A DNA stretch of 64,000 bases from Escherichia coli. GTDB taxonomy: Bacteria > Pseudomonadota > Gammaproteobacteria > Enterobacterales > Enterobacteriaceae. The translations under genes and the position numbers were made by a program. Of the stretch, positions 1-64,000 are shown one piece after another; positions within the stretch are counted from its first letter, which is position 1; each line of letters opens with the position of its first letter. The stretch lies in assembly GCF_024223415.1 (NCBI RefSeq), contig NZ_CP100503.1; one strand, given 5' to 3'. Below the pieces are notes generated by a model. The model did no database searches, was not told where the DNA came from, and was given only the letters and a program-made list of their open reading frames with translations.

Positions 1-15237: not shown

Positions 15238-16796
15238 TTCTGCACCTCGCAGCCTTCAATTTCAGCCACAATCGCATCAATATCTTTACGCAATTGGTCG
15301 ATTTTGCTGACCGTGGTTTTCAGCTCTGCATTCAACTCAGCGATATCGATAATTTCGCGAGTATCTTTCGCTTCCACATAGCTGCTCACCGACAGGTTAT
15401 AGTCATTAGCTACAACGGTCTCAAACGCGACAGATTTTGCCAGATGAGCAACATCTTCCTTGCTGGTGAATACCTGCATAATTTGTTCGATATGGGCATC
15501 GGTCAGGATATTGTTGTTGGTCTCTTTTTTGAACAGTTCGCTGGCATCAATAAACTGAACGTTGGTATCCGTTTTATGTTTGGACAGAACCAGAATGTTT
15601 ACGGCAATGGTGGTGCCAAAGAACAGGTTCGGTGCCAGTGAAATCACGGTTTCGACATAGTTATTGTCAACCAGATACTGACGGATTTTCTGCTCCGCGC
15701 CGCCACGGTAAAAAATGCCCGGGAAGCAGACAATCGCAGCACGACCTTTGGCAGAAAGATAGTTCAGCGCATGTAATACAAACGCAAAGTCAGCTTTGGA
15801 TTTGGGGGCCAGAACGCCAGCCGGGGCAAAACGCTCATCGTTAATCAGCGTCGGGTCATCGCTGCCAATCCATTTCACCGAATACGGCGGGTTAGAAACG
15901 ATGGCATCAAACGGTTTTTCATCTCTGAAGTGCGGTTCAGTCAGCGTATTGCCCAGCTTGATATCAAACTTGTCGTAGTTGATGTTGTGCAAAAACATGT
16001 TCATACGTGCCAGGTTATAGGTCGTATGGTTGATTTCCTGTCCGAAAAAGCCTTCTTCAATGATATGGTTATCAAACTGCTTTTTAGCCTGCAACAACAG
16101 CGAACCGGAACCTGCTGCCGGGTCGTAGATTTTGTTAACGTGGGTCTGCCCGTGCATAGCCAGTTGTGCAATCAGCTTAGAGACGTGCTGTGGTGTAAAG
16201 AACTCGCCGCCTGACTTACCGGCATTCGCGGCATAGTTAGAAATCAGAAACTCATAGGCATCGCCAAACAGGTCAATCTGATGTTCGTTAAAGTCGCCAA
16301 GCTTTAATCCTTCAACCCCTTTCAGAACCGCAGCCAGGCGGGCATTTTTATCCTTAACGGTGTTACCCAGGCGGTTACTGGTGGTATCGAAATCAGCAAA
16401 CAAACCTTTGATGTCTGCTTCTGAAGGATAACCGTAAGCAGAACTTTCGATAGCAACGAAGATGCTGTTTAAATCTGCATTCAGTCTGTCATTAGTATTT
16501 GCTTTCGCAGCTACGTTGCAGAAAAGCTGACTTGGGTAGATGAAGTAGCCTTTGGTTTTGATGGCATCGTCTTTAATGTCATCAGTAATTACGCTGTCAT
16601 CCAGTTTCGCATAACAGATACTGTCATCACCGGCTTCAATATAGCTGGAAAAATTTTCGCTGATAAAACGGTAGAAAAGTGCGCCCAGAACGTATTGCTT
16701 AAAATCCCATCCATCGACCGAACCCCTGACATCGTTAGCAATTTGCCAGATTTGACGATGAAGCTCTGCGCGTTGTTGAATACTTGTCATTTTCAT
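15234..16796 (-). CDS. hsdM: Type I R-M N6-adenine DNA methyltransferase M subunit (520 aa)
   Basis: SAM motif [10 protein letters not shown] and catalytic NPPY ([11 protein letters not shown]); N-terminus [25 protein letters not shown] resembles EcoR124-family HsdM as I recall. Confidence 0.85.
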
Positions 16797-16935
16797 CCAC
16801 TTATTTCAGGCTTATGTAATTGGCGGTGATTCTACAGCAACTTGGATGCTTTAGCAGTTCGGACATTAGGCTACGAATGATCTGCCTAGAGGTTTGTTAA
16901 GCCGCAAAGTGCTGGTGCTTTATGCCTGTGAAGTT

Positions 16936-16964
16936 TATAATTGTGTACACATAACGAGTACATG
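16936..16964 (+). promoter_or_regulatory. phd-doc promoter/operator region (TATAAT followed by palindrome TGTGTACACA)
   Basis: -10-like TATAAT directly followed by a 10-bp perfect palindrome and GAGTACAT, about 25 bp upstream of phd ATG; Phd/Doc autoregulate at palindromic operators in P1. Confidence 0.5.
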
Positions 16965-16972
16965 AGGTATTT

Positions 16973-17194
16973 ATGCAATCCATTAACTTCCGTACCGCGC
17001 GCGGCAACCTTTCTGAAGTGCTCAACAATGTTGAGGCCGGGGAAGAGGTTGAAATCACCCGCAGAGGCCGTGAGCCAGCAGTAATTGTCAGCAAGGCTAC
17101 TTTCGAAGCCTACAAAAAAGCGGCGCTGGATGCTGAATTTGCATCCCTGTTTGACACCCTGGACTCCACCAACAAGGAACTGGTTAACCGATAA
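16973..17194 (+). CDS. phd: Antitoxin Phd (73 aa)
   Basis: Sequence [73 protein letters not shown] matches P1 Phd as I recall; ATGA overlap with doc. Confidence 0.9.
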
Positions 17195-17574
17195 TGAGGC
17201 ATATATCACCGGAAGAACTTATTGCGCTTCATGATGCGAATATAAACCGCTACGGCGGCCTGCCGGGAATGTCAGATCCGGGTAGGGCAGAGGCCATTAT
17301 CGGGAGAGTTCAGGCCAGAGTTGCCTACGAAGAGATCACCGACCTTTTCGAAGTCTCCGCCACCTACCTGGTGGCTACAGCGAGAGGGCATATATTCAAT
17401 GATGCCAATAAGCGTACCGCGCTAAACAGCGCGCTGCTATTTCTACGCCGTAACGGGGTGCAGGTATTTGATTCACCTGAACTGGCAGACCTTACTGTAG
17501 GCGCTGCGACTGGCGAGATATCTGTATCTTCTGTCGCCGACACGTTACGTAGATTGTATGGTTCTGCGGAGTAG
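17194..17574 (+). CDS. doc: Toxin Doc (Fic-fold kinase, 126 aa)
   Basis: Matches P1 Doc ([25 protein letters not shown]...[19 protein letters not shown]...). Confidence 0.9.
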
Positions 17575-17758
17575 ATTAATGGCACGCAAATACAACAAAT
17601 TGTCCCGTGAAGCGTTAAAGATGCTTCTTGATGGCGTGAGTCGCCGCGAGGTAAAGCAATACCTGGCTGGTAAGCAAATTGGTGCCAGGACCGCTATTGC
17701 TGTGTTATGCCGTCAGGAAATGGTTGTGCTTAAACAGAGAATGCCGGGCAGCAGATAA
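17558..17758 (+). CDS. Small protein downstream of doc (pdcA-position); start probably at internal Met near 17579
   Basis: ORF in the post-doc position. Confidence 0.35.
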
Positions 17759-17785
17759 AGCCCAATCAGTGATGAAAGGTGTGAT

Positions 17786-18829
17786 GTGAAAGCCGTAATT
17801 ACTCCCTTTGTACAAAAAGAGCTTGGCGTCGCCACATTCAAAGTGGATCAGGAAGTCAGAAAGCTGGTGGAGGCTGGCCGTAAATTTATTATGGAGCCGG
17901 TGCCGCGTGAGTTAATCGAGCACATGGACGACGGCCTCGTTGTTTCCGAGCAAACTATGGCAACAAATGAGGCGTTGCAGCCGTTTTTTAACAGCGATGA
18001 ACTGTTTCGCCGTATTGGTGGAATTGACTCGCTGGTGGCGTGGTTGCGCAGGAAAGAGGGGCAATGCCAGGCCGCAGATCGTAGCTGGTGTGACAACCAT
18101 ATTGTCCACGCTGAACGAGACAATAGCGCGGTGTTGTTGTGCTGGCATCACGATAACCATTACCGGATGCGTGGTTTTAATGAGCTGAAAGAAACGCTGC
18201 ACAATAATCGCGTTAACTGGATACTGGATGTCGCCCGTCAGGAAATGGGGCTTTCAGATGGCCATGATTTAAGTATTCAGGAACTGTGCTGGTGGGCTTT
18301 CATGCGCAACATGATGCACCTGATGCCGGAAGAAGTTTGCCGTATATCAATAAATAAGATGAAAGCCGCAACGCAGGATAGCGGACCTCTGAAAGAGGCG
18401 GATATTCGCCCGTATGACGATCGCGCTACAGCATATGTTCAGATGATGGAAGAACGCGCCGCGCCGATGCGTGCAAAAGTATGCCCTGTGGATGTTGACT
18501 CCGACCCTGGCATGGCGCATTTCAAAATACCAAAACTTCAATCGCTAAAATTGCCCGAGTACATGGACTTTGTGGCTTCCCGTCCATGCTGTGGCTGTGG
18601 AGCTGCGGGAGCTGGCGCTCACATTACGCCTTATATCGTTCGTCATAGTCGATTATGCGCGCATGACATTTATGCTATTCCTCTGTGCCAGTCATGCCAG
18701 CGTGATATTGAGCGTGACCGCGATAATTGGGAGAAGACGCACGGTAGGCTGGCGATGCATCAACGATTGTTCTTTGATTACGCGCTTGGAGTCGGCGCTA
18801 TCACAAGTCATTCGTCGAGCGTTAGATAA
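17786..18829 (+). CDS. Hypothetical protein (347 aa, pdcB-position) with C-terminal Cys-rich segment
   Basis: ORF with GTG start; [12 protein letters not shown]...CQSCQRD cluster. Confidence 0.45.
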
Positions 18830-18830
18830 A

Positions 18831-18847
18831 ATTGCTCTAATGTATTG
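18831..18847 (+). promoter_or_regulatory. C1-operator-like motif ATTGCTCTAATGTATTG upstream of lpa-like gene
   Basis: Partial consensus match about 70 bp upstream of 18918; lpa is C1-controlled in P1. Confidence 0.4.
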
Positions 18848-18917
18848 CTATTTCTTTAATCGAGGGTATTATATCCCACGTTGATTAGTTGACATGGGCT
18901 AATCAGTAGGTGACAGG

Positions 18918-19370
18918 ATGTTACTTAACTGGCAGGGACGCCACTTCATGGAAATAAATCACTCACGAATAACATCGTATGAGATTGCGGATTACATGAT
19001 CCGCACTAAATCTCTTCTATCAGCGAAAGAACTCGCAGCAATCCTTGAAAAGGAATACCCGCATCTGGATGTCGATAAGCGCGATGTTTATCTGCGCTTA
19101 AAGGCTATCGCTGTGTCTAAGTATTCGTCTGTTTTGATTGATGACAGTACACGCCCACGTAGATTTCAGATCCACTCTCTGAATCCTGAATTCTTTCGCC
19201 GCAGCCGCGCGCCGCGCCGGTTTGATGAAAAACTCCAGAACGAACTCTATATGACGCAGGACGAAAAGGAACGCCGGGAGCACCAGCCTTGGGTAATGGC
19301 GCGTCAACTTTTCAATAAGGTGGCCCGTCAGCACCGTCATTACGGTAATGCCACATCCGCACGTATGTGA
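18918..19370 (+). CDS. lpa: Late promoter activator Lpa-like protein (150 aa)
   Basis: Size and position immediately upstream of pacA as in P1; sequence itself not recognised from memory. Confidence 0.45.
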   Translation: MLLNWQGRHFMEINHSRITSYEIADYMIRTKSLLSAKELAAILEKEYPHLDVDKRDVYLRLKAIAVSKYSSVLIDDSTRPRRFQIHSLNPEFFRRSRAPRRFDEKLQNELYMTQDEKERREHQPWVMARQLFNKVARQHRHYGNATSARM

Positions 19371-19455
19371 TTGATTGCTTGCCCGTTCCGGGCCTTTTGA
19401 CATGTGACTTTCGTTACCCTCGCGTCAAAAAGAGTTTTTACGAAAGGAAGCATAA

Positions 19456-20649
19456 GTGACCTGGGACGATCACAAGAAGAATTTTGCTCGCCTGGCGCGA
19501 GATGGTGGTTACACCATCGCACAGTATGCCGCCGAGTTTAATCTTAACCCTAATACTGCACGTCGTTATCTCCGTGCCTTCAAAGAAGACACCAGGACAG
19601 CGGACAGCCGCAAGCCAAATAAGCCAGTCAGGAAGCCACTAAAAAGCATGATCATTGATCACTCTAATGATCAACATGCAGGTGATCACATTGCGGCTGA
19701 AATAGCGGAAAAACAAAGGGTTAATGCCGTTGTCAGTGCCGCAGTCGAGAACGCGAAGCGCCAGAATAAGCGCATAAATGATCGTTCTGATGATCATGAC
19801 GTGATCACCCGCGCCCACCGGACCTTACGTGATCGCCTGGAACGCGACACCCTGGATGATGATGGTGAACGCTTTGAATTCGAAGCTGGCGATTACCTGA
19901 TAGATAACGTTGAAGCGCGGAAGGCCGCTCGCGCTATGTTGCGTCGGTCCGGGGCTGATGTTCTGGAAACCACTCTTCTGGAAAAGTCTCTCTCTCATCT
20001 CCTTATGCTGGAGAACGCCAGGGATACGTGTATTCGCCTGGTGCAGGAAATGCGCGATCAGCAAAAAGACGATGATGAAGGGACTCCGCCTGAATATCGT
20101 ATCGCGAGCATGCTAAACAGCTGTTCCGCGCAGATAAGCAGCCTGATCAACACCATTTACAGCATCCGGAATAACTATCGAAAAGAAAGCCGGGAGGCGG
20201 AAAAGCACGCTTTATCTATGGGGCAAGCTGGCATTGTTAAGCTGGCATACGAACGAAAGCGTGAAAATAACTGGTCAGTGCTGGAAGCAGCTGAATTCAT
20301 CGAGGCGCATGGCGGAAAAGTGCCGCCCCTGATGCTGGAGCAAATCAAAGCCGATCTGCGTGCTCCTAAGACCAATACCGATGATGAGGAAAACCAAACA
20401 GCATCTGGCGCTCCATCACTTGAAGATCTGGATAAAATCGCGCGAGAACGGGCCGCCAGCCGCCGCGCTGATGCCGCATTGTGGATTGAGCATCGTAGAG
20501 AAGAAATTGCCGATATCGTCGATACAGGTGGTTATGGTGATGTCGATGCGGAAGGCATATCAAACGAAGCATGGCTTGAACAGGATCTGGACGAAGACGA
20601 GGAGGAAGACGAAGAAGTTACCCGCAAACTGTACGGGGATGATGATTAA
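19456..20649 (+). CDS. pacA: Pacase (terminase) subunit PacA (397 aa)
   Basis: GTG start; length matches P1 PacA; contains the pac hexamer cluster; acidic C-terminus. Confidence 0.8.
19649..19835 (+). other. pac packaging site: TGATCA/G hexamer repeats (4 left, 3-4 right) with GATC Dam sites
   Basis: Hexamers at 19649, 19656, 19668, 19683 and 19779, 19791, 19802, 19830 (positions from codon arithmetic); P1 pac architecture. Confidence 0.8.
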
Positions 20650-22133
20650 TGGCCAGAAGTTGCGTAACGGACCCACGTTGGCGCGAGCTTGTGGCGCTAT
20701 ATCGTTATGACTGGATTGCGGCCGCTGATGTGTTGTTTGGGAAGACACCAACCTGGCAGCAGGATGAGATCATTGAGTCCACGCAGCAGGACGGCAGTTG
20801 GACAAGTGTGACCTCCGGCCATGGTACTGGTAAGTCGGATATGACGAGTATCATTGCAATACTCTTCATCATGTTTTTCCCCGGCGCTCGCGTTATTCTG
20901 GTCGCTAACAAAAGACAGCAAGTCCTTGATGGTATTTTCAAATACATAAAGAGCAATTGGGCTACTGCTGTTAGCAGATTCCCGTGGTTGTCGAAGTATT
21001 TCATTCTTACAGAAACGTCTTTTTTTGAGGTGACTGGCAAGGGTGTTTGGACAATATTGATAAAGTCCTGTCGCCCCGGGAATGAGGAGGCGTTGGCTGG
21101 TGAACACGCCGATCATCTCTTGTATATCATCGACGAAGCGTCGGGTGTGAGTGATAAAGCATTCAGTGTGATAACAGGTGCGCTGACCGGTAAGGATAAC
21201 CGTATTCTGCTTCTTTCCCAGCCTACGCGACCTTCAGGCTATTTCTACGATTCACACCACAGACTAGCTATTCGCCCGGGAAATCCTGATGGATTGTTTA
21301 CTGCGATAATACTGAATAGTGAAGAATCTCCGCTTGTAGATGCAAAATTTATACGAGCAAAACTTGCGGAGTATGGCGGTCGTGATAACCCCATGTACAT
21401 GATCAAAGTACGTGGTGAATTTCCCAAATCTCAAGATGGCTTTCTTCTTGGTCGTGATGAGGTTGAGCGGGCGACGCGGCGAAAGGTCAAGATTGCCAAA
21501 GGATGGGGCTGGGTTGCATGTGTTGACGTTGCTGGTGGCACAGGACGAGATAAGTCCGTTATTAATATCATGATGGTGTCCGGCCAGCGAAATAAACGCC
21601 GTGTAATCAACTATCGTATGCTGGAATACACAGACGTTACAGAAACGCAGTTAGCCGCCAAGATTTTCGCAGAATGTAACCCAGAACGGTTCCCGAACAT
21701 AACCATAGCTATTGATGGCGATGGCTTGGGGAAATCGACGGCTGATCTAATGTACGAACGCTATGGCATTACCGTCCAGCGTATCCGCTGGGGTAAAAAG
21801 ATGCACAGCCGTGAAGATAAGAGCCTGTACTTTGATAAGCGTGCTTATGCCAACGTTCAAGCCGCAGAGGCCGTAAAATCTGGTCGTATGAGACTGGATA
21901 AGGGTAATGAAACTATTGAGGAAGCGTCGAAAATCCCTGTAGGGATTAACTCCGCAGGTCAATGGAAGGTGATGAGTAAGGAGGATATGAAGAAAAAACT
22001 CAACCTGCACTCACCAGACCATTGGGATACATATTGTTTCGCTATGCTGGCTGATTATGTTCCCCAGGATGAAGTGCTTAGCGTCGAAGACGAAGCGCAG
22101 GTTGATGAAGCTCTTGCATGGCTTAACGAATAA
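20649..22133 (+). CDS. pacB: Pacase (terminase large) subunit PacB (494 aa)
   Basis: Start overlaps pacA stop; length matches P1 PacB; Walker-A-like GHGTGKS. Confidence 0.8.
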
Positions 22134-22136
22134 ATA

Positions 22137-22153
22137 TTTGCTCTAATAAATTG
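22137..22153 (+). promoter_or_regulatory. C1-operator-like motif TTTGCTCTAATAAATTG (operator of immunity module i)
   Basis: Consensus match just after pacB stop. Confidence 0.5.
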
Positions 22154-22284
22154 TGTTTTTTGACTGCCGATGTTACATTGAACCTGACCTCTTGCGCCTT
22201 GAGGCTTTTTCGGTTTATGCTTATCAGGCACCTCATTAAAACGGGTGCCGGGATTGGCCTCCCGCTTAAGTCTAAGGCGATACA

Positions 22285-22305
22285 GACGCCGCTCGCGTCT
22301 TTTTT
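22285..22305 (+). terminator. Hairpin GACGC-loop-GCGTC followed by T6
   Basis: Stem-loop plus T-run in the leader of immunity module i. Confidence 0.45.
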
Positions 22306-22334
22306 GTATCGGCGTACACGCACACCTCTACAAT

Positions 22335-22410
22335 GGTGGGCTGTATGGGGCTACCTTCGGGTAGGCTGGTTACCTTGGACGCCAGTAAGGCCAACTCCGT
22401 ACAGTCCACC
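22335..22410 (+). ncRNA. c4: c4-like antisense repressor RNA, module i (about 76 nt)
   Basis: Shares scaffold GGTGGG...ATGGGG...TTCGG...CTGGTT-[b']-GCCAGT-[a']-C.CCGT...CCACC with the other two modules; carries CCTTGGAC and GGCCAA complementary to GTCTAAGG (22270, 22452) and ATTGGCC/ATTGGTC (22253, 22420). Confidence 0.55.
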
Positions 22411-22470
22411 GCCAGCAAGATTGGTCTCTTCTGCGGTGGTTACATACCAACGTCTAAGGAGGCTGCCAAT

Positions 22471-22692
22471 ATGGCTACTATCCCTACCCCAACTCATCCT
22501 GAATTTATCTGGCGCTTTTACTCCTGCCAAAAACGTCACTATCACTTCGTTATTGCACCAACAGAAGATGAGGCCCGCTCTCAGCTTCCTGACGCCCCAT
22601 GTATTTTCTCTGCCCGTTTTTCCACTGATTCACGCAATTCTCTCAGTTACTGGTGCCTCCCTGTTAACGCTTCTGCTCAGGAGGGACTATGA
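22471..22692 (+). CDS. icd: Icd-like protein (73 aa), translationally coupled to ant
   Basis: 73-codon ORF (MATIPTPTHPEFIWRFYSCQKRHYHF...) with ATGA overlap to ant; AGGAGG SD. The 119-aa track ORF 22333..22692 is an upstream extension across the RNA gene. Confidence 0.6.
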   Translation: MATIPTPTHPEFIWRFYSCQKRHYHFVIAPTEDEARSQLPDAPCIFSARFSTDSRNSLSYWCLPVNASAQEGL

Positions 22693-23804
22693 GAACGTCA
22701 TTAGTCACCCGTGAAGAGATGATCGAGGCAATTGAACAGCACACTGCCTGTATCAGTACCAGGGATATACCGGGCGTTATTGCCAACTACTTCATGATCA
22801 CCAAACAACTTTACCGGAGAAAGGACAAGAACGCGGTTCACCGCATTCTGCTAACCGATATCCGCGAATACCTGCTCGAACAGGGTCATCTGAATTACGC
22901 AACCGTCGCAGCCGAAACACGCAAGGAGGCACACAGAATGAAAGCAACTAACGTTAAATCAGAAAAAATTCATGCAACTTCAGTTCAGGAATCAGAGCTG
23001 GTGGTTGTTCAGAATCAGTCTGATGAAATTCCCGTTCTGGAATGGCTGGGAGTGCGTGTAGTGACAACCAAGATCCTTGCTAAGGGGTATGGGACCGATG
23101 CGGATAACATCAAGAAGAACTTTTCCCGTAATGCTGAACGTTTTTGTGAAGGCAAGCATTTCTATAAAGTTATTGGAGATGATTTGAACAATTTGCGGGT
23201 GACTTTAAGTAACTCACAAAATCCCATCTCTCCTAAAGCCCGTTCACTCATCCTCTGGACAGAACGCGGCGCTGCCCGTCACGCTAAAATGCTCGAAACC
23301 GATCAGGCATGGGCATTCTTTGAAAAACTGGAAGACAGCTACTTCCGGCAAAAAGAACAGCAACCGGTTGCAATCCCCCAAACATTACCAGAAGCCCTAC
23401 GCCTGGCTGCCGAACTGGCTGAACAAAAGCAGCTTCTGGAACAGAAAGCCCACCAGCTAAATCAGCAGCTGGTGGCCGCCGCTCCTAAGGTCGATTTTGC
23501 CGACCGGGTATCAGTAGCTAAAGGGATCCTGATTGGGAATTTTGCAAAGGTTGTTGGACTTAAGCAAAACGCGCTGTTTGCCTGGTTACGGGAGAACGGC
23601 ATCCTGATAGCGTCCGGTGGACGTAAAAATGTGCCGTTCCAGCAGTACATCAACGCGGGGTATTTCACGGTGAAAGAAGTGGTGCTGGATGATGAAGATG
23701 GCTACCAGATACGGTTGACGCCTCAATTAACGGGTAAAGGCCAGCAGTGGTTGACGCGTAAACTGCTCGATGCTGGCTTGTTAAAACCGGTGGCGGCTGA
23801 ATAA
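22689..23804 (+). CDS. ant: Antirepressor Ant-like protein, paralog i (371 aa; AntA/Bro-N-like central domain, conserved Ant C-terminal domain)
   Basis: Conserved N-terminal 85 aa and C-terminal about 150 aa shared with four other genes in the window; immI-type context. Confidence 0.65.
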   Translation: MRTSLVTREEMIEAIEQHTACISTRDIPGVIANYFMITKQLYRRKDKNAVHRILLTDIREYLLEQGHLNYATVAAETRKEAHRMKATNVKSEKIHATSVQESELVVVQNQSDEIPVLEWLGVRVVTTKILAKGYGTDADNIKKNFSRNAERFCEGKHFYKVIGDDLNNLRVTLSNSQNPISPKARSLILWTERGAARHAKMLETDQAWAFFEKLEDSYFRQKEQQPVAIPQTLPEALRLAAELAEQKQLLEQKAHQLNQQLVAAAPKVDFADRVSVAKGILIGNFAKVVGLKQNALFAWLRENGILIASGGRKNVPFQQYINAGYFTVKEVVLDDEDGYQIRLTPQLTGKGQQWLTRKLLDAGLLKPVAAE

Positions 23805-23836
23805 TGGAAGAATGCCCGGTTGATGCCGGGCATAAT

Positions 23837-24688
23837 TTATTGCGCGCTTTCGGGGTTGTCGTTTACTGGCTGCCCCTTCTTGGTTTTACGGCTGCGCGTA
23901 ACTGATGCGGCTGACTTAACCTTTTTCTCTTCGCGAGTGATGGCAATTTGTTTTTTTACATTTTCAATATCTGCCAGGCGATATATTTTTGCTTGCGGCC
24001 AGCGGTCGCAGATGATCGGTTCTATGGAGTCATAAAGGCTAAATTTTGCTTTTTCGAATTCACCGTTGATGATAATTCCATCACGGAGAGTTTCATCGCA
24101 GATAAACACGCCACACAGTGGCACATGGTAACTCACTGATTTACCGTTATTGTAGTTAGGACTACTGGAGATGTAGTGAACGCGCAGCATTGTTTCGCTA
24201 AAGCCGTGTACGCGCATACGGAATTTTTCATCCTCCGGGTACTGCTTCATTAGCTCTTTTGTTGCTTCCAGGTTCTCTATGTATTTCGCACTGTGCTCAT
24301 TGAACCCCGCGCTTTTTTGGATGCGAATGTCCTTATCAATCAGATGAATAATGCGGCCAGCGGTCATGTTGACGCTGTTTACAGCTTCTGTCTGATAGGT
24401 CGTAACCTTACGCACACCGCGAAGGATGTTAGGCACAGGATATAAAATAGTCTTTGGGATATTGAGGTCTGGGTACTGTTCCAGTTCCCGCGCCATTAAA
24501 GTCCATTTATCAATTTCAGCCTGAATGCTGTCAGTTTCTTTGAACGGTAGAACGACAACCGGGCGTACAGGACGACCGTCGCTGGCTGTATCAACGTGTT
24601 GGGCGCGTGCAACAGCTTTTTTTAGAAAGAGATCCCTGAAGCTGACGAACTCCTGGTACAGTTGTTCGCCGTAGACATAATTTATCAT
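23837..24688 (-). CDS. c1: C1 repressor of lysogeny (283 aa)
   Basis: MINYVYGEQLYQEFVSFRDLFLKKAVARAQHVD... near-identical to P1 C1 as I recall; 283 aa. Confidence 0.92.
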   Translation of the reverse strand: MINYVYGEQLYQEFVSFRDLFLKKAVARAQHVDTASDGRPVRPVVVLPFKETDSIQAEIDKWTLMARELEQYPDLNIPKTILYPVPNILRGVRKVTTYQTEAVNSVNMTAGRIIHLIDKDIRIQKSAGFNEHSAKYIENLEATKELMKQYPEDEKFRMRVHGFSETMLRVHYISSSPNYNNGKSVSYHVPLCGVFICDETLRDGIIINGEFEKAKFSLYDSIEPIICDRWPQAKIYRLADIENVKKQIAITREEKKVKSAASVTRSRKTKKGQPVNDNPESAQ

Positions 24689-24798
24689 TGATCCTCCTCC
24701 AGAATTGACATGGTCAATAACGCCCGGCTGAGAAAACCGGTCATTACTGACCTATATTATAGAGGGATCAAACAAAAATAATAGATTTATTAGTGCAT

Positions 24799-25008
24799 TT
24801 ATTGTGAGTCTAACTGGTTAGTTGCCATGAGATATTCGATTGTGTCAGTGAGGTCATCCAGGTCGTCTTGGGTGATGCGGTACTCCTGATTGGATATCTT
24901 TGAGTAGTGTTCAGCAATGGCGCGGGCAGCGTCGGTTTCGGCAGGGTCTACAGATAAAGCGTTAGAGCAATATCTAACGTCGTCGATGGTTGGTTGAATG
25001 AAAGCCAT
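24799..25008 (-). CDS. coi: C1 inactivator Coi (69 aa)
   Basis: 69-aa ORF immediately upstream of c1 on the same strand, as in P1. Confidence 0.7.
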   Translation of the reverse strand: MAFIQPTIDDVRYCSNALSVDPAETDAARAIAEHYSKISNQEYRITQDDLDDLTDTIEYLMATNQLDSQ

Positions 25009-25247
25009 AATTATGCCTCACTGTATTGACAACACAGAGCCTGAAGCTCTGACCTACTGTTTCACCCATAATCCATGCTGGGGGTAATCTAACAACATTG
25101 CGCTGTGTGTAAGATGAGCAATGCATAGCTGTAATGCCGTTGTATAAGGTTTCCCTGTTTGCTCATTTCCTTCTGAGCCGCTCTACAACGCTGAAGACAC
25201 ATTAAATAGTGAATCCAAAGTCGTATTACGTAACGGCGGCAAAACTA

Positions 25248-25264
25248 TAATTTATTAGAGCAAT
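25248..25264 (-). promoter_or_regulatory. C1-operator-like motif (minus strand ATTGCTCTAATAAATTA) upstream of coi-c1
   Basis: Consensus match; a second site in plus orientation at about 25331-25347. Confidence 0.5.
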
Positions 25265-25390
25265 TGTCAAACAACTATGAAAAACAATCCAGTTTTTGGC
25301 TGGTGGAGTGGGATTTTTCTCTCAAAATTTATTGCTCTAATAGTTCTTGATCTTTATGCGCAGCTGGACGTAAACTGCTCTTCAGACCTA

Positions 25391-25424
25391 ATAACTTCGT
25401 ATAGCAAACATTATACGAAGTTAT
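25391..25424 (+). other. lox recombination site (loxP-like, 13-bp inverted arms, spacer GCAAACAT)
   Basis: ATAACTTCGTATA-GCAAACAT-TATACGAAGTTAT; arms identical to loxP, spacer differs at one position from GCATACAT as I recall it. Confidence 0.85.
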
Positions 25425-25661
25425 CTTAAGGGTTATTGAACATGATTAATTTACCTGTAAATCCATACAGTTCAATACCTTATCAGGTCAAATAGTGATC
25501 ACTTGATCATTTGATCAAGGTTGCGCTACGTAAAATCTGCGAAATGTTGGCAGTGTTTGTGCTCCAGATTTCGCGTAGCGCATATATCCCAAGATGGGAC
25601 TAAAAAGCTTTACCTAATCCCAGAATGGGACTAATATACTTGCCGGGATAAGGAATATGTA

Positions 25662-25964
25662 ATGAAGATTATTTCGGTAAAAACATTGAGGGATTTTTGG
25701 TCTGTGAATCCCGATGCAGAACAACCATTAAAGGCCTGGGTTGACGAAGTCTCCAAGGCCACCTGGAAAAGCCCGGCTGATATCAAAGCGCAGTACCGAT
25801 CTGCCAGCATTCTTAAAAACAGGCGGGTTGTCTTCAACATCAAAGGTAATGACTACAGATTAATTGTTGCAATTGCTTATCAGCGAGGATGGATGTTCGT
25901 TAAGTTTATTGGAACACATAAGGAATACGATGCCATCGACGCGGATACAATAGAGCTGGAGTAA
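25662..25964 (+). CDS. higB: HigB-like RelE/ParE-superfamily toxin (100 aa)
   Basis: Small basic protein (…KGNDYRLIVAIAYQRGWMFVKFIGTHKEYD) upstream of an HTH antitoxin; toxin-first order typical of HigBA. Confidence 0.6.
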   Translation: MKIISVKTLRDFWSVNPDAEQPLKAWVDEVSKATWKSPADIKAQYRSASILKNRRVVFNIKGNDYRLIVAIAYQRGWMFVKFIGTHKEYDAIDADTIELE

Positions 25965-25967
25965 ATC

Positions 25968-26327
25968 ATGAACATTAAACCTATCCGTACAGAACAAGAT
26001 TATCAGGCCGCACTACGCGCGGTCGAACCTATGTTCGATAACGAACCGGAAATGAACACCCCGGAAGGTGATTTCTTTGAGATAATGTGCCTGCTTATTG
26101 AAGAGTATGAAAAAAGACATTACCCAATTGAACCGCCTACACCCATTGAAGCGATTAAGTTCCGTATGGAACAGCAAGGGTTGACAGTGAAAGATCTGGA
26201 ACCGGCGATTGGTAAGTCGAACCGTGTTTACGAAGTTCTGAATGGAACGCGAAATTTAACGTTACCAATGATTAGGCGTTTGCACGTACAGTTTGGCATT
26301 CCTCTCGAAAGTCTGGTTGGTGTGTGA
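25968..26327 (+). CDS. higA: HigA-like HTH (XRE-family) antitoxin (119 aa)
   Basis: C-terminal helix-turn-helix (…LEPAIGKSNRVYEVLNGTRNLTLPMIRRL…); 3-bp gap after toxin gene. Confidence 0.6.
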   Translation: MNIKPIRTEQDYQAALRAVEPMFDNEPEMNTPEGDFFEIMCLLIEEYEKRHYPIEPPTPIEAIKFRMEQQGLTVKDLEPAIGKSNRVYEVLNGTRNLTLPMIRRLHVQFGIPLESLVGV

Positions 26328-26333
26328 CTTAAA

Positions 26334-27386
26334 ATGTCTAATGTCCTGACCGTACACCAAAATTTGCCTGCATTACCGGTCGATGCAACGAGTGATGAGG
26401 TTCGCAAGAACCTGATGGACATGTTCAGGGATCGCCAGGCGTTTTCTGAGCATACCTGGAAAATGCTTCTGTCCGTTTGCCGGTCGTGGGCGGCATGGTG
26501 CAAGTTGAATAACCGGAAATGGTTTCCCGCAGAACCTGAAGATGTTCGCGATTATCTTCTATATCTTCAGGCGCGCGGTCTGGCAGTAAAAACTATCCAG
26601 CAACATTTGGGCCAGCTAAACATGCTTCATCGTCGGTCCGGGCTGCCACGACCAAGTGACAGCAATGCTGTTTCACTGGTTATGCGGCGGATCCGAAAAG
26701 AAAACGTTGATGCCGGTGAACGTGCAAAACAGGCTCTAGCGTTCGAACGCACTGATTTCGACCAGGTTCGTTCACTCATGGAAAATAGCGATCGCTGCCA
26801 GGATATACGTAATCTGGCATTTCTGGGGATTGCTTATAACACCCTGTTACGTATAGCCGAAATTGCCAGGATCAGGGTTAAAGATATCTCACGTACTGAC
26901 GGTGGGAGAATGTTAATCCATATTGGCAGAACGAAAACGCTGGTTAGCACCGCAGGTGTAGAGAAGGCACTTAGCCTGGGGGTAACTAAACTGGTTGAGC
27001 GATGGATTTCTGTCTCTGGTGTAGCTGATGATCCGAATAACTACCTGTTTTGCCGCGTCAGAAAAAATGGTGTTGCCGCGCCATCACCCACCAGCCAGCT
27101 ATCAACTCGCGCCCTGGAAGGGATTTTTGAAGCAACTCACCGATTGATTTACGGGGCTAAGGATGACTCTGGCCAGAGGTACCTGGCCTGGTCTGGACAC
27201 AGTGCCCGTGTCGGAGCCGCGCGAGATATGGCCCGCGCCGGAGTTTCAATACCGGAGATCATGCAAGCTGGTGGCTGGACCAACGTAAATATTGTCATGA
27301 ACTATATCCGTAACCTGGATAGTGAAACAGGGGCAATGGTGCGCCTGCTGGAAGTTGACATCCTCCCCCACCTTCGCACTTCGTGA
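26334..27386 (+). CDS. cre: Cre tyrosine recombinase with IS-altered C-terminus (350 aa vs 343 in P1)
   Basis: MSNVLTVHQNLPALPVDATSDEVRKNLMDMFRDRQAFSEHTWK... matches P1 Cre through ...MVRLLE; last residues VDILPHLRTS are encoded by the inserted IS end. Confidence 0.9.
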   Translation: MSNVLTVHQNLPALPVDATSDEVRKNLMDMFRDRQAFSEHTWKMLLSVCRSWAAWCKLNNRKWFPAEPEDVRDYLLYLQARGLAVKTIQQHLGQLNMLHRRSGLPRPSDSNAVSLVMRRIRKENVDAGERAKQALAFERTDFDQVRSLMENSDRCQDIRNLAFLGIAYNTLLRIAEIARIRVKDISRTDGGRMLIHIGRTKTLVSTAGVEKALSLGVTKLVERWISVSGVADDPNNYLFCRVRKNGVAAPSPTSQLSTRALEGIFEATHRLIYGAKDDSGQRYLAWSGHSARVGAARDMARAGVSIPEIMQAGGWTNVNIVMNYIRNLDSETGAMVRLLEVDILPHLRTS

Positions 27387-27405
27387 CTCAGGAGGGGGAT
27401 TCCCA

Positions 27406-28638
27406 TTAGTGGGTGACGGCTGATTGCTCAGCGTCTGGTTCCTGCTTCAACGGGCGGTCTGACTGCACCGTCCCTCCACAGGCAAGTACGGCGTGCCCCG
27501 CCGCTAAAATGTTGCGAGCGCCGTTTACATCGGCGTTCGCTGTATATCCACAAGCCCGACACACGAATTTACTTTGTGTCAGGCGGTTTTCTTTCGCTGT
27601 ATGACCACAGCACGCGCAACGCTGGCTTGTGTACGCTGGCGGAACAGCAAGCACCTGACCACCACGCCAGAGCTGCTTGTACTCAAGCTGGCGGCGCATT
27701 TCATACCAGCCCTGATCCAGTATCGAACGGTTTAAACCTGATTTTGCCCGGACATTGCGCCCCGGCTGGCTGACCGTACCCGCTGCTGACTTTGACATGT
27801 TGCTGACCTTCAAATCCTCAATGACTATCATTGCGTGGTTTTTGCTGACGGTCGTTGTGACTTTGTGAAGGTAGTCCCTGCGGATATTTGCAATACGGGA
27901 ATGCAGTTGCTGTATTTTGCGTTTCTGCTTCTGCCAGTTGTTGCTGAATTTGACCCTGCGGCTTAACTGTCGCTGAAGTCTCGCCAGCTTCTTCTGGTTT
28001 TTCTGAAAACTGTTTACAGGTTCAAAGACTGTGCCATCTGACAGCGTGGCGAGTTTAGCCACGCCAGCATCCAGACCGACTATCGTTGTGCTTGTGTGAT
28101 TTGGTTCTGCCGTTTCAATTTCAACCTGAAACGAGATATACCACTGTCCCGCTAACTGACTGATTGTCGCATTTTTGATTTTACCGTTCACACGTTGAGA
28201 TTGCCGGAATTTTACCCACCCAAGACCTGACGGTAGCTTCACTCTGCGATTTTCAAGGCAGCAATATTTCTCAAAGTTCACAAAACGGATTGAGTCTCTG
28301 CCCTCATTTTTTCGTTTCCATACCGGAGCCTTAGCTGCGAGCTTTTTATCAAAACAACGTTTCCATGCGGTATGCAGGTCTTTCAGCTTTTGTTGCAGAT
28401 TGTCGGTATAAGCATCCTGTAAGAAGATATATTCCGGCATTTTTTTCCACACTGTAATCATCCGGTTCAACTCGAAAGCCGAAGGTAACTTTTCGCCTGA
28501 GCCAAGTACGCGCTTTGTCTCCGCAAGACCTAAATTCCAGACAAAACGGGCGCAACCACATAACTGCCGCAAACGCTGCGACTGTTCATGCGTTGGTTCC
28601 AGTCTGAATTTGTAGGCTTTCAGGATTAGCATCATCAT
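27406..28638 (-). CDS. tnpB: TnpB (RuvC-like, RNA-guided nuclease family) of IS-A (410 aa)
   Basis: RuvC motifs ([29 protein letters not shown]) and CxxC...CxxC zinc finger; C-terminal half near-identical to the IS-B TnpB. Confidence 0.85.
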
Positions 28639-28690
28639 TCAGTGTGTAGTAGATTTTCTTGCAATATTACTGTTTTTACGGCCAACCTCA

Positions 28691-29095
28691 ATGCAAAAAT
28701 ACAAAATCAATCGTTCAAGACATGCTGCCTTCCTTTTGCATGTTCATCTTGTCTTTGTAACAAAATACCGTCGAAAGATACTGGGAGAGTTACACTGTGC
28801 AGCATTCCATCAGTATGCAGCAGAAGTCTGCCGTGACTTTGGGGCAGAACTTAAAGAAAGTAACGGAGATGTCGATCATGTCCACATGCTGATCGAATAC
28901 CCACCAACAGTGCAGCTTTCGGTACTGGTTAACTCACTGAAAGCAGTGACATCCCGCCGTCTGCGAAACGAATTTCTTGATTTGCGGGGGGCATACGGAA
29001 AAGCCGTGCTCTGGTCGAGGTCATACTTTGCTGGCTCCTGCGGAGGTGCGCCGCTGGAAGTTGTGAAGCAATATATTCAACATCAGCGAGGCTGA
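28691..29095 (+). CDS. tnpA: TnpA Y1 (HUH) transposase of IS-A (134 aa)
   Basis: HVHLVF (HUH) motif and IS200-like size. Confidence 0.8.
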   Translation: MQKYKINRSRHAAFLLHVHLVFVTKYRRKILGELHCAAFHQYAAEVCRDFGAELKESNGDVDHVHMLIEYPPTVQLSVLVNSLKAVTSRRLRNEFLDLRGAYGKAVLWSRSYFAGSCGGAPLEVVKQYIQHQRG

Positions 29096-29200
29096 GCACC
29101 CTTCGGGCTTTTCAAGCCCGTCCAAATTCCCCTGCCGCCTTATGTCGGCGGGAGTACCCTTTGGAAGTTAAGATGGCGATTAGCCATTAACGCGTAAATG

Positions 29201-29217
29201 ATTGCTCTAATTCTTTG
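29201..29217 (+). promoter_or_regulatory. C1-operator-like motif ATTGCTCTAATTCTTTG
   Basis: Partial consensus match upstream of 29234 ORF; similar site at about 29677-29693. Confidence 0.4.
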
Positions 29218-29233
29218 ATATTTATGGTGACAT

Positions 29234-29545
29234 ATGAGAAAGGATTTCAACATCGACGGAAAATATGTAGTGCTGTCTGTAAGCACTAATATTCAGTCGC
29301 CAGCCGTCATTGTCACTGTAAAGCTGAGCGATAGAATACCTGATATTGACTCAATATCCGTTGCGTTCCCTGTCAAAAGTATTCGTAGTGCTGAACATTT
29401 CGTGATGAATGCCACCGAGGAAGAAGCACGGCGCGGTTTTGCTAAAGTGATGTCTGAGTTTGGCGAACTCTTGGGTAAGGTTAACAATGTCCTTTCAATC
29501 AGTTCAGCAAGGTCCAAAGCGTTAACAGCTTCCATGATGAAATAA
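29234..29545 (+). CDS. Hypothetical protein (103 aa)
   Basis: ORF with upstream operator-like motif; no motif recognised. Confidence 0.35.
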   Translation: MRKDFNIDGKYVVLSVSTNIQSPAVIVTVKLSDRIPDIDSISVAFPVKSIRSAEHFVMNATEEEARRGFAKVMSEFGELLGKVNNVLSISSARSKALTASMMK

Positions 29546-29569
29546 AAAAAGCCTGGCAAGGAGCCAGGC
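29544..29569 (-). terminator. Rho-independent terminator candidate for ant paralog ii (A-run, GCCTGGC-loop-GCCAGGC on plus)
   Basis: 7-bp stem; T-run follows on minus strand. Confidence 0.5.
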
Positions 29570-29759
29570 TGCACAAAAGAGCGGGTTTGTATTCCGCATC
29601 CAATCAATCAAGAAGGAGTATAGCACACAGGTACTGAAGTGAAAAAATGTGATTCGCGATTAACAAAATATCTACCATTGCTCTAATTGATTGATATAAT
29701 TAAGCCGCAGTTTTTGTCAACTACGAAGACATTGCCATTATAGACTCCGTGACATCATT

Positions 29760-29783
29760 GGCGGCCGAAAGGCCGCCTTTTTT
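29760..29783 (+). terminator. Rho-independent terminator candidate (GGCGGCC-GAAA-GGCCGCC-T6)
   Basis: GC-rich 7-bp stem, tetraloop, T6. Confidence 0.55.
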
Positions 29784-29785
29784 AA

Positions 29786-30850
29786 TCATTCAGCCGCCAC
29801 AGGTTTTAACAAGCCAGCATCGAGCAGTTTACGCGTCAACCACTGCTGGCCTTTCCCCGTTAATTGGGGCGTCAGCCGTATCTGGTAGCCCTCTTCATCA
29901 TCCAGCACCACTTCTTTCACTGTGAAATATCCGGCGTTTATGTACTGCTGGAACGGTACATTTTTACGTCCACCGGACGCTATCAGGATGCCGTTCTCCC
30001 GTAACCAGGCAAACAGCGCGTTTTGCTTAAGTCCAACAACCTTTGCAAAATTCCCAATCAGGATTCCATTAGCCACTGATACCCGGTCGGCAAAATCGAC
30101 TTTAGGAGCGGCGGCCACCAGCTGCTGATTTAGCTGGTGGGCTTTCTGTTCCAGAAGTTGCTTTTGTTCAGCCAACTCGGCAGCCAGGCGGAGGGCTTCG
30201 GGGAGTGTCTGGGGGATCGCTGGAGAAGCAGCGCTAACCTGCTGCAACTCCTCCAGCTTGTCGATCAACGAACGGCGGACCGCTTTTGACTCGCGCGCGG
30301 CAACTCGCAGGGCTTGTTTGTAGGTCATGGTTATGACCTCAAAAGAGCGCCCAGCCCTTGTGCCATGGGATTTTACGAAAGTTTCGTAAAATTCCCCATC
30401 AAGTTCATCCTTAATTCTATTGAGAAAATCGTTATTGCGGATCTCATTTTCCCCACATAGCTTGCGCGCCTCATTGACCATCTTTAACAGTGTCTGGCTG
30501 TCGATTGTGTCGCCCGTACTGGGGATAACATCCATGGCTGGTAGTGGTGTGGATTCTATCAAAGGCTTTGTAACGACAACATCTGGTTTGCTTGCTTTCA
30601 TTCTGTGTGCCTCCTTGCGTGCTTCGGCGGTTACGGTTGCATAATCAAGACGACCCTGTTCGAGCAGGTATTCACGGATATCAGTTAGCAGAATGCGGTG
30701 AACCGCGTTCTTGTCCTTTCTCCGGTAAAGTTGTTTGGTGATCATGAAGTAGTTGGCTATAACACCAGGAATGTCCCTGGCGCTGATACAGATTGTGTGC
30801 TGTTCAATAGCCTCGATCATTTCTTCACGGGTAACTAATGACGTTCTCAT
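29786..30850 (-). CDS. ant: Antirepressor Ant-like protein, paralog ii (354 aa; Rha-like central domain)
   Basis: Shares N- and C-terminal domains with paralogs i and iii; different central domain; coupled to icd. Confidence 0.65.
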   Translation of the reverse strand: MRTSLVTREEMIEAIEQHTICISARDIPGVIANYFMITKQLYRRKDKNAVHRILLTDIREYLLEQGRLDYATVTAEARKEAHRMKASKPDVVVTKPLIESTPLPAMDVIPSTGDTIDSQTLLKMVNEARKLCGENEIRNNDFLNRIKDELDGEFYETFVKSHGTRAGRSFEVITMTYKQALRVAARESKAVRRSLIDKLEELQQVSAASPAIPQTLPEALRLAAELAEQKQLLEQKAHQLNQQLVAAAPKVDFADRVSVANGILIGNFAKVVGLKQNALFAWLRENGILIASGGRKNVPFQQYINAGYFTVKEVVLDDEEGYQIRLTPQLTGKGQQWLTRKLLDAGLLKPVAAE

Positions 30851-31068
30851 AGCCCCTCCTGAGCAGAAGCGTTAACAGGGAGGCACCAGTAACTGAGAGA
30901 GTTGCGCGAGTCAGTAGAAAAGCGTGCAGAGAAAATGCAGGGAGCGTCAGGAAGCTGAGAACGGGCCTCATCTTCTGTTGGTGCAATGACGAAGTGATAG
31001 TGACGTTTTTGACAAGAATAGAAGCGCCAGATAAATTCCGGGCGTGCGCAAGGATTGGCATTAACCAT
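30847..31068 (-). CDS. icd: Icd-like protein (73 aa), module ii
   Basis: MVNANPCARPEFIWRFYSCQKRHYHF...; ATGA overlap with ant. Confidence 0.6.
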   Translation of the reverse strand: MVNANPCARPEFIWRFYSCQKRHYHFVIAPTEDEARSQLPDAPCIFSARFSTDSRNSLSYWCLPVNASAQEGL

Positions 31069-31118
31069 AGTTACGGCCTCACAAGTTGAATTAACAACCT
31101 GCTACCCGCTGTCAAACA

Positions 31119-31195
31119 GGTGGCAGGACGTGACAGGGTTGACAGACTGGCACTTGTGAAACCAGCAGGCCGAAGCCTCCCCATCACGCCCCACC
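31119..31195 (-). ncRNA. c4: c4-like antisense repressor RNA, module ii (about 77 nt)
   Basis: Same scaffold as module iii but a'/b' are CTGTCAA/CACAAGT, with matching targets TTGACAG/ACTTGTG. Confidence 0.6.
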
Positions 31196-31385
31196 ATAAT
31201 TCGGGCGTAACGCGGTTTTACGGACACAAAAATACCGCAATAACGGAGTGATGCGGTTGTCCGCACAAGTATTCAGGCTGTCAAACCCGGTCGCAGAATT
31301 TGCTACGACGCAGGAACTATAAGCCTGAACGACGGGAAGATCAATAGTCTGGCGTCCAATAGTAGTTTATTTGTTCCAATAAATC

Positions 31386-31402
31386 AAATTTATTAGAGCA
31401 AT
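31386..31402 (-). promoter_or_regulatory. C1 operator, exact consensus on minus strand (ATTGCTCTAATAAATTT)
   Basis: Exact 17-bp match; precedes c4/icd/ant module ii. Confidence 0.6.
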
Positions 31403-31633
31403 ACAATCTGGTTGAATGTTTCCTCTCCGAGGTTGCAATGTGCACACTTATTGTTTTATTTGTATGCACTAATAAATATATTATTTTTAATAATAAATAA
31501 TTGACAACTGACAAGTGACTTCAGTCAGAATCATCACACGCCCGGTACGGATGGATCCCTTTTCAAATATTCCATGGACGGCACAGTCTGAGTACCGGGC
31601 GCTACCTTCAGTTGTATTGCTAAGCCGCCGCTG

Positions 31634-32302
31634 GTGGCTTTTCTTTTTTGTAGGGGCGCTATGGATAAGAAAATATGCGTTGTTTCAATGTGCGTCGGCA
31701 AACCGGCGTCAATGACTGCTGCATGGATCAACAATGAGCTGATCATGGCTGAGCGGACCAGCTACCCTGAACGCCGCCGCGATATGGAACTCCAGCTGCT
31801 GCGCGAATTGCGAGAAAAAGAGGAAAAGGGTTTTATCGTGCTGGTGGAAGAGGAAAACAGCTTTATTACCGGTCGAGTTGGCCAGCGTGTAAGGTTGCGT
31901 GATCCCTTCATGAACGGCAGACCGGTACTGATTGAAGCAATGCAGATTTACAAGGAATTGGAACGCCAGAAAGCGATCAAGTTACCGCGCAAGGAATCCG
32001 GCAAATACATCCTTCACCAAAGCATCTTCGATTCCGAACACGATAAAAAAGGCGATGAATTTTTCAACATCAACTGGAGCGAAATAACGACAGAGCACGT
32101 TCTGACGTTGTTATGCTGCTTCGCAACGGAATATAACAACGTTGCAAGCGCCGACTACATCAGGGCAATGGCTGGAGAAGTTGAGGCACGCCAGGAACCA
32201 TCGTTACTAAGCCCTCTGATTAACATAATTCGCGGCACACAGAGACTTGCGGAAAAAAGCGTTCCACACGGAATCTTAACTGGGAAGGGAAACTATTTTT
32301 AA
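31634..32302 (+). CDS. Hypothetical protein (222 aa; likely start at internal Met MDKKIC...)
   Basis: ORF in an AT-rich island between two inverted immunity modules; no motif recognised. Confidence 0.4.
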   Translation: MAFLFCRGAMDKKICVVSMCVGKPASMTAAWINNELIMAERTSYPERRRDMELQLLRELREKEEKGFIVLVEEENSFITGRVGQRVRLRDPFMNGRPVLIEAMQIYKELERQKAIKLPRKESGKYILHQSIFDSEHDKKGDEFFNINWSEITTEHVLTLLCCFATEYNNVASADYIRAMAGEVEARQEPSLLSPLINIIRGTQRLAEKSVPHGILTGKGNYF

Positions 32303-32335
32303 CATCCCCAAATCCTTTTGGGGAACAACTCATTC

Positions 32336-32653
32336 TTACAATAGCTGCCCCATACATTGTCTCCAGGCACTCCCCTCATTACCGTTATCAAGAAACGTAG
32401 AGGTTGCATAAGGAATGCCTCTGATTTGTGTTGATGTGAATGGACCATCAGACGTCGAAGTTGTGCGCAGTTTTGATGTAAACTCGTAATTTCCACTGAT
32501 GCCTTTCTCTGCCAGAGCTTTTGATTTTGTGATAACTAAATCTGCACATTTCTCTGCGGCTACATATTGCGGGTCTTTTTCAGCTTTTCCGGCACATGCA
32601 GTTATCGTTAAAACGATAGCTGCGGCTAACAAATTACCTAGTTTCATCTGCAT
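32336..32653 (-). CDS. Putative lipoprotein (105 aa)
   Basis: Signal peptide with lipobox LTITAC; convergent with 31634..32302. Confidence 0.5.
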   Translation of the reverse strand: MQMKLGNLLAAAIVLTITACAGKAEKDPQYVAAEKCADLVITKSKALAEKGISGNYEFTSKLRTTSTSDGPFTSTQIRGIPYATSTFLDNGNEGSAWRQCMGQLL

Positions 32654-32752
32654 ACCTTATTAAGTGCATTAAAAACAGTAGGTTGCCAAGGTTTTAAACA
32701 AATTTCAATCCTCCATGACGCTCAATATGAGCAAAAATAACACACAAACATC

Positions 32753-32769
32753 ATTGCTCTAATAAATTT
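32753..32769 (+). promoter_or_regulatory. C1 operator, exact consensus ATTGCTCTAATAAATTT
   Basis: Exact 17-bp match upstream of c4/icd/ant module iii. Confidence 0.6.
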
Positions 32770-32959
32770 GATTTTTTAGGGCAAATAAACTACCATTGCG
32801 CACTGCCCTATTGATCTCCTTACCGTTCAGGCTTATATTCATGCCGTCGTAGCAAATTCTGCGACCGGGTTTAGCAGCCTGAATACTTACGCGGACAACC
32901 GCAGATATCCGATATTGCGGTATTTTCATGTCCGTATAACCGCGTTACGCCCGAATTAT

Positions 32960-33036
32960 GGTGGGGCGTGATGGGGAGGCTTCGGCCTGCTGGTTTCGTA
33001 AGTGCCAGTCTGCTAACCCCGTCACGTCCTGCCACC
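32960..33036 (+). ncRNA. c4: c4-like antisense repressor RNA, module iii (about 77 nt)
   Basis: Carries CGTAAGT (32997) and CTGCTAA (33010) complementary to ACTTACG (32885, 33069) and TTAGCAG (32871, 33039); the last overlaps the icd SD. Confidence 0.6.
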
Positions 33037-33086
33037 TGTTTAGCAGCGGGTCGCAGGTTGTTTTATCAACTTACGAGGCCGTAACT

Positions 33087-33308
33087 ATGGTTAATGCCAA
33101 TCCTTGCGCACGCCCTGAATTTATCTGGCGCTTTTACTCCTGCCAAAAACGTCACTATCACTTCGTTATTGCACCAACAGAAGATGAGGCCCGCTCTCAG
33201 CTTCCTGACGCCCCATGTATTTTCTCTGCCCGCTTTTCCACTGATTCGCGCAACTCTCTCAGTTACTGGTGCCTCCCTGTTAACGCTTCTGCTCAGGAGG
33301 GACTATGA
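33087..33308 (+). CDS. icd: Icd-like protein (73 aa), module iii
   Basis: 73 codons; stop overlaps ant start. Confidence 0.6.
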   Translation: MVNANPCARPEFIWRFYSCQKRHYHFVIAPTEDEARSQLPDAPCIFSARFSTDSRNSLSYWCLPVNASAQEGL

Positions 33309-34417
33309 GAACATCGTTAGTTACCCGTGAAGAGATGATCGAGGCAATTGAACAGCACACTGCCTGTATCAGTACCAGGGATATACCGGGCGTTATTGCC
33401 AACTACTTCATGATCACCAAACAACTTTACCGGAGAAAGGACAAAAACGCGGTTCACCGCATTCTGCTAACCGATATCCGTGAATACCTGCTCGAACAGG
33501 GTCATCTGAATTACGCAACCGTCGCAGCCGAAGCACGCAAGGAGGCACACAGAATGAAAGCAACTAACGTTAAATCAGAAAAAATTTATGCACCTTCAGT
33601 TCAGGAATCGGAACTGGTGGTTGTTCAGAATCAGCCGGATGAAATTCCCGTTCTGGAATGGCAGGGAGTACGTGTCGTGACAACCGAAACTCTTGCTAGA
33701 GGGTATGGGACCGAAACTAATAACATCAAAGTTAACTATACGCGTAATGCTGATCGCTTTGAGGAAGGTAAACATTACTTTCTACTAACTGGTTCAAAAT
33801 TAAAAGAATTGAAGGACAAGGTTACTCAAAGTAACTTAGTCGCACCGCGAGCAAAGCACCTCACTCTCTGGACGGAACGCGGCGCAGCCCGCCACGCTAA
33901 AATGCTCGAAACCGATCAGGCATGGGCATTCTTTGAAAAACTGGAAGACAGCTACTTCCGACAAAAAGAACAGCAACCGATCGCAATCCCCCAGACGCTT
34001 CCTGAAGCTCTGCGCCTGGCTGCCGAACTGGCTGAACAAAAGCAACTTCTGGAACAGAAAGCCCACCAGCTAAATCAGCAGCTGGTGGCCGCAGCCCCTA
34101 AAGTCGAGTTTGCCGACCGGGTATCAGTGGCCAAGGGGATCCTGATTGGGAATTTTGCAAAGGTTGTTGGACTTAAGCAAAACGCGCTGTTTGCCTGGTT
34201 ACGGGAGAACGGCATCCTGATAGCGTCCGGTGGACGTAAAAATGTGCCGTTCCAGCAATACATCAACGCCGGGTATTTCACGGTGAAAGAAGTGGTGCTG
34301 GATGATGAAGATGGCTACCAGATACGGTTGACGCCCCAGCTAACTGGGAAAGGCCAGCAGTGGTTGACGCGTAAACTGCTCGATGCTGGCTTGTTAAAAC
34401 CGGTGGCGGCTGAATAA
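33305..34417 (+). CDS. ant: Antirepressor Ant-like protein, paralog iii (370 aa; AntA/Bro-N-like central domain)
   Basis: Near-identical N/C-terminal domains to paralog i; central domain diverged. Confidence 0.65.
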   Translation: MRTSLVTREEMIEAIEQHTACISTRDIPGVIANYFMITKQLYRRKDKNAVHRILLTDIREYLLEQGHLNYATVAAEARKEAHRMKATNVKSEKIYAPSVQESELVVVQNQPDEIPVLEWQGVRVVTTETLARGYGTETNNIKVNYTRNADRFEEGKHYFLLTGSKLKELKDKVTQSNLVAPRAKHLTLWTERGAARHAKMLETDQAWAFFEKLEDSYFRQKEQQPIAIPQTLPEALRLAAELAEQKQLLEQKAHQLNQQLVAAAPKVEFADRVSVAKGILIGNFAKVVGLKQNALFAWLRENGILIASGGRKNVPFQQYINAGYFTVKEVVLDDEDGYQIRLTPQLTGKGQQWLTRKLLDAGLLKPVAAE

Positions 34418-34459
34418 TGGAAGAATGCCCGGTTGATGCCGGGCAAAAGGGCGGAAAGT

Positions 34460-34708
34460 TTAATCAGCATTCAGGAGCAATGCGTTATCTATGATGATCT
34501 GCTCCCATTCTTCGAATGCCCGGTCGCGGACGCCCTGGGGAACACTGTTAGTTTTGAAATCGACGACCATACGCCATTTCCCGTCCGGACGGTACATGCG
34601 CAGAGCTTTACTTCCCCCTTCCCTGCGCACCTCAACGTTATGCTTGTCAGCAAACTCTTGTAATGCTCGTAGCGTCCCATGCTTTACTGTGTAGTATCGC
34701 TTTTTCAA
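34460..34708 (-). CDS. Small protein (82 aa), Lxc/Bof-like by size and position
   Basis: 82-aa ORF downstream of the darB-like gene and a 146-aa ORF, matching the P1 darB-ulx-lxc order as I recall; sequence not verified. Confidence 0.4.
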   Translation of the reverse strand: MKKRYYTVKHGTLRALQEFADKHNVEVRREGGSKALRMYRPDGKWRMVVDFKTNSVPQGVRDRAFEEWEQIIIDNALLLNAD

Positions 34709-35145
34709 GTTTTCTCTCCAGCCTGTGCCAAGGCTTCAACTTCCAAATCGTAAGACTCAAACTCATAGTCCTGGTCGTCAACTTCTTCAGGCACTGGCAG
34801 TAAGTGCCAGGCTGAGTATATCTGACCATTATCAAAACGCTCCTGGCTGTAGAGCGTCGCGGCTATGAGTGTTAGCGCCGGGCGGTCATAACGGTAAATT
34901 TTGCGAACGTCACGGTCAACGAGACGACCGAAATTACCATAACCGCGCTCCAGTAATAATTTTTTAATTTCCGGCCAGTATGGACCATAGCTGCGGTACA
35001 GGCGGTGATTTTTCAGTAATCGCCCGCGTAGCCCTGACAGGAAGAAATCAACGTATTCGTCTTCTGTCTTTCCTAACAACGCTGTACGGAGTACCGCCTC
35101 AAGATATGTTTTATTCGGTTTTATTGTATCAGATAGTGTGGCCAT
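34705..35145 (-). CDS. Hypothetical protein (146 aa), ulx-position
   Basis: ORF between darB-like gene and 82-aa gene. Confidence 0.4.
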   Translation of the reverse strand: MATLSDTIKPNKTYLEAVLRTALLGKTEDEYVDFFLSGLRGRLLKNHRLYRSYGPYWPEIKKLLLERGYGNFGRLVDRDVRKIYRYDRPALTLIAATLYSQERFDNGQIYSAWHLLPVPEEVDDQDYEFESYDLEVEALAQAGEKT

Positions 35146-35178
35146 ATTATGCGACGCCCGGCGAACCGGGCGCTCCTG

Positions 35179-38100
35179 TTATGCGTATTGTTGGATGACG
35201 GCCAGAACGTCCGCCACGTTGTGTTTTGTCTCGATAATCCACCAGTTACCCGGGAAATCGCTGTTCTTCGCCTTCGCTGGCAGCCAGCGAGCGCCGAATT
35301 TCGCCTTGATTGCGTCTTTCGCACGGAAAAGAACCCCTTTCATGCCTGAGGCTTCCTGAAGCCCAAATACCTCGCCAGCGGCGAATTTTGGTGCGTACAT
35401 CATCTTCAGGTCGGCGGTGGATACGCGATAATTCAGGCCAAGAGACTGAGCTATGCTGGTGGCATCACCCTGTATTGATGATAACTCTTCTTGTTTCTCG
35501 TTTCTGGCGGCAATCTCTTCCTCCGTGATGTTGCCAAGGGCCAGGTTTATCCGATCAGCGTCGGCCTGTTTCTCTTCATCGGTGCGCCCGGCAAGAACCG
35601 TGTTAATTCTCTGCAATATCTCCACATGATTCTTGCGCATGCTGAGCAATTCCGGCGTAACCTCGTTAAGATCCACCAGCCCAAGGATGGCAAGGTCGGA
35701 AAACATTGATACCAGGTTGTAGGTCATGCGATAGCTGAGTTGACCATAGGCTGATGGCAACTTCACCGCATCCATTTGATAGGCATCCATAAATTTAGAG
35801 CCGTCGTTTACGACATCCGCTATTGCAGGTGTGATTTTCCCTGTGGTGGCGGCCTCCCTGATTGCTGTTACCCACGATTGAGTCAGCGCGGCGACTGCAT
35901 GATTCAGATTGGCTTTCCGTTCTGCTGCGATGCGCGCGCTTGCTGCGTCCATTGCCTGCTTGATCTCGGCTTTATTGCTGTAAATGCCAATGGTGCCAAA
36001 CTGTGCTGTGGTGATCTCATAATCTGACGCCCGGAACTCATTGGTACCGAAAATGGCATTGGTGACTTCAAGTTCAGAATCCCCGTTACGAGTAGCCCCC
36101 TGGCTTGTTTTTTCCGGCATTCTGGCGATCGCATCCGCTATTTTCTCCTGAATTGCTTCAGGGGATAGCGTATCTCCGTATGACGCGATTACATCGCCAT
36201 AATTGGAGCCAAACAATTCAACCAGGAATGTTTCTGCCGAACGGATCTGGCGGTTATTCCCTTCCGACATCATACCAAGCACCCATTTTGCAATTGACGA
36301 CTTCAGCGCGCCGTCACGGCGATCCGGGTAAACCGCATGCTTCAGTGGGTCCGTATAGGTACCAACAAAATCAATGCTATAGCCTGACTCTGTAGTCTGA
36401 ACGCCGTATGAGTCAGTGATTTTGATCATGCCGCGCTGCTGGAAACGGTAGAAATCGTCACAGGAAATGATGTCGTTAATCCCGGCGATGGAGACGCCAC
36501 CACTGATTTTCTGCATAACAGCATCTTCATCGGGAGTTACATCCACCTGTTTATCCAGCGTCTTCACATCCCAGTTACCCGATTTGGTGCCTTTGAAGGT
36601 AAAGATGATCTCCACGTCTGCGCGCTGGCTGTCGAAGTCCAGCGACTTAATGCGAACGATATCACCGGCACAATCGTAGTATTGGCCTACACGCCATGAG
36701 CGATCGCCGATAACAAGGAACTCACTCGCATGGTTAACCAGGTCAGGATCAACATCCAGAATGCCTTTATTTATTGCATCCTCCACCAGCGGGCGCAGGC
36801 GTTTGATATCCGTCGCGGCCTTCTGAGTACGGTTCAATAATTTCTCATAGCGGGAGATGGCTTGAGAGATATTAGCCTTGCGCTGAATGGCGTTTTTCAA
36901 CGACGCGCGATACTGTGCTAACAACATACGGTCTGTGTGATGGACGCTCCCCCAGCGGGCCTTCCAGTCTGCGTTATCAGCTGCTTTGGCCATTACCGCC
37001 TGTTTGAATTTAGCTACCTCGGCGGTGGTCTTTTCAAGTTCCGCTTTGCTTCGCTCTAATTCAGCGGTAAGTACCTCCACATCCTCGCCAGCTGCGTGCT
37101 GCGCCTTGATGTAGTTCTGAAGGTCGATAGTAGCCTGTTCTTTCTGGCGAGCGCGTTGCGCGGCTTTCGCCTTATCCATTTGAACCTGCATCATTGCCAG
37201 ACGTTCGCCATCATCCTTAGCGGTATACATCTGCATTTCGATCATATCGTTGGCGTCGGCGTTCTCCATTTCAGACTTATCTGAGCGGAGGATATCGGAG
37301 ATCCAGCCTGCTTTACGCTTCAGCGTCTTCAGTCGGTATTCATCGAAAGAACCCTTGCCGCAGTAGTAGTGAACGCGAACGCTTGCACGGTTGGAACCAA
37401 CTCGGGCACCGCGACCGTTACGCTGTGCGATACTGGCTGGTGTCCATGGCAACGTCAGATGATGGATGTCAGTCGTTCCTCGATGCAGGTTGATACCCAC
37501 CTCTGCCTTTTTGTTGCAGATGATGATCGGAGTCCGGCCCTCCTGGAAGTCGGCAGCAATCTTTTCCAGCCCACCCAGCGACATTTCATTTTGCTGCGCG
37601 ATATAGGCGTCATACAGAGCCATTTGCTCGTTGTATTTCGCTATCTGTGCATCTGTTGGTTCATCCGGTAGCTCTTTCGGCGGTTTAACCGCTTTCAGTT
37701 TCTTACCGGTTTTACCTGCCTCGGCAACCGTCTGAGCATTCAGGATCCCCACCTTTGAAGGTTCAAGGTTAAGAGCATTGCAGATAATGCGCTTGAGCTT
37801 CTGGTGTTGCGTTTTTTCATCGGTGAAGATGATTTGCTTACCTTCCGGGAAAAACTCCTTCAGCGTGGCGATCAGCTTCGCGTATTTCGGCGTAACGGGG
37901 TGAGTTACGGTCTGTTCGTCAATGCCAAACCTGGCCAGGCGCTTATTCACTTCCTGCTCGAACGCTTCCGGAACCTGCAACTGAATAAACTCGCCCTTAT
38001 CTATCAGGGAGTATTGCGATTGCTGCGTGATCGAATCATCACTGTCGTCGTCTTCGCTGGTGGCTTGTTTAGGCAAACTGTCCGCCAGCTGCTGCACCGC

Positions 38101-40068
38101 ATCGGCGTACTCCGGCAGGAAACGATAGGTGATCCTGCGATAGTACAGGTCCATGTCAGTACATACGCGGTCCATATCCCTGATTATTGAGAAGATCGGA
38201 CGGGCTTTCTCGTGCTCAATCACGCCGTCTTCATTGACCGAGGTCGTTACGCCATTGTTGGCTTTGGCTGCCGCTTCCGCCTGCTGACGCAATTCTTCAT
38301 ACGCCGCCAGTTGTTCTTCCGTAAGTGGTGCATCCTGCTGGTGTTCGTCCAGTTCCGGGATCTCCACGGTATCCTTAACGTCTTCCGCCGTTTTAAGCGT
38401 TGTCCAGCGATGGAATATGCCGCGCAGCGCATCAAGGTTTTCAAAGCCCACCAGCGCCATTTTTTCTTCAACTTCACCGCTAATTTTCTGTACCGTTTCC
38501 AGCCTGGTCTTGCCGAAGAATTTAACGAAGTCATCAGGACCGTAGATCCCCATCTTCTGCCAGTATTCCTTCGGCAGCACATGAGAAAGCATGTTGTATG
38601 CATCGATCGGGGTGTTAACGACTGGCGTTGCAGTCAGGAGAACCGGTCCGCGCCCACCATTCTTTTTCATCAGGTACGCGTTTTTAATTGCCATATCCCG
38701 CGCCGATTGCGCCACCGCGCTGGTGGGCAGATAGGCCAGTTGTGACGCTTCGCGACCATTTTTATAGCTATTGCGGTAGTTGTGACCTTCGTCAGCGATC
38801 ACACTATCGAAGCCCATATCCTCAAAGTACGGATACTTCTCTGCTTTTTCGGTGCCGGTATCTGAATACTCCGACAATACCCGGCGACGCGCGGCCTCTT
38901 TGCGGTGGGAGTCGGAGTCCATTGCGCTGGCTACGCGCCCGGCGGCAACGAAGTCATAAAGCATATCCTGTGCATGCTCATCTACGGTGTCATCACGTAG
39001 CGGAATGCGGGCGTATTGTTCTTTGGTAAACACGACTGCACGGTAATTTGAGTGCGGGATCGCGTTCATCCGCGCCGTGATAGTGGCTTCATCTGCCAGC
39101 TTAAGAGCATCGCGCATAACTGGAGTGCCATCAGTACCAAGAACAGGTTTACCGTTCTCATTGAGCACCGGCACCTGGCGAATCTGATCGCCATCCATCA
39201 GCACATCAAGACCGACGAACAGGTAGTTACTGAATGCCTCTTCACTCAGGAACTCTTTTGCTTCGTAATACCAGTTTTCCAGCACTGATTTAGGCACTAC
39301 ATACGCAGTACGGGTGGAACGACCGTTCTCATAGTTGAACGCCTCAAGCGCCAGCGCGGTCGTGGTTTTACCCAGCCCGGTACCGAAGCCCAGGATGCCG
39401 CGCCCATCTTCGGACAGTCGGCGCACCTCGCTATTCTGGTAATCAAATGGCTGTCGCTTACCGCTTAATCCCTTCAACCCAAGCGGATCGCCAGAGTGTT
39501 CATACGGGATATTGCTATTGAACACATCGTTGTATTTGGCAACCAGCTCATCGTAGCGATCGTGCGTCTTGATCCACTTATTGAACTGGTCCTCAAGCAG
39601 TGCCATCTGCTCGCGGTAGCCGTTCGCCGTCGCGCTATCTTTGCCACCGATACGCGCACCATTGAGATACTTTTCCAGCTGTGCCGGGAACCCGGTCGCG
39701 TTTTCACCTGATTTACGGTCCCACTCGTAGCGGATCTCGCCTGTTTCTTTATCCTTGCGCTGGACGACACCGTATCGGTGCCCGACGAACAGACCATCAC
39801 CACCGTGATAGGTGTCAGAAACCATTTCGTCGCCTTCCAGCTGCACTGACTGCACATAGCGAAGATCCGGATAGCCGTTTTCCTGCAAAAATTCCAGAAT
39901 GACGGAACGGTCGAACCAACGGCTATTGAGCTTAAAGCGGATATTCTCTGCTGGCGTCTTGATGCGCTTCTCTTCGATCGCTGCCAGCTGATTAAGGACG
40001 TTGTTCTTTACCCAGTGCGCCGTAAAGCCCCGTCCTTCAGGTCGGGGATATAAGGCGCGGTTTTCCAC
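35179..40068 (-). CDS. DarB-like SF2 helicase-domain protein, 5'-truncated by IS-B (1629 aa; first 19 codons IS-derived)
   Basis: Walker A GFGTGLGKTT and DExH VIADEGHNY; the ORF start lies inside the IS left end (40012-40068), and no methyltransferase-like N-terminal domain (expected from P1 DarB as I recall) is present. Confidence 0.55.
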   Translation of the reverse strand: MENRALYPRPEGRGFTAHWVKNNVLNQLAAIEEKRIKTPAENIRFKLNSRWFDRSVILEFLQENGYPDLRYVQSVQLEGDEMVSDTYHGGDGLFVGHRYGVVQRKDKETGEIRYEWDRKSGENATGFPAQLEKYLNGARIGGKDSATANGYREQMALLEDQFNKWIKTHDRYDELVAKYNDVFNSNIPYEHSGDPLGLKGLSGKRQPFDYQNSEVRRLSEDGRGILGFGTGLGKTTTALALEAFNYENGRSTRTAYVVPKSVLENWYYEAKEFLSEEAFSNYLFVGLDVLMDGDQIRQVPVLNENGKPVLGTDGTPVMRDALKLADEATITARMNAIPHSNYRAVVFTKEQYARIPLRDDTVDEHAQDMLYDFVAAGRVASAMDSDSHRKEAARRRVLSEYSDTGTEKAEKYPYFEDMGFDSVIADEGHNYRNSYKNGREASQLAYLPTSAVAQSARDMAIKNAYLMKKNGGRGPVLLTATPVVNTPIDAYNMLSHVLPKEYWQKMGIYGPDDFVKFFGKTRLETVQKISGEVEEKMALVGFENLDALRGIFHRWTTLKTAEDVKDTVEIPELDEHQQDAPLTEEQLAAYEELRQQAEAAAKANNGVTTSVNEDGVIEHEKARPIFSIIRDMDRVCTDMDLYYRRITYRFLPEYADAVQQLADSLPKQATSEDDDSDDSITQQSQYSLIDKGEFIQLQVPEAFEQEVNKRLARFGIDEQTVTHPVTPKYAKLIATLKEFFPEGKQIIFTDEKTQHQKLKRIICNALNLEPSKVGILNAQTVAEAGKTGKKLKAVKPPKELPDEPTDAQIAKYNEQMALYDAYIAQQNEMSLGGLEKIAADFQEGRTPIIICNKKAEVGINLHRGTTDIHHLTLPWTPASIAQRNGRGARVGSNRASVRVHYYCGKGSFDEYRLKTLKRKAGWISDILRSDKSEMENADANDMIEMQMYTAKDDGERLAMMQVQMDKAKAAQRARQKEQATIDLQNYIKAQHAAGEDVEVLTAELERSKAELEKTTAEVAKFKQAVMAKAADNADWKARWGSVHHTDRMLLAQYRASLKNAIQRKANISQAISRYEKLLNRTQKAATDIKRLRPLVEDAINKGILDVDPDLVNHASEFLVIGDRSWRVGQYYDCAGDIVRIKSLDFDSQRADVEIIFTFKGTKSGNWDVKTLDKQVDVTPDEDAVMQKISGGVSIAGINDIISCDDFYRFQQRGMIKITDSYGVQTTESGYSIDFVGTYTDPLKHAVYPDRRDGALKSSIAKWVLGMMSEGNNRQIRSAETFLVELFGSNYGDVIASYGDTLSPEAIQEKIADAIARMPEKTSQGATRNGDSELEVTNAIFGTNEFRASDYEITTAQFGTIGIYSNKAEIKQAMDAASARIAAERKANLNHAVAALTQSWVTAIREAATTGKITPAIADVVNDGSKFMDAYQMDAVKLPSAYGQLSYRMTYNLVSMFSDLAILGLVDLNEVTPELLSMRKNHVEILQRINTVLAGRTDEEKQADADRINLALGNITEEEIAARNEKQEELSSIQGDATSIAQSLGLNYRVSTADLKMMYAPKFAAGEVFGLQEASGMKGVLFRAKDAIKAKFGARWLPAKAKNSDFPGNWWIIETKHNVADVLAVIQQYA

Positions 40069-40605
40069 CTAACCAGGTGTTTGCTGTTGTTCAATGTATT
40101 GGCGGATGATGGATATTGGTGCGCCACCGCAGCTACTGGCAAAATAGCTGGGACTCCATAAAACGCCTTTGTAGTAATATCGGGCTGCAATATCTGGTCG
40201 ATCTCGTCGCAATAATCTACTCGATACGCCCTTGAGACTGTTCACCAGGCTGGATATCGCCAATTTGGGGGGATAGTTAATTAGCAGGTGAACGTGATCT
40301 CGTTCTCCATCCATTTCAACCAGTTCAGCTTCAAAATCAGCACATACACTTGAAAAGTAAGTGCGTAGTTTTTCTATTGCGTCATGGTCAAAAATCTGAC
40401 GTCGGTATTTTGCGACAAAGACCAGGTGAACGTGCATCAGGAAGACGCAGTGTCTTCCACGTCGGATATCAGTTTCTTTTTTTATGGACCAAAGTATAAT
40501 TTGGCTTATGAAACGACTACAAGCTTTCAAATTCCAGTTAAGACCAAATGGACAGCAGGAGCGTGAAATGAGGCGCTTCGCGGGCGCATGTCGTTTCGTT
40601 TTCAA
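40069..40605 (-). CDS. tnpA: TnpA Y1 (HUH) transposase of IS-B (N-terminus of track ORF probably over-extended)
   Basis: HVHLVF motif; homologous to IS-A TnpA. Confidence 0.75.
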   Translation of the reverse strand: MKTKRHAPAKRLISRSCCPFGLNWNLKACSRFISQIILWSIKKETDIRRGRHCVFLMHVHLVFVAKYRRQIFDHDAIEKLRTYFSSVCADFEAELVEMDGERDHVHLLINYPPKLAISSLVNSLKGVSSRLLRRDRPDIAARYYYKGVLWSPSYFASSCGGAPISIIRQYIEQQQTPG

Positions 40606-41716
40606 TCGTGCTCTGGCGCTTCAGAATGAGAATCATGAGGCCGGGAACAAATATATTTCTTATGCAAAGATGACTTCCTGGCTGGTTGAATGGAAAAATG
40701 CTACTGAAACGCAATGGCTTAAAGATTCTCCCTCACAGCCATTGCAGCAGTCACTGAAAGACCTTGAGCGAGCCTACAAAAATTTCTTTCAGAAGCGTGC
40801 CTCTTTTCCCCGCTTCAAAAAGCGGGGACAGAATGATGCATTCCGCTATCCGCAGGGCGTTAAGCTCGACCAAGGGAACGGTCGTATTTTTCTGCCAAAA
40901 CTTGGCTGGATGCACTACCGGAACAGCCGTCAGGTCTCGGGGATTGTGAAAAACGTCACTGTCAGCCAGTCCTGCGGTAAGTGGTACATCAGTATTCAGA
41001 CAGAAAGTGAAGTATCAACTCCGGTTCACCCTTCAGCATCAATAGTCGGTCTGGATGCAGGCGTGGCTAAACTCGCCACGCTGTCAGATGGCACAGTCTT
41101 TGAGCCTGTAAACAGTTTTCAGAAAAACCAGAAGACGCTGGCGAGACTTCAGCGACAGTTAAGCCGCAAGGTCAAATTCAGCAACAACTGGCAGAAGCAG
41201 AAATGCAAAATACAGCGACTGCATTCCCGTATCGCAAATATCCGCAGGGACTACCTTCACAAAGTCACAACGACCGTCAGCAAAAACCACGCCATGATAG
41301 TCATTGAGGATTTGAAGGTCAGTAACATGTCAAAGTCAGCAGCGGGTACGGTCAGCCAGCCGGGGCGCAATGTCCGGGCAAAATCAGGTTTAAACCGTTC
41401 GATACTGGATCAGGGCTGGTATGAAATGCGCCGTCAGCTTGAGTACAAGCAGCTCTGGCGAGGCGGTCAGGTGCTTGCGGTTCCGCCAGCGTACACAAGC
41501 CAGCGTTGCGCGTGCTGTGGTCATACAGCGAAAGAAAACCGCCTGTCACAAAGTCAATTCAGATGCCAGGTATGTGGATATACAGCGAACGCCGATGTAA
41601 ACGGCGCTCGTAACATTTTAGCGGCGGGGCACGCCGTTCTTGCCTGTGGAGGGATGGTGCAGTCAGGCCGCCCGTTGAAGCAGGAACCCACCGAAATGAT
41701 TCAGGCGACAGCCTGA
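40484..41716 (+). CDS. tnpB: TnpB of IS-B (410 aa)
   Basis: RuvC-like motifs and zinc finger. Confidence 0.85.
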
Positions 41717-41752
41717 ACGTAGCAGGAATCCACGTCCTTCAGGGCGTGGAGG

Positions 41753-42835
41753 ATGTCAATGGAGCCTCCCCTTCTCTGCCGACGTTCAGGGGGGTTTATG
41801 AAAACACCTCTCGTCACCCGTAATGACATAGCCGAAGCGATCGCCCTGCATACTGCCTGTATGCCGACACGGGAGATCCCCGGCGCAATTGCCAACTATT
41901 TCATGATAACCAGACGTTTTTATACCCGAACAGATAAGGCTGTGATCAACAAGCTACTGATAGCCGAGATCAGGGATTATTTGATTGAACAAGGACGTCT
42001 ACGTTACGCAACAGTGGCAGCAGAAATGAGAAAGGAGGCACATAGAATGACCGGTAATAATTTAAATGTTGAAAAACCAGCACCTGTTGCTTCAGCTACG
42101 CCAGCACCAGCCGTGAATATCATCCCCAACACCGGAGACACAATCGACAGCCTGACACTGTTAAAGATGGTCAATGAAGCGCGTAAGTTATGTGGGGAAC
42201 CAGAGGTTCGGAACAACAAATTCATCGAAAAAATACTCGATGAGCTTGATGGTGAGCACTACACAAAAAGTGTAGTGGAAAAAATGAACAAAACATCAAT
42301 GCTTGTCATAACCATGACTTTCAAACAAGCCCTGCGAGTCGCCGCGCGCGAGTCAAAAGCGGTCCGCCGTTCGCTGATCGACAAACTGGAAGAATTACAG
42401 CAGGCAAACTCACCTACCCCATCGATCCCCCAGACATTACCAGAAGCCCTACGCCTGGCTGCCGAGTTGGCAGAACAGAAAATGCAGCTGGAACAACAGC
42501 TGGTGGCCGCAGCCCCTAAAGTCGATTTTGCCGACCGGGTATCAGTGGCCAATGGAATCCTGATCGGGAACTTTGCAAAGGTCGTTGGACTTAAGCAAAA
42601 CGCCCTTTTCTCATGGTTGCGCCAGAACGGCATTCTCATGGCTTTTGGTGCGCGCAAAAACGTACCGCGCCAACAGTACATCAACGCCGGGTATTTCACG
42701 GTGAAAGAAGTGGTGCTGGATGATGAAAATGGCTACCAGATACGGCTGACGCCCCAATTAACGGGTAAAGGCCAGCAGTGGTTAACTCGCAAGCTACTTG
42801 ATGCTGGTTTGTTAAAACCAGTAGCAATAGGTTAA
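41753..42835 (+). CDS. ant: Antirepressor Ant-like protein, paralog iv (likely start MKTPLVTRN near 41798); upstream icd reduced to its last 14 codons by IS-B
   Basis: Rha-like central domain similar to paralog ii; the sequence right after the IS end is homologous to the icd 3' end. Confidence 0.6.
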   Translation: MSMEPPLLCRRSGGFMKTPLVTRNDIAEAIALHTACMPTREIPGAIANYFMITRRFYTRTDKAVINKLLIAEIRDYLIEQGRLRYATVAAEMRKEAHRMTGNNLNVEKPAPVASATPAPAVNIIPNTGDTIDSLTLLKMVNEARKLCGEPEVRNNKFIEKILDELDGEHYTKSVVEKMNKTSMLVITMTFKQALRVAARESKAVRRSLIDKLEELQQANSPTPSIPQTLPEALRLAAELAEQKMQLEQQLVAAAPKVDFADRVSVANGILIGNFAKVVGLKQNALFSWLRQNGILMAFGARKNVPRQQYINAGYFTVKEVVLDDENGYQIRLTPQLTGKGQQWLTRKLLDAGLLKPVAIG

Positions 42836-42841
42836 CAAAAG

Positions 42842-42873
42842 AAAAAAACCTGCCAGCAAACTGGCAGGTTTCT
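42842..42873 (+). terminator. Hairpin ACCTGCCAG-CAAA-CTGGCAGGT with flanking A/T runs
   Basis: 9-bp perfect stem after ant paralog iv. Confidence 0.5.
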
Positions 42874-42913
42874 GAGCAGATCGTCCAACCCGATCTGGAT
42901 CGAGCCAGAAAAA

Positions 42914-42930
42914 TTTGCTCTAATAAATTT
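42914..42930 (+). promoter_or_regulatory. C1-operator-like motif TTTGCTCTAATAAATTT upstream of kilA-repL
   Basis: 16/17 consensus match about 70 bp upstream of kilA. Confidence 0.55.
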
Positions 42931-42999
42931 CGTTTTCTAAGTGCAAAGAATCACCATTTCGAGCTGGTGATTGAAGGTTGATGCAAATTTGGAGAAAAA

Positions 43000-43800
43000 A
43001 TGCAACAAACATTCAATGCGGATATGAATATATCAAACCTTCATCAAAATGTCGATCCTTCAACCACTCTGCCTGTTATTTGTGGTGTTGAAATTACGAC
43101 CGACCGCGCTGGCCGTTACAACCTTAATGCTCTACACAGAGCGAGCGGACTCGGTGCCCATAAAGCGCCAGCTCAATGGCTAAGAACGCTGTCAGCCAAA
43201 CAGCTCATCGAAGAGCTGGAAAAAGAAACTATGCAGAATTGCATAGTTTCGTTCGAAGGCCGTGGCGGCGGCACTTTTGCCCATGAATTGCTCGCTGTGG
43301 AGTACGCAGGCTGGATTTCTCCCGCGTTTCGGCTGAAGGTAAACCAGACATTTATCGACTATCGAACCGGAAGATTACAACCTGCTATTCCGCAGAGTCT
43401 CCCTGAAGCTCTCCGTTTGGCTGCCGACCTGGCAGAGCAAAAGCAACGGCTGGAGCAAAAAATGCTTATGGATGCACCTAAAGTCGAATTCGCTGAACGC
43501 GTTGCTACCGCCAGCGGGGTTCTAATCGGCAACTATGCCAAAGTGCTCGGCCTGGGCCAAAACTATCTCTTCACCTGGTTGCGTGATAACGGAATTCTGA
43601 TCGCAACCGGTGAACGCAGGAACGTCCCCAAACAAGAATACATATCTCGTGGGTATTTCACCCTTAAAGAAACCGTGATCGATACAAGCAATGGAAGCAG
43701 GATTTCTTTCACGACTCGTATAACCGGCAAAGGTCAGCAGTGGCTGATGAAGCGATTGCTTGATGCTGGTGTGCTGGTACCTGTCGCGGCAACGCGCTAA
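43000..43800 (+). CDS. kilA: KilA (KilA-N domain plus Ant-type C-terminal domain, 266 aa)
   Basis: Length and position (upstream of repL) as in P1; C-terminal domain homologous to the ant paralogs. Confidence 0.75.
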   Translation: MQQTFNADMNISNLHQNVDPSTTLPVICGVEITTDRAGRYNLNALHRASGLGAHKAPAQWLRTLSAKQLIEELEKETMQNCIVSFEGRGGGTFAHELLAVEYAGWISPAFRLKVNQTFIDYRTGRLQPAIPQSLPEALRLAADLAEQKQRLEQKMLMDAPKVEFAERVATASGVLIGNYAKVLGLGQNYLFTWLRDNGILIATGERRNVPKQEYISRGYFTLKETVIDTSNGSRISFTTRITGKGQQWLMKRLLDAGVLVPVAATR

Positions 43801-43829
43801 CAGACGTAGTAAGAACCACCAGCATTGTA

Positions 43830-44675
43830 ATGCTGGCTAAAGTCACTTTCCTGAGCTGTATAACGATGAGCGATTTTACTTTTTCTGGCTATGAATTGGC
43901 CTGCTTTGTAACACACTCCGGTCTATCCCGTAGCGCCGGGCATATCCTGTCGCAATGTGCAAATCTCGCGGCAACAACCAGTGAATACTTCATTCACAAG
44001 CCTCACCGCCTGATCGCGGCAGAAACTGGTTATAGCCAATCAACCGTCGTTCGTGCATTCCGTGAAGCTGTAAACAAAGGAATTCTGTCTGTAGAGATTG
44101 TTATCGGCGATCACCGTGAACGTCGCGCTAACCTGTACCGGTTTACACCATCCTTTTTGGCCTTCGCACAACAAGCCAAAAATGCGCTGATTGAAAGCAA
44201 ATTAAAGATCTCTTCAGCGGCAACCAAGGTTAAAGCTGTTCTCGCTAAGACATTGGCTTTATTTAATTTTTTATCCACACCCCCATGTCAAAATGATACC
44301 CCCTCCCCCTGTCAGGATGACGTGGCAATAAAGAATAAGAAGTCAGAAATTAAAAAAACAAAAAGATCAGTTTCCGGCGGTGCCGGAACGACCAGCCTCA
44401 AAAAACTGACTTCATGGATCGCCGAGGCAAAAGCAAAGGCTGACAATCTGCGGTTATCCAAAAAACGCGCTCAAAAACATGAGTTCAAGCAGAAAGTAGA
44501 GGCGGCAGCGCGGAAATATGCTTACCTGAAGGACAAGCGTTCTCCTGATATTGGCGGGATATCAAACTTCGATAATCTGCCGCATTGCATGACAGTAAAC
44601 GAAGCTCTTAATGCGGTATTAGCCAAAAATAAAGATAACGAACAATGGGGTATACCGGCAGGATTCAGAGGGTGA
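43830..44675 (+). CDS. repL: Lytic replication initiator RepL (281 aa)
   Basis: Length and kilA-repL order as in P1. Confidence 0.7.
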   Translation: MLAKVTFLSCITMSDFTFSGYELACFVTHSGLSRSAGHILSQCANLAATTSEYFIHKPHRLIAAETGYSQSTVVRAFREAVNKGILSVEIVIGDHRERRANLYRFTPSFLAFAQQAKNALIESKLKISSAATKVKAVLAKTLALFNFLSTPPCQNDTPSPCQDDVAIKNKKSEIKKTKRSVSGGAGTTSLKKLTSWIAEAKAKADNLRLSKKRAQKHEFKQKVEAAARKYAYLKDKRSPDIGGISNFDNLPHCMTVNEALNAVLAKNKDNEQWGIPAGFRG

Positions 44676-44971
44676 TAGATTGCTCTAATCTGGAGTCACC
44701 TGGCGTTTTCAGTTTGAGGTCGGAGATGCAATCTGATTTTTTACAGTTAGCGATCGCTTTTGCAGGATATGTTTGTATTGGCTTCTGTGTATACATGATC
44801 AGCCGAAGAATGCTTGTCGATATCGACCGCAAAGAACGAACAGAGGAGATCTTAGTATGGATTTTCTTTGGCGCGGTCTGGCCATTAGGGATCATGTTTG
44901 CTGCAACATTTCTTCTGATGTGGATATTCACCCTTCCTGGTGATTTCTATAGAAAAAAAGCCAGACATTGA
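44645..44971 (+). CDS. Small membrane protein (108 aa, two predicted TM helices)
   Basis: Hydrophobic segments; follows repL; operator-like ATTGCTCTAATCTGGAG at about 44679. Confidence 0.4.
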   Translation: MGYTGRIQRVIDCSNLESPGVFSLRSEMQSDFLQLAIAFAGYVCIGFCVYMISRRMLVDIDRKERTEEILVWIFFGAVWPLGIMFAATFLLMWIFTLPGDFYRKKARH

Positions 44972-45153
44972 TACAATCGTTACGGGTGCTTGAGGCTATC
45001 TGCTTCAGGCATTACCCGAAAAGCAGATAGAAGAAAGCCCCAGATAACATTACGCGTCCTGCAAGACGCTTAACATTAATCTGAGGCCATCTCTATGCTT
45101 AGCATACGTAGATTAACCCTCTCCCCTTTTAAGGAGCAAGGAATTTTTTACTG

Positions 45154-45786
45154 CTATGCCGCATTTCCAATTATGGATTCAGCGACCAGAACAACCCCAT
45201 GCTTACTTCGATCTGGGTGTTCACTCCATATCTCGGATTCAGGAATACTTACCCCGTCATAGCAAACACGTTCGCCGTCAAACGGGTAATACTGAGCGGC
45301 ATCGGTGTCAAGGATAAACACTTTTAGCTCGGAAGAGCGACGGGCGATGTGTTGCCAAAGAGCTTTTCCACCTTCGTATTGCTCATTATCACTGAGCAAA
45401 ACAACACCAGCTTTTGAGGCTACGGTTTCGTAAACAAAAGTAGCTAAACCGACATCCCGGACGGTTCCATCAACCACGATACCTTCAATCTGGGCAACAT
45501 CGCTATCCTCCCAGAACTTCCTTACCAGTACGCCTTCAAGCTGCGGGCGACGTTGAAGTTCAAGAGTAGCGACAACCTTATGGCGCATATCACCATCGAT
45601 AATAGAAGGCGCAGCCTCTATTACAGCTGCAAATGGGGTTTTGGAATCCCATATAACCTGGTAAAGCACACCCTGGATGGTAACTCCGTCCAGGATCGAA
45701 AATCGACGAGCGACAGTACCCGGGGAGTACGACATTGGAATCACAGCCATTTTAGAGTCCCCCTTTAACAGTACAGGCACAAACAT
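45154..45786 (-). CDS. Hypothetical protein (210 aa; start probably internal Met)
   Basis: ORF; no motif recognised. Confidence 0.4.
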   Translation of the reverse strand: MFVPVLLKGDSKMAVIPMSYSPGTVARRFSILDGVTIQGVLYQVIWDSKTPFAAVIEAAPSIIDGDMRHKVVATLELQRRPQLEGVLVRKFWEDSDVAQIEGIVVDGTVRDVGLATFVYETVASKAGVVLLSDNEQYEGGKALWQHIARRSSELKVFILDTDAAQYYPFDGERVCYDGVSIPESEIWSEHPDRSKHGVVLVAESIIGNAA

Positions 45787-45884
45787 CTACCTCAATAATT
45801 GTAGTTTATTAGAACATTAATAATCTAACATAAAACTCCAGACAATGTTATCGATGCATGTTTATATAAAATAGTTATAAAAAA

Positions 45885-45900
45885 AGCTCCCGAAGGAGCT
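45885..45900 (-). terminator. Hairpin AGCTCC-CGAA-GGAGCT with A-run before (T-run on minus strand)
   Basis: Downstream of the minus-strand structural operon ending at 45922. Confidence 0.5.
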
Positions 45901-45921
45901 TTAAAATACAAGGGATGACTC

Positions 45922-46431
45922 TTAATCCCACTCAATCCAGTTGTAGACGATACGAAGTGACGGGCGCACAGCGGCAGTCACATCTTCGGTACTAAAGTCG
46001 ATTGCATCACTGTAGATTTTGCAGTCCAACATTTCAATTGTTGTAGCAGCTTTTGTCACAGCGTTAACCCCGGAAGATTTGGATTCAGGGGTCGCAGCCA
46101 TCGTGATATCAACATAGTCCTTCGCCGCAATGCGATCCTTGATGAACTGAAGAATATCGCCTTCGATAGTCTCCACGCACTGGACCTGGATTTCCCCAGA
46201 GTTTCGAATTGGTCCGTGCTGGTTGAACTTCACACCATTCGGACCATAGTCCTCCACATCCTCGCGGGTCATTTCAGGAATTTGCGACGTGCGAACCAGT
46301 ACGCTGATATCTTCATGGCCTGCAAAAGTGAGCTGGAATTCAGAAGATACCAGTCGTTCGCCTTTGGCCGCGTTGGCAGTATAGCGGCCCTTAATAAATT
46401 TACGGTTTCCCTTAGTGTTATTGTGCCCCAT
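45922..46431 (-). CDS. Putative tail-tube-like structural protein (169 aa)
   Basis: Size and position after the sheath-like gene; weak resemblance only. Confidence 0.35.
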   Translation of the reverse strand: MGHNNTKGNRKFIKGRYTANAAKGERLVSSEFQLTFAGHEDISVLVRTSQIPEMTREDVEDYGPNGVKFNQHGPIRNSGEIQVQCVETIEGDILQFIKDRIAAKDYVDITMAATPESKSSGVNAVTKAATTIEMLDCKIYSDAIDFSTEDVTAAVRPSLRIVYNWIEWD

Positions 46432-46442
46432 ATAAAATCCTT

Positions 46443-47024
46443 TTACTGGAACGCCCGAACAATATCGGAGCTGTTATATATCGAAGAACCGGTCAACTGG
46501 AGGTTGACGGTGTTTTTCAGGAAATGCCCATTGCTGTCCCTGGGCGCATCGAGATCGAAACTTATGTCCTGGATAGCGACATCAATGATGTTGATCCGGC
46601 GACCAATGTTTAGCGTCACACGCTCCGGGATTCGACCACCAATACTGGCATCTTTGAGTTCCGGGCTAATCATCGCTGACAATGCGGCGATAGCTCCTGA
46701 AACCTCCGTGAATGGGTCAAACAAAGCGATGAAAGTTACTGGCAGCGTGAAAGTCGGCGGTGTTCCCCCTTCCCAAACCATTAAGCTGTTCCAACGAGCA
46801 ACAGACGTTGTTTCAGTACCAACCTGCGCAAAACCACTGAAGGCACCAGCAACAGAACCCATGGACATACCAGTAAAAGGTGCTTCCCAATTCTGGGCCA
46901 TGTTCATTGCCGCCCCCTGGCTGATATATCCGGTAACCTGGTACTGAGAGTTCGTTAAAGTAACTTTCAGAAATGGCGATACACCGTCAGCCTGGCTGTA
47001 AACCCCATAAGGTATAGGTGCCAT
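46443..47024 (-). CDS. Hypothetical structural protein (193 aa)
   Basis: ORF in structural operon. Confidence 0.4.
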   Translation of the reverse strand: MAPIPYGVYSQADGVSPFLKVTLTNSQYQVTGYISQGAAMNMAQNWEAPFTGMSMGSVAGAFSGFAQVGTETTSVARWNSLMVWEGGTPPTFTLPVTFIALFDPFTEVSGAIAALSAMISPELKDASIGGRIPERVTLNIGRRINIIDVAIQDISFDLDAPRDSNGHFLKNTVNLQLTGSSIYNSSDIVRAFQ

Positions 47025-47059
47025 TCAAGTTAAAGGCCGGAGTTCTCCGGCCTCCTCCT

Positions 47060-47875
47060 TTAGCCGAGGCGCTTACGGCGCAGTTTCATTGACTTTTTGC
47101 GGGCCAGTTTTGCCGCGCCGGTCTGGGCTTTACGACGCGCTTTTTTCAGCGCCGATTTTTGAGCCGCAGTCAGACGTTTTTTACGCAGGCGTTTACGGAT
47201 GAGTTTGATCTCACCGTTACGAACAACCTTCTTAAATGCTTCAGTCAGCATTTCATCAGAAGTGCCAGCAACAACAAACGCCGCTTCCAGTTCGTCACGG
47301 TCGTCGCTATCTAAACCAGCGATAGAGGCACCAACATCAGCAGCTGCGTCGTCGTCTTCATCGTCAGCCAGTGCTTCGATCAGGTCATCATCTACACCGC
47401 ATGCTGCGAGGAAGTCAGCAACATTTGCCCATGCTTCGTTATAGGCATCGTCCTGTTCTTCTGTAACTTCGGAGTCGTCGTCATCAGAGATACCAGCGAT
47501 AGCCTGAACGAAACCATCAAGGGAGTCGAAAGTCAGATCACCGCTATCAGCCCAGGCGAAAACGGCGTCGGCCGCATCACTCAACGCATTCTGCATAGCA
47601 CTTCGATTTGCAGCTTCCAGAATCATCTGGTGCGCCTGTTCGACGGTCCATTCTTTACCGTCTTTCCCTTCCAGGATTTGCTCAGGAGCCGGGGCAGATG
47701 GAACGTTATCGTTAGTCTGTGCCGCCGGTTCCGGATTATTATTAATAACCGGATCTGTTGGCGGTTCGGCGCTTGCTCGGGCAGACTCCATCAGCTGCAC
47801 AGGATCAGAGTTCAAAGCGAAACGGGACAGTCCATTCCCCAAAAATGCCCCGGATTGAAAAAAGTTTTTGCTCAT
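47060..47875 (-). CDS. Acidic protein with strongly basic C-terminal tail (271 aa)
   Basis: Asp/Glu-rich body, C-terminal KRLRKKRL...RRKRLG. Confidence 0.4.
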   Translation of the reverse strand: MSKNFFQSGAFLGNGLSRFALNSDPVQLMESARASAEPPTDPVINNNPEPAAQTNDNVPSAPAPEQILEGKDGKEWTVEQAHQMILEAANRSAMQNALSDAADAVFAWADSGDLTFDSLDGFVQAIAGISDDDDSEVTEEQDDAYNEAWANVADFLAACGVDDDLIEALADDEDDDAAADVGASIAGLDSDDRDELEAAFVVAGTSDEMLTEAFKKVVRNGEIKLIRKRLRKKRLTAAQKSALKKARRKAQTGAAKLARKKSMKLRRKRLG

Positions 47876-47884
47876 TGTATTCCC

Positions 47885-49474
47885 TTACTTAATAAGCAGC
47901 GGTACGCCCTGGATACGACGGGCTACGCCAGTCGGGCAGCAGGCCCAGACTACTTCCCATTTATCGAATTCCGCCTGCGTAACTTTCAGCACATACGGTT
48001 CTGTACCGTCAGCATCGGGATCACGAGGAGCCACCAGAGCGCCGGAGGCGACAAAGCGATCTAAAAGTTTGGTCATCCCTTTAGTCAGGCCAGCCGCAGT
48101 AATACCGTCCGGGCTATGCTTCATCTGTCGGGCTAACTGGACAAAGAAACGGCTGATTGCATTCATCAGGGATGGGACGTGCTGGAAGTGCAGATAGTTA
48201 TCCTGCGTGCAGCAAGTTAAAGCATCGTCGATGATCATCTGGCCAGAGGTGCCAACAGATACTTTATTGAGACGGCCCTTGACCATTGCTTCTTCGTCCG
48301 GGGTATCTTCCGGATACAGCGGTTGAATTGACGCACGAGCAATGACGGCACGTTCTTCACCAGCCGGTGAGTAATGCCAACCGCCGACATCAGAGTTTTT
48401 CTTGACGCCATGAGCTTTCGCCGCATACGCCACGCCAGACAGACCAAAGACCACACGGGATTGGGTCCATTTGTCTTTGCAGGAGAACGGATAGTGATAG
48501 AAAGAACAGCTTACATAATCGGTACCAAGTAAACCGGTATCTTCAACAGCAGACAGCGCTTCCGTATACGTCAATGTCGGTTTGACATCAAAGAAGCCAT
48601 CAATCAGGCGATCAGAACAGATATTACCTAACGCGGTGATAGCCGCATTGTCATAGCAGCCCAGGCCAAGAACAGCGGTGTACATGTACGGCGCATTGTT
48701 CAGCACTTTCACCGCACGCAGGTACGCAGCGGTTGAGATTTTCGACTGATCACCGTTGGTACCACCAGTGAACGCCAACGATTTTTTGTTTGTTACTTTC
48801 GCTGTAGAAATCAGATCTTCATTAACAACCGCGCGCAGATATTTAGAACGGGCTTCCAGAGCCGTAGGCAGATAACACAAGCGGCCCATATCATCTTTCG
48901 CTTCTTCCGCCAAAGACACAGTGTGTGTCTCCAGGGTCGTTACCACGCCGAGCGAAGTCGTCTGGGTCAGTTTCAGGAGGAAGCGTTCATTACCTGCGCT
49001 GTCCGCTGTTGCCATTTCGATGGTTAACTCACGGGTAGGTGAAATACACGGATCACCATCATCAACGTAGATAGCAAAGGCTTCGCCGCTATCAAGTTCA
49101 ATTTCAGAACCGTATGGCAACGCACTGTAAGCCGGTTCGCCTGATTCATCGAACATAATAACCGGGAACTTCGCATCATCCGGAACAGCACGGACAACAT
49201 AACCAGACGTTTGCTGAATAGCTTCGTATACATGGCGAATTGGTTCGAACTGTGAGCCGGAAGACGGCTTCAGCGGTTCGCCGAGAACATCTTCGTAATT
49301 GGACTCAGTAACCGCAAGAACAGTAAACGGCTTGCCACGCGCAAATACGCCAATACCAGCCCACAAGCTGCTATTTAATGCAACACCGGTAGATAACATC
49401 GCATCGGTATTGATCGGGCTAACCGCGACGCCGGATGCATTACCTAATGACTGTTGAATTGAATATTGAGACAT
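47885..49474 (-). CDS. Putative contractile tail sheath protein (529 aa; P1 gene 22 position)
   Basis: Size (about 57 kDa) and position next to the head-protein-like gene. Confidence 0.4.
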   Translation of the reverse strand: MSQYSIQQSLGNASGVAVSPINTDAMLSTGVALNSSLWAGIGVFARGKPFTVLAVTESNYEDVLGEPLKPSSGSQFEPIRHVYEAIQQTSGYVVRAVPDDAKFPVIMFDESGEPAYSALPYGSEIELDSGEAFAIYVDDGDPCISPTRELTIEMATADSAGNERFLLKLTQTTSLGVVTTLETHTVSLAEEAKDDMGRLCYLPTALEARSKYLRAVVNEDLISTAKVTNKKSLAFTGGTNGDQSKISTAAYLRAVKVLNNAPYMYTAVLGLGCYDNAAITALGNICSDRLIDGFFDVKPTLTYTEALSAVEDTGLLGTDYVSCSFYHYPFSCKDKWTQSRVVFGLSGVAYAAKAHGVKKNSDVGGWHYSPAGEERAVIARASIQPLYPEDTPDEEAMVKGRLNKVSVGTSGQMIIDDALTCCTQDNYLHFQHVPSLMNAISRFFVQLARQMKHSPDGITAAGLTKGMTKLLDRFVASGALVAPRDPDADGTEPYVLKVTQAEFDKWEVVWACCPTGVARRIQGVPLLIK

Positions 49475-49534
49475 AACTTTCCCTGTTATGCGCCCCGCAC
49501 GGGGGCGCTATGTTAAACGGAGAACTTCCCCTGA

Positions 49535-51262
49535 TTACTCAGAGTCACCGGCATCAATCGTGTCGCCGCTTATGAAGTTAAGCCCGCCTTTTTTGGCCAT
49601 TGTCAGCGTTACACGAGTGAAGTAATCAGCGCCGTTGCGTGGGTGCATATCGTTGATAGCCGAACCCCACAGCGTGGTACGGTTGACCAGCGCCGGAGTG
49701 GTCGGATGCTGGAACGGGATGGCCGGGACAGCATCACCAGTCACGAAGCCTGCTTTACCCGGATTTTCATCACGGACGTAGCACAGCACATCCATCGAGC
49801 TGAACTGAATGTTCTCTGTCGTTAAGTTCTTACAAATACCAGCAGGTACTTCGTACACTTTCACGTTACCGAACAGGGTACCGATGTAGTGAACATACGG
49901 AGTCTGGATATAGTCTTCGGCTGGCTGGAAGAAATCCTTCGGCAACTGTTTGAAGAAAGATGCTGCATCAGCACCAGCAAACATCCCCATCGCACCAGAA
50001 GATTTAACGCGCTCAATAATGTCGCGATATACAGTCTGGAATTTGCCACGAATGATGGTTGCCCATACATCAAAGGACTGGTTAACCGGCAGAGCGATGT
50101 CAAAGGTGTCGTTCGCAAGAGTACGCCAGATCATGATGCGAAGACGCAGCATATCCTGTTCATGAGACAGGTATTCCTTCAGGGTGCGGAACTGTAGGGA
50201 ACCCAGGTCCAGACCAAATTCACGCTGTGCTTCATACGCCGCCTGTACCGTGTGCTCAGCCGCGATAACGAACTGGCTTGGGAACAGGGTGTATTTCTTC
50301 ATTTCGTGGTTGATCAGCGGGATCAGCTCAGGAGCGGCTTCAATATTGATTTCCGTCTCAATTGCGATCTCAGTGCCTTTATCCGGCGCTTTGGAGAACG
50401 ACAGGGCAATCTGACCAATGTTGTAGTTCAGAGAGCAGGTAACAGTGATTTGCTCACCAGCAGCATTAGTAAACGAGTGAAGTAGGCTGCCGGAACCGTT
50501 ATCAACAACAGACTTAATACGGTTAACGTAGATATTAGTGCGACCTTTTCGGATTGGTACATTCTGGCCTTCGAAGTCTTCCATCTTGAAGGTTGCGGTT
50601 TTGCTGGTGCCATCGGAGCTTGCCACCAGCACATAGCGGCGGCGTAACTGGCTGTACACACCGACGGATTGCATGTCCAGAACATCACCAGCAGCATAAG
50701 AACCAAAAGAGGAACCTGCCACGTTAAAGACTTCATAGATGTCGGACTGGTCACGCGTAACCGGAATGAAGGTACACGCATCAGCGGTAGCTGCCCCCAA
50801 CTGAACAGGCAGGATCATCGCGAGGAATAAAGGCAGACGCATAACACCGTCAGAAACGCTCATCATCTCTGCTGCGACGGATTCCAGCATCGCTTTATTA
50901 GTGGCATCCATGCTATTGCGGGTAGACTCAATCAGGCAGTTTTCCAGCGTCTGGTGGCAGGAGGCCAGAATTTCCGGACGCGGCATAGATTTATGTGCTG
51001 CGGCGTAGTCAGCCAGTGCACTTGCCCACGCTGTAGCGATTTGAGCGGTGGCATTATCAGAGATACCCGCAAAAACCGGGTCTTTACGTGCAGCTTCAAG
51101 GATAGATGCGGCACGCGCGGCATCATCTTTAATGAATTGGTTATCAGTACCGAACTGCGCAGTGCTTGCCCAGCCAAGCACAGCTTTAGAGCGTTTTGCG
51201 ATATCTGCAATACGATTCTGGTATTCGCGTAAGTTACTCAATTTACTCTTCCTTAAACACAA
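49535..51262 (-). CDS. Putative major head protein (575 aa; P1 gene 23 position next to parS)
   Basis: Size and position adjacent to parS as in P1. Confidence 0.4.
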   Translation of the reverse strand: MCLRKSKLSNLREYQNRIADIAKRSKAVLGWASTAQFGTDNQFIKDDAARAASILEAARKDPVFAGISDNATAQIATAWASALADYAAAHKSMPRPEILASCHQTLENCLIESTRNSMDATNKAMLESVAAEMMSVSDGVMRLPLFLAMILPVQLGAATADACTFIPVTRDQSDIYEVFNVAGSSFGSYAAGDVLDMQSVGVYSQLRRRYVLVASSDGTSKTATFKMEDFEGQNVPIRKGRTNIYVNRIKSVVDNGSGSLLHSFTNAAGEQITVTCSLNYNIGQIALSFSKAPDKGTEIAIETEINIEAAPELIPLINHEMKKYTLFPSQFVIAAEHTVQAAYEAQREFGLDLGSLQFRTLKEYLSHEQDMLRLRIMIWRTLANDTFDIALPVNQSFDVWATIIRGKFQTVYRDIIERVKSSGAMGMFAGADAASFFKQLPKDFFQPAEDYIQTPYVHYIGTLFGNVKVYEVPAGICKNLTTENIQFSSMDVLCYVRDENPGKAGFVTGDAVPAIPFQHPTTPALVNRTTLWGSAINDMHPRNGADYFTRVTLTMAKKGGLNFISGDTIDAGDSE

Positions 51263-51379
51263 GGCACTTGTGTGAATCCCTTTTCGGAAGAGATTTTATT
51301 GAAAGTCACTTGTTGACTTTCTCGTGACAAGCAATTTTTTTATTTTTTTCGGGAGTAGGGGAGGAAGGTAAAATCCAAG

Positions 51380-51465
51380 GTGAAATCGTGGCGATTTCAC
51401 CTTGAAATTTTAGATGGATTTACTTTAAAAACAGTAGGTTAATAGTGAAATTTGAATGGCGAAAG
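51380..51465. other. parS centromere (ParB box A heptamers ATTTCAC/ATTTCAA and box B hexamers TCGCCA)
   Basis: GTGAAATCGTGGCGATTTCACCTTGAAATTT and TAGTGAAATTTGAATGGCGAAAG, with an AT-rich IHF-like region between; directly downstream of parB. Confidence 0.75.
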
Positions 51466-51466
51466 T

Positions 51467-52468
51467 TTAAGGCTTCGGCTTTTTATCGAGGCTCTTTCTA
51501 AGGATATGCCCAATCATCCTGTCGAGTTCTTCCTGTAGCTCTTTTGAAAGTCGATTAAACTCATAAGAAAATGCACGGCCTTTCACGCGCTTCCTTGCAA
51601 AGCGATCCTTGTCCTCAAATTTCCATAATTCAGTAACTACGGACTTATCTTTAGAACCTTTATCCGTGAGTAGTGAGGCTTCCTTTGTTATCAAGCGCAG
51701 GATTTTATTTTTAACTTCATCTTCGGCCATTTCTTCAATGGATAAGATGTCGTTTATTTCCGGGGATATGTTTTGAATAAGCTGATCAAACTCTAAATTC
51801 TTGTTCCCCATTTCGTCGCCAACAGCACAAAGCGTTTTGTAGTCCGAAAAGGTTAATTCCGACTGCACAGGGAAAAGGGCGACTAATTCTTCCGGAGCAC
51901 TCGCTGCCTGGAGAGCACGCGTGACCTTCGCCTGAGACAGCCCTTCTTTGGCTGCAATATCCTTCTGACTCATCCCATCATTTTTCATTCGCATCAAACG
52001 CAGACCTATTTCTCGAATGCTGTGCTGCAATGCTGTCTGAACGTCTTTCGCTAAATTTTGCGCTTCCTGAACGCTGATCTCCTGGTCCGTGACTAAAACC
52101 CGCAACCCTACGTTCTCTAAGATGGCAGAAGCTCGACGCCGGGAACCATCCAAAATTTCAATTTTCCCTGTAGCCTGTCTAACACCTATTGCAGGGTAAA
52201 ATTGCTGATGCTTAATAGTGCTTCGGATACTTTTTAATGATTTTGGCGTAAGAGATGCCTGGTCACGCCCGTTGTTATGCTGATCAACAAAGGTATCGCT
52301 TTCTACCTGGTTCGGAGGTATTACCTCTTCAATAAATGTGGCCTGGCGACCAGTTGATAACTTGAATACCTGCTCGACTCGATCGCCAGAGGCTGAAGAA
52401 CTATCAAATCCGCTTAATATTGAAGGATTAAGGGTTCGCCCAATTGTTGGTCTGTTTTTCTTTGACAT
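51467..52468 (-). CDS. parB: Partition protein ParB (333 aa)
   Basis: Length and parA-parB-parS order as in P1; HTH region. Confidence 0.85.
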   Translation of the reverse strand: MSKKNRPTIGRTLNPSILSGFDSSSASGDRVEQVFKLSTGRQATFIEEVIPPNQVESDTFVDQHNNGRDQASLTPKSLKSIRSTIKHQQFYPAIGVRQATGKIEILDGSRRRASAILENVGLRVLVTDQEISVQEAQNLAKDVQTALQHSIREIGLRLMRMKNDGMSQKDIAAKEGLSQAKVTRALQAASAPEELVALFPVQSELTFSDYKTLCAVGDEMGNKNLEFDQLIQNISPEINDILSIEEMAEDEVKNKILRLITKEASLLTDKGSKDKSVVTELWKFEDKDRFARKRVKGRAFSYEFNRLSKELQEELDRMIGHILRKSLDKKPKP

Positions 52469-52484
52469 GGGGGTTTCTTACTCC

Positions 52485-53681
52485 TCAGTTAGATCTGATA
52501 AATTCAATACGGTCAAAAACTGCTTTAGCAAAATCTTCCGCAGCAATTCGCGCGTTCTTCAATGCATCAGCACTACCAACATACGTTGCCGGGTTAGCTG
52601 AAATAACAGTGTCAAAAGACTCGCCGCAGCGTTCAAAACCGTCAAGGCGAGGGAGGACGACATCAAGCATATCCCCACCGAACACTTCTTTAGCCAGGCT
52701 ATGGCAATACTTATGGTCTGCCTTGTTACTCAACTTGGACATAAAACCAATGTTAGTCGCAAGCTGGCACTCGCAGCCTTCATCCGAAATGAGTTTCACC
52801 AACTCAGGAAGGCGAGCAACATATTTAAGCGATGAGTGGAAATCAACCGTTGCAGGCGGCAGAGGTGTAAACAGTATATTGGCCGAGGCCAAAGCATTTT
52901 TCAGGAAGGCGTCAAGGTGAGGACCACTATCAACGAGGATAAAGTCATAATCGCTCTTCAGCTTATCAATCACATTTTCTTTCAGGACTGCATGGATGTT
53001 CTGACCCGGTAGATGCTCATTGCACAGCTCTCTCCAATCGGATGCAATAAAGGCATCGTCAATCGACGCAGGCATAACGTCAACCCCAGGTACAACAGAA
53101 GGAACAATAAACTCCTCTAACAGCTCTTCACGGCTTACATTCTGCAACATAGCCTGTGCAGATGTTGCGTTTACGATACCAATAGAGTGTTTATGGCTTA
53201 AAAACATCGTTGCTGAAGATTGCGGATCAAGGTCAATAACCAGAATCCTTAAATCTTCCATCAGAAGATGAGGGTGAGCACGCATTGCATGCGCCAGAGA
53301 AACCGTCGATACAGTTTTTGACACACCGCCTTTAAGATTGGAGATGAAAATCACATACGCTTCGCTGTAGCGATCCCGGTATTTTGGCACTCCGCGATGT
53401 TCATATATGTCAATGATGTTCTGAATTGACATCGCATATTTCATTGAAGAGCCAGCAGGGCGTTTATCGAAAACATAACCCTTTTCTTCCATTTCACTTA
53501 CGGCATAGTCAACGTTCGCTCGAGTCAGTAGAGGCAATTTTGCCAGTGCCGCTTTCGCATAGACTTGGTAAAACTCGTTCGCGTGTAGCTCATCCTTTTG
53601 CAACTGTACTTGTTCAGTCAGAACATTGAGCATTCTGTTTGCTCTTTGAGCAACCTTGTGAAGCTGGCTGGAATCACTCAT
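52485..53681 (-). CDS. parA: Partition ATPase ParA (398 aa, type Ia with N-terminal DNA-binding extension)
   Basis: Deviant Walker A KGGVSKT; length matches P1 ParA. Confidence 0.85.
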   Translation of the reverse strand: MSDSSQLHKVAQRANRMLNVLTEQVQLQKDELHANEFYQVYAKAALAKLPLLTRANVDYAVSEMEEKGYVFDKRPAGSSMKYAMSIQNIIDIYEHRGVPKYRDRYSEAYVIFISNLKGGVSKTVSTVSLAHAMRAHPHLLMEDLRILVIDLDPQSSATMFLSHKHSIGIVNATSAQAMLQNVSREELLEEFIVPSVVPGVDVMPASIDDAFIASDWRELCNEHLPGQNIHAVLKENVIDKLKSDYDFILVDSGPHLDAFLKNALASANILFTPLPPATVDFHSSLKYVARLPELVKLISDEGCECQLATNIGFMSKLSNKADHKYCHSLAKEVFGGDMLDVVLPRLDGFERCGESFDTVISANPATYVGSADALKNARIAAEDFAKAVFDRIEFIRSN

Positions 53682-53727
53682 CGAAAGTCATCCTTTATGC
53701 TGTATTTTTGAATTTACTTAAAAATGC

Positions 53728-53750
53728 TGCATAAAATAATAATGTATGCA
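53728..53750. promoter_or_regulatory. par operon operator palindrome TGCATAAAATAATAATGTATGCA
   Basis: Inverted repeat about 45 bp upstream of parA start. Confidence 0.5.
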
Positions 53751-53821
53751 CAGATGCTTGTACATAGCATTCTCTGCATGTTTGGTTCATTTTGCACGAT
53801 TGAGAGTTACAAGGAGGACAC

Positions 53822-53842
53822 AAAAAAGCCCCGTTCAGGGGC
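53822..53842 (-). terminator. Rho-independent terminator candidate (GCCCC-loop-GGGGC, T-run on minus strand)
   Basis: Directly downstream of 53850..54659 gene. Confidence 0.55.
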
Positions 53843-53849
53843 ATCAGTG

Positions 53850-54659
53850 TTATTTGCTAAGAGCAGCGAATAATCGTTCGAAATCGATAGTATCTATAGC
53901 ACGCGTAAGCGCCGGAAGTTCAGTCTCAAAGTACCCGTGTCGATCGTAAAAGAAGGGACCGAAGAGCGAGGCATGTTGGATTCTACTTCGCCCCAGCCCG
54001 GACACACAGTTAAGCCCATTACCGGCTAAAAGGCTAAAAAACTTCTCTGGATTATCGTGGTAAAGCTGGGAATCAATGGTGGCGGTTAACTCTTCCATAG
54101 GGAAGCACACCCGCCCTGTCTCCCAGGGATATTTAGTCCGAAGCATAAACACTGCTTTCAGCAATTCACATTGAGCGCGGATCGCGTCCGGTTCATAGCC
54201 AGATATGGAGACATAAGCCACGTCCCTCATTCCTGCGTCATCTTTGAAAGTCACGATAGAAGTAACATCCAACTCTTTTTCGAAAGAGCGAGCAGCATCT
54301 ACTGGACGCTGAAGTAAATCATTCGACTTAATGCGCTCGAGAATCCCTCCCCACATATCATTTAGATATTCGATATGAGCCAAAACCTTATCAAGACACT
54401 CTCGTGTAAACCATTCAGTATGCCCGCCACCGGCGCTTTTCTCCCACGGCGCATTCCAGGGGAAAAAGGTTGCGTGTAAAGCCCGCTCAAGATTAACTAT
54501 TGCCAAACGCGTACCACGATAGACCCGTGAAAGCGCAAAATCGGGACTCACTTGTAGCCCTTTAAACCGTGCCAATGGACCACATGAAATGCCGATTTTA
54601 AAAGTATCTCCATTCTCCGGCACCAGAACGTAGAGGTAGTGTTGTTTCTCTTCTTGCAT
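53850..54659 (-). CDS. Hypothetical protein (269 aa) with GIY-YIG-like N-terminal motif
   Basis: N-terminus HYLYVLVPENGDTFKIGIS...R resembles GIY-(10 aa)-YIG; own terminator; sits between parA promoter and repA iterons. Confidence 0.4.
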   Translation of the reverse strand: MQEEKQHYLYVLVPENGDTFKIGISCGPLARFKGLQVSPDFALSRVYRGTRLAIVNLERALHATFFPWNAPWEKSAGGGHTEWFTRECLDKVLAHIEYLNDMWGGILERIKSNDLLQRPVDAARSFEKELDVTSIVTFKDDAGMRDVAYVSISGYEPDAIRAQCELLKAVFMLRTKYPWETGRVCFPMEELTATIDSQLYHDNPEKFFSLLAGNGLNCVSGLGRSRIQHASLFGPFFYDRHGYFETELPALTRAIDTIDFERLFAALSK

Positions 54660-54693
54660 ATCAATACCACTGCTTGATGAGAACCGCGCAAAT

Positions 54694-54950
54694 GTTGACT
54701 ATGCGCGAAAGTTAATGTGAATAGTTGACTATGCGCGATGTGACTACAGTAAAAAGTTGACTGTAGTCGATTTAACTCCACCAAAGATCGACTATGTAAG
54801 ATATTGTCGGGAGAAACGTTGACTATACGCGATGAAATGACCCTAAAAGCCATCTCAATAGCGACTTGCAGAATATTGACGCCAGCAAAAATCCACCAGC
54901 GTCAACGAATGTCGCCTATAGTCAACTTCTCGCTATCGCATATAGTCAAT
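54694..54950. repeat. Iteron cluster downstream of repA (incA-like): GTTGACTATGCGCGA-type repeats in both orientations
   Basis: At least 5 direct copies (54694, 54724, 54756, 54787, 54818) and 2 inverted (54912, 54936). Confidence 0.7.
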
Positions 54951-54951
54951 A

Positions 54952-55893
54952 TTATGGATTACGCTTATGGATCTGGAAGCCGATTTTCCTGCCGTTTTTT
55001 ATCTCTGAAAATTTAAGATATTCAATAGCTTCCAAATCTTTCATGGCTTTTCTGATAACGCTATTTTGCACGCTAACGGATGATTTGAGATTAAGCCTTG
55101 CTCTAAGGCGCTCAATGCTGACAGGTGCCGGGTTGGCGGGTAGAGCCTCAAAGAATGTATACAGTACCTTGGCCGTCTCTTTGCGCCCGAGCTTATCCAG
55201 CATCTTCAGCTTCAGGATTCGCTTATAGTCAACATAGTAAAGTTCAGATAGCTGTTTCTGCGGCTGGATCTCGATAACATCAAGCTCGGTATTCAGGCTG
55301 CTATATGCCAACAAGTTGACGTTAATGTTATTGAGATGACCTTTTGCCGCCGGGAAGCGGAATTTGACAACTGTCTGCTGAATGCGTGTCAGAGAGTCAT
55401 CAATACTTTTACGGAACGCCTTTGAAAGGCGCTTACGTGGATAGCCGCATCGATCGGCAAACTCGGAGAATGGCAGGGTGATTATGCCGTCATCATCAGG
55501 TGCGTAGTCAAACAACGCGGAGGTTATGCCCACCCACACCTTAAAATCAGTATCCATATCCAGGCGTGGACCATGAATTTCAATTCCCTCATAGCCTTCC
55601 TGCTCAACAATTTTGAGGCTTGATAGTTCTTCGGTTGCGTTCGTTGTGTTTGTAGTAACTGACGATCCGCGACGTAGTGCCACATTGGTAGATTTTAAGG
55701 TTGGCACAAACACACCTAAGCGCAACAAAGCGATGGGTTGTATAGTGCTATTGTTATTGGGTTTCAGGCTGTGGATTTCTCCTGTATTTCCTGCAACTTC
55801 TTCAACGCTAAGGAAGCCTTTATTTTCTTCCGGCATCGTGGTTTCTCCATATGTGGCGCGGCCTGGCGTCATCTGGATTGCAGTTATCAACAA
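54952..55893 (-). CDS. repA: Iteron-binding plasmid replication initiator RepA (313 aa; likely shorter true start)
   Basis: Flanked by iteron arrays on both sides; motifs QPIALLRLGVFVP and GPRLDMDTDFKVW resemble P1 RepA as I recall. Confidence 0.75.
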   Translation of the reverse strand: MLITAIQMTPGRATYGETTMPEENKGFLSVEEVAGNTGEIHSLKPNNNSTIQPIALLRLGVFVPTLKSTNVALRRGSSVTTNTTNATEELSSLKIVEQEGYEGIEIHGPRLDMDTDFKVWVGITSALFDYAPDDDGIITLPFSEFADRCGYPRKRLSKAFRKSIDDSLTRIQQTVVKFRFPAAKGHLNNINVNLLAYSSLNTELDVIEIQPQKQLSELYYVDYKRILKLKMLDKLGRKETAKVLYTFFEALPANPAPVSIERLRARLNLKSSVSVQNSVIRKAMKDLEAIEYLKFSEIKNGRKIGFQIHKRNP

Positions 55894-55916
55894 CTGTGAA
55901 TAGTCAGGCTCTAAAA

Positions 55917-56127
55917 TCGCGTACAGTCAATGTTTCTGTCGCGTATAGTCAACAATAAATCGCGTGCAGTCAACAATAAATCGTGCACAGTCAACATAAA
56001 ATCGCGTATAGTCAATGTTAATCCCATTTCAGGCCAGAAATGGCGCGGCTTACAGCGATCCGGGATCTTCTTTGGATCTTCCTGGGTTCTCTTTAGGATC
56101 TGTTTATTGGATCTATGCTGTGGATAA
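55917..56127. other. Plasmid origin (oriR-like): five 14-bp iterons at 21-22 bp spacing, five GATC sites and a consensus DnaA box
   Basis: Iterons TCGCGTAYAGTCAA at 55917, 55939, 55960, 55981, 56002; GATC at 56057, 56064, 56075, 56097, 56110; TGTGGATAA at 56119. Confidence 0.75.

Positions 56128-64000: not shown

Follow-up and report, generated by a model that had tools for sequence, protein, structure and literature searches.

Is the segment between two outward-facing immunity modules of a P1-like phage-plasmid a mobile island of two cargo genes, possibly flipping as a switch? The segment lies in a stretch of 64,000 nt (the window). The initial annotation described a protein of unknown function and a convergent lipoprotein in a strikingly AT-rich island, bracketed by inverted repeats. 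We consider it highly probable that the segment is instead the conserved gene mat between two refilled hot spots, together with a lipoprotein moron, and not a mobile two-gene island. The main value of the analysis is a correction: the apparent island comprises a known core gene and one moron in a documented hot spot. It should be counted neither among new defence loci nor among switches. It also draws attention to a small, well-defined and structurally confident lipoprotein family common to phage-plasmids, IncF resistance plasmids and prophages, which is cheap to test for exclusion phenotypes. The features of the locus are collected in Table 1.

Table 1. Features of the mat-lipoprotein segment and its flanking modules, in window coordinates.
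Feature	Coordinates	Strand	Details
Outer arms of the inverted repeat	29775-30220 / 33983-34428		446 nt, 93%
ant-ii, antirepressor of the extra immI-like module ii, 354 aa	29786..30850	-	PHROG 63 anti-repressor Ant, E 4e-114
Inner arms of the inverted repeat	30592..31402 / 32753..33563	.	811 nt, 90% (89.5% identity); longest identical run 60 nt
icd-ii, 73 aa	30847..31068	-	PHROG 1426; Icd-like in the 99.4%-identical plasmid
C4 antisense RNA, module ii	31116..31201	-	Rfam RF01695, 68.6 bits
a1/b1 target sites (c4-a1b1), module ii	31270..31322	-	Rfam RF03163, 56.8 bits
C1 operator (Oc4-type), inner tip of left arm	31386..31402	-	Perfect ATTGCTCTAATAAATTT; aligns with P1 Oc4
61-nt spacer of module ii	31403..31463	.	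No P1 counterpart; P1 homology begins at 31464
Omat, C1 operator of mat	31463..31480	.	Identical at every position to P1 2628-2645 (Omat)
Pmat sigma-70 promoter overlapping late promoter LPmat	31501..31531	+	Corresponds to P1 2666-2696; conserved in alignment
Terminator-like hairpin and T-run in mat leader, before RBS/ATG	31622..31650	+	Pattern scan
mat, maturation control protein, 213 aa	31661..32302	+	Likely start ATG 31661; earlier 222-aa ORF from GTG 31634
Block common to IncF conjugative plasmids	32218..32732	.	~90% identity
GC-rich 8-bp hairpin between the convergent genes	32305..32324	.	No U-tract; -12.1 kcal/mol, z -4.0
Small lipoprotein gene, 103 aa	32336..32647	-	Likely start ATG 32647 (105 aa if start 32653)
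C1 operator (Oc4-type), inner tip of right arm	32753..32769	+	Perfect consensus ATTGCTCTAATAAATTT
a1/b1 target sites (c4-a1b1), module iii	32833..32885	+	Rfam RF03163, 54.6 bits
C4 antisense RNA, module iii	32954..33039	+	Rfam RF01695, 70.8 bits
icd-iii, 73 aa	33087..33308	+	ORF; annotated plasmid
ant-iii, antirepressor, 370 aa	33305..34417	+	PHROG 63, E 9e-135

A core P1 gene between two variable slots

The two convergent ORFs reported earlier are present in the ORF list (31634..32302 on the plus strand, 222 aa from a GTG; 32336..32653 on the minus strand, 105 aa). For the likely true starts of both genes we followed RefSeq, as annotated for a plasmid that is 99.4% identical. Judged by its sequence, the first ORF is the core P1 gene mat and not cargo. 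Its DNA is 97.4% identical to P1 mat in an alignment of P1 2629-3469 that includes Omat, Pmat and LPmat. The protein matches PHROG 1837 over its full length (residues 1-213 aligned to 212 profile positions, E 1e-111), and its RefSeq entry in the 99.4%-identical plasmid is the "maturation control protein" WP_097427905.1. Homologues carry the same name and are most commonly 213 aa long (P0062, 1834 members). The description as a protein of unknown function therefore gives way to P1 mat on DNA identity, PHROG match and locus, and the two-gene cargo island loses its first gene, which keeps its native position, operator and promoters. The initial annotation had named clear homology as grounds for abandoning the cargo idea, and mat shows such homology to a gene of known phage function. 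P1 mat (P1_gp006, maturation control; Lehnherr et al. 2001 as cited in PMC10695390) is listed as essential in literature that PMC10695390 cites. The gene is unmentioned in Gonzales 2022.

The regulatory region of mat is nearly unchanged from P1, as P1 2628-2696 and window 31463-31531 differ by two mismatches, both outside annotated elements. Because mat keeps its C1 operator and sigma-70/late promoter, it would be kept off in the prophage state and expressed in the lytic cycle, where it serves the maturation of particles. The terminator-like hairpin in the mat leader folds no better than shuffled sequence and serves as a lead only. The gene resembles P1 mat in DNA identity (97%), in its slot after ref and before res-mod, and in the retention of Omat and Pmat/LPmat, but differs in reading frame. 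The 250-aa frame annotated in P1 is broken here by a run of four G residues versus five in P1, with the loss of 37 N-terminal codons, and leaves the 213-aa form that is commonest in databases. The gene would be N-terminally truncated here if the long P1 form is the functional one.

The predicted model of Mat, which is of low confidence (pLDDT 62), may resemble terminase nuclease domains (TerL, RNase H-like fold). The acidic residues D2, E64, D124 and E145 are invariant or nearly so. Mat lacks sequence-profile similarity to these nucleases. Its sequence has no match in Pfam, NCBIfam, PADLOC or a PDB sequence-profile search, and hhalign probabilities are below 1% both against the plasmid's own P1-type PacB and against a 26-member TerL nuclease alignment of the PF20441 type. 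A terminase-nuclease-like fold might serve as a testable structural hypothesis for the poorly understood P1 Mat.

The P1 backbone is collinear on both sides of the first exchange, with P1 1454-2069 corresponding to window 29170-29783 and P1 2629-3469 to window 31464-32303. Upstream of mat the exchange is confined to the ref ORF, whose exact place is taken by a c4-icd-ant cassette (module ii). Homology to P1 stops just past the mat stop codon, and the res-mod slot downstream holds the lipoprotein gene and a second outward-facing c4-icd-ant cassette (module iii). The res-mod slot is the variable region RD-1, in which pSvP1 carries icd-ant homologues (PMC6906374), and it is called region 1 in PMC9603915. 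Neither paper discusses the lipoprotein, and the word is absent from the RD-1 paper. Conserved mat would thus sit between two P1-like recombination hot spots, each refilled. The earlier description of the segment as strikingly AT-rich is not borne out. Its GC content is 44.6%, whereas the window averages 47.7% (sd 2.8% for 1300-nt windows across the window), which places it at the 14th percentile. The mat body reaches 47.8% and the lipoprotein gene 42.6%, and only promoter and leader stretches are low at 34-41%.

Two immunity cassettes and the origin of the inverted repeat

The segment is indeed flanked by two outward-facing c4-icd-ant modules, with Rfam matches to C4 and c4-a1b1 on both sides. 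Both modules have the complete immI order of C1 operator, a1/b1, C4 RNA, a2/b2, icd and ant, with intact icd and ant ORFs, and in the 99.4%-identical plasmid ant-ii is described as encoding a KilAC antirepressor. The spacer of module ii is also present in phage vB_EcoM-Ro157c2YLVW. No RNA family was found by Rfam at E <= 1 between the repeat arms. Each C4 RNA is perfectly complementary only to its own a2/b2 sites, with partial or no complementarity to the other three alleles. The C4 a-site is of P1 type in module ii and of P7 type in module iii, and the b-sites differ in all four alleles. Because their C4 RNAs differ in predicted target specificity, modules ii and iii are, on comparison of these sites, distinct immunity alleles and not a switch. 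P1-like plasmids thus stack c4-icd-ant cassettes with differing, internally compensated antisense specificities. Such stacking fits a wider superinfection immunity towards heteroimmune relatives.

As both cassettes face away from mat, their common sequence forms a long inverted repeat with C1 operators at its inner tips. The innermost 17 nt of each inner arm are a perfect match to the P1 C1-operator consensus. The inverted repeat reported earlier is real and far beyond chance, but it is larger than the roughly 600 bp given for it (811 nt plus 446 nt). The repeat is very probably a by-product of two paralogous insertions rather than a switch. Misassembly or a recent duplication with inversion can also yield long inverted repeats. 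Such an origin is extremely improbable here, as the arms are only 90-93% identical, the central regions of ant differ, the C4 specificities differ and are internally compensated, and four complete plasmids, each sequenced independently, share the structure.

Could the segment still invert? The longest identical runs between the arms are 60 and 107 nt, and RecA-mediated inversion through such runs is physically possible. Evidence for a switch is absent. All four complete genomes with both arms, from three different backgrounds, have the same orientation with cre-c8 on the mat-upstream side, in a sample that is small and in assemblies that display only the majority isomer, such that inversion at low frequency might escape notice. 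The Cin/Hin-type crossover core tested, AAACCNAGGTTT, does not occur in the window, even when one mismatch is allowed. Between c8 and ulx, neither the window ORFs nor the annotated near-identical plasmid include a recombinase gene. We infer that the segment does not invert in vivo.

These observations bear on the idea that the mat-like ORF and the lipoprotein gene form one exclusion or defence island flipped as a switch by the inverted repeats, which we regard as very improbable. The long repeats are real, their identical runs are long enough for homologous recombination, and the lipoprotein gene has a sim-like position beside c4. Yet the first gene is P1 mat, a core gene under regulation of its own, a single orientation is seen, and both the tested crossover core and a recombinase gene are missing. 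The distributions of the two genes also differ, with mat in ~690 PLSDB plasmids and the mat-lipoprotein pair in only 16, and the lipoprotein gene travels without mat function in IncF plasmids. The upstream region of each gene lies within the segment, and flipping would therefore bring no obvious change in expression. Finally, neither Mat nor the lipoprotein matches PADLOC-DB v2 defence models (E <= 1). Two refilled hot spots around a conserved gene remain our preferred account of the segment.

A small lipoprotein family on mobile elements

The lipoprotein gene is the only true cargo gene of the segment and is a stand-alone moron. Its product begins with a signal peptide, MKLGNLLAAAIVLTITAC, that ends in a lipobox of the pattern [LVI][ASTVI][GAS]C. 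The lipobox noted earlier (...LTITAC) is thus confirmed in the product of 32336..32653, and its Cys is kept in 16 of the 20 full-length family members, the other four having a plain signal peptide. Family members have in common two invariant Cys and, toward the C-terminus, a conserved motif, IPY..ST.LDNG.PGSAWR.CM. The AF2 model is compact and confident (pLDDT 84.6), with a helix, a long beta-hairpin and a second helix, and includes a disulfide. The protein is predicted to be exported and lipid-anchored and to carry one periplasmic disulfide. In E. coli, lipoproteins without Asp at position +2 as a rule undergo Lol-dependent sorting to the outer membrane. The +2 residue here is Ala and not Asp, so the lipoprotein is probably sorted to the outer membrane.

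The remote-homology and structure searches proposed in the initial annotation gave the lipoprotein no relatives in Pfam or PADLOC, and no structural ones beyond its own family. The lipoprotein belongs to PHROG 16031, which is annotated as of unknown function. No match was found in Pfam (as a single sequence or as a 22-member alignment), NCBIfam or a PDB sequence-profile search. No function-annotated PHROG was matched at E <= 0.01, including annotated exclusion lipoproteins, and tblastn against 50,697 phage records returned no match. Foldseek against AFDB50 recovered the lipoprotein's own family, followed by weak matches to TolC fragments that we judged meaningless. A 1457-aa repeat protein (P0019) from the representative search was discarded as a low-complexity false positive. 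A sigma-70 consensus scan gave no convincing promoter for the lipoprotein gene, and no mention of its RefSeq accessions was found in the literature.

The lipoprotein gene is found on many mobile elements. The block common to IncF plasmids starts with ~85 nt from the 3' end of mat and continues through the hairpin into the lipoprotein gene together with its upstream region. This cassette with its mat remnant occurs in ~77 IncF plasmids, between finO and hok/repA2, and the gene is widespread in such plasmids from clinical and animal E. coli. Distant relatives are found in three prophage contigs, on the strand opposite to neighbours that match holin or Rz-like spanin and terminase PHROGs. Further relatives reside on other mobile elements, including CP4-57-like islands. 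No C4 RNA adjoins the distant homologues.

Possible functions of the lipoprotein

The start of the lipoprotein gene (32647, minus strand) lies 106 nt from the divergent Oc4-iii (32753-32769, plus strand). P1 simABC has the same divergent placement relative to Oc4 and the c4 promoter (simA/Oc4), as does upf50.5, an outer-membrane lipoprotein gene of P7, relative to c4. The proposal that the segment lies where P1 carries sim thus holds for the relation to module iii, as the lipoprotein gene diverges from its C1 operator and c4 promoter in the way that simABC does from c4. It fails for the backbone slot, which is the ref, mat and res-mod neighbourhood and not immI. Because of this placement beside c4 like that of sim and upf50.5, an exclusion role is a reasonable and plausible proposition by analogy. 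We tentatively suggest that the lipoprotein might change the cell envelope of its host, whether lysogen or plasmid carrier, with exclusion of incoming phage or DNA as the likeliest purpose. A broader and rather doubtful proposal is that the 103-aa protein founds an envelope-level exclusion family, which would keep phage or plasmid DNA from entering the cell, or would mask a receptor. Such a family would then move as a single-gene cassette among P1-like phage-plasmids, IncF conjugative plasmids, integrative islands and prophages, with a niche beside c4 like that of sim in P1 and upf50.5 in P7.

The same distribution can be read otherwise. The lipoprotein might be a conversion factor that promotes host fitness or virulence, like lambda Bor or F TraT, and act in serum resistance, adhesion or envelope robustness rather than in exclusion. 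Distant relatives between lysis/terminase PHROG matches on the opposite strand, as for lambda bor, would fit such a role, as would the wide occurrence in IncF plasmids from clinical and animal E. coli and the occurrence on CP4-57-like islands. We regard this role as unlikely, given that the lipoprotein resembles no annotated PHROG, Pfam or PDB family in sequence or fold and that its c4-adjacent position parallels sim, an exclusion locus. A further possibility is an orphan inhibitor or immunity protein of the periplasm, directed for instance against a muralytic enzyme, a bacteriocin or a secreted toxin. The lipoprotein is small, disulfide-bonded and periplasm-facing, its surface motif, IPY..ST.LDNG.PGSAWR.CM, is strongly conserved, and the gene stands alone on many mobile elements. 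No conserved cognate toxin or enzyme gene adjoins it in any context examined, however, which makes such a function distinctly improbable.

Comparison with known systems

Like the P1 C-segment and other Cin-type invertible segments, the segment is bracketed by inverted repeats in a P1-like genome. Unlike these, the arms here are whole 1.6-kb cassettes at 90% identity and not short crossover sites, with no tested crossover core, adjacent invertase or second orientation in public genomes. P1 simABC and P7 upf50.5-upf50.0 share with the lipoprotein gene an arrangement in which one or more genes for exported proteins directly adjoin the upstream side of an immI module and diverge from its C1 operator and c4 promoter. 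In these systems, simC is annotated as superimmunity and upf50.0 encodes a secreted DUF5384 protein. The Sim and Upf50 proteins have no detectable homology to the lipoprotein, with BLASTP E values of 0.2-2.9 and hhalign matches to the signal peptide only. Among Sim proteins the direct comparison covered SimC, at a BLASTP E value of 2.9. A further difference is that the c4 module here is an extra copy in the res-mod slot and not the canonical immI.

Lambda Bor, Cor of phi80 and N15, T5 Llp and F TraT are alike in being encoded by small stand-alone lipoprotein genes on mobile elements. The predicted fold of the lipoprotein here is distinct from these morons, without structural neighbours outside its own family. 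The bor gene of lambda lies between lysis and terminase genes on the opposite strand. Lipoprotein relatives occupy a bor-like slot in the same manner, on the opposite strand between matches to lysis and terminase PHROGs. The locus on pSvP1 (RD-1 or region 1) is similar in that the slot begins at the mat stop codon and holds the same lipoprotein gene and an icd-ant module. In other RD-1 members, HTH and DUF3944 genes follow ant-iii, and these are missing here. What sets the present locus apart from the RD-1 and region 1 systems is the second, inverted module, which replaces ref and thereby creates the inverted repeat.

The mat locus

The locus consists of a known gene and, in an established hot spot, a single uncharacterised moron, with a distinct extra immunity cassette on either side. 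The initial annotation had described a strikingly AT-rich, potentially invertible island of two possible exclusion or defense genes; its observations were partly right and its interpretation mostly not. Both convergent open reading frames are present, and the lipobox LTITAC closes the signal peptide at the start of the minus-strand frame. The plus-strand frame, taken for a protein of unknown function, is P1 mat, as identified by DNA identity, by PHROG 1837, which matches the protein over its entire length, and by database relatives named "maturation control protein". In the matching stretch the P1 record annotates mat ("maturation control"), a C1 operator (Omat), a sigma-70 promoter (Pmat) and a late promoter (LPmat), and all four are kept between the arms. 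The gene is listed as essential in literature cited by PMC10695390 and was missed by CRISPRi knock-down. With its identity and regulatory elements established here and its role in particle maturation taken from the literature, mat would be kept repressed by C1 as long as the phage is a prophage and switched on from Pmat/LPmat in the lytic cycle, its product being required for particle maturation. Of the ~690 PLSDB plasmids with mat, only 16 have it beside the lipoprotein gene. mat is thus a core gene of the lineage, and the pair is not a two-gene cargo island. The supposed AT-richness is also slight, with the segment at 44.6% GC against 47.7% for the window (14th percentile among 1300-nt windows). 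The mat frame is at the window average (47.8%), the lipoprotein gene has 42.6% GC, and low GC (34-41%) is confined to promoter and leader stretches.

Features of the locus and its surroundings (window positions unless stated)
Feature	Position	Strand	Remarks
Third immunity-like module	22137-23804		Between pacB and c1
IsrK-like RNA	22228-22305		Third module
C4 RNA, more divergent	22329-22416		Third module; directly downstream of IsrK-like RNA
P1-collinear block, cre	26332-27354		P1 434-1456
cre ORF	26334-27386		350 aa with insertion
IS200/IS605-type element	27355-29169		1815 bp
tnpB	27406-28638	-	
tnpA	28691-29095	+	
P1-collinear block, c8 to just before ref	29170-29783		P1 1454 onward
Oref-like operator	29677-29693		
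Outer arms	29775-30220 / 33983-34428		446 nt, 93% complementary
Module ii	29784-31463		Replaces P1 2070-2628 (ref ORF)
Inner arms	30592-31402 / 32753-33563		811 nt, 90% complementary
C4 RNA, module ii	within 31069-31402	-	
P1-collinear block, Omat to mat end	31464-32303		P1 2629-3469, 97.4% identity
G-run region	31551-31661		G4; G5 in P1
Hairpin and T-run	31622-31650		
Initial mat frame	31634-32302	+	222 aa from GTG
mat	31661-32302	+	213 aa from ATG
mat 3' end	32170-32302		
Block shared with IncF plasmids	~32218-32732		~90% identity
res-mod slot replacement	32304 to ~34460		Lipoprotein gene, module iii
Initial lipoprotein frame	32336-32653	-	105 aa
Lipoprotein gene (RefSeq start)	32336-32647	-	103 aa from ATG
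C4 RNA, module iii	within 32753-33086	+	
Partial fourth ant copy	42106-42930		3' region
C1 operator, near-consensus	42914-42930		
sok antitoxin RNA	44984-45158		Rfam; hok/sok-type addiction module
IncF lipoprotein cassette	pVR50B (L004) 5900-6430		Similar in pU90-4 (L005)
Lipoprotein relatives, prophage contigs	L025 3470-3697; L026 4001-4255; L027 4001-4216		
P7 upf50.5 and upf50.0	P7 (L018) 2008-3072		Where P1 has simABC

The length of mat is set by a G-run, one base shorter in the window than in P1, so that the 250-aa frame of the P1 annotation is broken and 213 aa remain instead of 250 or 262. We take the shorter gene as mat because RefSeq annotates 213 aa on a 99.4%-identical plasmid, the PHROG 1837 profile has 212 positions, and the largest Mat protein cluster (1834 members) is of 213 aa; forms of 250 and 262 aa are frequent too. 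A hairpin with a T-run lies just 5' of the internal ribosome binding site and ATG, which hints that the extra 5' sequence annotated as coding in P1 may belong to the leader. At the other end, homology to mat stops at nt 510-597 of 642 in many P1-like plasmids, hence the res-mod hot spot often has its edge within the gene and the C-terminus of Mat is variable. In the structural model the final 15 residues of Mat are disordered. This model, built from a 13-sequence alignment, is modest (pLDDT 62, pTM 0.58), with a beta-beta-beta-alpha-beta-alpha-beta core and acidic residues D2, E64, D124 and E145 that are invariant or nearly so. The fold tentatively suggests a stand-alone terminase-nuclease-like protein, a doubtful reading for which sequence profiles gave no support. 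If true, it would fit the "particle maturation" phenotype.

Two immunity alleles in inverted orientation

The inverted repeat exists and is larger than the roughly 600 bp first proposed. Its two pairs of arms identify two whole cassettes of ~1.65 kb as inverted copies with a divergent middle. C4 antisense RNAs (Rfam) and a1/b1 target elements lie symmetrically on both arms and point outward, and both arms end at their inner tips in 17 nt that match the P1 C1-operator consensus perfectly; 15 such sites occur in the window, where chance would give 0.2. Compared with P1 and P7 immI, both modules are complete, comprising a C1 operator, promoter region, a1/b1, C4 RNA, a2/b2, icd and ant. With target sites located by the P1 record's own coordinates, the C4 specificities of the two modules differ from each other and from those of P1 and P7. 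Module ii shares the a-site TTGACAG with P1, and module iii shares TTAGCAG with P7, while four different b-sites occur (GTTAGTG in P1, GATTGTG in P7, ACTTGTG in module ii, ACTTACG in module iii). Each C4 RNA carries sequences exactly complementary to its own a2 and b2, and to at most one of the two in any other allele. Such triple compensation across a1/b1, C4 and a2/b2 indicates that each cassette works as a unit of distinct specificity; the arms are not redundant copies maintained as recombination substrates. A survey of 5426 complete E. coli genomes shows c4-icd-ant cassettes in 656 (median one, maximum six per genome), and the plasmid closest to the window carries four. Heteroimmunity in P1 and P7 resides in immI (PMC6906374). 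Stacked alleles might therefore broaden the protection of a resident prophage against antirepressors of heteroimmune relatives.

Further immunity-like sequences lie elsewhere in the window. The third module continues beyond its RNAs with ORFs at the icd and ant positions, and the partial ant copy, 79-86% identical to the other modules, lies near a C1 operator.

With identical runs of up to 60 nt (inner) and 107 nt (outer), the arms could physically undergo homologous recombination. Of a programmed switch there is no sign. All four complete genomes with both arms around mat share one orientation, a small sample of plasmids (from a Japanese isolate, two bovine O111:H11 strains and a porcine strain) in which assemblies report the majority form only. 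Neighboring cargo differs among the four, and cre-c8 is always on the mat-upstream side. The Cin/Hin-type crossover core that was searched for is absent from the window. Since the upstream region of each gene would flip along with it, inversion would bring no obvious change in expression. Low-frequency inversion is compatible with these data, and the repeat would have arisen incidentally, from insertion of one outward-facing cassette on each flank of mat.

Replacement of variable slots in the P1 backbone

P1 has the order cre, c8, ref, mat, res, mod, lxc, ulx, darB (P1 record; table in PMC10695390). The window replaces ref precisely by module ii, and res-mod by the lipoprotein gene and module iii, followed by a gene of unknown function at the lxc position (PHROG 2160), ulx (PHROG 1629) and darB. 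Both slots are documented hot spots. The res-mod region is RD-1 of Venturini et al., where pSvP1 has icd-ant homologues; in the same study, insertions separate c8 from mat in other elements, and some have an ant gene between pacB and c1 (PMC6906374). Among 77 P1-like plasmids surveyed, res-mod and simABC were among eight variable regions (PMC9603915). pSvP1 (NZ_MN510446.1) is among the matches that share both the lipoprotein gene and the module. An Oref-like operator and the part matching the P1 ref promoter region outlive the replacement of ref; both now face the 3' end of ant in module ii, so that transcription would be convergent. The IS element lies ~11 nt before the cre stop codon and alters the C-terminal tail of Cre; the near-identical plasmid pMTY1886 lacks it.

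A mobile lipoprotein gene

The interest of the locus rests on the predicted, uncharacterised lipoprotein family and the side leads. The gene has an AAGG box 7 nt upstream of its RefSeq start, and its product belongs to PHROG 16031 (function unknown), with no sequence match in Pfam, NCBIfam, PADLOC or the PDB. A profile-free exhaustive search of 1.8 billion cluster representatives recovered 23 relatives, small proteins of Enterobacterales and a few other Gammaproteobacteria; one (P0019) was a false positive and was dropped. In the family alignment most members have a lipobox and four a plain signal peptide, C36 and C100 are invariant, and the motif IPY..ST.LDNG.PGSAWR.CM is conserved. Together these features point to an exported, disulfide-bonded domain. 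An orphan periplasmic inhibitor is one alternative function, a quite improbable one.

A block with the last ~85 nt of mat, a GC hairpin, the lipoprotein gene and its upstream region recurs in ~77 IncF conjugative plasmids between finO and hok/srnB-repA2. The mat remnant kept there makes a P1-like element the most likely source of the IncF cassette. More distant relatives occur singly on Enterobacter phage-plasmid-like contigs, on other plasmids and on CP4-57-like islands. Three unrelated prophage contigs have a relative, encoded on the opposite strand, with holin or Rz-like spanin PHROG matches on one side and the small terminase gene on the other. The same lysis/terminase slot, a classic moron slot, holds lambda bor. 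The lipoprotein gene would be a stand-alone conversion gene with its product in the envelope. A Bor/TraT-like fitness factor is an unlikely though conceivable function. An exclusion-type role is somewhat better favored, if still tentative, because sim-like placement recurs. The proposed correspondence with P1 sim holds relative to the module, the gene being divergent from the C1 operator and c4 promoter of module iii, but not relative to the backbone, where it occupies the res-mod slot. The P7 genes upf50.5 and upf50.0 have no homology to the window lipoprotein, and the RefSeq name of upf50.5, "DNA methyltransferase", looks like a mis-annotation. P1 simABC has the same divergent relation to c4 as the lipoprotein gene, and at the simABC position P7 carries, likewise divergent from c4, an annotated outer-membrane lipoprotein (upf50.5) and a secreted DUF5384 protein (upf50.0).

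Follow-up and report, generated by a model that had tools for sequence, protein, structure and literature searches.

An open reading frame of 269 aa lies on the minus strand at positions 53850–54659 of a 64,000 nt stretch of Escherichia coli DNA, referred to here as the window. It starts with ATG and ends with TAA, and its N-terminus reads MQEEKQHYLYVLVPENGDTFKIGISCGPLAR, the same sequence that was quoted in a preliminary description of this locus. It is flanked on one side by a par promoter homologous to that of P1 and on the other by an iteron array at 54690–54950. The window represents a P1-like phage-plasmid of the RCS47/SJ46/pO111_3 type (98.4–98.9% identity over positions 53600–55000). 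Features are collected in Table 1. The preliminary description had placed an open reading frame of this size, with a terminator of its own, between the par promoter and the repA iterons, and all of these elements are located as described.

Table 1. Features of the replicon region in the window, and the variants of the open reading frame found in related elements
Feature	Position	Strand	Basis or remark
Replicon cassette, 2,249 bp (p0111)	53784–56032		In place of 1,491 bp of P1
Origin iterons, five, 21-bp spacing	55912–56019	−	Iteron scan
repA, Rep3-type initiator, 294 aa from the annotated ATG	54952–55836	−	Pfam Rep3_N and Rep3_C
Two iterons in origin-iteron orientation	54910–54950	−	Directly downstream of the repA stop codon
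Four iterons, inverted relative to the origin iterons	54690–54832	−	Core TTGACTATGCGCGA on the plus strand
269-aa open reading frame	53850–54659	−	Nuclease-family protein (T5orf172/GIY-YIG); C-terminal domain specific to the lineage
N-terminal nuclease domain, codons 1 to about 120	54300–54659	−	Motif set
C-terminal domain, codons about 121–269	53853–54299	−	Acidic, winged-helix-like, limited to four P1-like variants
Terminator-like hairpin, intrinsic type	53828–53842	−	GCCCCTGAACGGGGC followed by T-run TTTTTTGTGT; 7 nt past the stop codon of the open reading frame
par operon promoter (Ppar)	53736–53764	−	Common to P1; P1 annotation, homology boundary, promoter scan
Variant P0004, in L003			Open reading frame 43% identical to that of the window; same iteron; RepA 83%
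Variant P0010, in L004/L005 (Salmonella enterica)			Open reading frame 26%; IncY-like RepA 83% identical to that of P1; P1-type iterons
Variant P0011, in L006			Open reading frame 26%; third RepA and iteron type

The terminator-like hairpin is GC-rich and is the sole strong terminator candidate on the minus strand between repA and parA. A promoter scan showed no sigma-70-like site upstream of the open reading frame on its own strand, and a scan with the operator consensus showed no P1 C1 operator near it that would suggest control by the C1 repressor. When the upstream region is aligned with that of the related locus L003, it displays the iterons and one short conserved block, and nothing else. 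The window as a whole carries 15 matches to the P1 C1 operator consensus (three or fewer mismatches) against 0.2 expected, one of them at 58364–58380. None of the 15 is situated in the rep/par region, and the nearest is the Odmt operator.

The whole protein matches PHROG 2876, a family of unknown function, with an E-value of 4e-192. The open reading frame is present at 90% identity or more in 400 PLSDB plasmids, and full-length homologues with 26–43% identity occupy the same slot in other P1-like elements. On these sequence matches, the open reading frame is a genuine gene and not a chance reading frame. RefSeq annotates it as a 'GIY-YIG nuclease family protein', and the record of phage phi456 calls it 'terminase small subunit'. 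Its GC content is 47.5% and that of the window 47.7%, which leaves no sign of a foreign base composition.

The gene is part of a segment that takes the place of the corresponding P1 sequence. In blastn comparisons with P1, window positions 50001–53783 show 99.1% identity and positions 56033–59000 show 95.3%, and the segment between them gives essentially nothing, with one 59-bp match of 76% identity within repA. The last position homologous to P1 is 53783, at a distance of 66 bp from the stop codon of the open reading frame; the breakpoint is approximately 19 bp upstream of the −35 element of Ppar (at about 53759–53764). Read on the minus strand, the cassette consists of the origin iterons, repA, the downstream iterons, the open reading frame and the terminator. 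A promoter-like site for repA is found at 56021–55993. The downstream array contains, near 54789, a degenerate fifth inverted iteron, and ends approximately 30 bp upstream of the start of the open reading frame. L003 displays the same inverted layout. repA itself contains a further iteron (window positions 55217–55233; TTGACTATAAGCGA as read on the coding strand), which is kept in the diverged L003 at about position 7613.

The RepA of the window shares 41% identity with P1 RepA, and the iteron core is TTGACTATACGCGA as compared with ATGTGTGCTGGAGGG in the IncY type; this makes the gene part of a cassette that replaces the P1 segment, and not something inserted into P1. A simple insertion is also not compatible with the replacement of iterons and repA along with it. 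The preliminary description had treated the gene as an addition to the P1 layout. It appears instead as a fixed part of a complete replacement replicon, p0111.

Earlier work on P1-like phage-plasmids recognized p0111 as the replicon found in place of IncY; of 55 such elements, 24 are p0111 and 31 are IncY. Published descriptions list the open reading frame as an unknown gene of the replication region and stop at annotation. The cassette of the window is 98.4–99.6% identical to the p0111 replicons of pO111_3, RCS47, SJ46 and JL22. Some part of it is found in 418 of 5,426 complete E. coli genomes, and at least 80% of its length in 401 of these 5,426 and in 391 PLSDB records. No clean case of a p0111 repA without the open reading frame is present among the matches listed (391 PLSDB records and 401 E. 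coli genomes), and the partial cassette matches among them are rearranged or cut by the ends of records. Among these matches, the open reading frame is completely linked to the p0111 repA/iteron set. Labels given to the replicon conflict among the public records that match window positions 53600–56100: RepA is a 'replication helicase' in RefSeq phage records and a RepB family initiator in PGAP, and the replicon is IncHI1B in MOB-suite and RepFIB in some records.

The N-terminal domain contains the motifs YLYvL (Y8, Y10), FKIG (K21, G23), R31, E58 and H62, PWN (N69) and GGhTEWF (E82). The match of residues 8–85 to Pfam T5orf172 (PF10544, GIY-YIG clan) scores 26.8 bits (E = 7.5e-6; gathering threshold 20), and with 25.1–28 bits the three other variants exceed the threshold as well. 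The N-terminus also matches phrog_681, annotated 'endonuclease', at 1e-9. Comparison by hhalign with other T5orf172 proteins gives a probability of 99.8%, and the profile-profile homology ends at residue 105. The domain displays the alpha/beta fold of GIY-YIG proteins. In an alignment of 76 homologues Y10, K21, G23, R31, E58, E82 and W83 are invariant, H62 and F84 are present in 90% or more, and G79 is nearly invariant. The motif residues show no variation in 44 copies of the open reading frame, and Y10, R31 and E82 are found in all four variants as well.

From their positions in the motifs, Y10 would represent the GIY tyrosine, R31 the arginine of the first helix and E82 the metal-binding glutamate. 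The equivalent glutamate is required for cleavage in Odn, a T5orf172 nuclease (PMC8263062; PMC10448857). The His/Tyr of the first helix is absent from the open reading frame, as it is from Odn. By sequence, fold and motifs the product is a member of the T5orf172/GIY-YIG family and a putative endonuclease. The GIY-YIG-like N-terminus suggested in the preliminary description is thus borne out by the Pfam profile match, the fold and the motif core. That description had named the lack of a GIY-YIG fold and homology to a P1 backbone gene as findings that would speak against it; the fold is present, and P1 shows no homologue.

Four more distant homologues share the N-terminal domain alone and occur in unrelated mobile or defence-like settings, where they adjoin Mrr_cat/WYL and GmrSD_N genes or ride on mobile elements. 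On these contexts, a general association of this T5orf172 subfamily with Rep genes is rejected.

The C-terminal domain matches no Pfam family and is not found by profile-profile comparison in other T5orf172 proteins of similar length. It resembles the Rep WH1 domain at the level of fold alone, with modest fold scores. A model of the full-length protein yields the same fold families, mixed with generic winged-helix proteins. WH1 is the dimerization domain of Rep initiators. BLASTP of the C-terminal domain against the RepA of the window and that of P1 shows nothing (best E = 6), and hhalign of its profile with the RepA profile gives a probability of 0.3%. An Odn-like origin of the domain, from P1 RepA or the neighboring RepA of the window, is thus rejected. 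The predicted pI of the domain is 5.0–5.4 in all variants versus 9.3–9.5 for RepA, and the putative recognition helix, PEKFFSLL, is hydrophobic/acidic and not DNA-binding in character. Because of the acidic pI, this helix and a likeness confined to the fold, the domain is labeled winged-helix-like and Rep-WH1-like, and at most a putative DNA-binding domain.

Only four full-length variants of the protein are found in 5.8 billion proteins by a single-sequence search followed by a profile search, and a filter-free search of 1.84 billion cluster representatives gives the same four. No further variants are found in IMG/VR or in a scan of 100,044 species genomes, one per species, which shows one Escherichia locus. 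All four are situated between repA and parA of P1-like elements, and the T5orf172 motifs are retained in every one. The RepA/iteron type beside the gene differs from variant to variant; the window and L003 have the same iteron. Between these two, ParA shows 89% identity, and the C-terminal domain of the open reading frame shows 31% where RepA shows 83%. The open reading frame of L006 groups with that of L004 (39% identity), and the RepA of L006 is nearer to p0111 (48%) than to IncY (41–42%). This slight incongruence is a hint of possible occasional reassortment between repA and the nuclease gene.

In P1, approximately 190 bp without an annotated gene separate the −35 element of Ppar from the first incA iteron, and 214 bp separate the last incA iteron from Ppar. 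The earlier statement that incA of P1 abuts the parA promoter region is therefore about right. The spacer (positions 6145–6357 of L002) is unlike both the window cassette and the L004 cassette. With all four variants as queries, tblastn gave no significant match in the 12.2-kb rep/par region of P1 (L002), and in Megablast and tblastn searches P1 records match at the parA end alone. Neither tblastn nor alignment shows a gene remnant in the 214-bp spacer, and interpretation of the spacer as a decayed copy is rejected. The IncY-type replicon thus occurs both with the gene (L004/L005) and without it (P1, with 214 unrelated bp in its place).

A second replacement is seen when L003 is compared with L004. 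The backbones are 94–98.6% identical on both sides, and the cassettes differ. The swapped segment extends from the first origin iteron to 63–84 bp past the stop codon of the open reading frame, and these limits are about those found between the window and P1. Two swaps with matching limits imply a minimum of two exchanges of the cassette, both with the nuclease gene at a sharp edge. The two edges are different in character, abrupt at the par side and graded at the oriR side. At the oriR/upfA side, over window positions 56033–56830, identity to P1 climbs within about 800 bp from 82% to 96%, 98% and 100%. The swap affects the iterons and leaves the DnaA-box/GATC part of oriR as that of the P1-type backbone. 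Outside the cassette, identity to P1 dips to 86–95% at 57225–57625 and 58025–58425, in the region of upfB and a PAAR-motif gene; from their sequence these look like further small mosaic patches.

The gene also differs from its neighbors in the degree of constraint. In a sample of 40 p0111-type loci from IMG/VR plus the window (n = 40), piN/piS is 0.29 for the open reading frame as compared with 0.02 for repA, 0.00 for parA and 0.03 for parB. Amino acid polymorphism is present at 30 of 269 codons of the open reading frame, and at 3 of 294, 1 of 398 and 5 of 333 codons of repA, parA and parB, respectively. Constraint on the open reading frame is roughly 10-fold weaker than on its neighbors. Of 44 ungapped copies, seven are cut short by a premature stop, which falls at one of three codons. 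In total 8 of 45 loci (about 18%) have a disrupted open reading frame, the result of at least four independent events, and repA, parA and parB show no disruption in the same loci. Beyond the main sample, there are two more nonsense alleles and two chimeric products of the open reading frame. The nonsense and disrupted alleles and the relaxed piN/piS, with the neighbors intact, show that the open reading frame is dispensable for plasmid maintenance and weakly constrained.

Among the individual alleles, the IMG/VR locus L026 has a stop at codon 112 that is common to five loci, and the IMG/VR locus L051 has a stop at codon 228. In L058 an IS200/IS605-family element (positions 6295–8057) is situated in the nuclease gene, with loss of nucleotides from approximately 295 to 523 of the open reading frame; the insertion encodes a 389-aa TnpB-like and a 141-aa TnpA-like open reading frame. 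pO111_3 and SJ46, the type elements of the p0111 replicon, may themselves carry dead copies.

The favored interpretation, which is tentative and carries somewhat less than even weight, is that the open reading frame encodes a free-standing T5orf172 endonuclease of the homing or element-conflict type, situated at the par-proximal edge of an exchangeable replicon cassette. This interpretation is drawn from the T5orf172 core, the fast-changing second domain, the free-standing position beside essential genes, the sharp boundary seen twice, the presence or absence of the gene, its divergence and its recurrent decay. On these same features, T5orf172 genes of phages have been classed as homing endonucleases located at exchange boundaries (PMC10448857). 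In a cell shared by two P1-like elements, the nuclease would cut the allele of the rival, at the replicon/par junction or close to it, and the break would be repaired from the nuclease-carrying element by way of conserved flanks. The flanks would be Ppar/parA on one side and the DnaA-box part of oriR with upfA on the other, and the replicon cassette would be co-converted in its entirety by the repair. Once fixed, the nuclease gene would drift and decay. The target might be recognized by the nuclease domain, by the C-terminal domain, or by recruitment through RepA.

Several points weigh against a homing nuclease. The linkage to p0111 could reflect common descent, since no empty p0111 allele is present among the matches listed. 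The acidic C-terminal domain is atypical for the DNA-binding module of a homing endonuclease. The breakpoints could equally well fall, without any nuclease, at the points where the replicon types cease to be homologous, and the oriR-side edge is a gradient and not a sharp break. A more specific form of the proposal, in which the Rep-WH1-like domain, directly or docked on RepA, aims the GIY-YIG domain at the replication region of rivals and repair copies an origin-repA-iteron-nuclease cassette into the victim, is rather unlikely. If true, it would represent a homing endonuclease that mobilizes a whole plasmid replicon, and would explain why near-identical P1-like backbones come with incompatibility types that can replace one another (IncY, p0111 and others).

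The same intact and invariant nuclease core, together with a C-terminal domain that diverges much faster than RepA, would also be expected of a single-gene exclusion or defense nuclease. Here the GIY-YIG effector would degrade phage, rival-plasmid or host DNA (abortive infection), the C-terminal domain would act as a sensor or specificity module, and the site in the maintenance region would provide expression in the lysogen. Location in rep/par, a region expressed in the lysogen, and the lack of a C1 operator close to the gene are consistent with this, as are the distant N-domain homologues beside Mrr_cat/WYL and GmrSD_N genes and on mobile elements, and Odn demonstrates that T5orf172 nucleases can be weapons between elements. 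Against such a function, a search of PADLOC-DB v2 gives 0 families at E ≤ 1, and the piN/piS value with approximately 18% disrupted copies indicates weak selection and not active upkeep. The gene is also confined to one slot of one replicon family, unlike genes of defense islands, and has no partner gene. The defense function is judged rather unlikely. Assignment to a known defense system is rejected, with neither PADLOC nor NCBIfam showing a match. The preliminary description had offered a homing-type nuclease or a defense gene as alternatives; the former fits, if only indirectly, the breakpoint position, the presence/absence pattern, the divergence and the decay, and the latter lacks a PADLOC match.

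Two other interpretations are both considered quite unlikely, to about the same degree. The C-terminal domain could pair with RepA or bind the iterons and so modulate initiation, handcuffing or copy number, with the nuclease domain nicking iterons or serving as a domesticated DNA-binding module as in CapR. The WH1-like fold, the co-orientation with repA and the lack of a recognized promoter of its own agree with such an accessory factor, but the fold match has modest scores, neither sequence nor profile comparison links the domain to RepA, and the retained catalytic residues argue against pure domestication. Moreover, nonsense alleles occur in phage-plasmids that are complete and maintained, and the IncY replicon of P1 works without the gene, which is dispensable. 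The divergence of the C-terminal domains of the window and L003, which share an iteron and have similar RepA proteins, is unlike that of a conserved partner interface. Alternatively, an old nuclease gene without present function could be trapped between repA and parA and carried by linkage to the essential replicon. The relaxed piN/piS, the excess of polymorphic codons over the 1–5 of the neighboring genes, the independent recurrent knock-outs and the absence from P1 are what a decaying passenger would show. A piN/piS still well below 1 does not fit so well, nor do motif residues that are invariant in 44 copies and across variants approximately 26% identical; the same slot in four deeply diverged cassettes also points to long-term retention.

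P1-like phage-plasmids, on which ESBL and mcr genes are often found, have two main replicon types, IncY and p0111, on near-identical backbones. Replicon exchange among them has so far been without explanation. The position of the gene suggests how P1-like elements swap replicons: a nuclease gene that in two lineages occupies the sharp end of the cassette gives a testable mechanism, nuclease-driven co-conversion of the replicon. If the mechanism is correct, nuclease genes as markers of exchange boundaries would extend from lytic phages to the incompatibility determinants of plasmids. Even if the gene is a decaying passenger, it is dispensable and should stay outside a minimal p0111 replicon. 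The gene is widespread and automatically annotated, and published work already mentions it, as an unknown gene within the replication region of p0111. The two-domain architecture, the cassette breakpoints with the gene at the edge in two cases, the homologues beside other RepA types, the absence from P1 and the pattern of decay are reported here.

Among known systems, the putative homing endonucleases of the T5orf172 family in phage ICP1 and others, like the open reading frame, combine a T5orf172 domain with a second domain (PMC10448857). They also share the free-standing position beside essential genes, the location at the boundary of an exchange block, the variable presence, and nonsense and indel alleles (PMC10448857). 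The second domains are different: 87% of the phage genes carry CapR/DUF723/DUF4397 zinc-finger DNA-binding domains (PMC10448857), whereas the C-terminal domain here is acidic, winged-helix-like and without a Pfam family. In addition, the ICP1-type genes are found in lytic phage genomes and the present gene in the plasmid replicon cassette of a temperate phage-plasmid; homing is putative in both. Odn (ICP1 gp88) likewise consists of a T5orf172 nuclease and an initiator-like domain (PMC8263062). Both Odn and the open reading frame are tied to iteron-type replicons whose initiator domain and origin modules swap among relatives (PMC8263062). The defining feature of Odn, sequence homology with the initiator's DNA-binding domain, is absent here, and for this reason, given the negative hhalign comparison above, the open reading frame is not classed as Odn-like.

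The free-standing GIY-YIG homing endonucleases of T-even phages (Seg proteins, I-TevI family) form a further comparison. The Seg proteins are encoded by intergenic free-standing genes, which in mixed infections produce localized marker exclusion with co-conversion of flanking genes. The GIY-YIG catalytic fold is common to these and to the open reading frame, which belongs to another subfamily (T5orf172), lacks the His/Tyr of the first helix, and has no recognizable I-TevI-type DNA-binding domain. The proposed unit of co-conversion would be a whole plasmid replicon as compared with flanking genes for Seg. As to the replicon, the p0111 of pO111_3, RCS47, SJ46 and JL22 is the window cassette itself. 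By analogy, the open reading frame would thus be closest in its working to the free-standing GIY-YIG/T5orf172 homing endonucleases, and its architecture recalls that of Odn.

Follow-up and report, generated by a model that had tools for sequence, protein, structure and literature searches.

Layout of the replicon region

The window, a 64,000-nucleotide stretch of Escherichia coli contig NZ_CP100503.1, contains a repA gene flanked on both sides by arrays of short repeats (iterons). Beyond the origin-side array lie a cluster of GATC sites and a DnaA box; beyond the other array lie a gene for a T5orf172-domain protein and a P1-type partition module (Table 1). The repA gene is on the minus strand, so that "upstream" in the initial annotation of this region means the high-coordinate side.

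Table 1. Features of the replicon and its surroundings (window coordinates)
Feature	Position	Strand	Remarks
parS, parB, parA, Ppar	51168-53783		99.1% identical to canonical P1
P1-type partition module	51380-53783	-	Outside the swapped cassette; parB 51467-52468, parA 52485-53681, with parS and Ppar
Cassette differing from canonical P1	53784 to ~56135	.	Flanks: left 99.1% P1, right ~98% P1
T5orf172 gene, control array, repA, origin iterons	53784-56032		No P1 homology except a 59-bp stretch
T5orf172 gene	53850-54659	-	269-aa protein with T5orf172/GIY-YIG-like domain; constant passenger in the p0111 cassette; absent from canonical P1
Copy-control array (putative incA equivalent)	54695-54949	.	Directly after the repA stop
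repA	54952-55836	-	294 aa; iteron-binding initiator (by homology); ATG start, GGAG eight bases upstream
Candidate iteron within the repA coding sequence	55219-55232	+	TCGCTTATAGTCAA; encodes VDYKRI
Two DnaA-box-like sites	55884-55903		Between iterons and repA; one mismatch each; TTATCAACA plus strand, CTATTCACA minus strand
Five origin iterons (incC equivalent)	55917-56015	+	14-bp cores; 24.7-30.1 bits (weight matrix)
Candidate repA promoter	55993-56021	-	TTAACA-17-TATGTT, enclosing the outermost iteron; consensus-level match only
GATC/DnaA stretch	56033 to ~56135		76% identical to P1
GATC (Dam) cluster	56057-56113	.	AGATCC(A/C)-type heptamers; host-factor and opening half of the origin
Consensus DnaA box	56119-56127	-	TGTGGATAA (TTATCCACA read on the minus strand)
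upfA and onward	from 56136		~98% identical to P1

The initial annotation described five direct iterons 21-22 bp apart on the origin side of repA, accompanied by five GATC sites and a consensus DnaA box, and we recovered all of these. The iterons, TCGCGTATAGTCAA and variants of it, all in direct orientation, start at 55917, 55939, 55960, 55981, and 56002, which gives start-to-start distances of 22/21/21/21 bp. Three of the five contain an exact TCGCGTAYAGTCAA, the other two carry the variants TCGCGTGCAGTCAA and TCGTGCACAGTCAA, and in the sense of repA the repeats read TTGACTRYRYRCGA. The GATC sites (56057, 56064, 56075, 56097, and 56110) fall within 57 bp. As the window holds 246 GATC sites in 64 kb, a mean of about one per 260 bp, this is a real cluster. 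The consensus DnaA box is one of three perfect TTATNCACA matches in the whole window and adjoins a degenerate second box, TTATTCAAC, at 56128-56136; P1 has two tandem boxes there. At the position aligned with the two DnaA-box-like sites close to repA, a sister replicon (L003, see below) has a perfect DnaA box. A promoter and terminator scan gave no signal above chance, and for this reason we treat TTAACA-17-TATGTT as a candidate promoter.

On the other side of repA, at least seven copies in both orientations had been proposed, and the array accommodates this count. We found four strong inverted copies (54695, 54725, 54757, and 54819), a decayed inverted copy at 54787 that is in register with their 30-32 bp spacing, and two direct copies (54912 and 54936). 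A divergent element, AAATCCRCCAGCGTCAAYG (54889-54907; core 54894-54907), is kept both in the window and in L003 and may be a third, divergent direct copy. Six of the eight copies are thus strong, with one decayed and one divergent. Neither a DnaA box nor a GATC cluster was found in this array.

The repeats stand out clearly from background. A degenerate iteron pattern matched the window 13 times, where 1.7 matches were expected; in 100 shuffles this count was never attained. A position weight matrix built from ten clear iteron copies returned 11 sites of at least 23 bits, every one inside 54695-56015, whereas the shuffled maximum was 20.7 bits. The site within repA scores 17.8 bits, inside the noise range, and is thus a candidate iteron only; L003 and L005 both carry it unchanged at this codon.

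The repA coding sequence is 885 bp long, the same length as in the RefSeq annotation of pO111_2. In BLASTP, its product was 41% identical to P1 RepA over 291 aa, a full-length match (E 2e-71), and the family alignment has 50 invariant columns. Pfam recognized Rep3_C (27.3 bits; cut-off 21.1), with Rep3_N at 22.0 bits falling just under its cut-off of 22.4; NCBIfam had no family for RepA and none for the T5orf172 protein. A sequence search of the PDB with RepA returned only noise, and a fold search gave initiator matches: the top Foldseek hits of the AlphaFold model (pLDDT 75.8) were RctB domains 2-3, RepE54, pi, and pPS10 RepA WH1, at E values of 4e-7 to 3e-3. RepA is accordingly modeled as an initiator with the two-winged-helix (WH1-WH2) fold.

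Replicon type and extent of the cassette

The replicon region was 99.5% identical over 1,511 bp to NC_013370 (pO111_2), which we take to correspond to AP010962. The p0111 reference of PlasmidFinder is the same plasmid, pO111_2 of E. coli O111:H- 11128. Among phages, JL22 and SJ46 gave identities of 99.0-99.1%, with 97.7-98.0% for RCS47 and phi456, and at least 377 PLSDB plasmids matched the replicon at a query cover of 80% or more. Among 5,426 complete E. coli genomes, 414 (~8%) carry the p0111 replicon, always on one record per genome. Next to the replicon, its p0111 relatives also have the GIY-YIG/T5orf172 gene and a P1-type par module, as in the window. Judged from these alignments, the replicon is an ordinary representative of the already catalogued p0111 type and not a new element.

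JL22 repA has been typed as p0111, and IncY and p0111 have been described as the two replicon types of P1-like phage-plasmids (PMC9603915). In Salmonella, 132 p0111 and 94 IncY elements were reported, with a compatibility called "theoretical" and 17 type switches inferred on a tree (PMC11165635). For SJ46, an identity of 42% between its RepA and P1 RepA had already been noted; PCR replicon typing could not assign SJ46 to a type, and electroporation yielded transformants that carried its plasmid (PMC5241659). As p0111 is a known type, published work already takes it to have its own replication specificity (PMC9603915, PMC11165635). A literature search retrieved no published account of p0111 iterons or origin anatomy, and no experiment on p0111 iterons, promoter, or incompatibility. 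The map of the iterons and the origin is the only new detail that we add to this known system.

To delimit the part of the element that differs from P1, we used AF234172 and K02380 as canonical P1 references. The alignment profile of the window against P1 sets the cassette at 53784 to ~56135. A nucleotide alignment of repA to the IncY reference (K02380/AF234172) yielded nothing except a 59-bp stretch at 76%. What has been swapped relative to P1 comprises RepA, all iterons, and one endonuclease-like gene, and what has been kept comprises par, the immunity genes, and the DnaA/Dam half of the origin. With parS, the incB determinant of P1, being P1's own, only the specificity of replication control has changed. 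By alignment, it is the presumed replication-control determinants (the incA and incC equivalents) alone that are distinct from P1, and the partition determinant (incB) is not. We also considered par as a part of the swap and rejected this on its 99.1% identity to canonical P1; the window par is only 65% identical at the nucleotide level to that of OP279344 ("P1 del res del mod", L001), which carries a non-canonical par.

The sister replicon L003 is found outside a P1 context, on an E. coli contig of 91 kb, and its RepA and DNA are 85% and 77% identical to those of the window, respectively. Between the two, the iteron cores were 84-85% conserved and the spacers 40-56%; in the downstream array alone, the values were 85% for the cores and 40% for the spacers. 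Where the window copy at 54787 has decayed, L003 has an intact iteron. The comparison of cores with spacers shows that the iterons have been under purifying selection. When copies and lineages are compared, TTGACT and CGA(T) are the parts that stay constant, with five variable bases between them. These may be two half-sites at a distance of about one helical turn, which would suit an initiator with two winged-helix domains. The reading of L003 as a D6-type phage-plasmid was rejected, as we found no D6 match and its 77% hits were to p0111 phages only.

Comparison with P1 and related replicons

The initial annotation likened the layout to oriR/incC-repA-incA of P1, and the same measurements made on P1 give a matching pattern down to the spacing. 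Both replicons have five origin-side iterons (incC in P1) at 22/21/21/21 bp, together with five Dam sites and DnaA boxes. An iteron forms the spacer of P1 PrepA, and the candidate promoter of p0111 likewise encloses an iteron. P1 incA consists of nine iterons adjoining the repA stop, the three proximal ones in the incC orientation and the six distal ones inverted, at ~31 bp; the p0111 control array also begins right at the repA stop, and there too the copies nearer to repA are direct and those farther away are inverted, at ~31 bp. The order and orientation of all parts are thus common to P1 and p0111, and their RepA proteins are homologous and of the same length class. The two replicons differ in several details, however. 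The p0111 control array has ~8 copies (five inverted and three direct, two of them weak) rather than nine (six and three), and there is one perfect distal DnaA box in p0111 instead of two. In addition, p0111 has the candidate iteron inside repA and the extra T5orf172 gene between the array and Ppar.

The main difference lies in the iterons themselves, which are unrelated in sequence (TTGACTATACGCGA in p0111 versus GATGTGTGCTGGAGGGAAA in P1). No copy of the P1 iteron was found in the replicon with three mismatches allowed, and the sole match in the window, at 15073, has three mismatches; conversely, the p0111 weight matrix found no site in the P1 rep region. The initial annotation had taken the iteron to be unlike that of P1, and this holds in both directions, with the P1 19-mer absent from the replicon and the p0111-type iteron absent from the P1 region. 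A comparison of RepA and the iterons with P1, which had been suggested with identical iterons as the outcome that would overturn the idea, gave 41% identity for RepA and no relationship between the iterons. The possibility that this is after all a standard P1/P7 (IncY) replicon, with the P1 iteron mistaken in the annotation, has next to no probability left. Its gene order, iteron phasing, GATC cluster, and DnaA box are as in P1, and the flanking upfA and parA are 98-99% P1; however, GATGTGTGCTGGAGGGAAA is missing from the replicon, RepA is only 41% identical, and between 53784 and 56032 nothing aligns with canonical P1 at the nucleotide level bar the one 59-bp stretch. These alignments already refute a standard IncY replicon.

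We then compared RepA with other members of its family. Its identity was 47% to an IncFIB RepA of E. coli, 48% to one of Klebsiella, and 53-54% to Providencia/Proteus proteins, against 41% to P1 RepA; P1 RepA and an IncFIB protein were 47% identical to each other. These values, 41-54% across P1, IncFIB, and Providencia/Proteus, place p0111 and P1 on different branches of the P1/RepFIB family, and each of the two has an iteron of its own. No plasmid RepA in PLSDB had an identity between 60% and 80% to p0111 RepA, and this gap marks the p0111 proteins as a separate tight cluster.

RepFIB (IncFIB) shares the initiator family with p0111 (47% identity) and has a DnaA box followed by a GATC-heptamer series, with iterons on both sides of repA. 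It is highly improbable, however, that an F-like or HI plasmid was the source of the replicon, which would then be of the IncFIB/RepFIB (or IncHI1B) type and belong to the incompatibility group of that type. RepA is slightly nearer to IncFIB-type proteins (44-49%) than to P1 RepA (41%), its GenBank label is "RepFIB replication protein A", and MOB-suite types pO111_2 as IncHI1B. Against this, an identity of 47% is far outside any IncFIB allele, and the 60-80% gap in PLSDB leaves no intermediates. The IncFIB iterons (ATAAGCTGTAGTCAGTAA type) also differ from those of p0111 in sequence, arrangement, and orientation relative to repA, which is opposite. IncFIB RepA has a ~45-aa C-terminal extension that p0111 RepA does not have, and the IncFIB replicon does not sit in a P1 phage backbone, whereas the p0111 replicon does. 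A TAGTCA hexamer common to the p0111 and RepFIB iterons was dismissed as too short and in opposite orientation.

Outside the p0111 cluster, the nearest RepA (53-54%) is that of a Providencia/Proteus megaplasmid replicon (RepA P0008). Its iterons have the outer frame GTTGA...CGAT, as in p0111, and one copy lies inside the rep gene. They differ from the p0111 iterons in the central bases (GTTGATGCTAGTCGAT), the array downstream of rep repeats a 43-bp unit 11 times in tandem, and the intragenic iteron has another position and another orientation than the p0111 candidate.

The assignment of the downstream array to copy control (an incA equivalent) is likewise favored over three other readings, all of which we consider very unlikely: that the array serves as a second origin, that it binds the neighboring T5orf172 protein, or that it is a relic without function. 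The decay of copy 54787 and the divergence of copy 54894 speak for these readings. However, the array copies share their core with the origin iterons and begin at the repA stop codon, their split into proximal direct and distal inverted copies with ~31-bp spacing is exactly that of P1 incA, and they are conserved against diverged spacers. A second origin would moreover have to operate in an array without a DnaA box or GATC cluster.

On the origin side, the stretch with the GATC sites and the DnaA box aligns with P1 oriR, and the GATC cluster is 76% identical to P1 and 89% to L003. The IncFIB origin also has a series of GATC-heptamer motifs. The DnaA box and heptamer series are recognizably alike in P1, p0111, L003, and IncFIB, while the iteron/RepA half has been swapped. 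In sequence terms, the origin is composed of a conserved, presumptive host-factor half and a variable half that appears to be specific to the initiator.

Taken together, the region is very probably a functional p0111-type, iteron-controlled replicon of the P1/RepFIB family, by which a P1-like phage-plasmid is maintained as a low-copy plasmid prophage. How P1 controls its replication has been established by Chattoraj, Abeles, and Austin. By analogy, RepA monomers would bind the five phased origin iterons and host DnaA the flanking boxes, and the Dam-methylated, GATC-containing/AT-rich stretch would open. Iteron-bound RepA would repress its own promoter, the best candidate for which is TTAACA-17-TATGTT. 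The downstream array of ~8 iterons would keep the copy number down in two ways, through titration of RepA and through "handcuffing", in which RepA pairs the array with the origin. We infer RepA-iteron binding, autoregulation, handcuffing, and the dependence on DnaA and Dam from this likeness to P1; the anatomy of the sequence, the homology and fold of RepA, the selection on the iterons, and the identity and prevalence of the replicon are shown directly by the analyses above.

Compatibility with IncY elements

Because RepA and the iterons both differ completely from those of P1, replication control of p0111 should be orthogonal to that of IncY; we consider this probable, in line with the distinct incompatibility specificity suggested in the initial annotation. 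On the other hand, with parS/parB/parA at 99.1% identity to P1, partition-type incompatibility with P1 should remain, and the element as a whole is likely not freely compatible with P1.

We followed the co-residence of the two replicons in the 5,426 complete E. coli genomes, 361 of which carry an IncY rep region. A concatenated p0111 + IncY query hit a union of 773 genomes and 776 records; the identity bands summed exactly, indicating that no hits were lost from the union count. Both replicons were present in only two genomes, on separate records and never on the same record (0 records with both), compared to ~27.5 genomes expected if they were independent, with population structure uncontrolled in this expectation. 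Given two against ~27.5 co-occurrences, the genomes do not show free compatibility; nor do they show replication incompatibility, because two genomes hold both replicons. What they do show is a large degree of mutual exclusion between p0111 and IncY elements. Any one of shared P1 immunity, a shared par system, and population structure could account for the shortfall, and the first two are obvious candidates.

ESBL, mcr, and toxin genes are found on P1-like phage-plasmids, which surveillance types by replicon, as IncY or p0111. The map of the swapped parts explains why the two are treated as separate replicon types. A different replicon type is not, however, equivalent to free coexistence, as the two are almost never found together in complete E. 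coli genomes. The iteron map may help in building mini-replicons and in incompatibility tests, as a detail of a known system and not as a new one.

The T5orf172 gene was found in 411 complete E. coli genomes compared to 414 for the p0111 replicon, which indicates that it is strictly linked to the replicon. As far as these counts go, we rejected the gene as an independently mobile insertion. PADLOC gave no defense-system match for it. An unlikely but conceivable reading has two parts. The p0111 cassette may have control sites which P1 lacks, namely the RepA site in the repA frame, unchanged in L003 at a DNA identity of only 77%, and the conserved divergent element of the downstream array. In addition, the linked T5orf172 gene, which resembles an endonuclease gene, may help the p0111 cassette to replace the IncY cassette by recombination. 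Replacement of the cassette when P1-like elements meet would fit both the 17 switches in Salmonella (PMC11165635) and the rarity of co-residence. The T5orf172 reading frame is intact in the window and is represented by two ORFs in pO111_2.

Iteron-like elements within and beside repA

Within the repA reading frame of the p0111 replicon, we observed an iteron-like TCGCTTATAGTCAA on the plus strand (55219-55232), which codes for VDYKRI. Relatives with RepA identities of 85% and 90% carried the identical element at the same codon position. Because its matrix score of 17.8 bits lies within noise, we regard this intragenic site only as a candidate iteron. A Providencia homologue likewise carries one intragenic iteron, but at another position and in the other orientation.

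Downstream of repA, AAATCCACCAGCGTCAACG (54889-54907) was kept in the sister replicon of 77% identity described below, while ~50 bp alongside it was scrambled. This element forms a 7-bp inverted repeat with TTGACGC at 54876; it may be a third direct iteron that has diverged, or may instead be the site of a different factor.

Related replicons and their typing

The sister replicon, which represents a lineage sister to p0111, lies on a 91,230 bp E. coli contig (GCA_013513435.1, DABKFZ010000018.1) and has a RepA of 85% identity and iterons of sequence TTGACTATGTGCGA. The genes neighbouring this sister replicon were not P1-like and gave no Pfam matches; its identification as phage D6 was considered and rejected. 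In the closest outgroup replicon, from a Providencia/Proteus megaplasmid (L006, 3831-4500), a 43-bp unit that includes an iteron-like GTTGAAGCAAGACGAT is repeated 11 times in tandem downstream of rep; the control arrays of P1 and p0111 are much smaller. PLSDB/MOB-suite types the replicon of the P1-like plasmid pO111_2 (NC_013370.1) as 'IncHI1B', a label apparently taken in error from its nearest relative in the RepFIB family.

The T5orf172 gene and the par operon

Between Ppar and the control array lies a gene for a T5orf172 / GIY-YIG-like protein, the N-terminus of which resembles phage endonucleases. This gene and the p0111 replicon showed strict linkage (411 versus 414 genomes). Canonical P1 lacks the gene, and in pO111_2 it is broken into two ORFs.

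The window par was 99.1% identical to the P1 par of AF234172/K02380, and the par regions of phages SJ46 and RCS47 were 99% identical to the window par. The SJ46 paper describes ParA and ParB of SJ46 and RCS47 as those of P7, distant from those of P1 (PMC5241659). We also compared window 51467-53681 with the par operon of OP279344.1 (2398-4565), a GenBank record titled 'P1 isolate del res del mod'; the DNA of this operon was only ~65% identical to canonical P1 par.

An intein and an apparent interruption in dmt

The 1,020-bp insertion in the window dmt encodes a 340-aa intein, in which Hint_2, LAGLIDADG_3 and Intein_splicing domains were detected (Pfam), and which canonical P1 dmt lacks. It is sited in the C5-methylase domain, within the catalytic PCQ motif (GGTP/CFTAG...VVHN/CQAFS). 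Homology to P1 Dmt extends up to residue 556 only, the ORF ends at 62333, and an IS200/IS605-type pair follows 3' of the gene (~62300-64000); an insertion sequence thus seems to interrupt the Dam domain of dmt.

Coordinates of accessory genes in the window
Feature	Position	Strand	Remark
T5orf172 / GIY-YIG-like protein, 269 aa	53850-54659	minus	phrog_2876
dmt methyltransferase gene	59631-62333		insertion 59865-60884
TnpA-like ORF, 178 aa	62349-62885	minus	IS200/IS605-type pair
TnpB/OrfB-like ORF, 410 aa	62764-63996	plus	IS200/IS605-type pair

Further dense GATC clusters were seen at 25497-25513 and at 19650-19831; the latter, with 8 sites in ~180 bp, we presume to be the P1 pac site.
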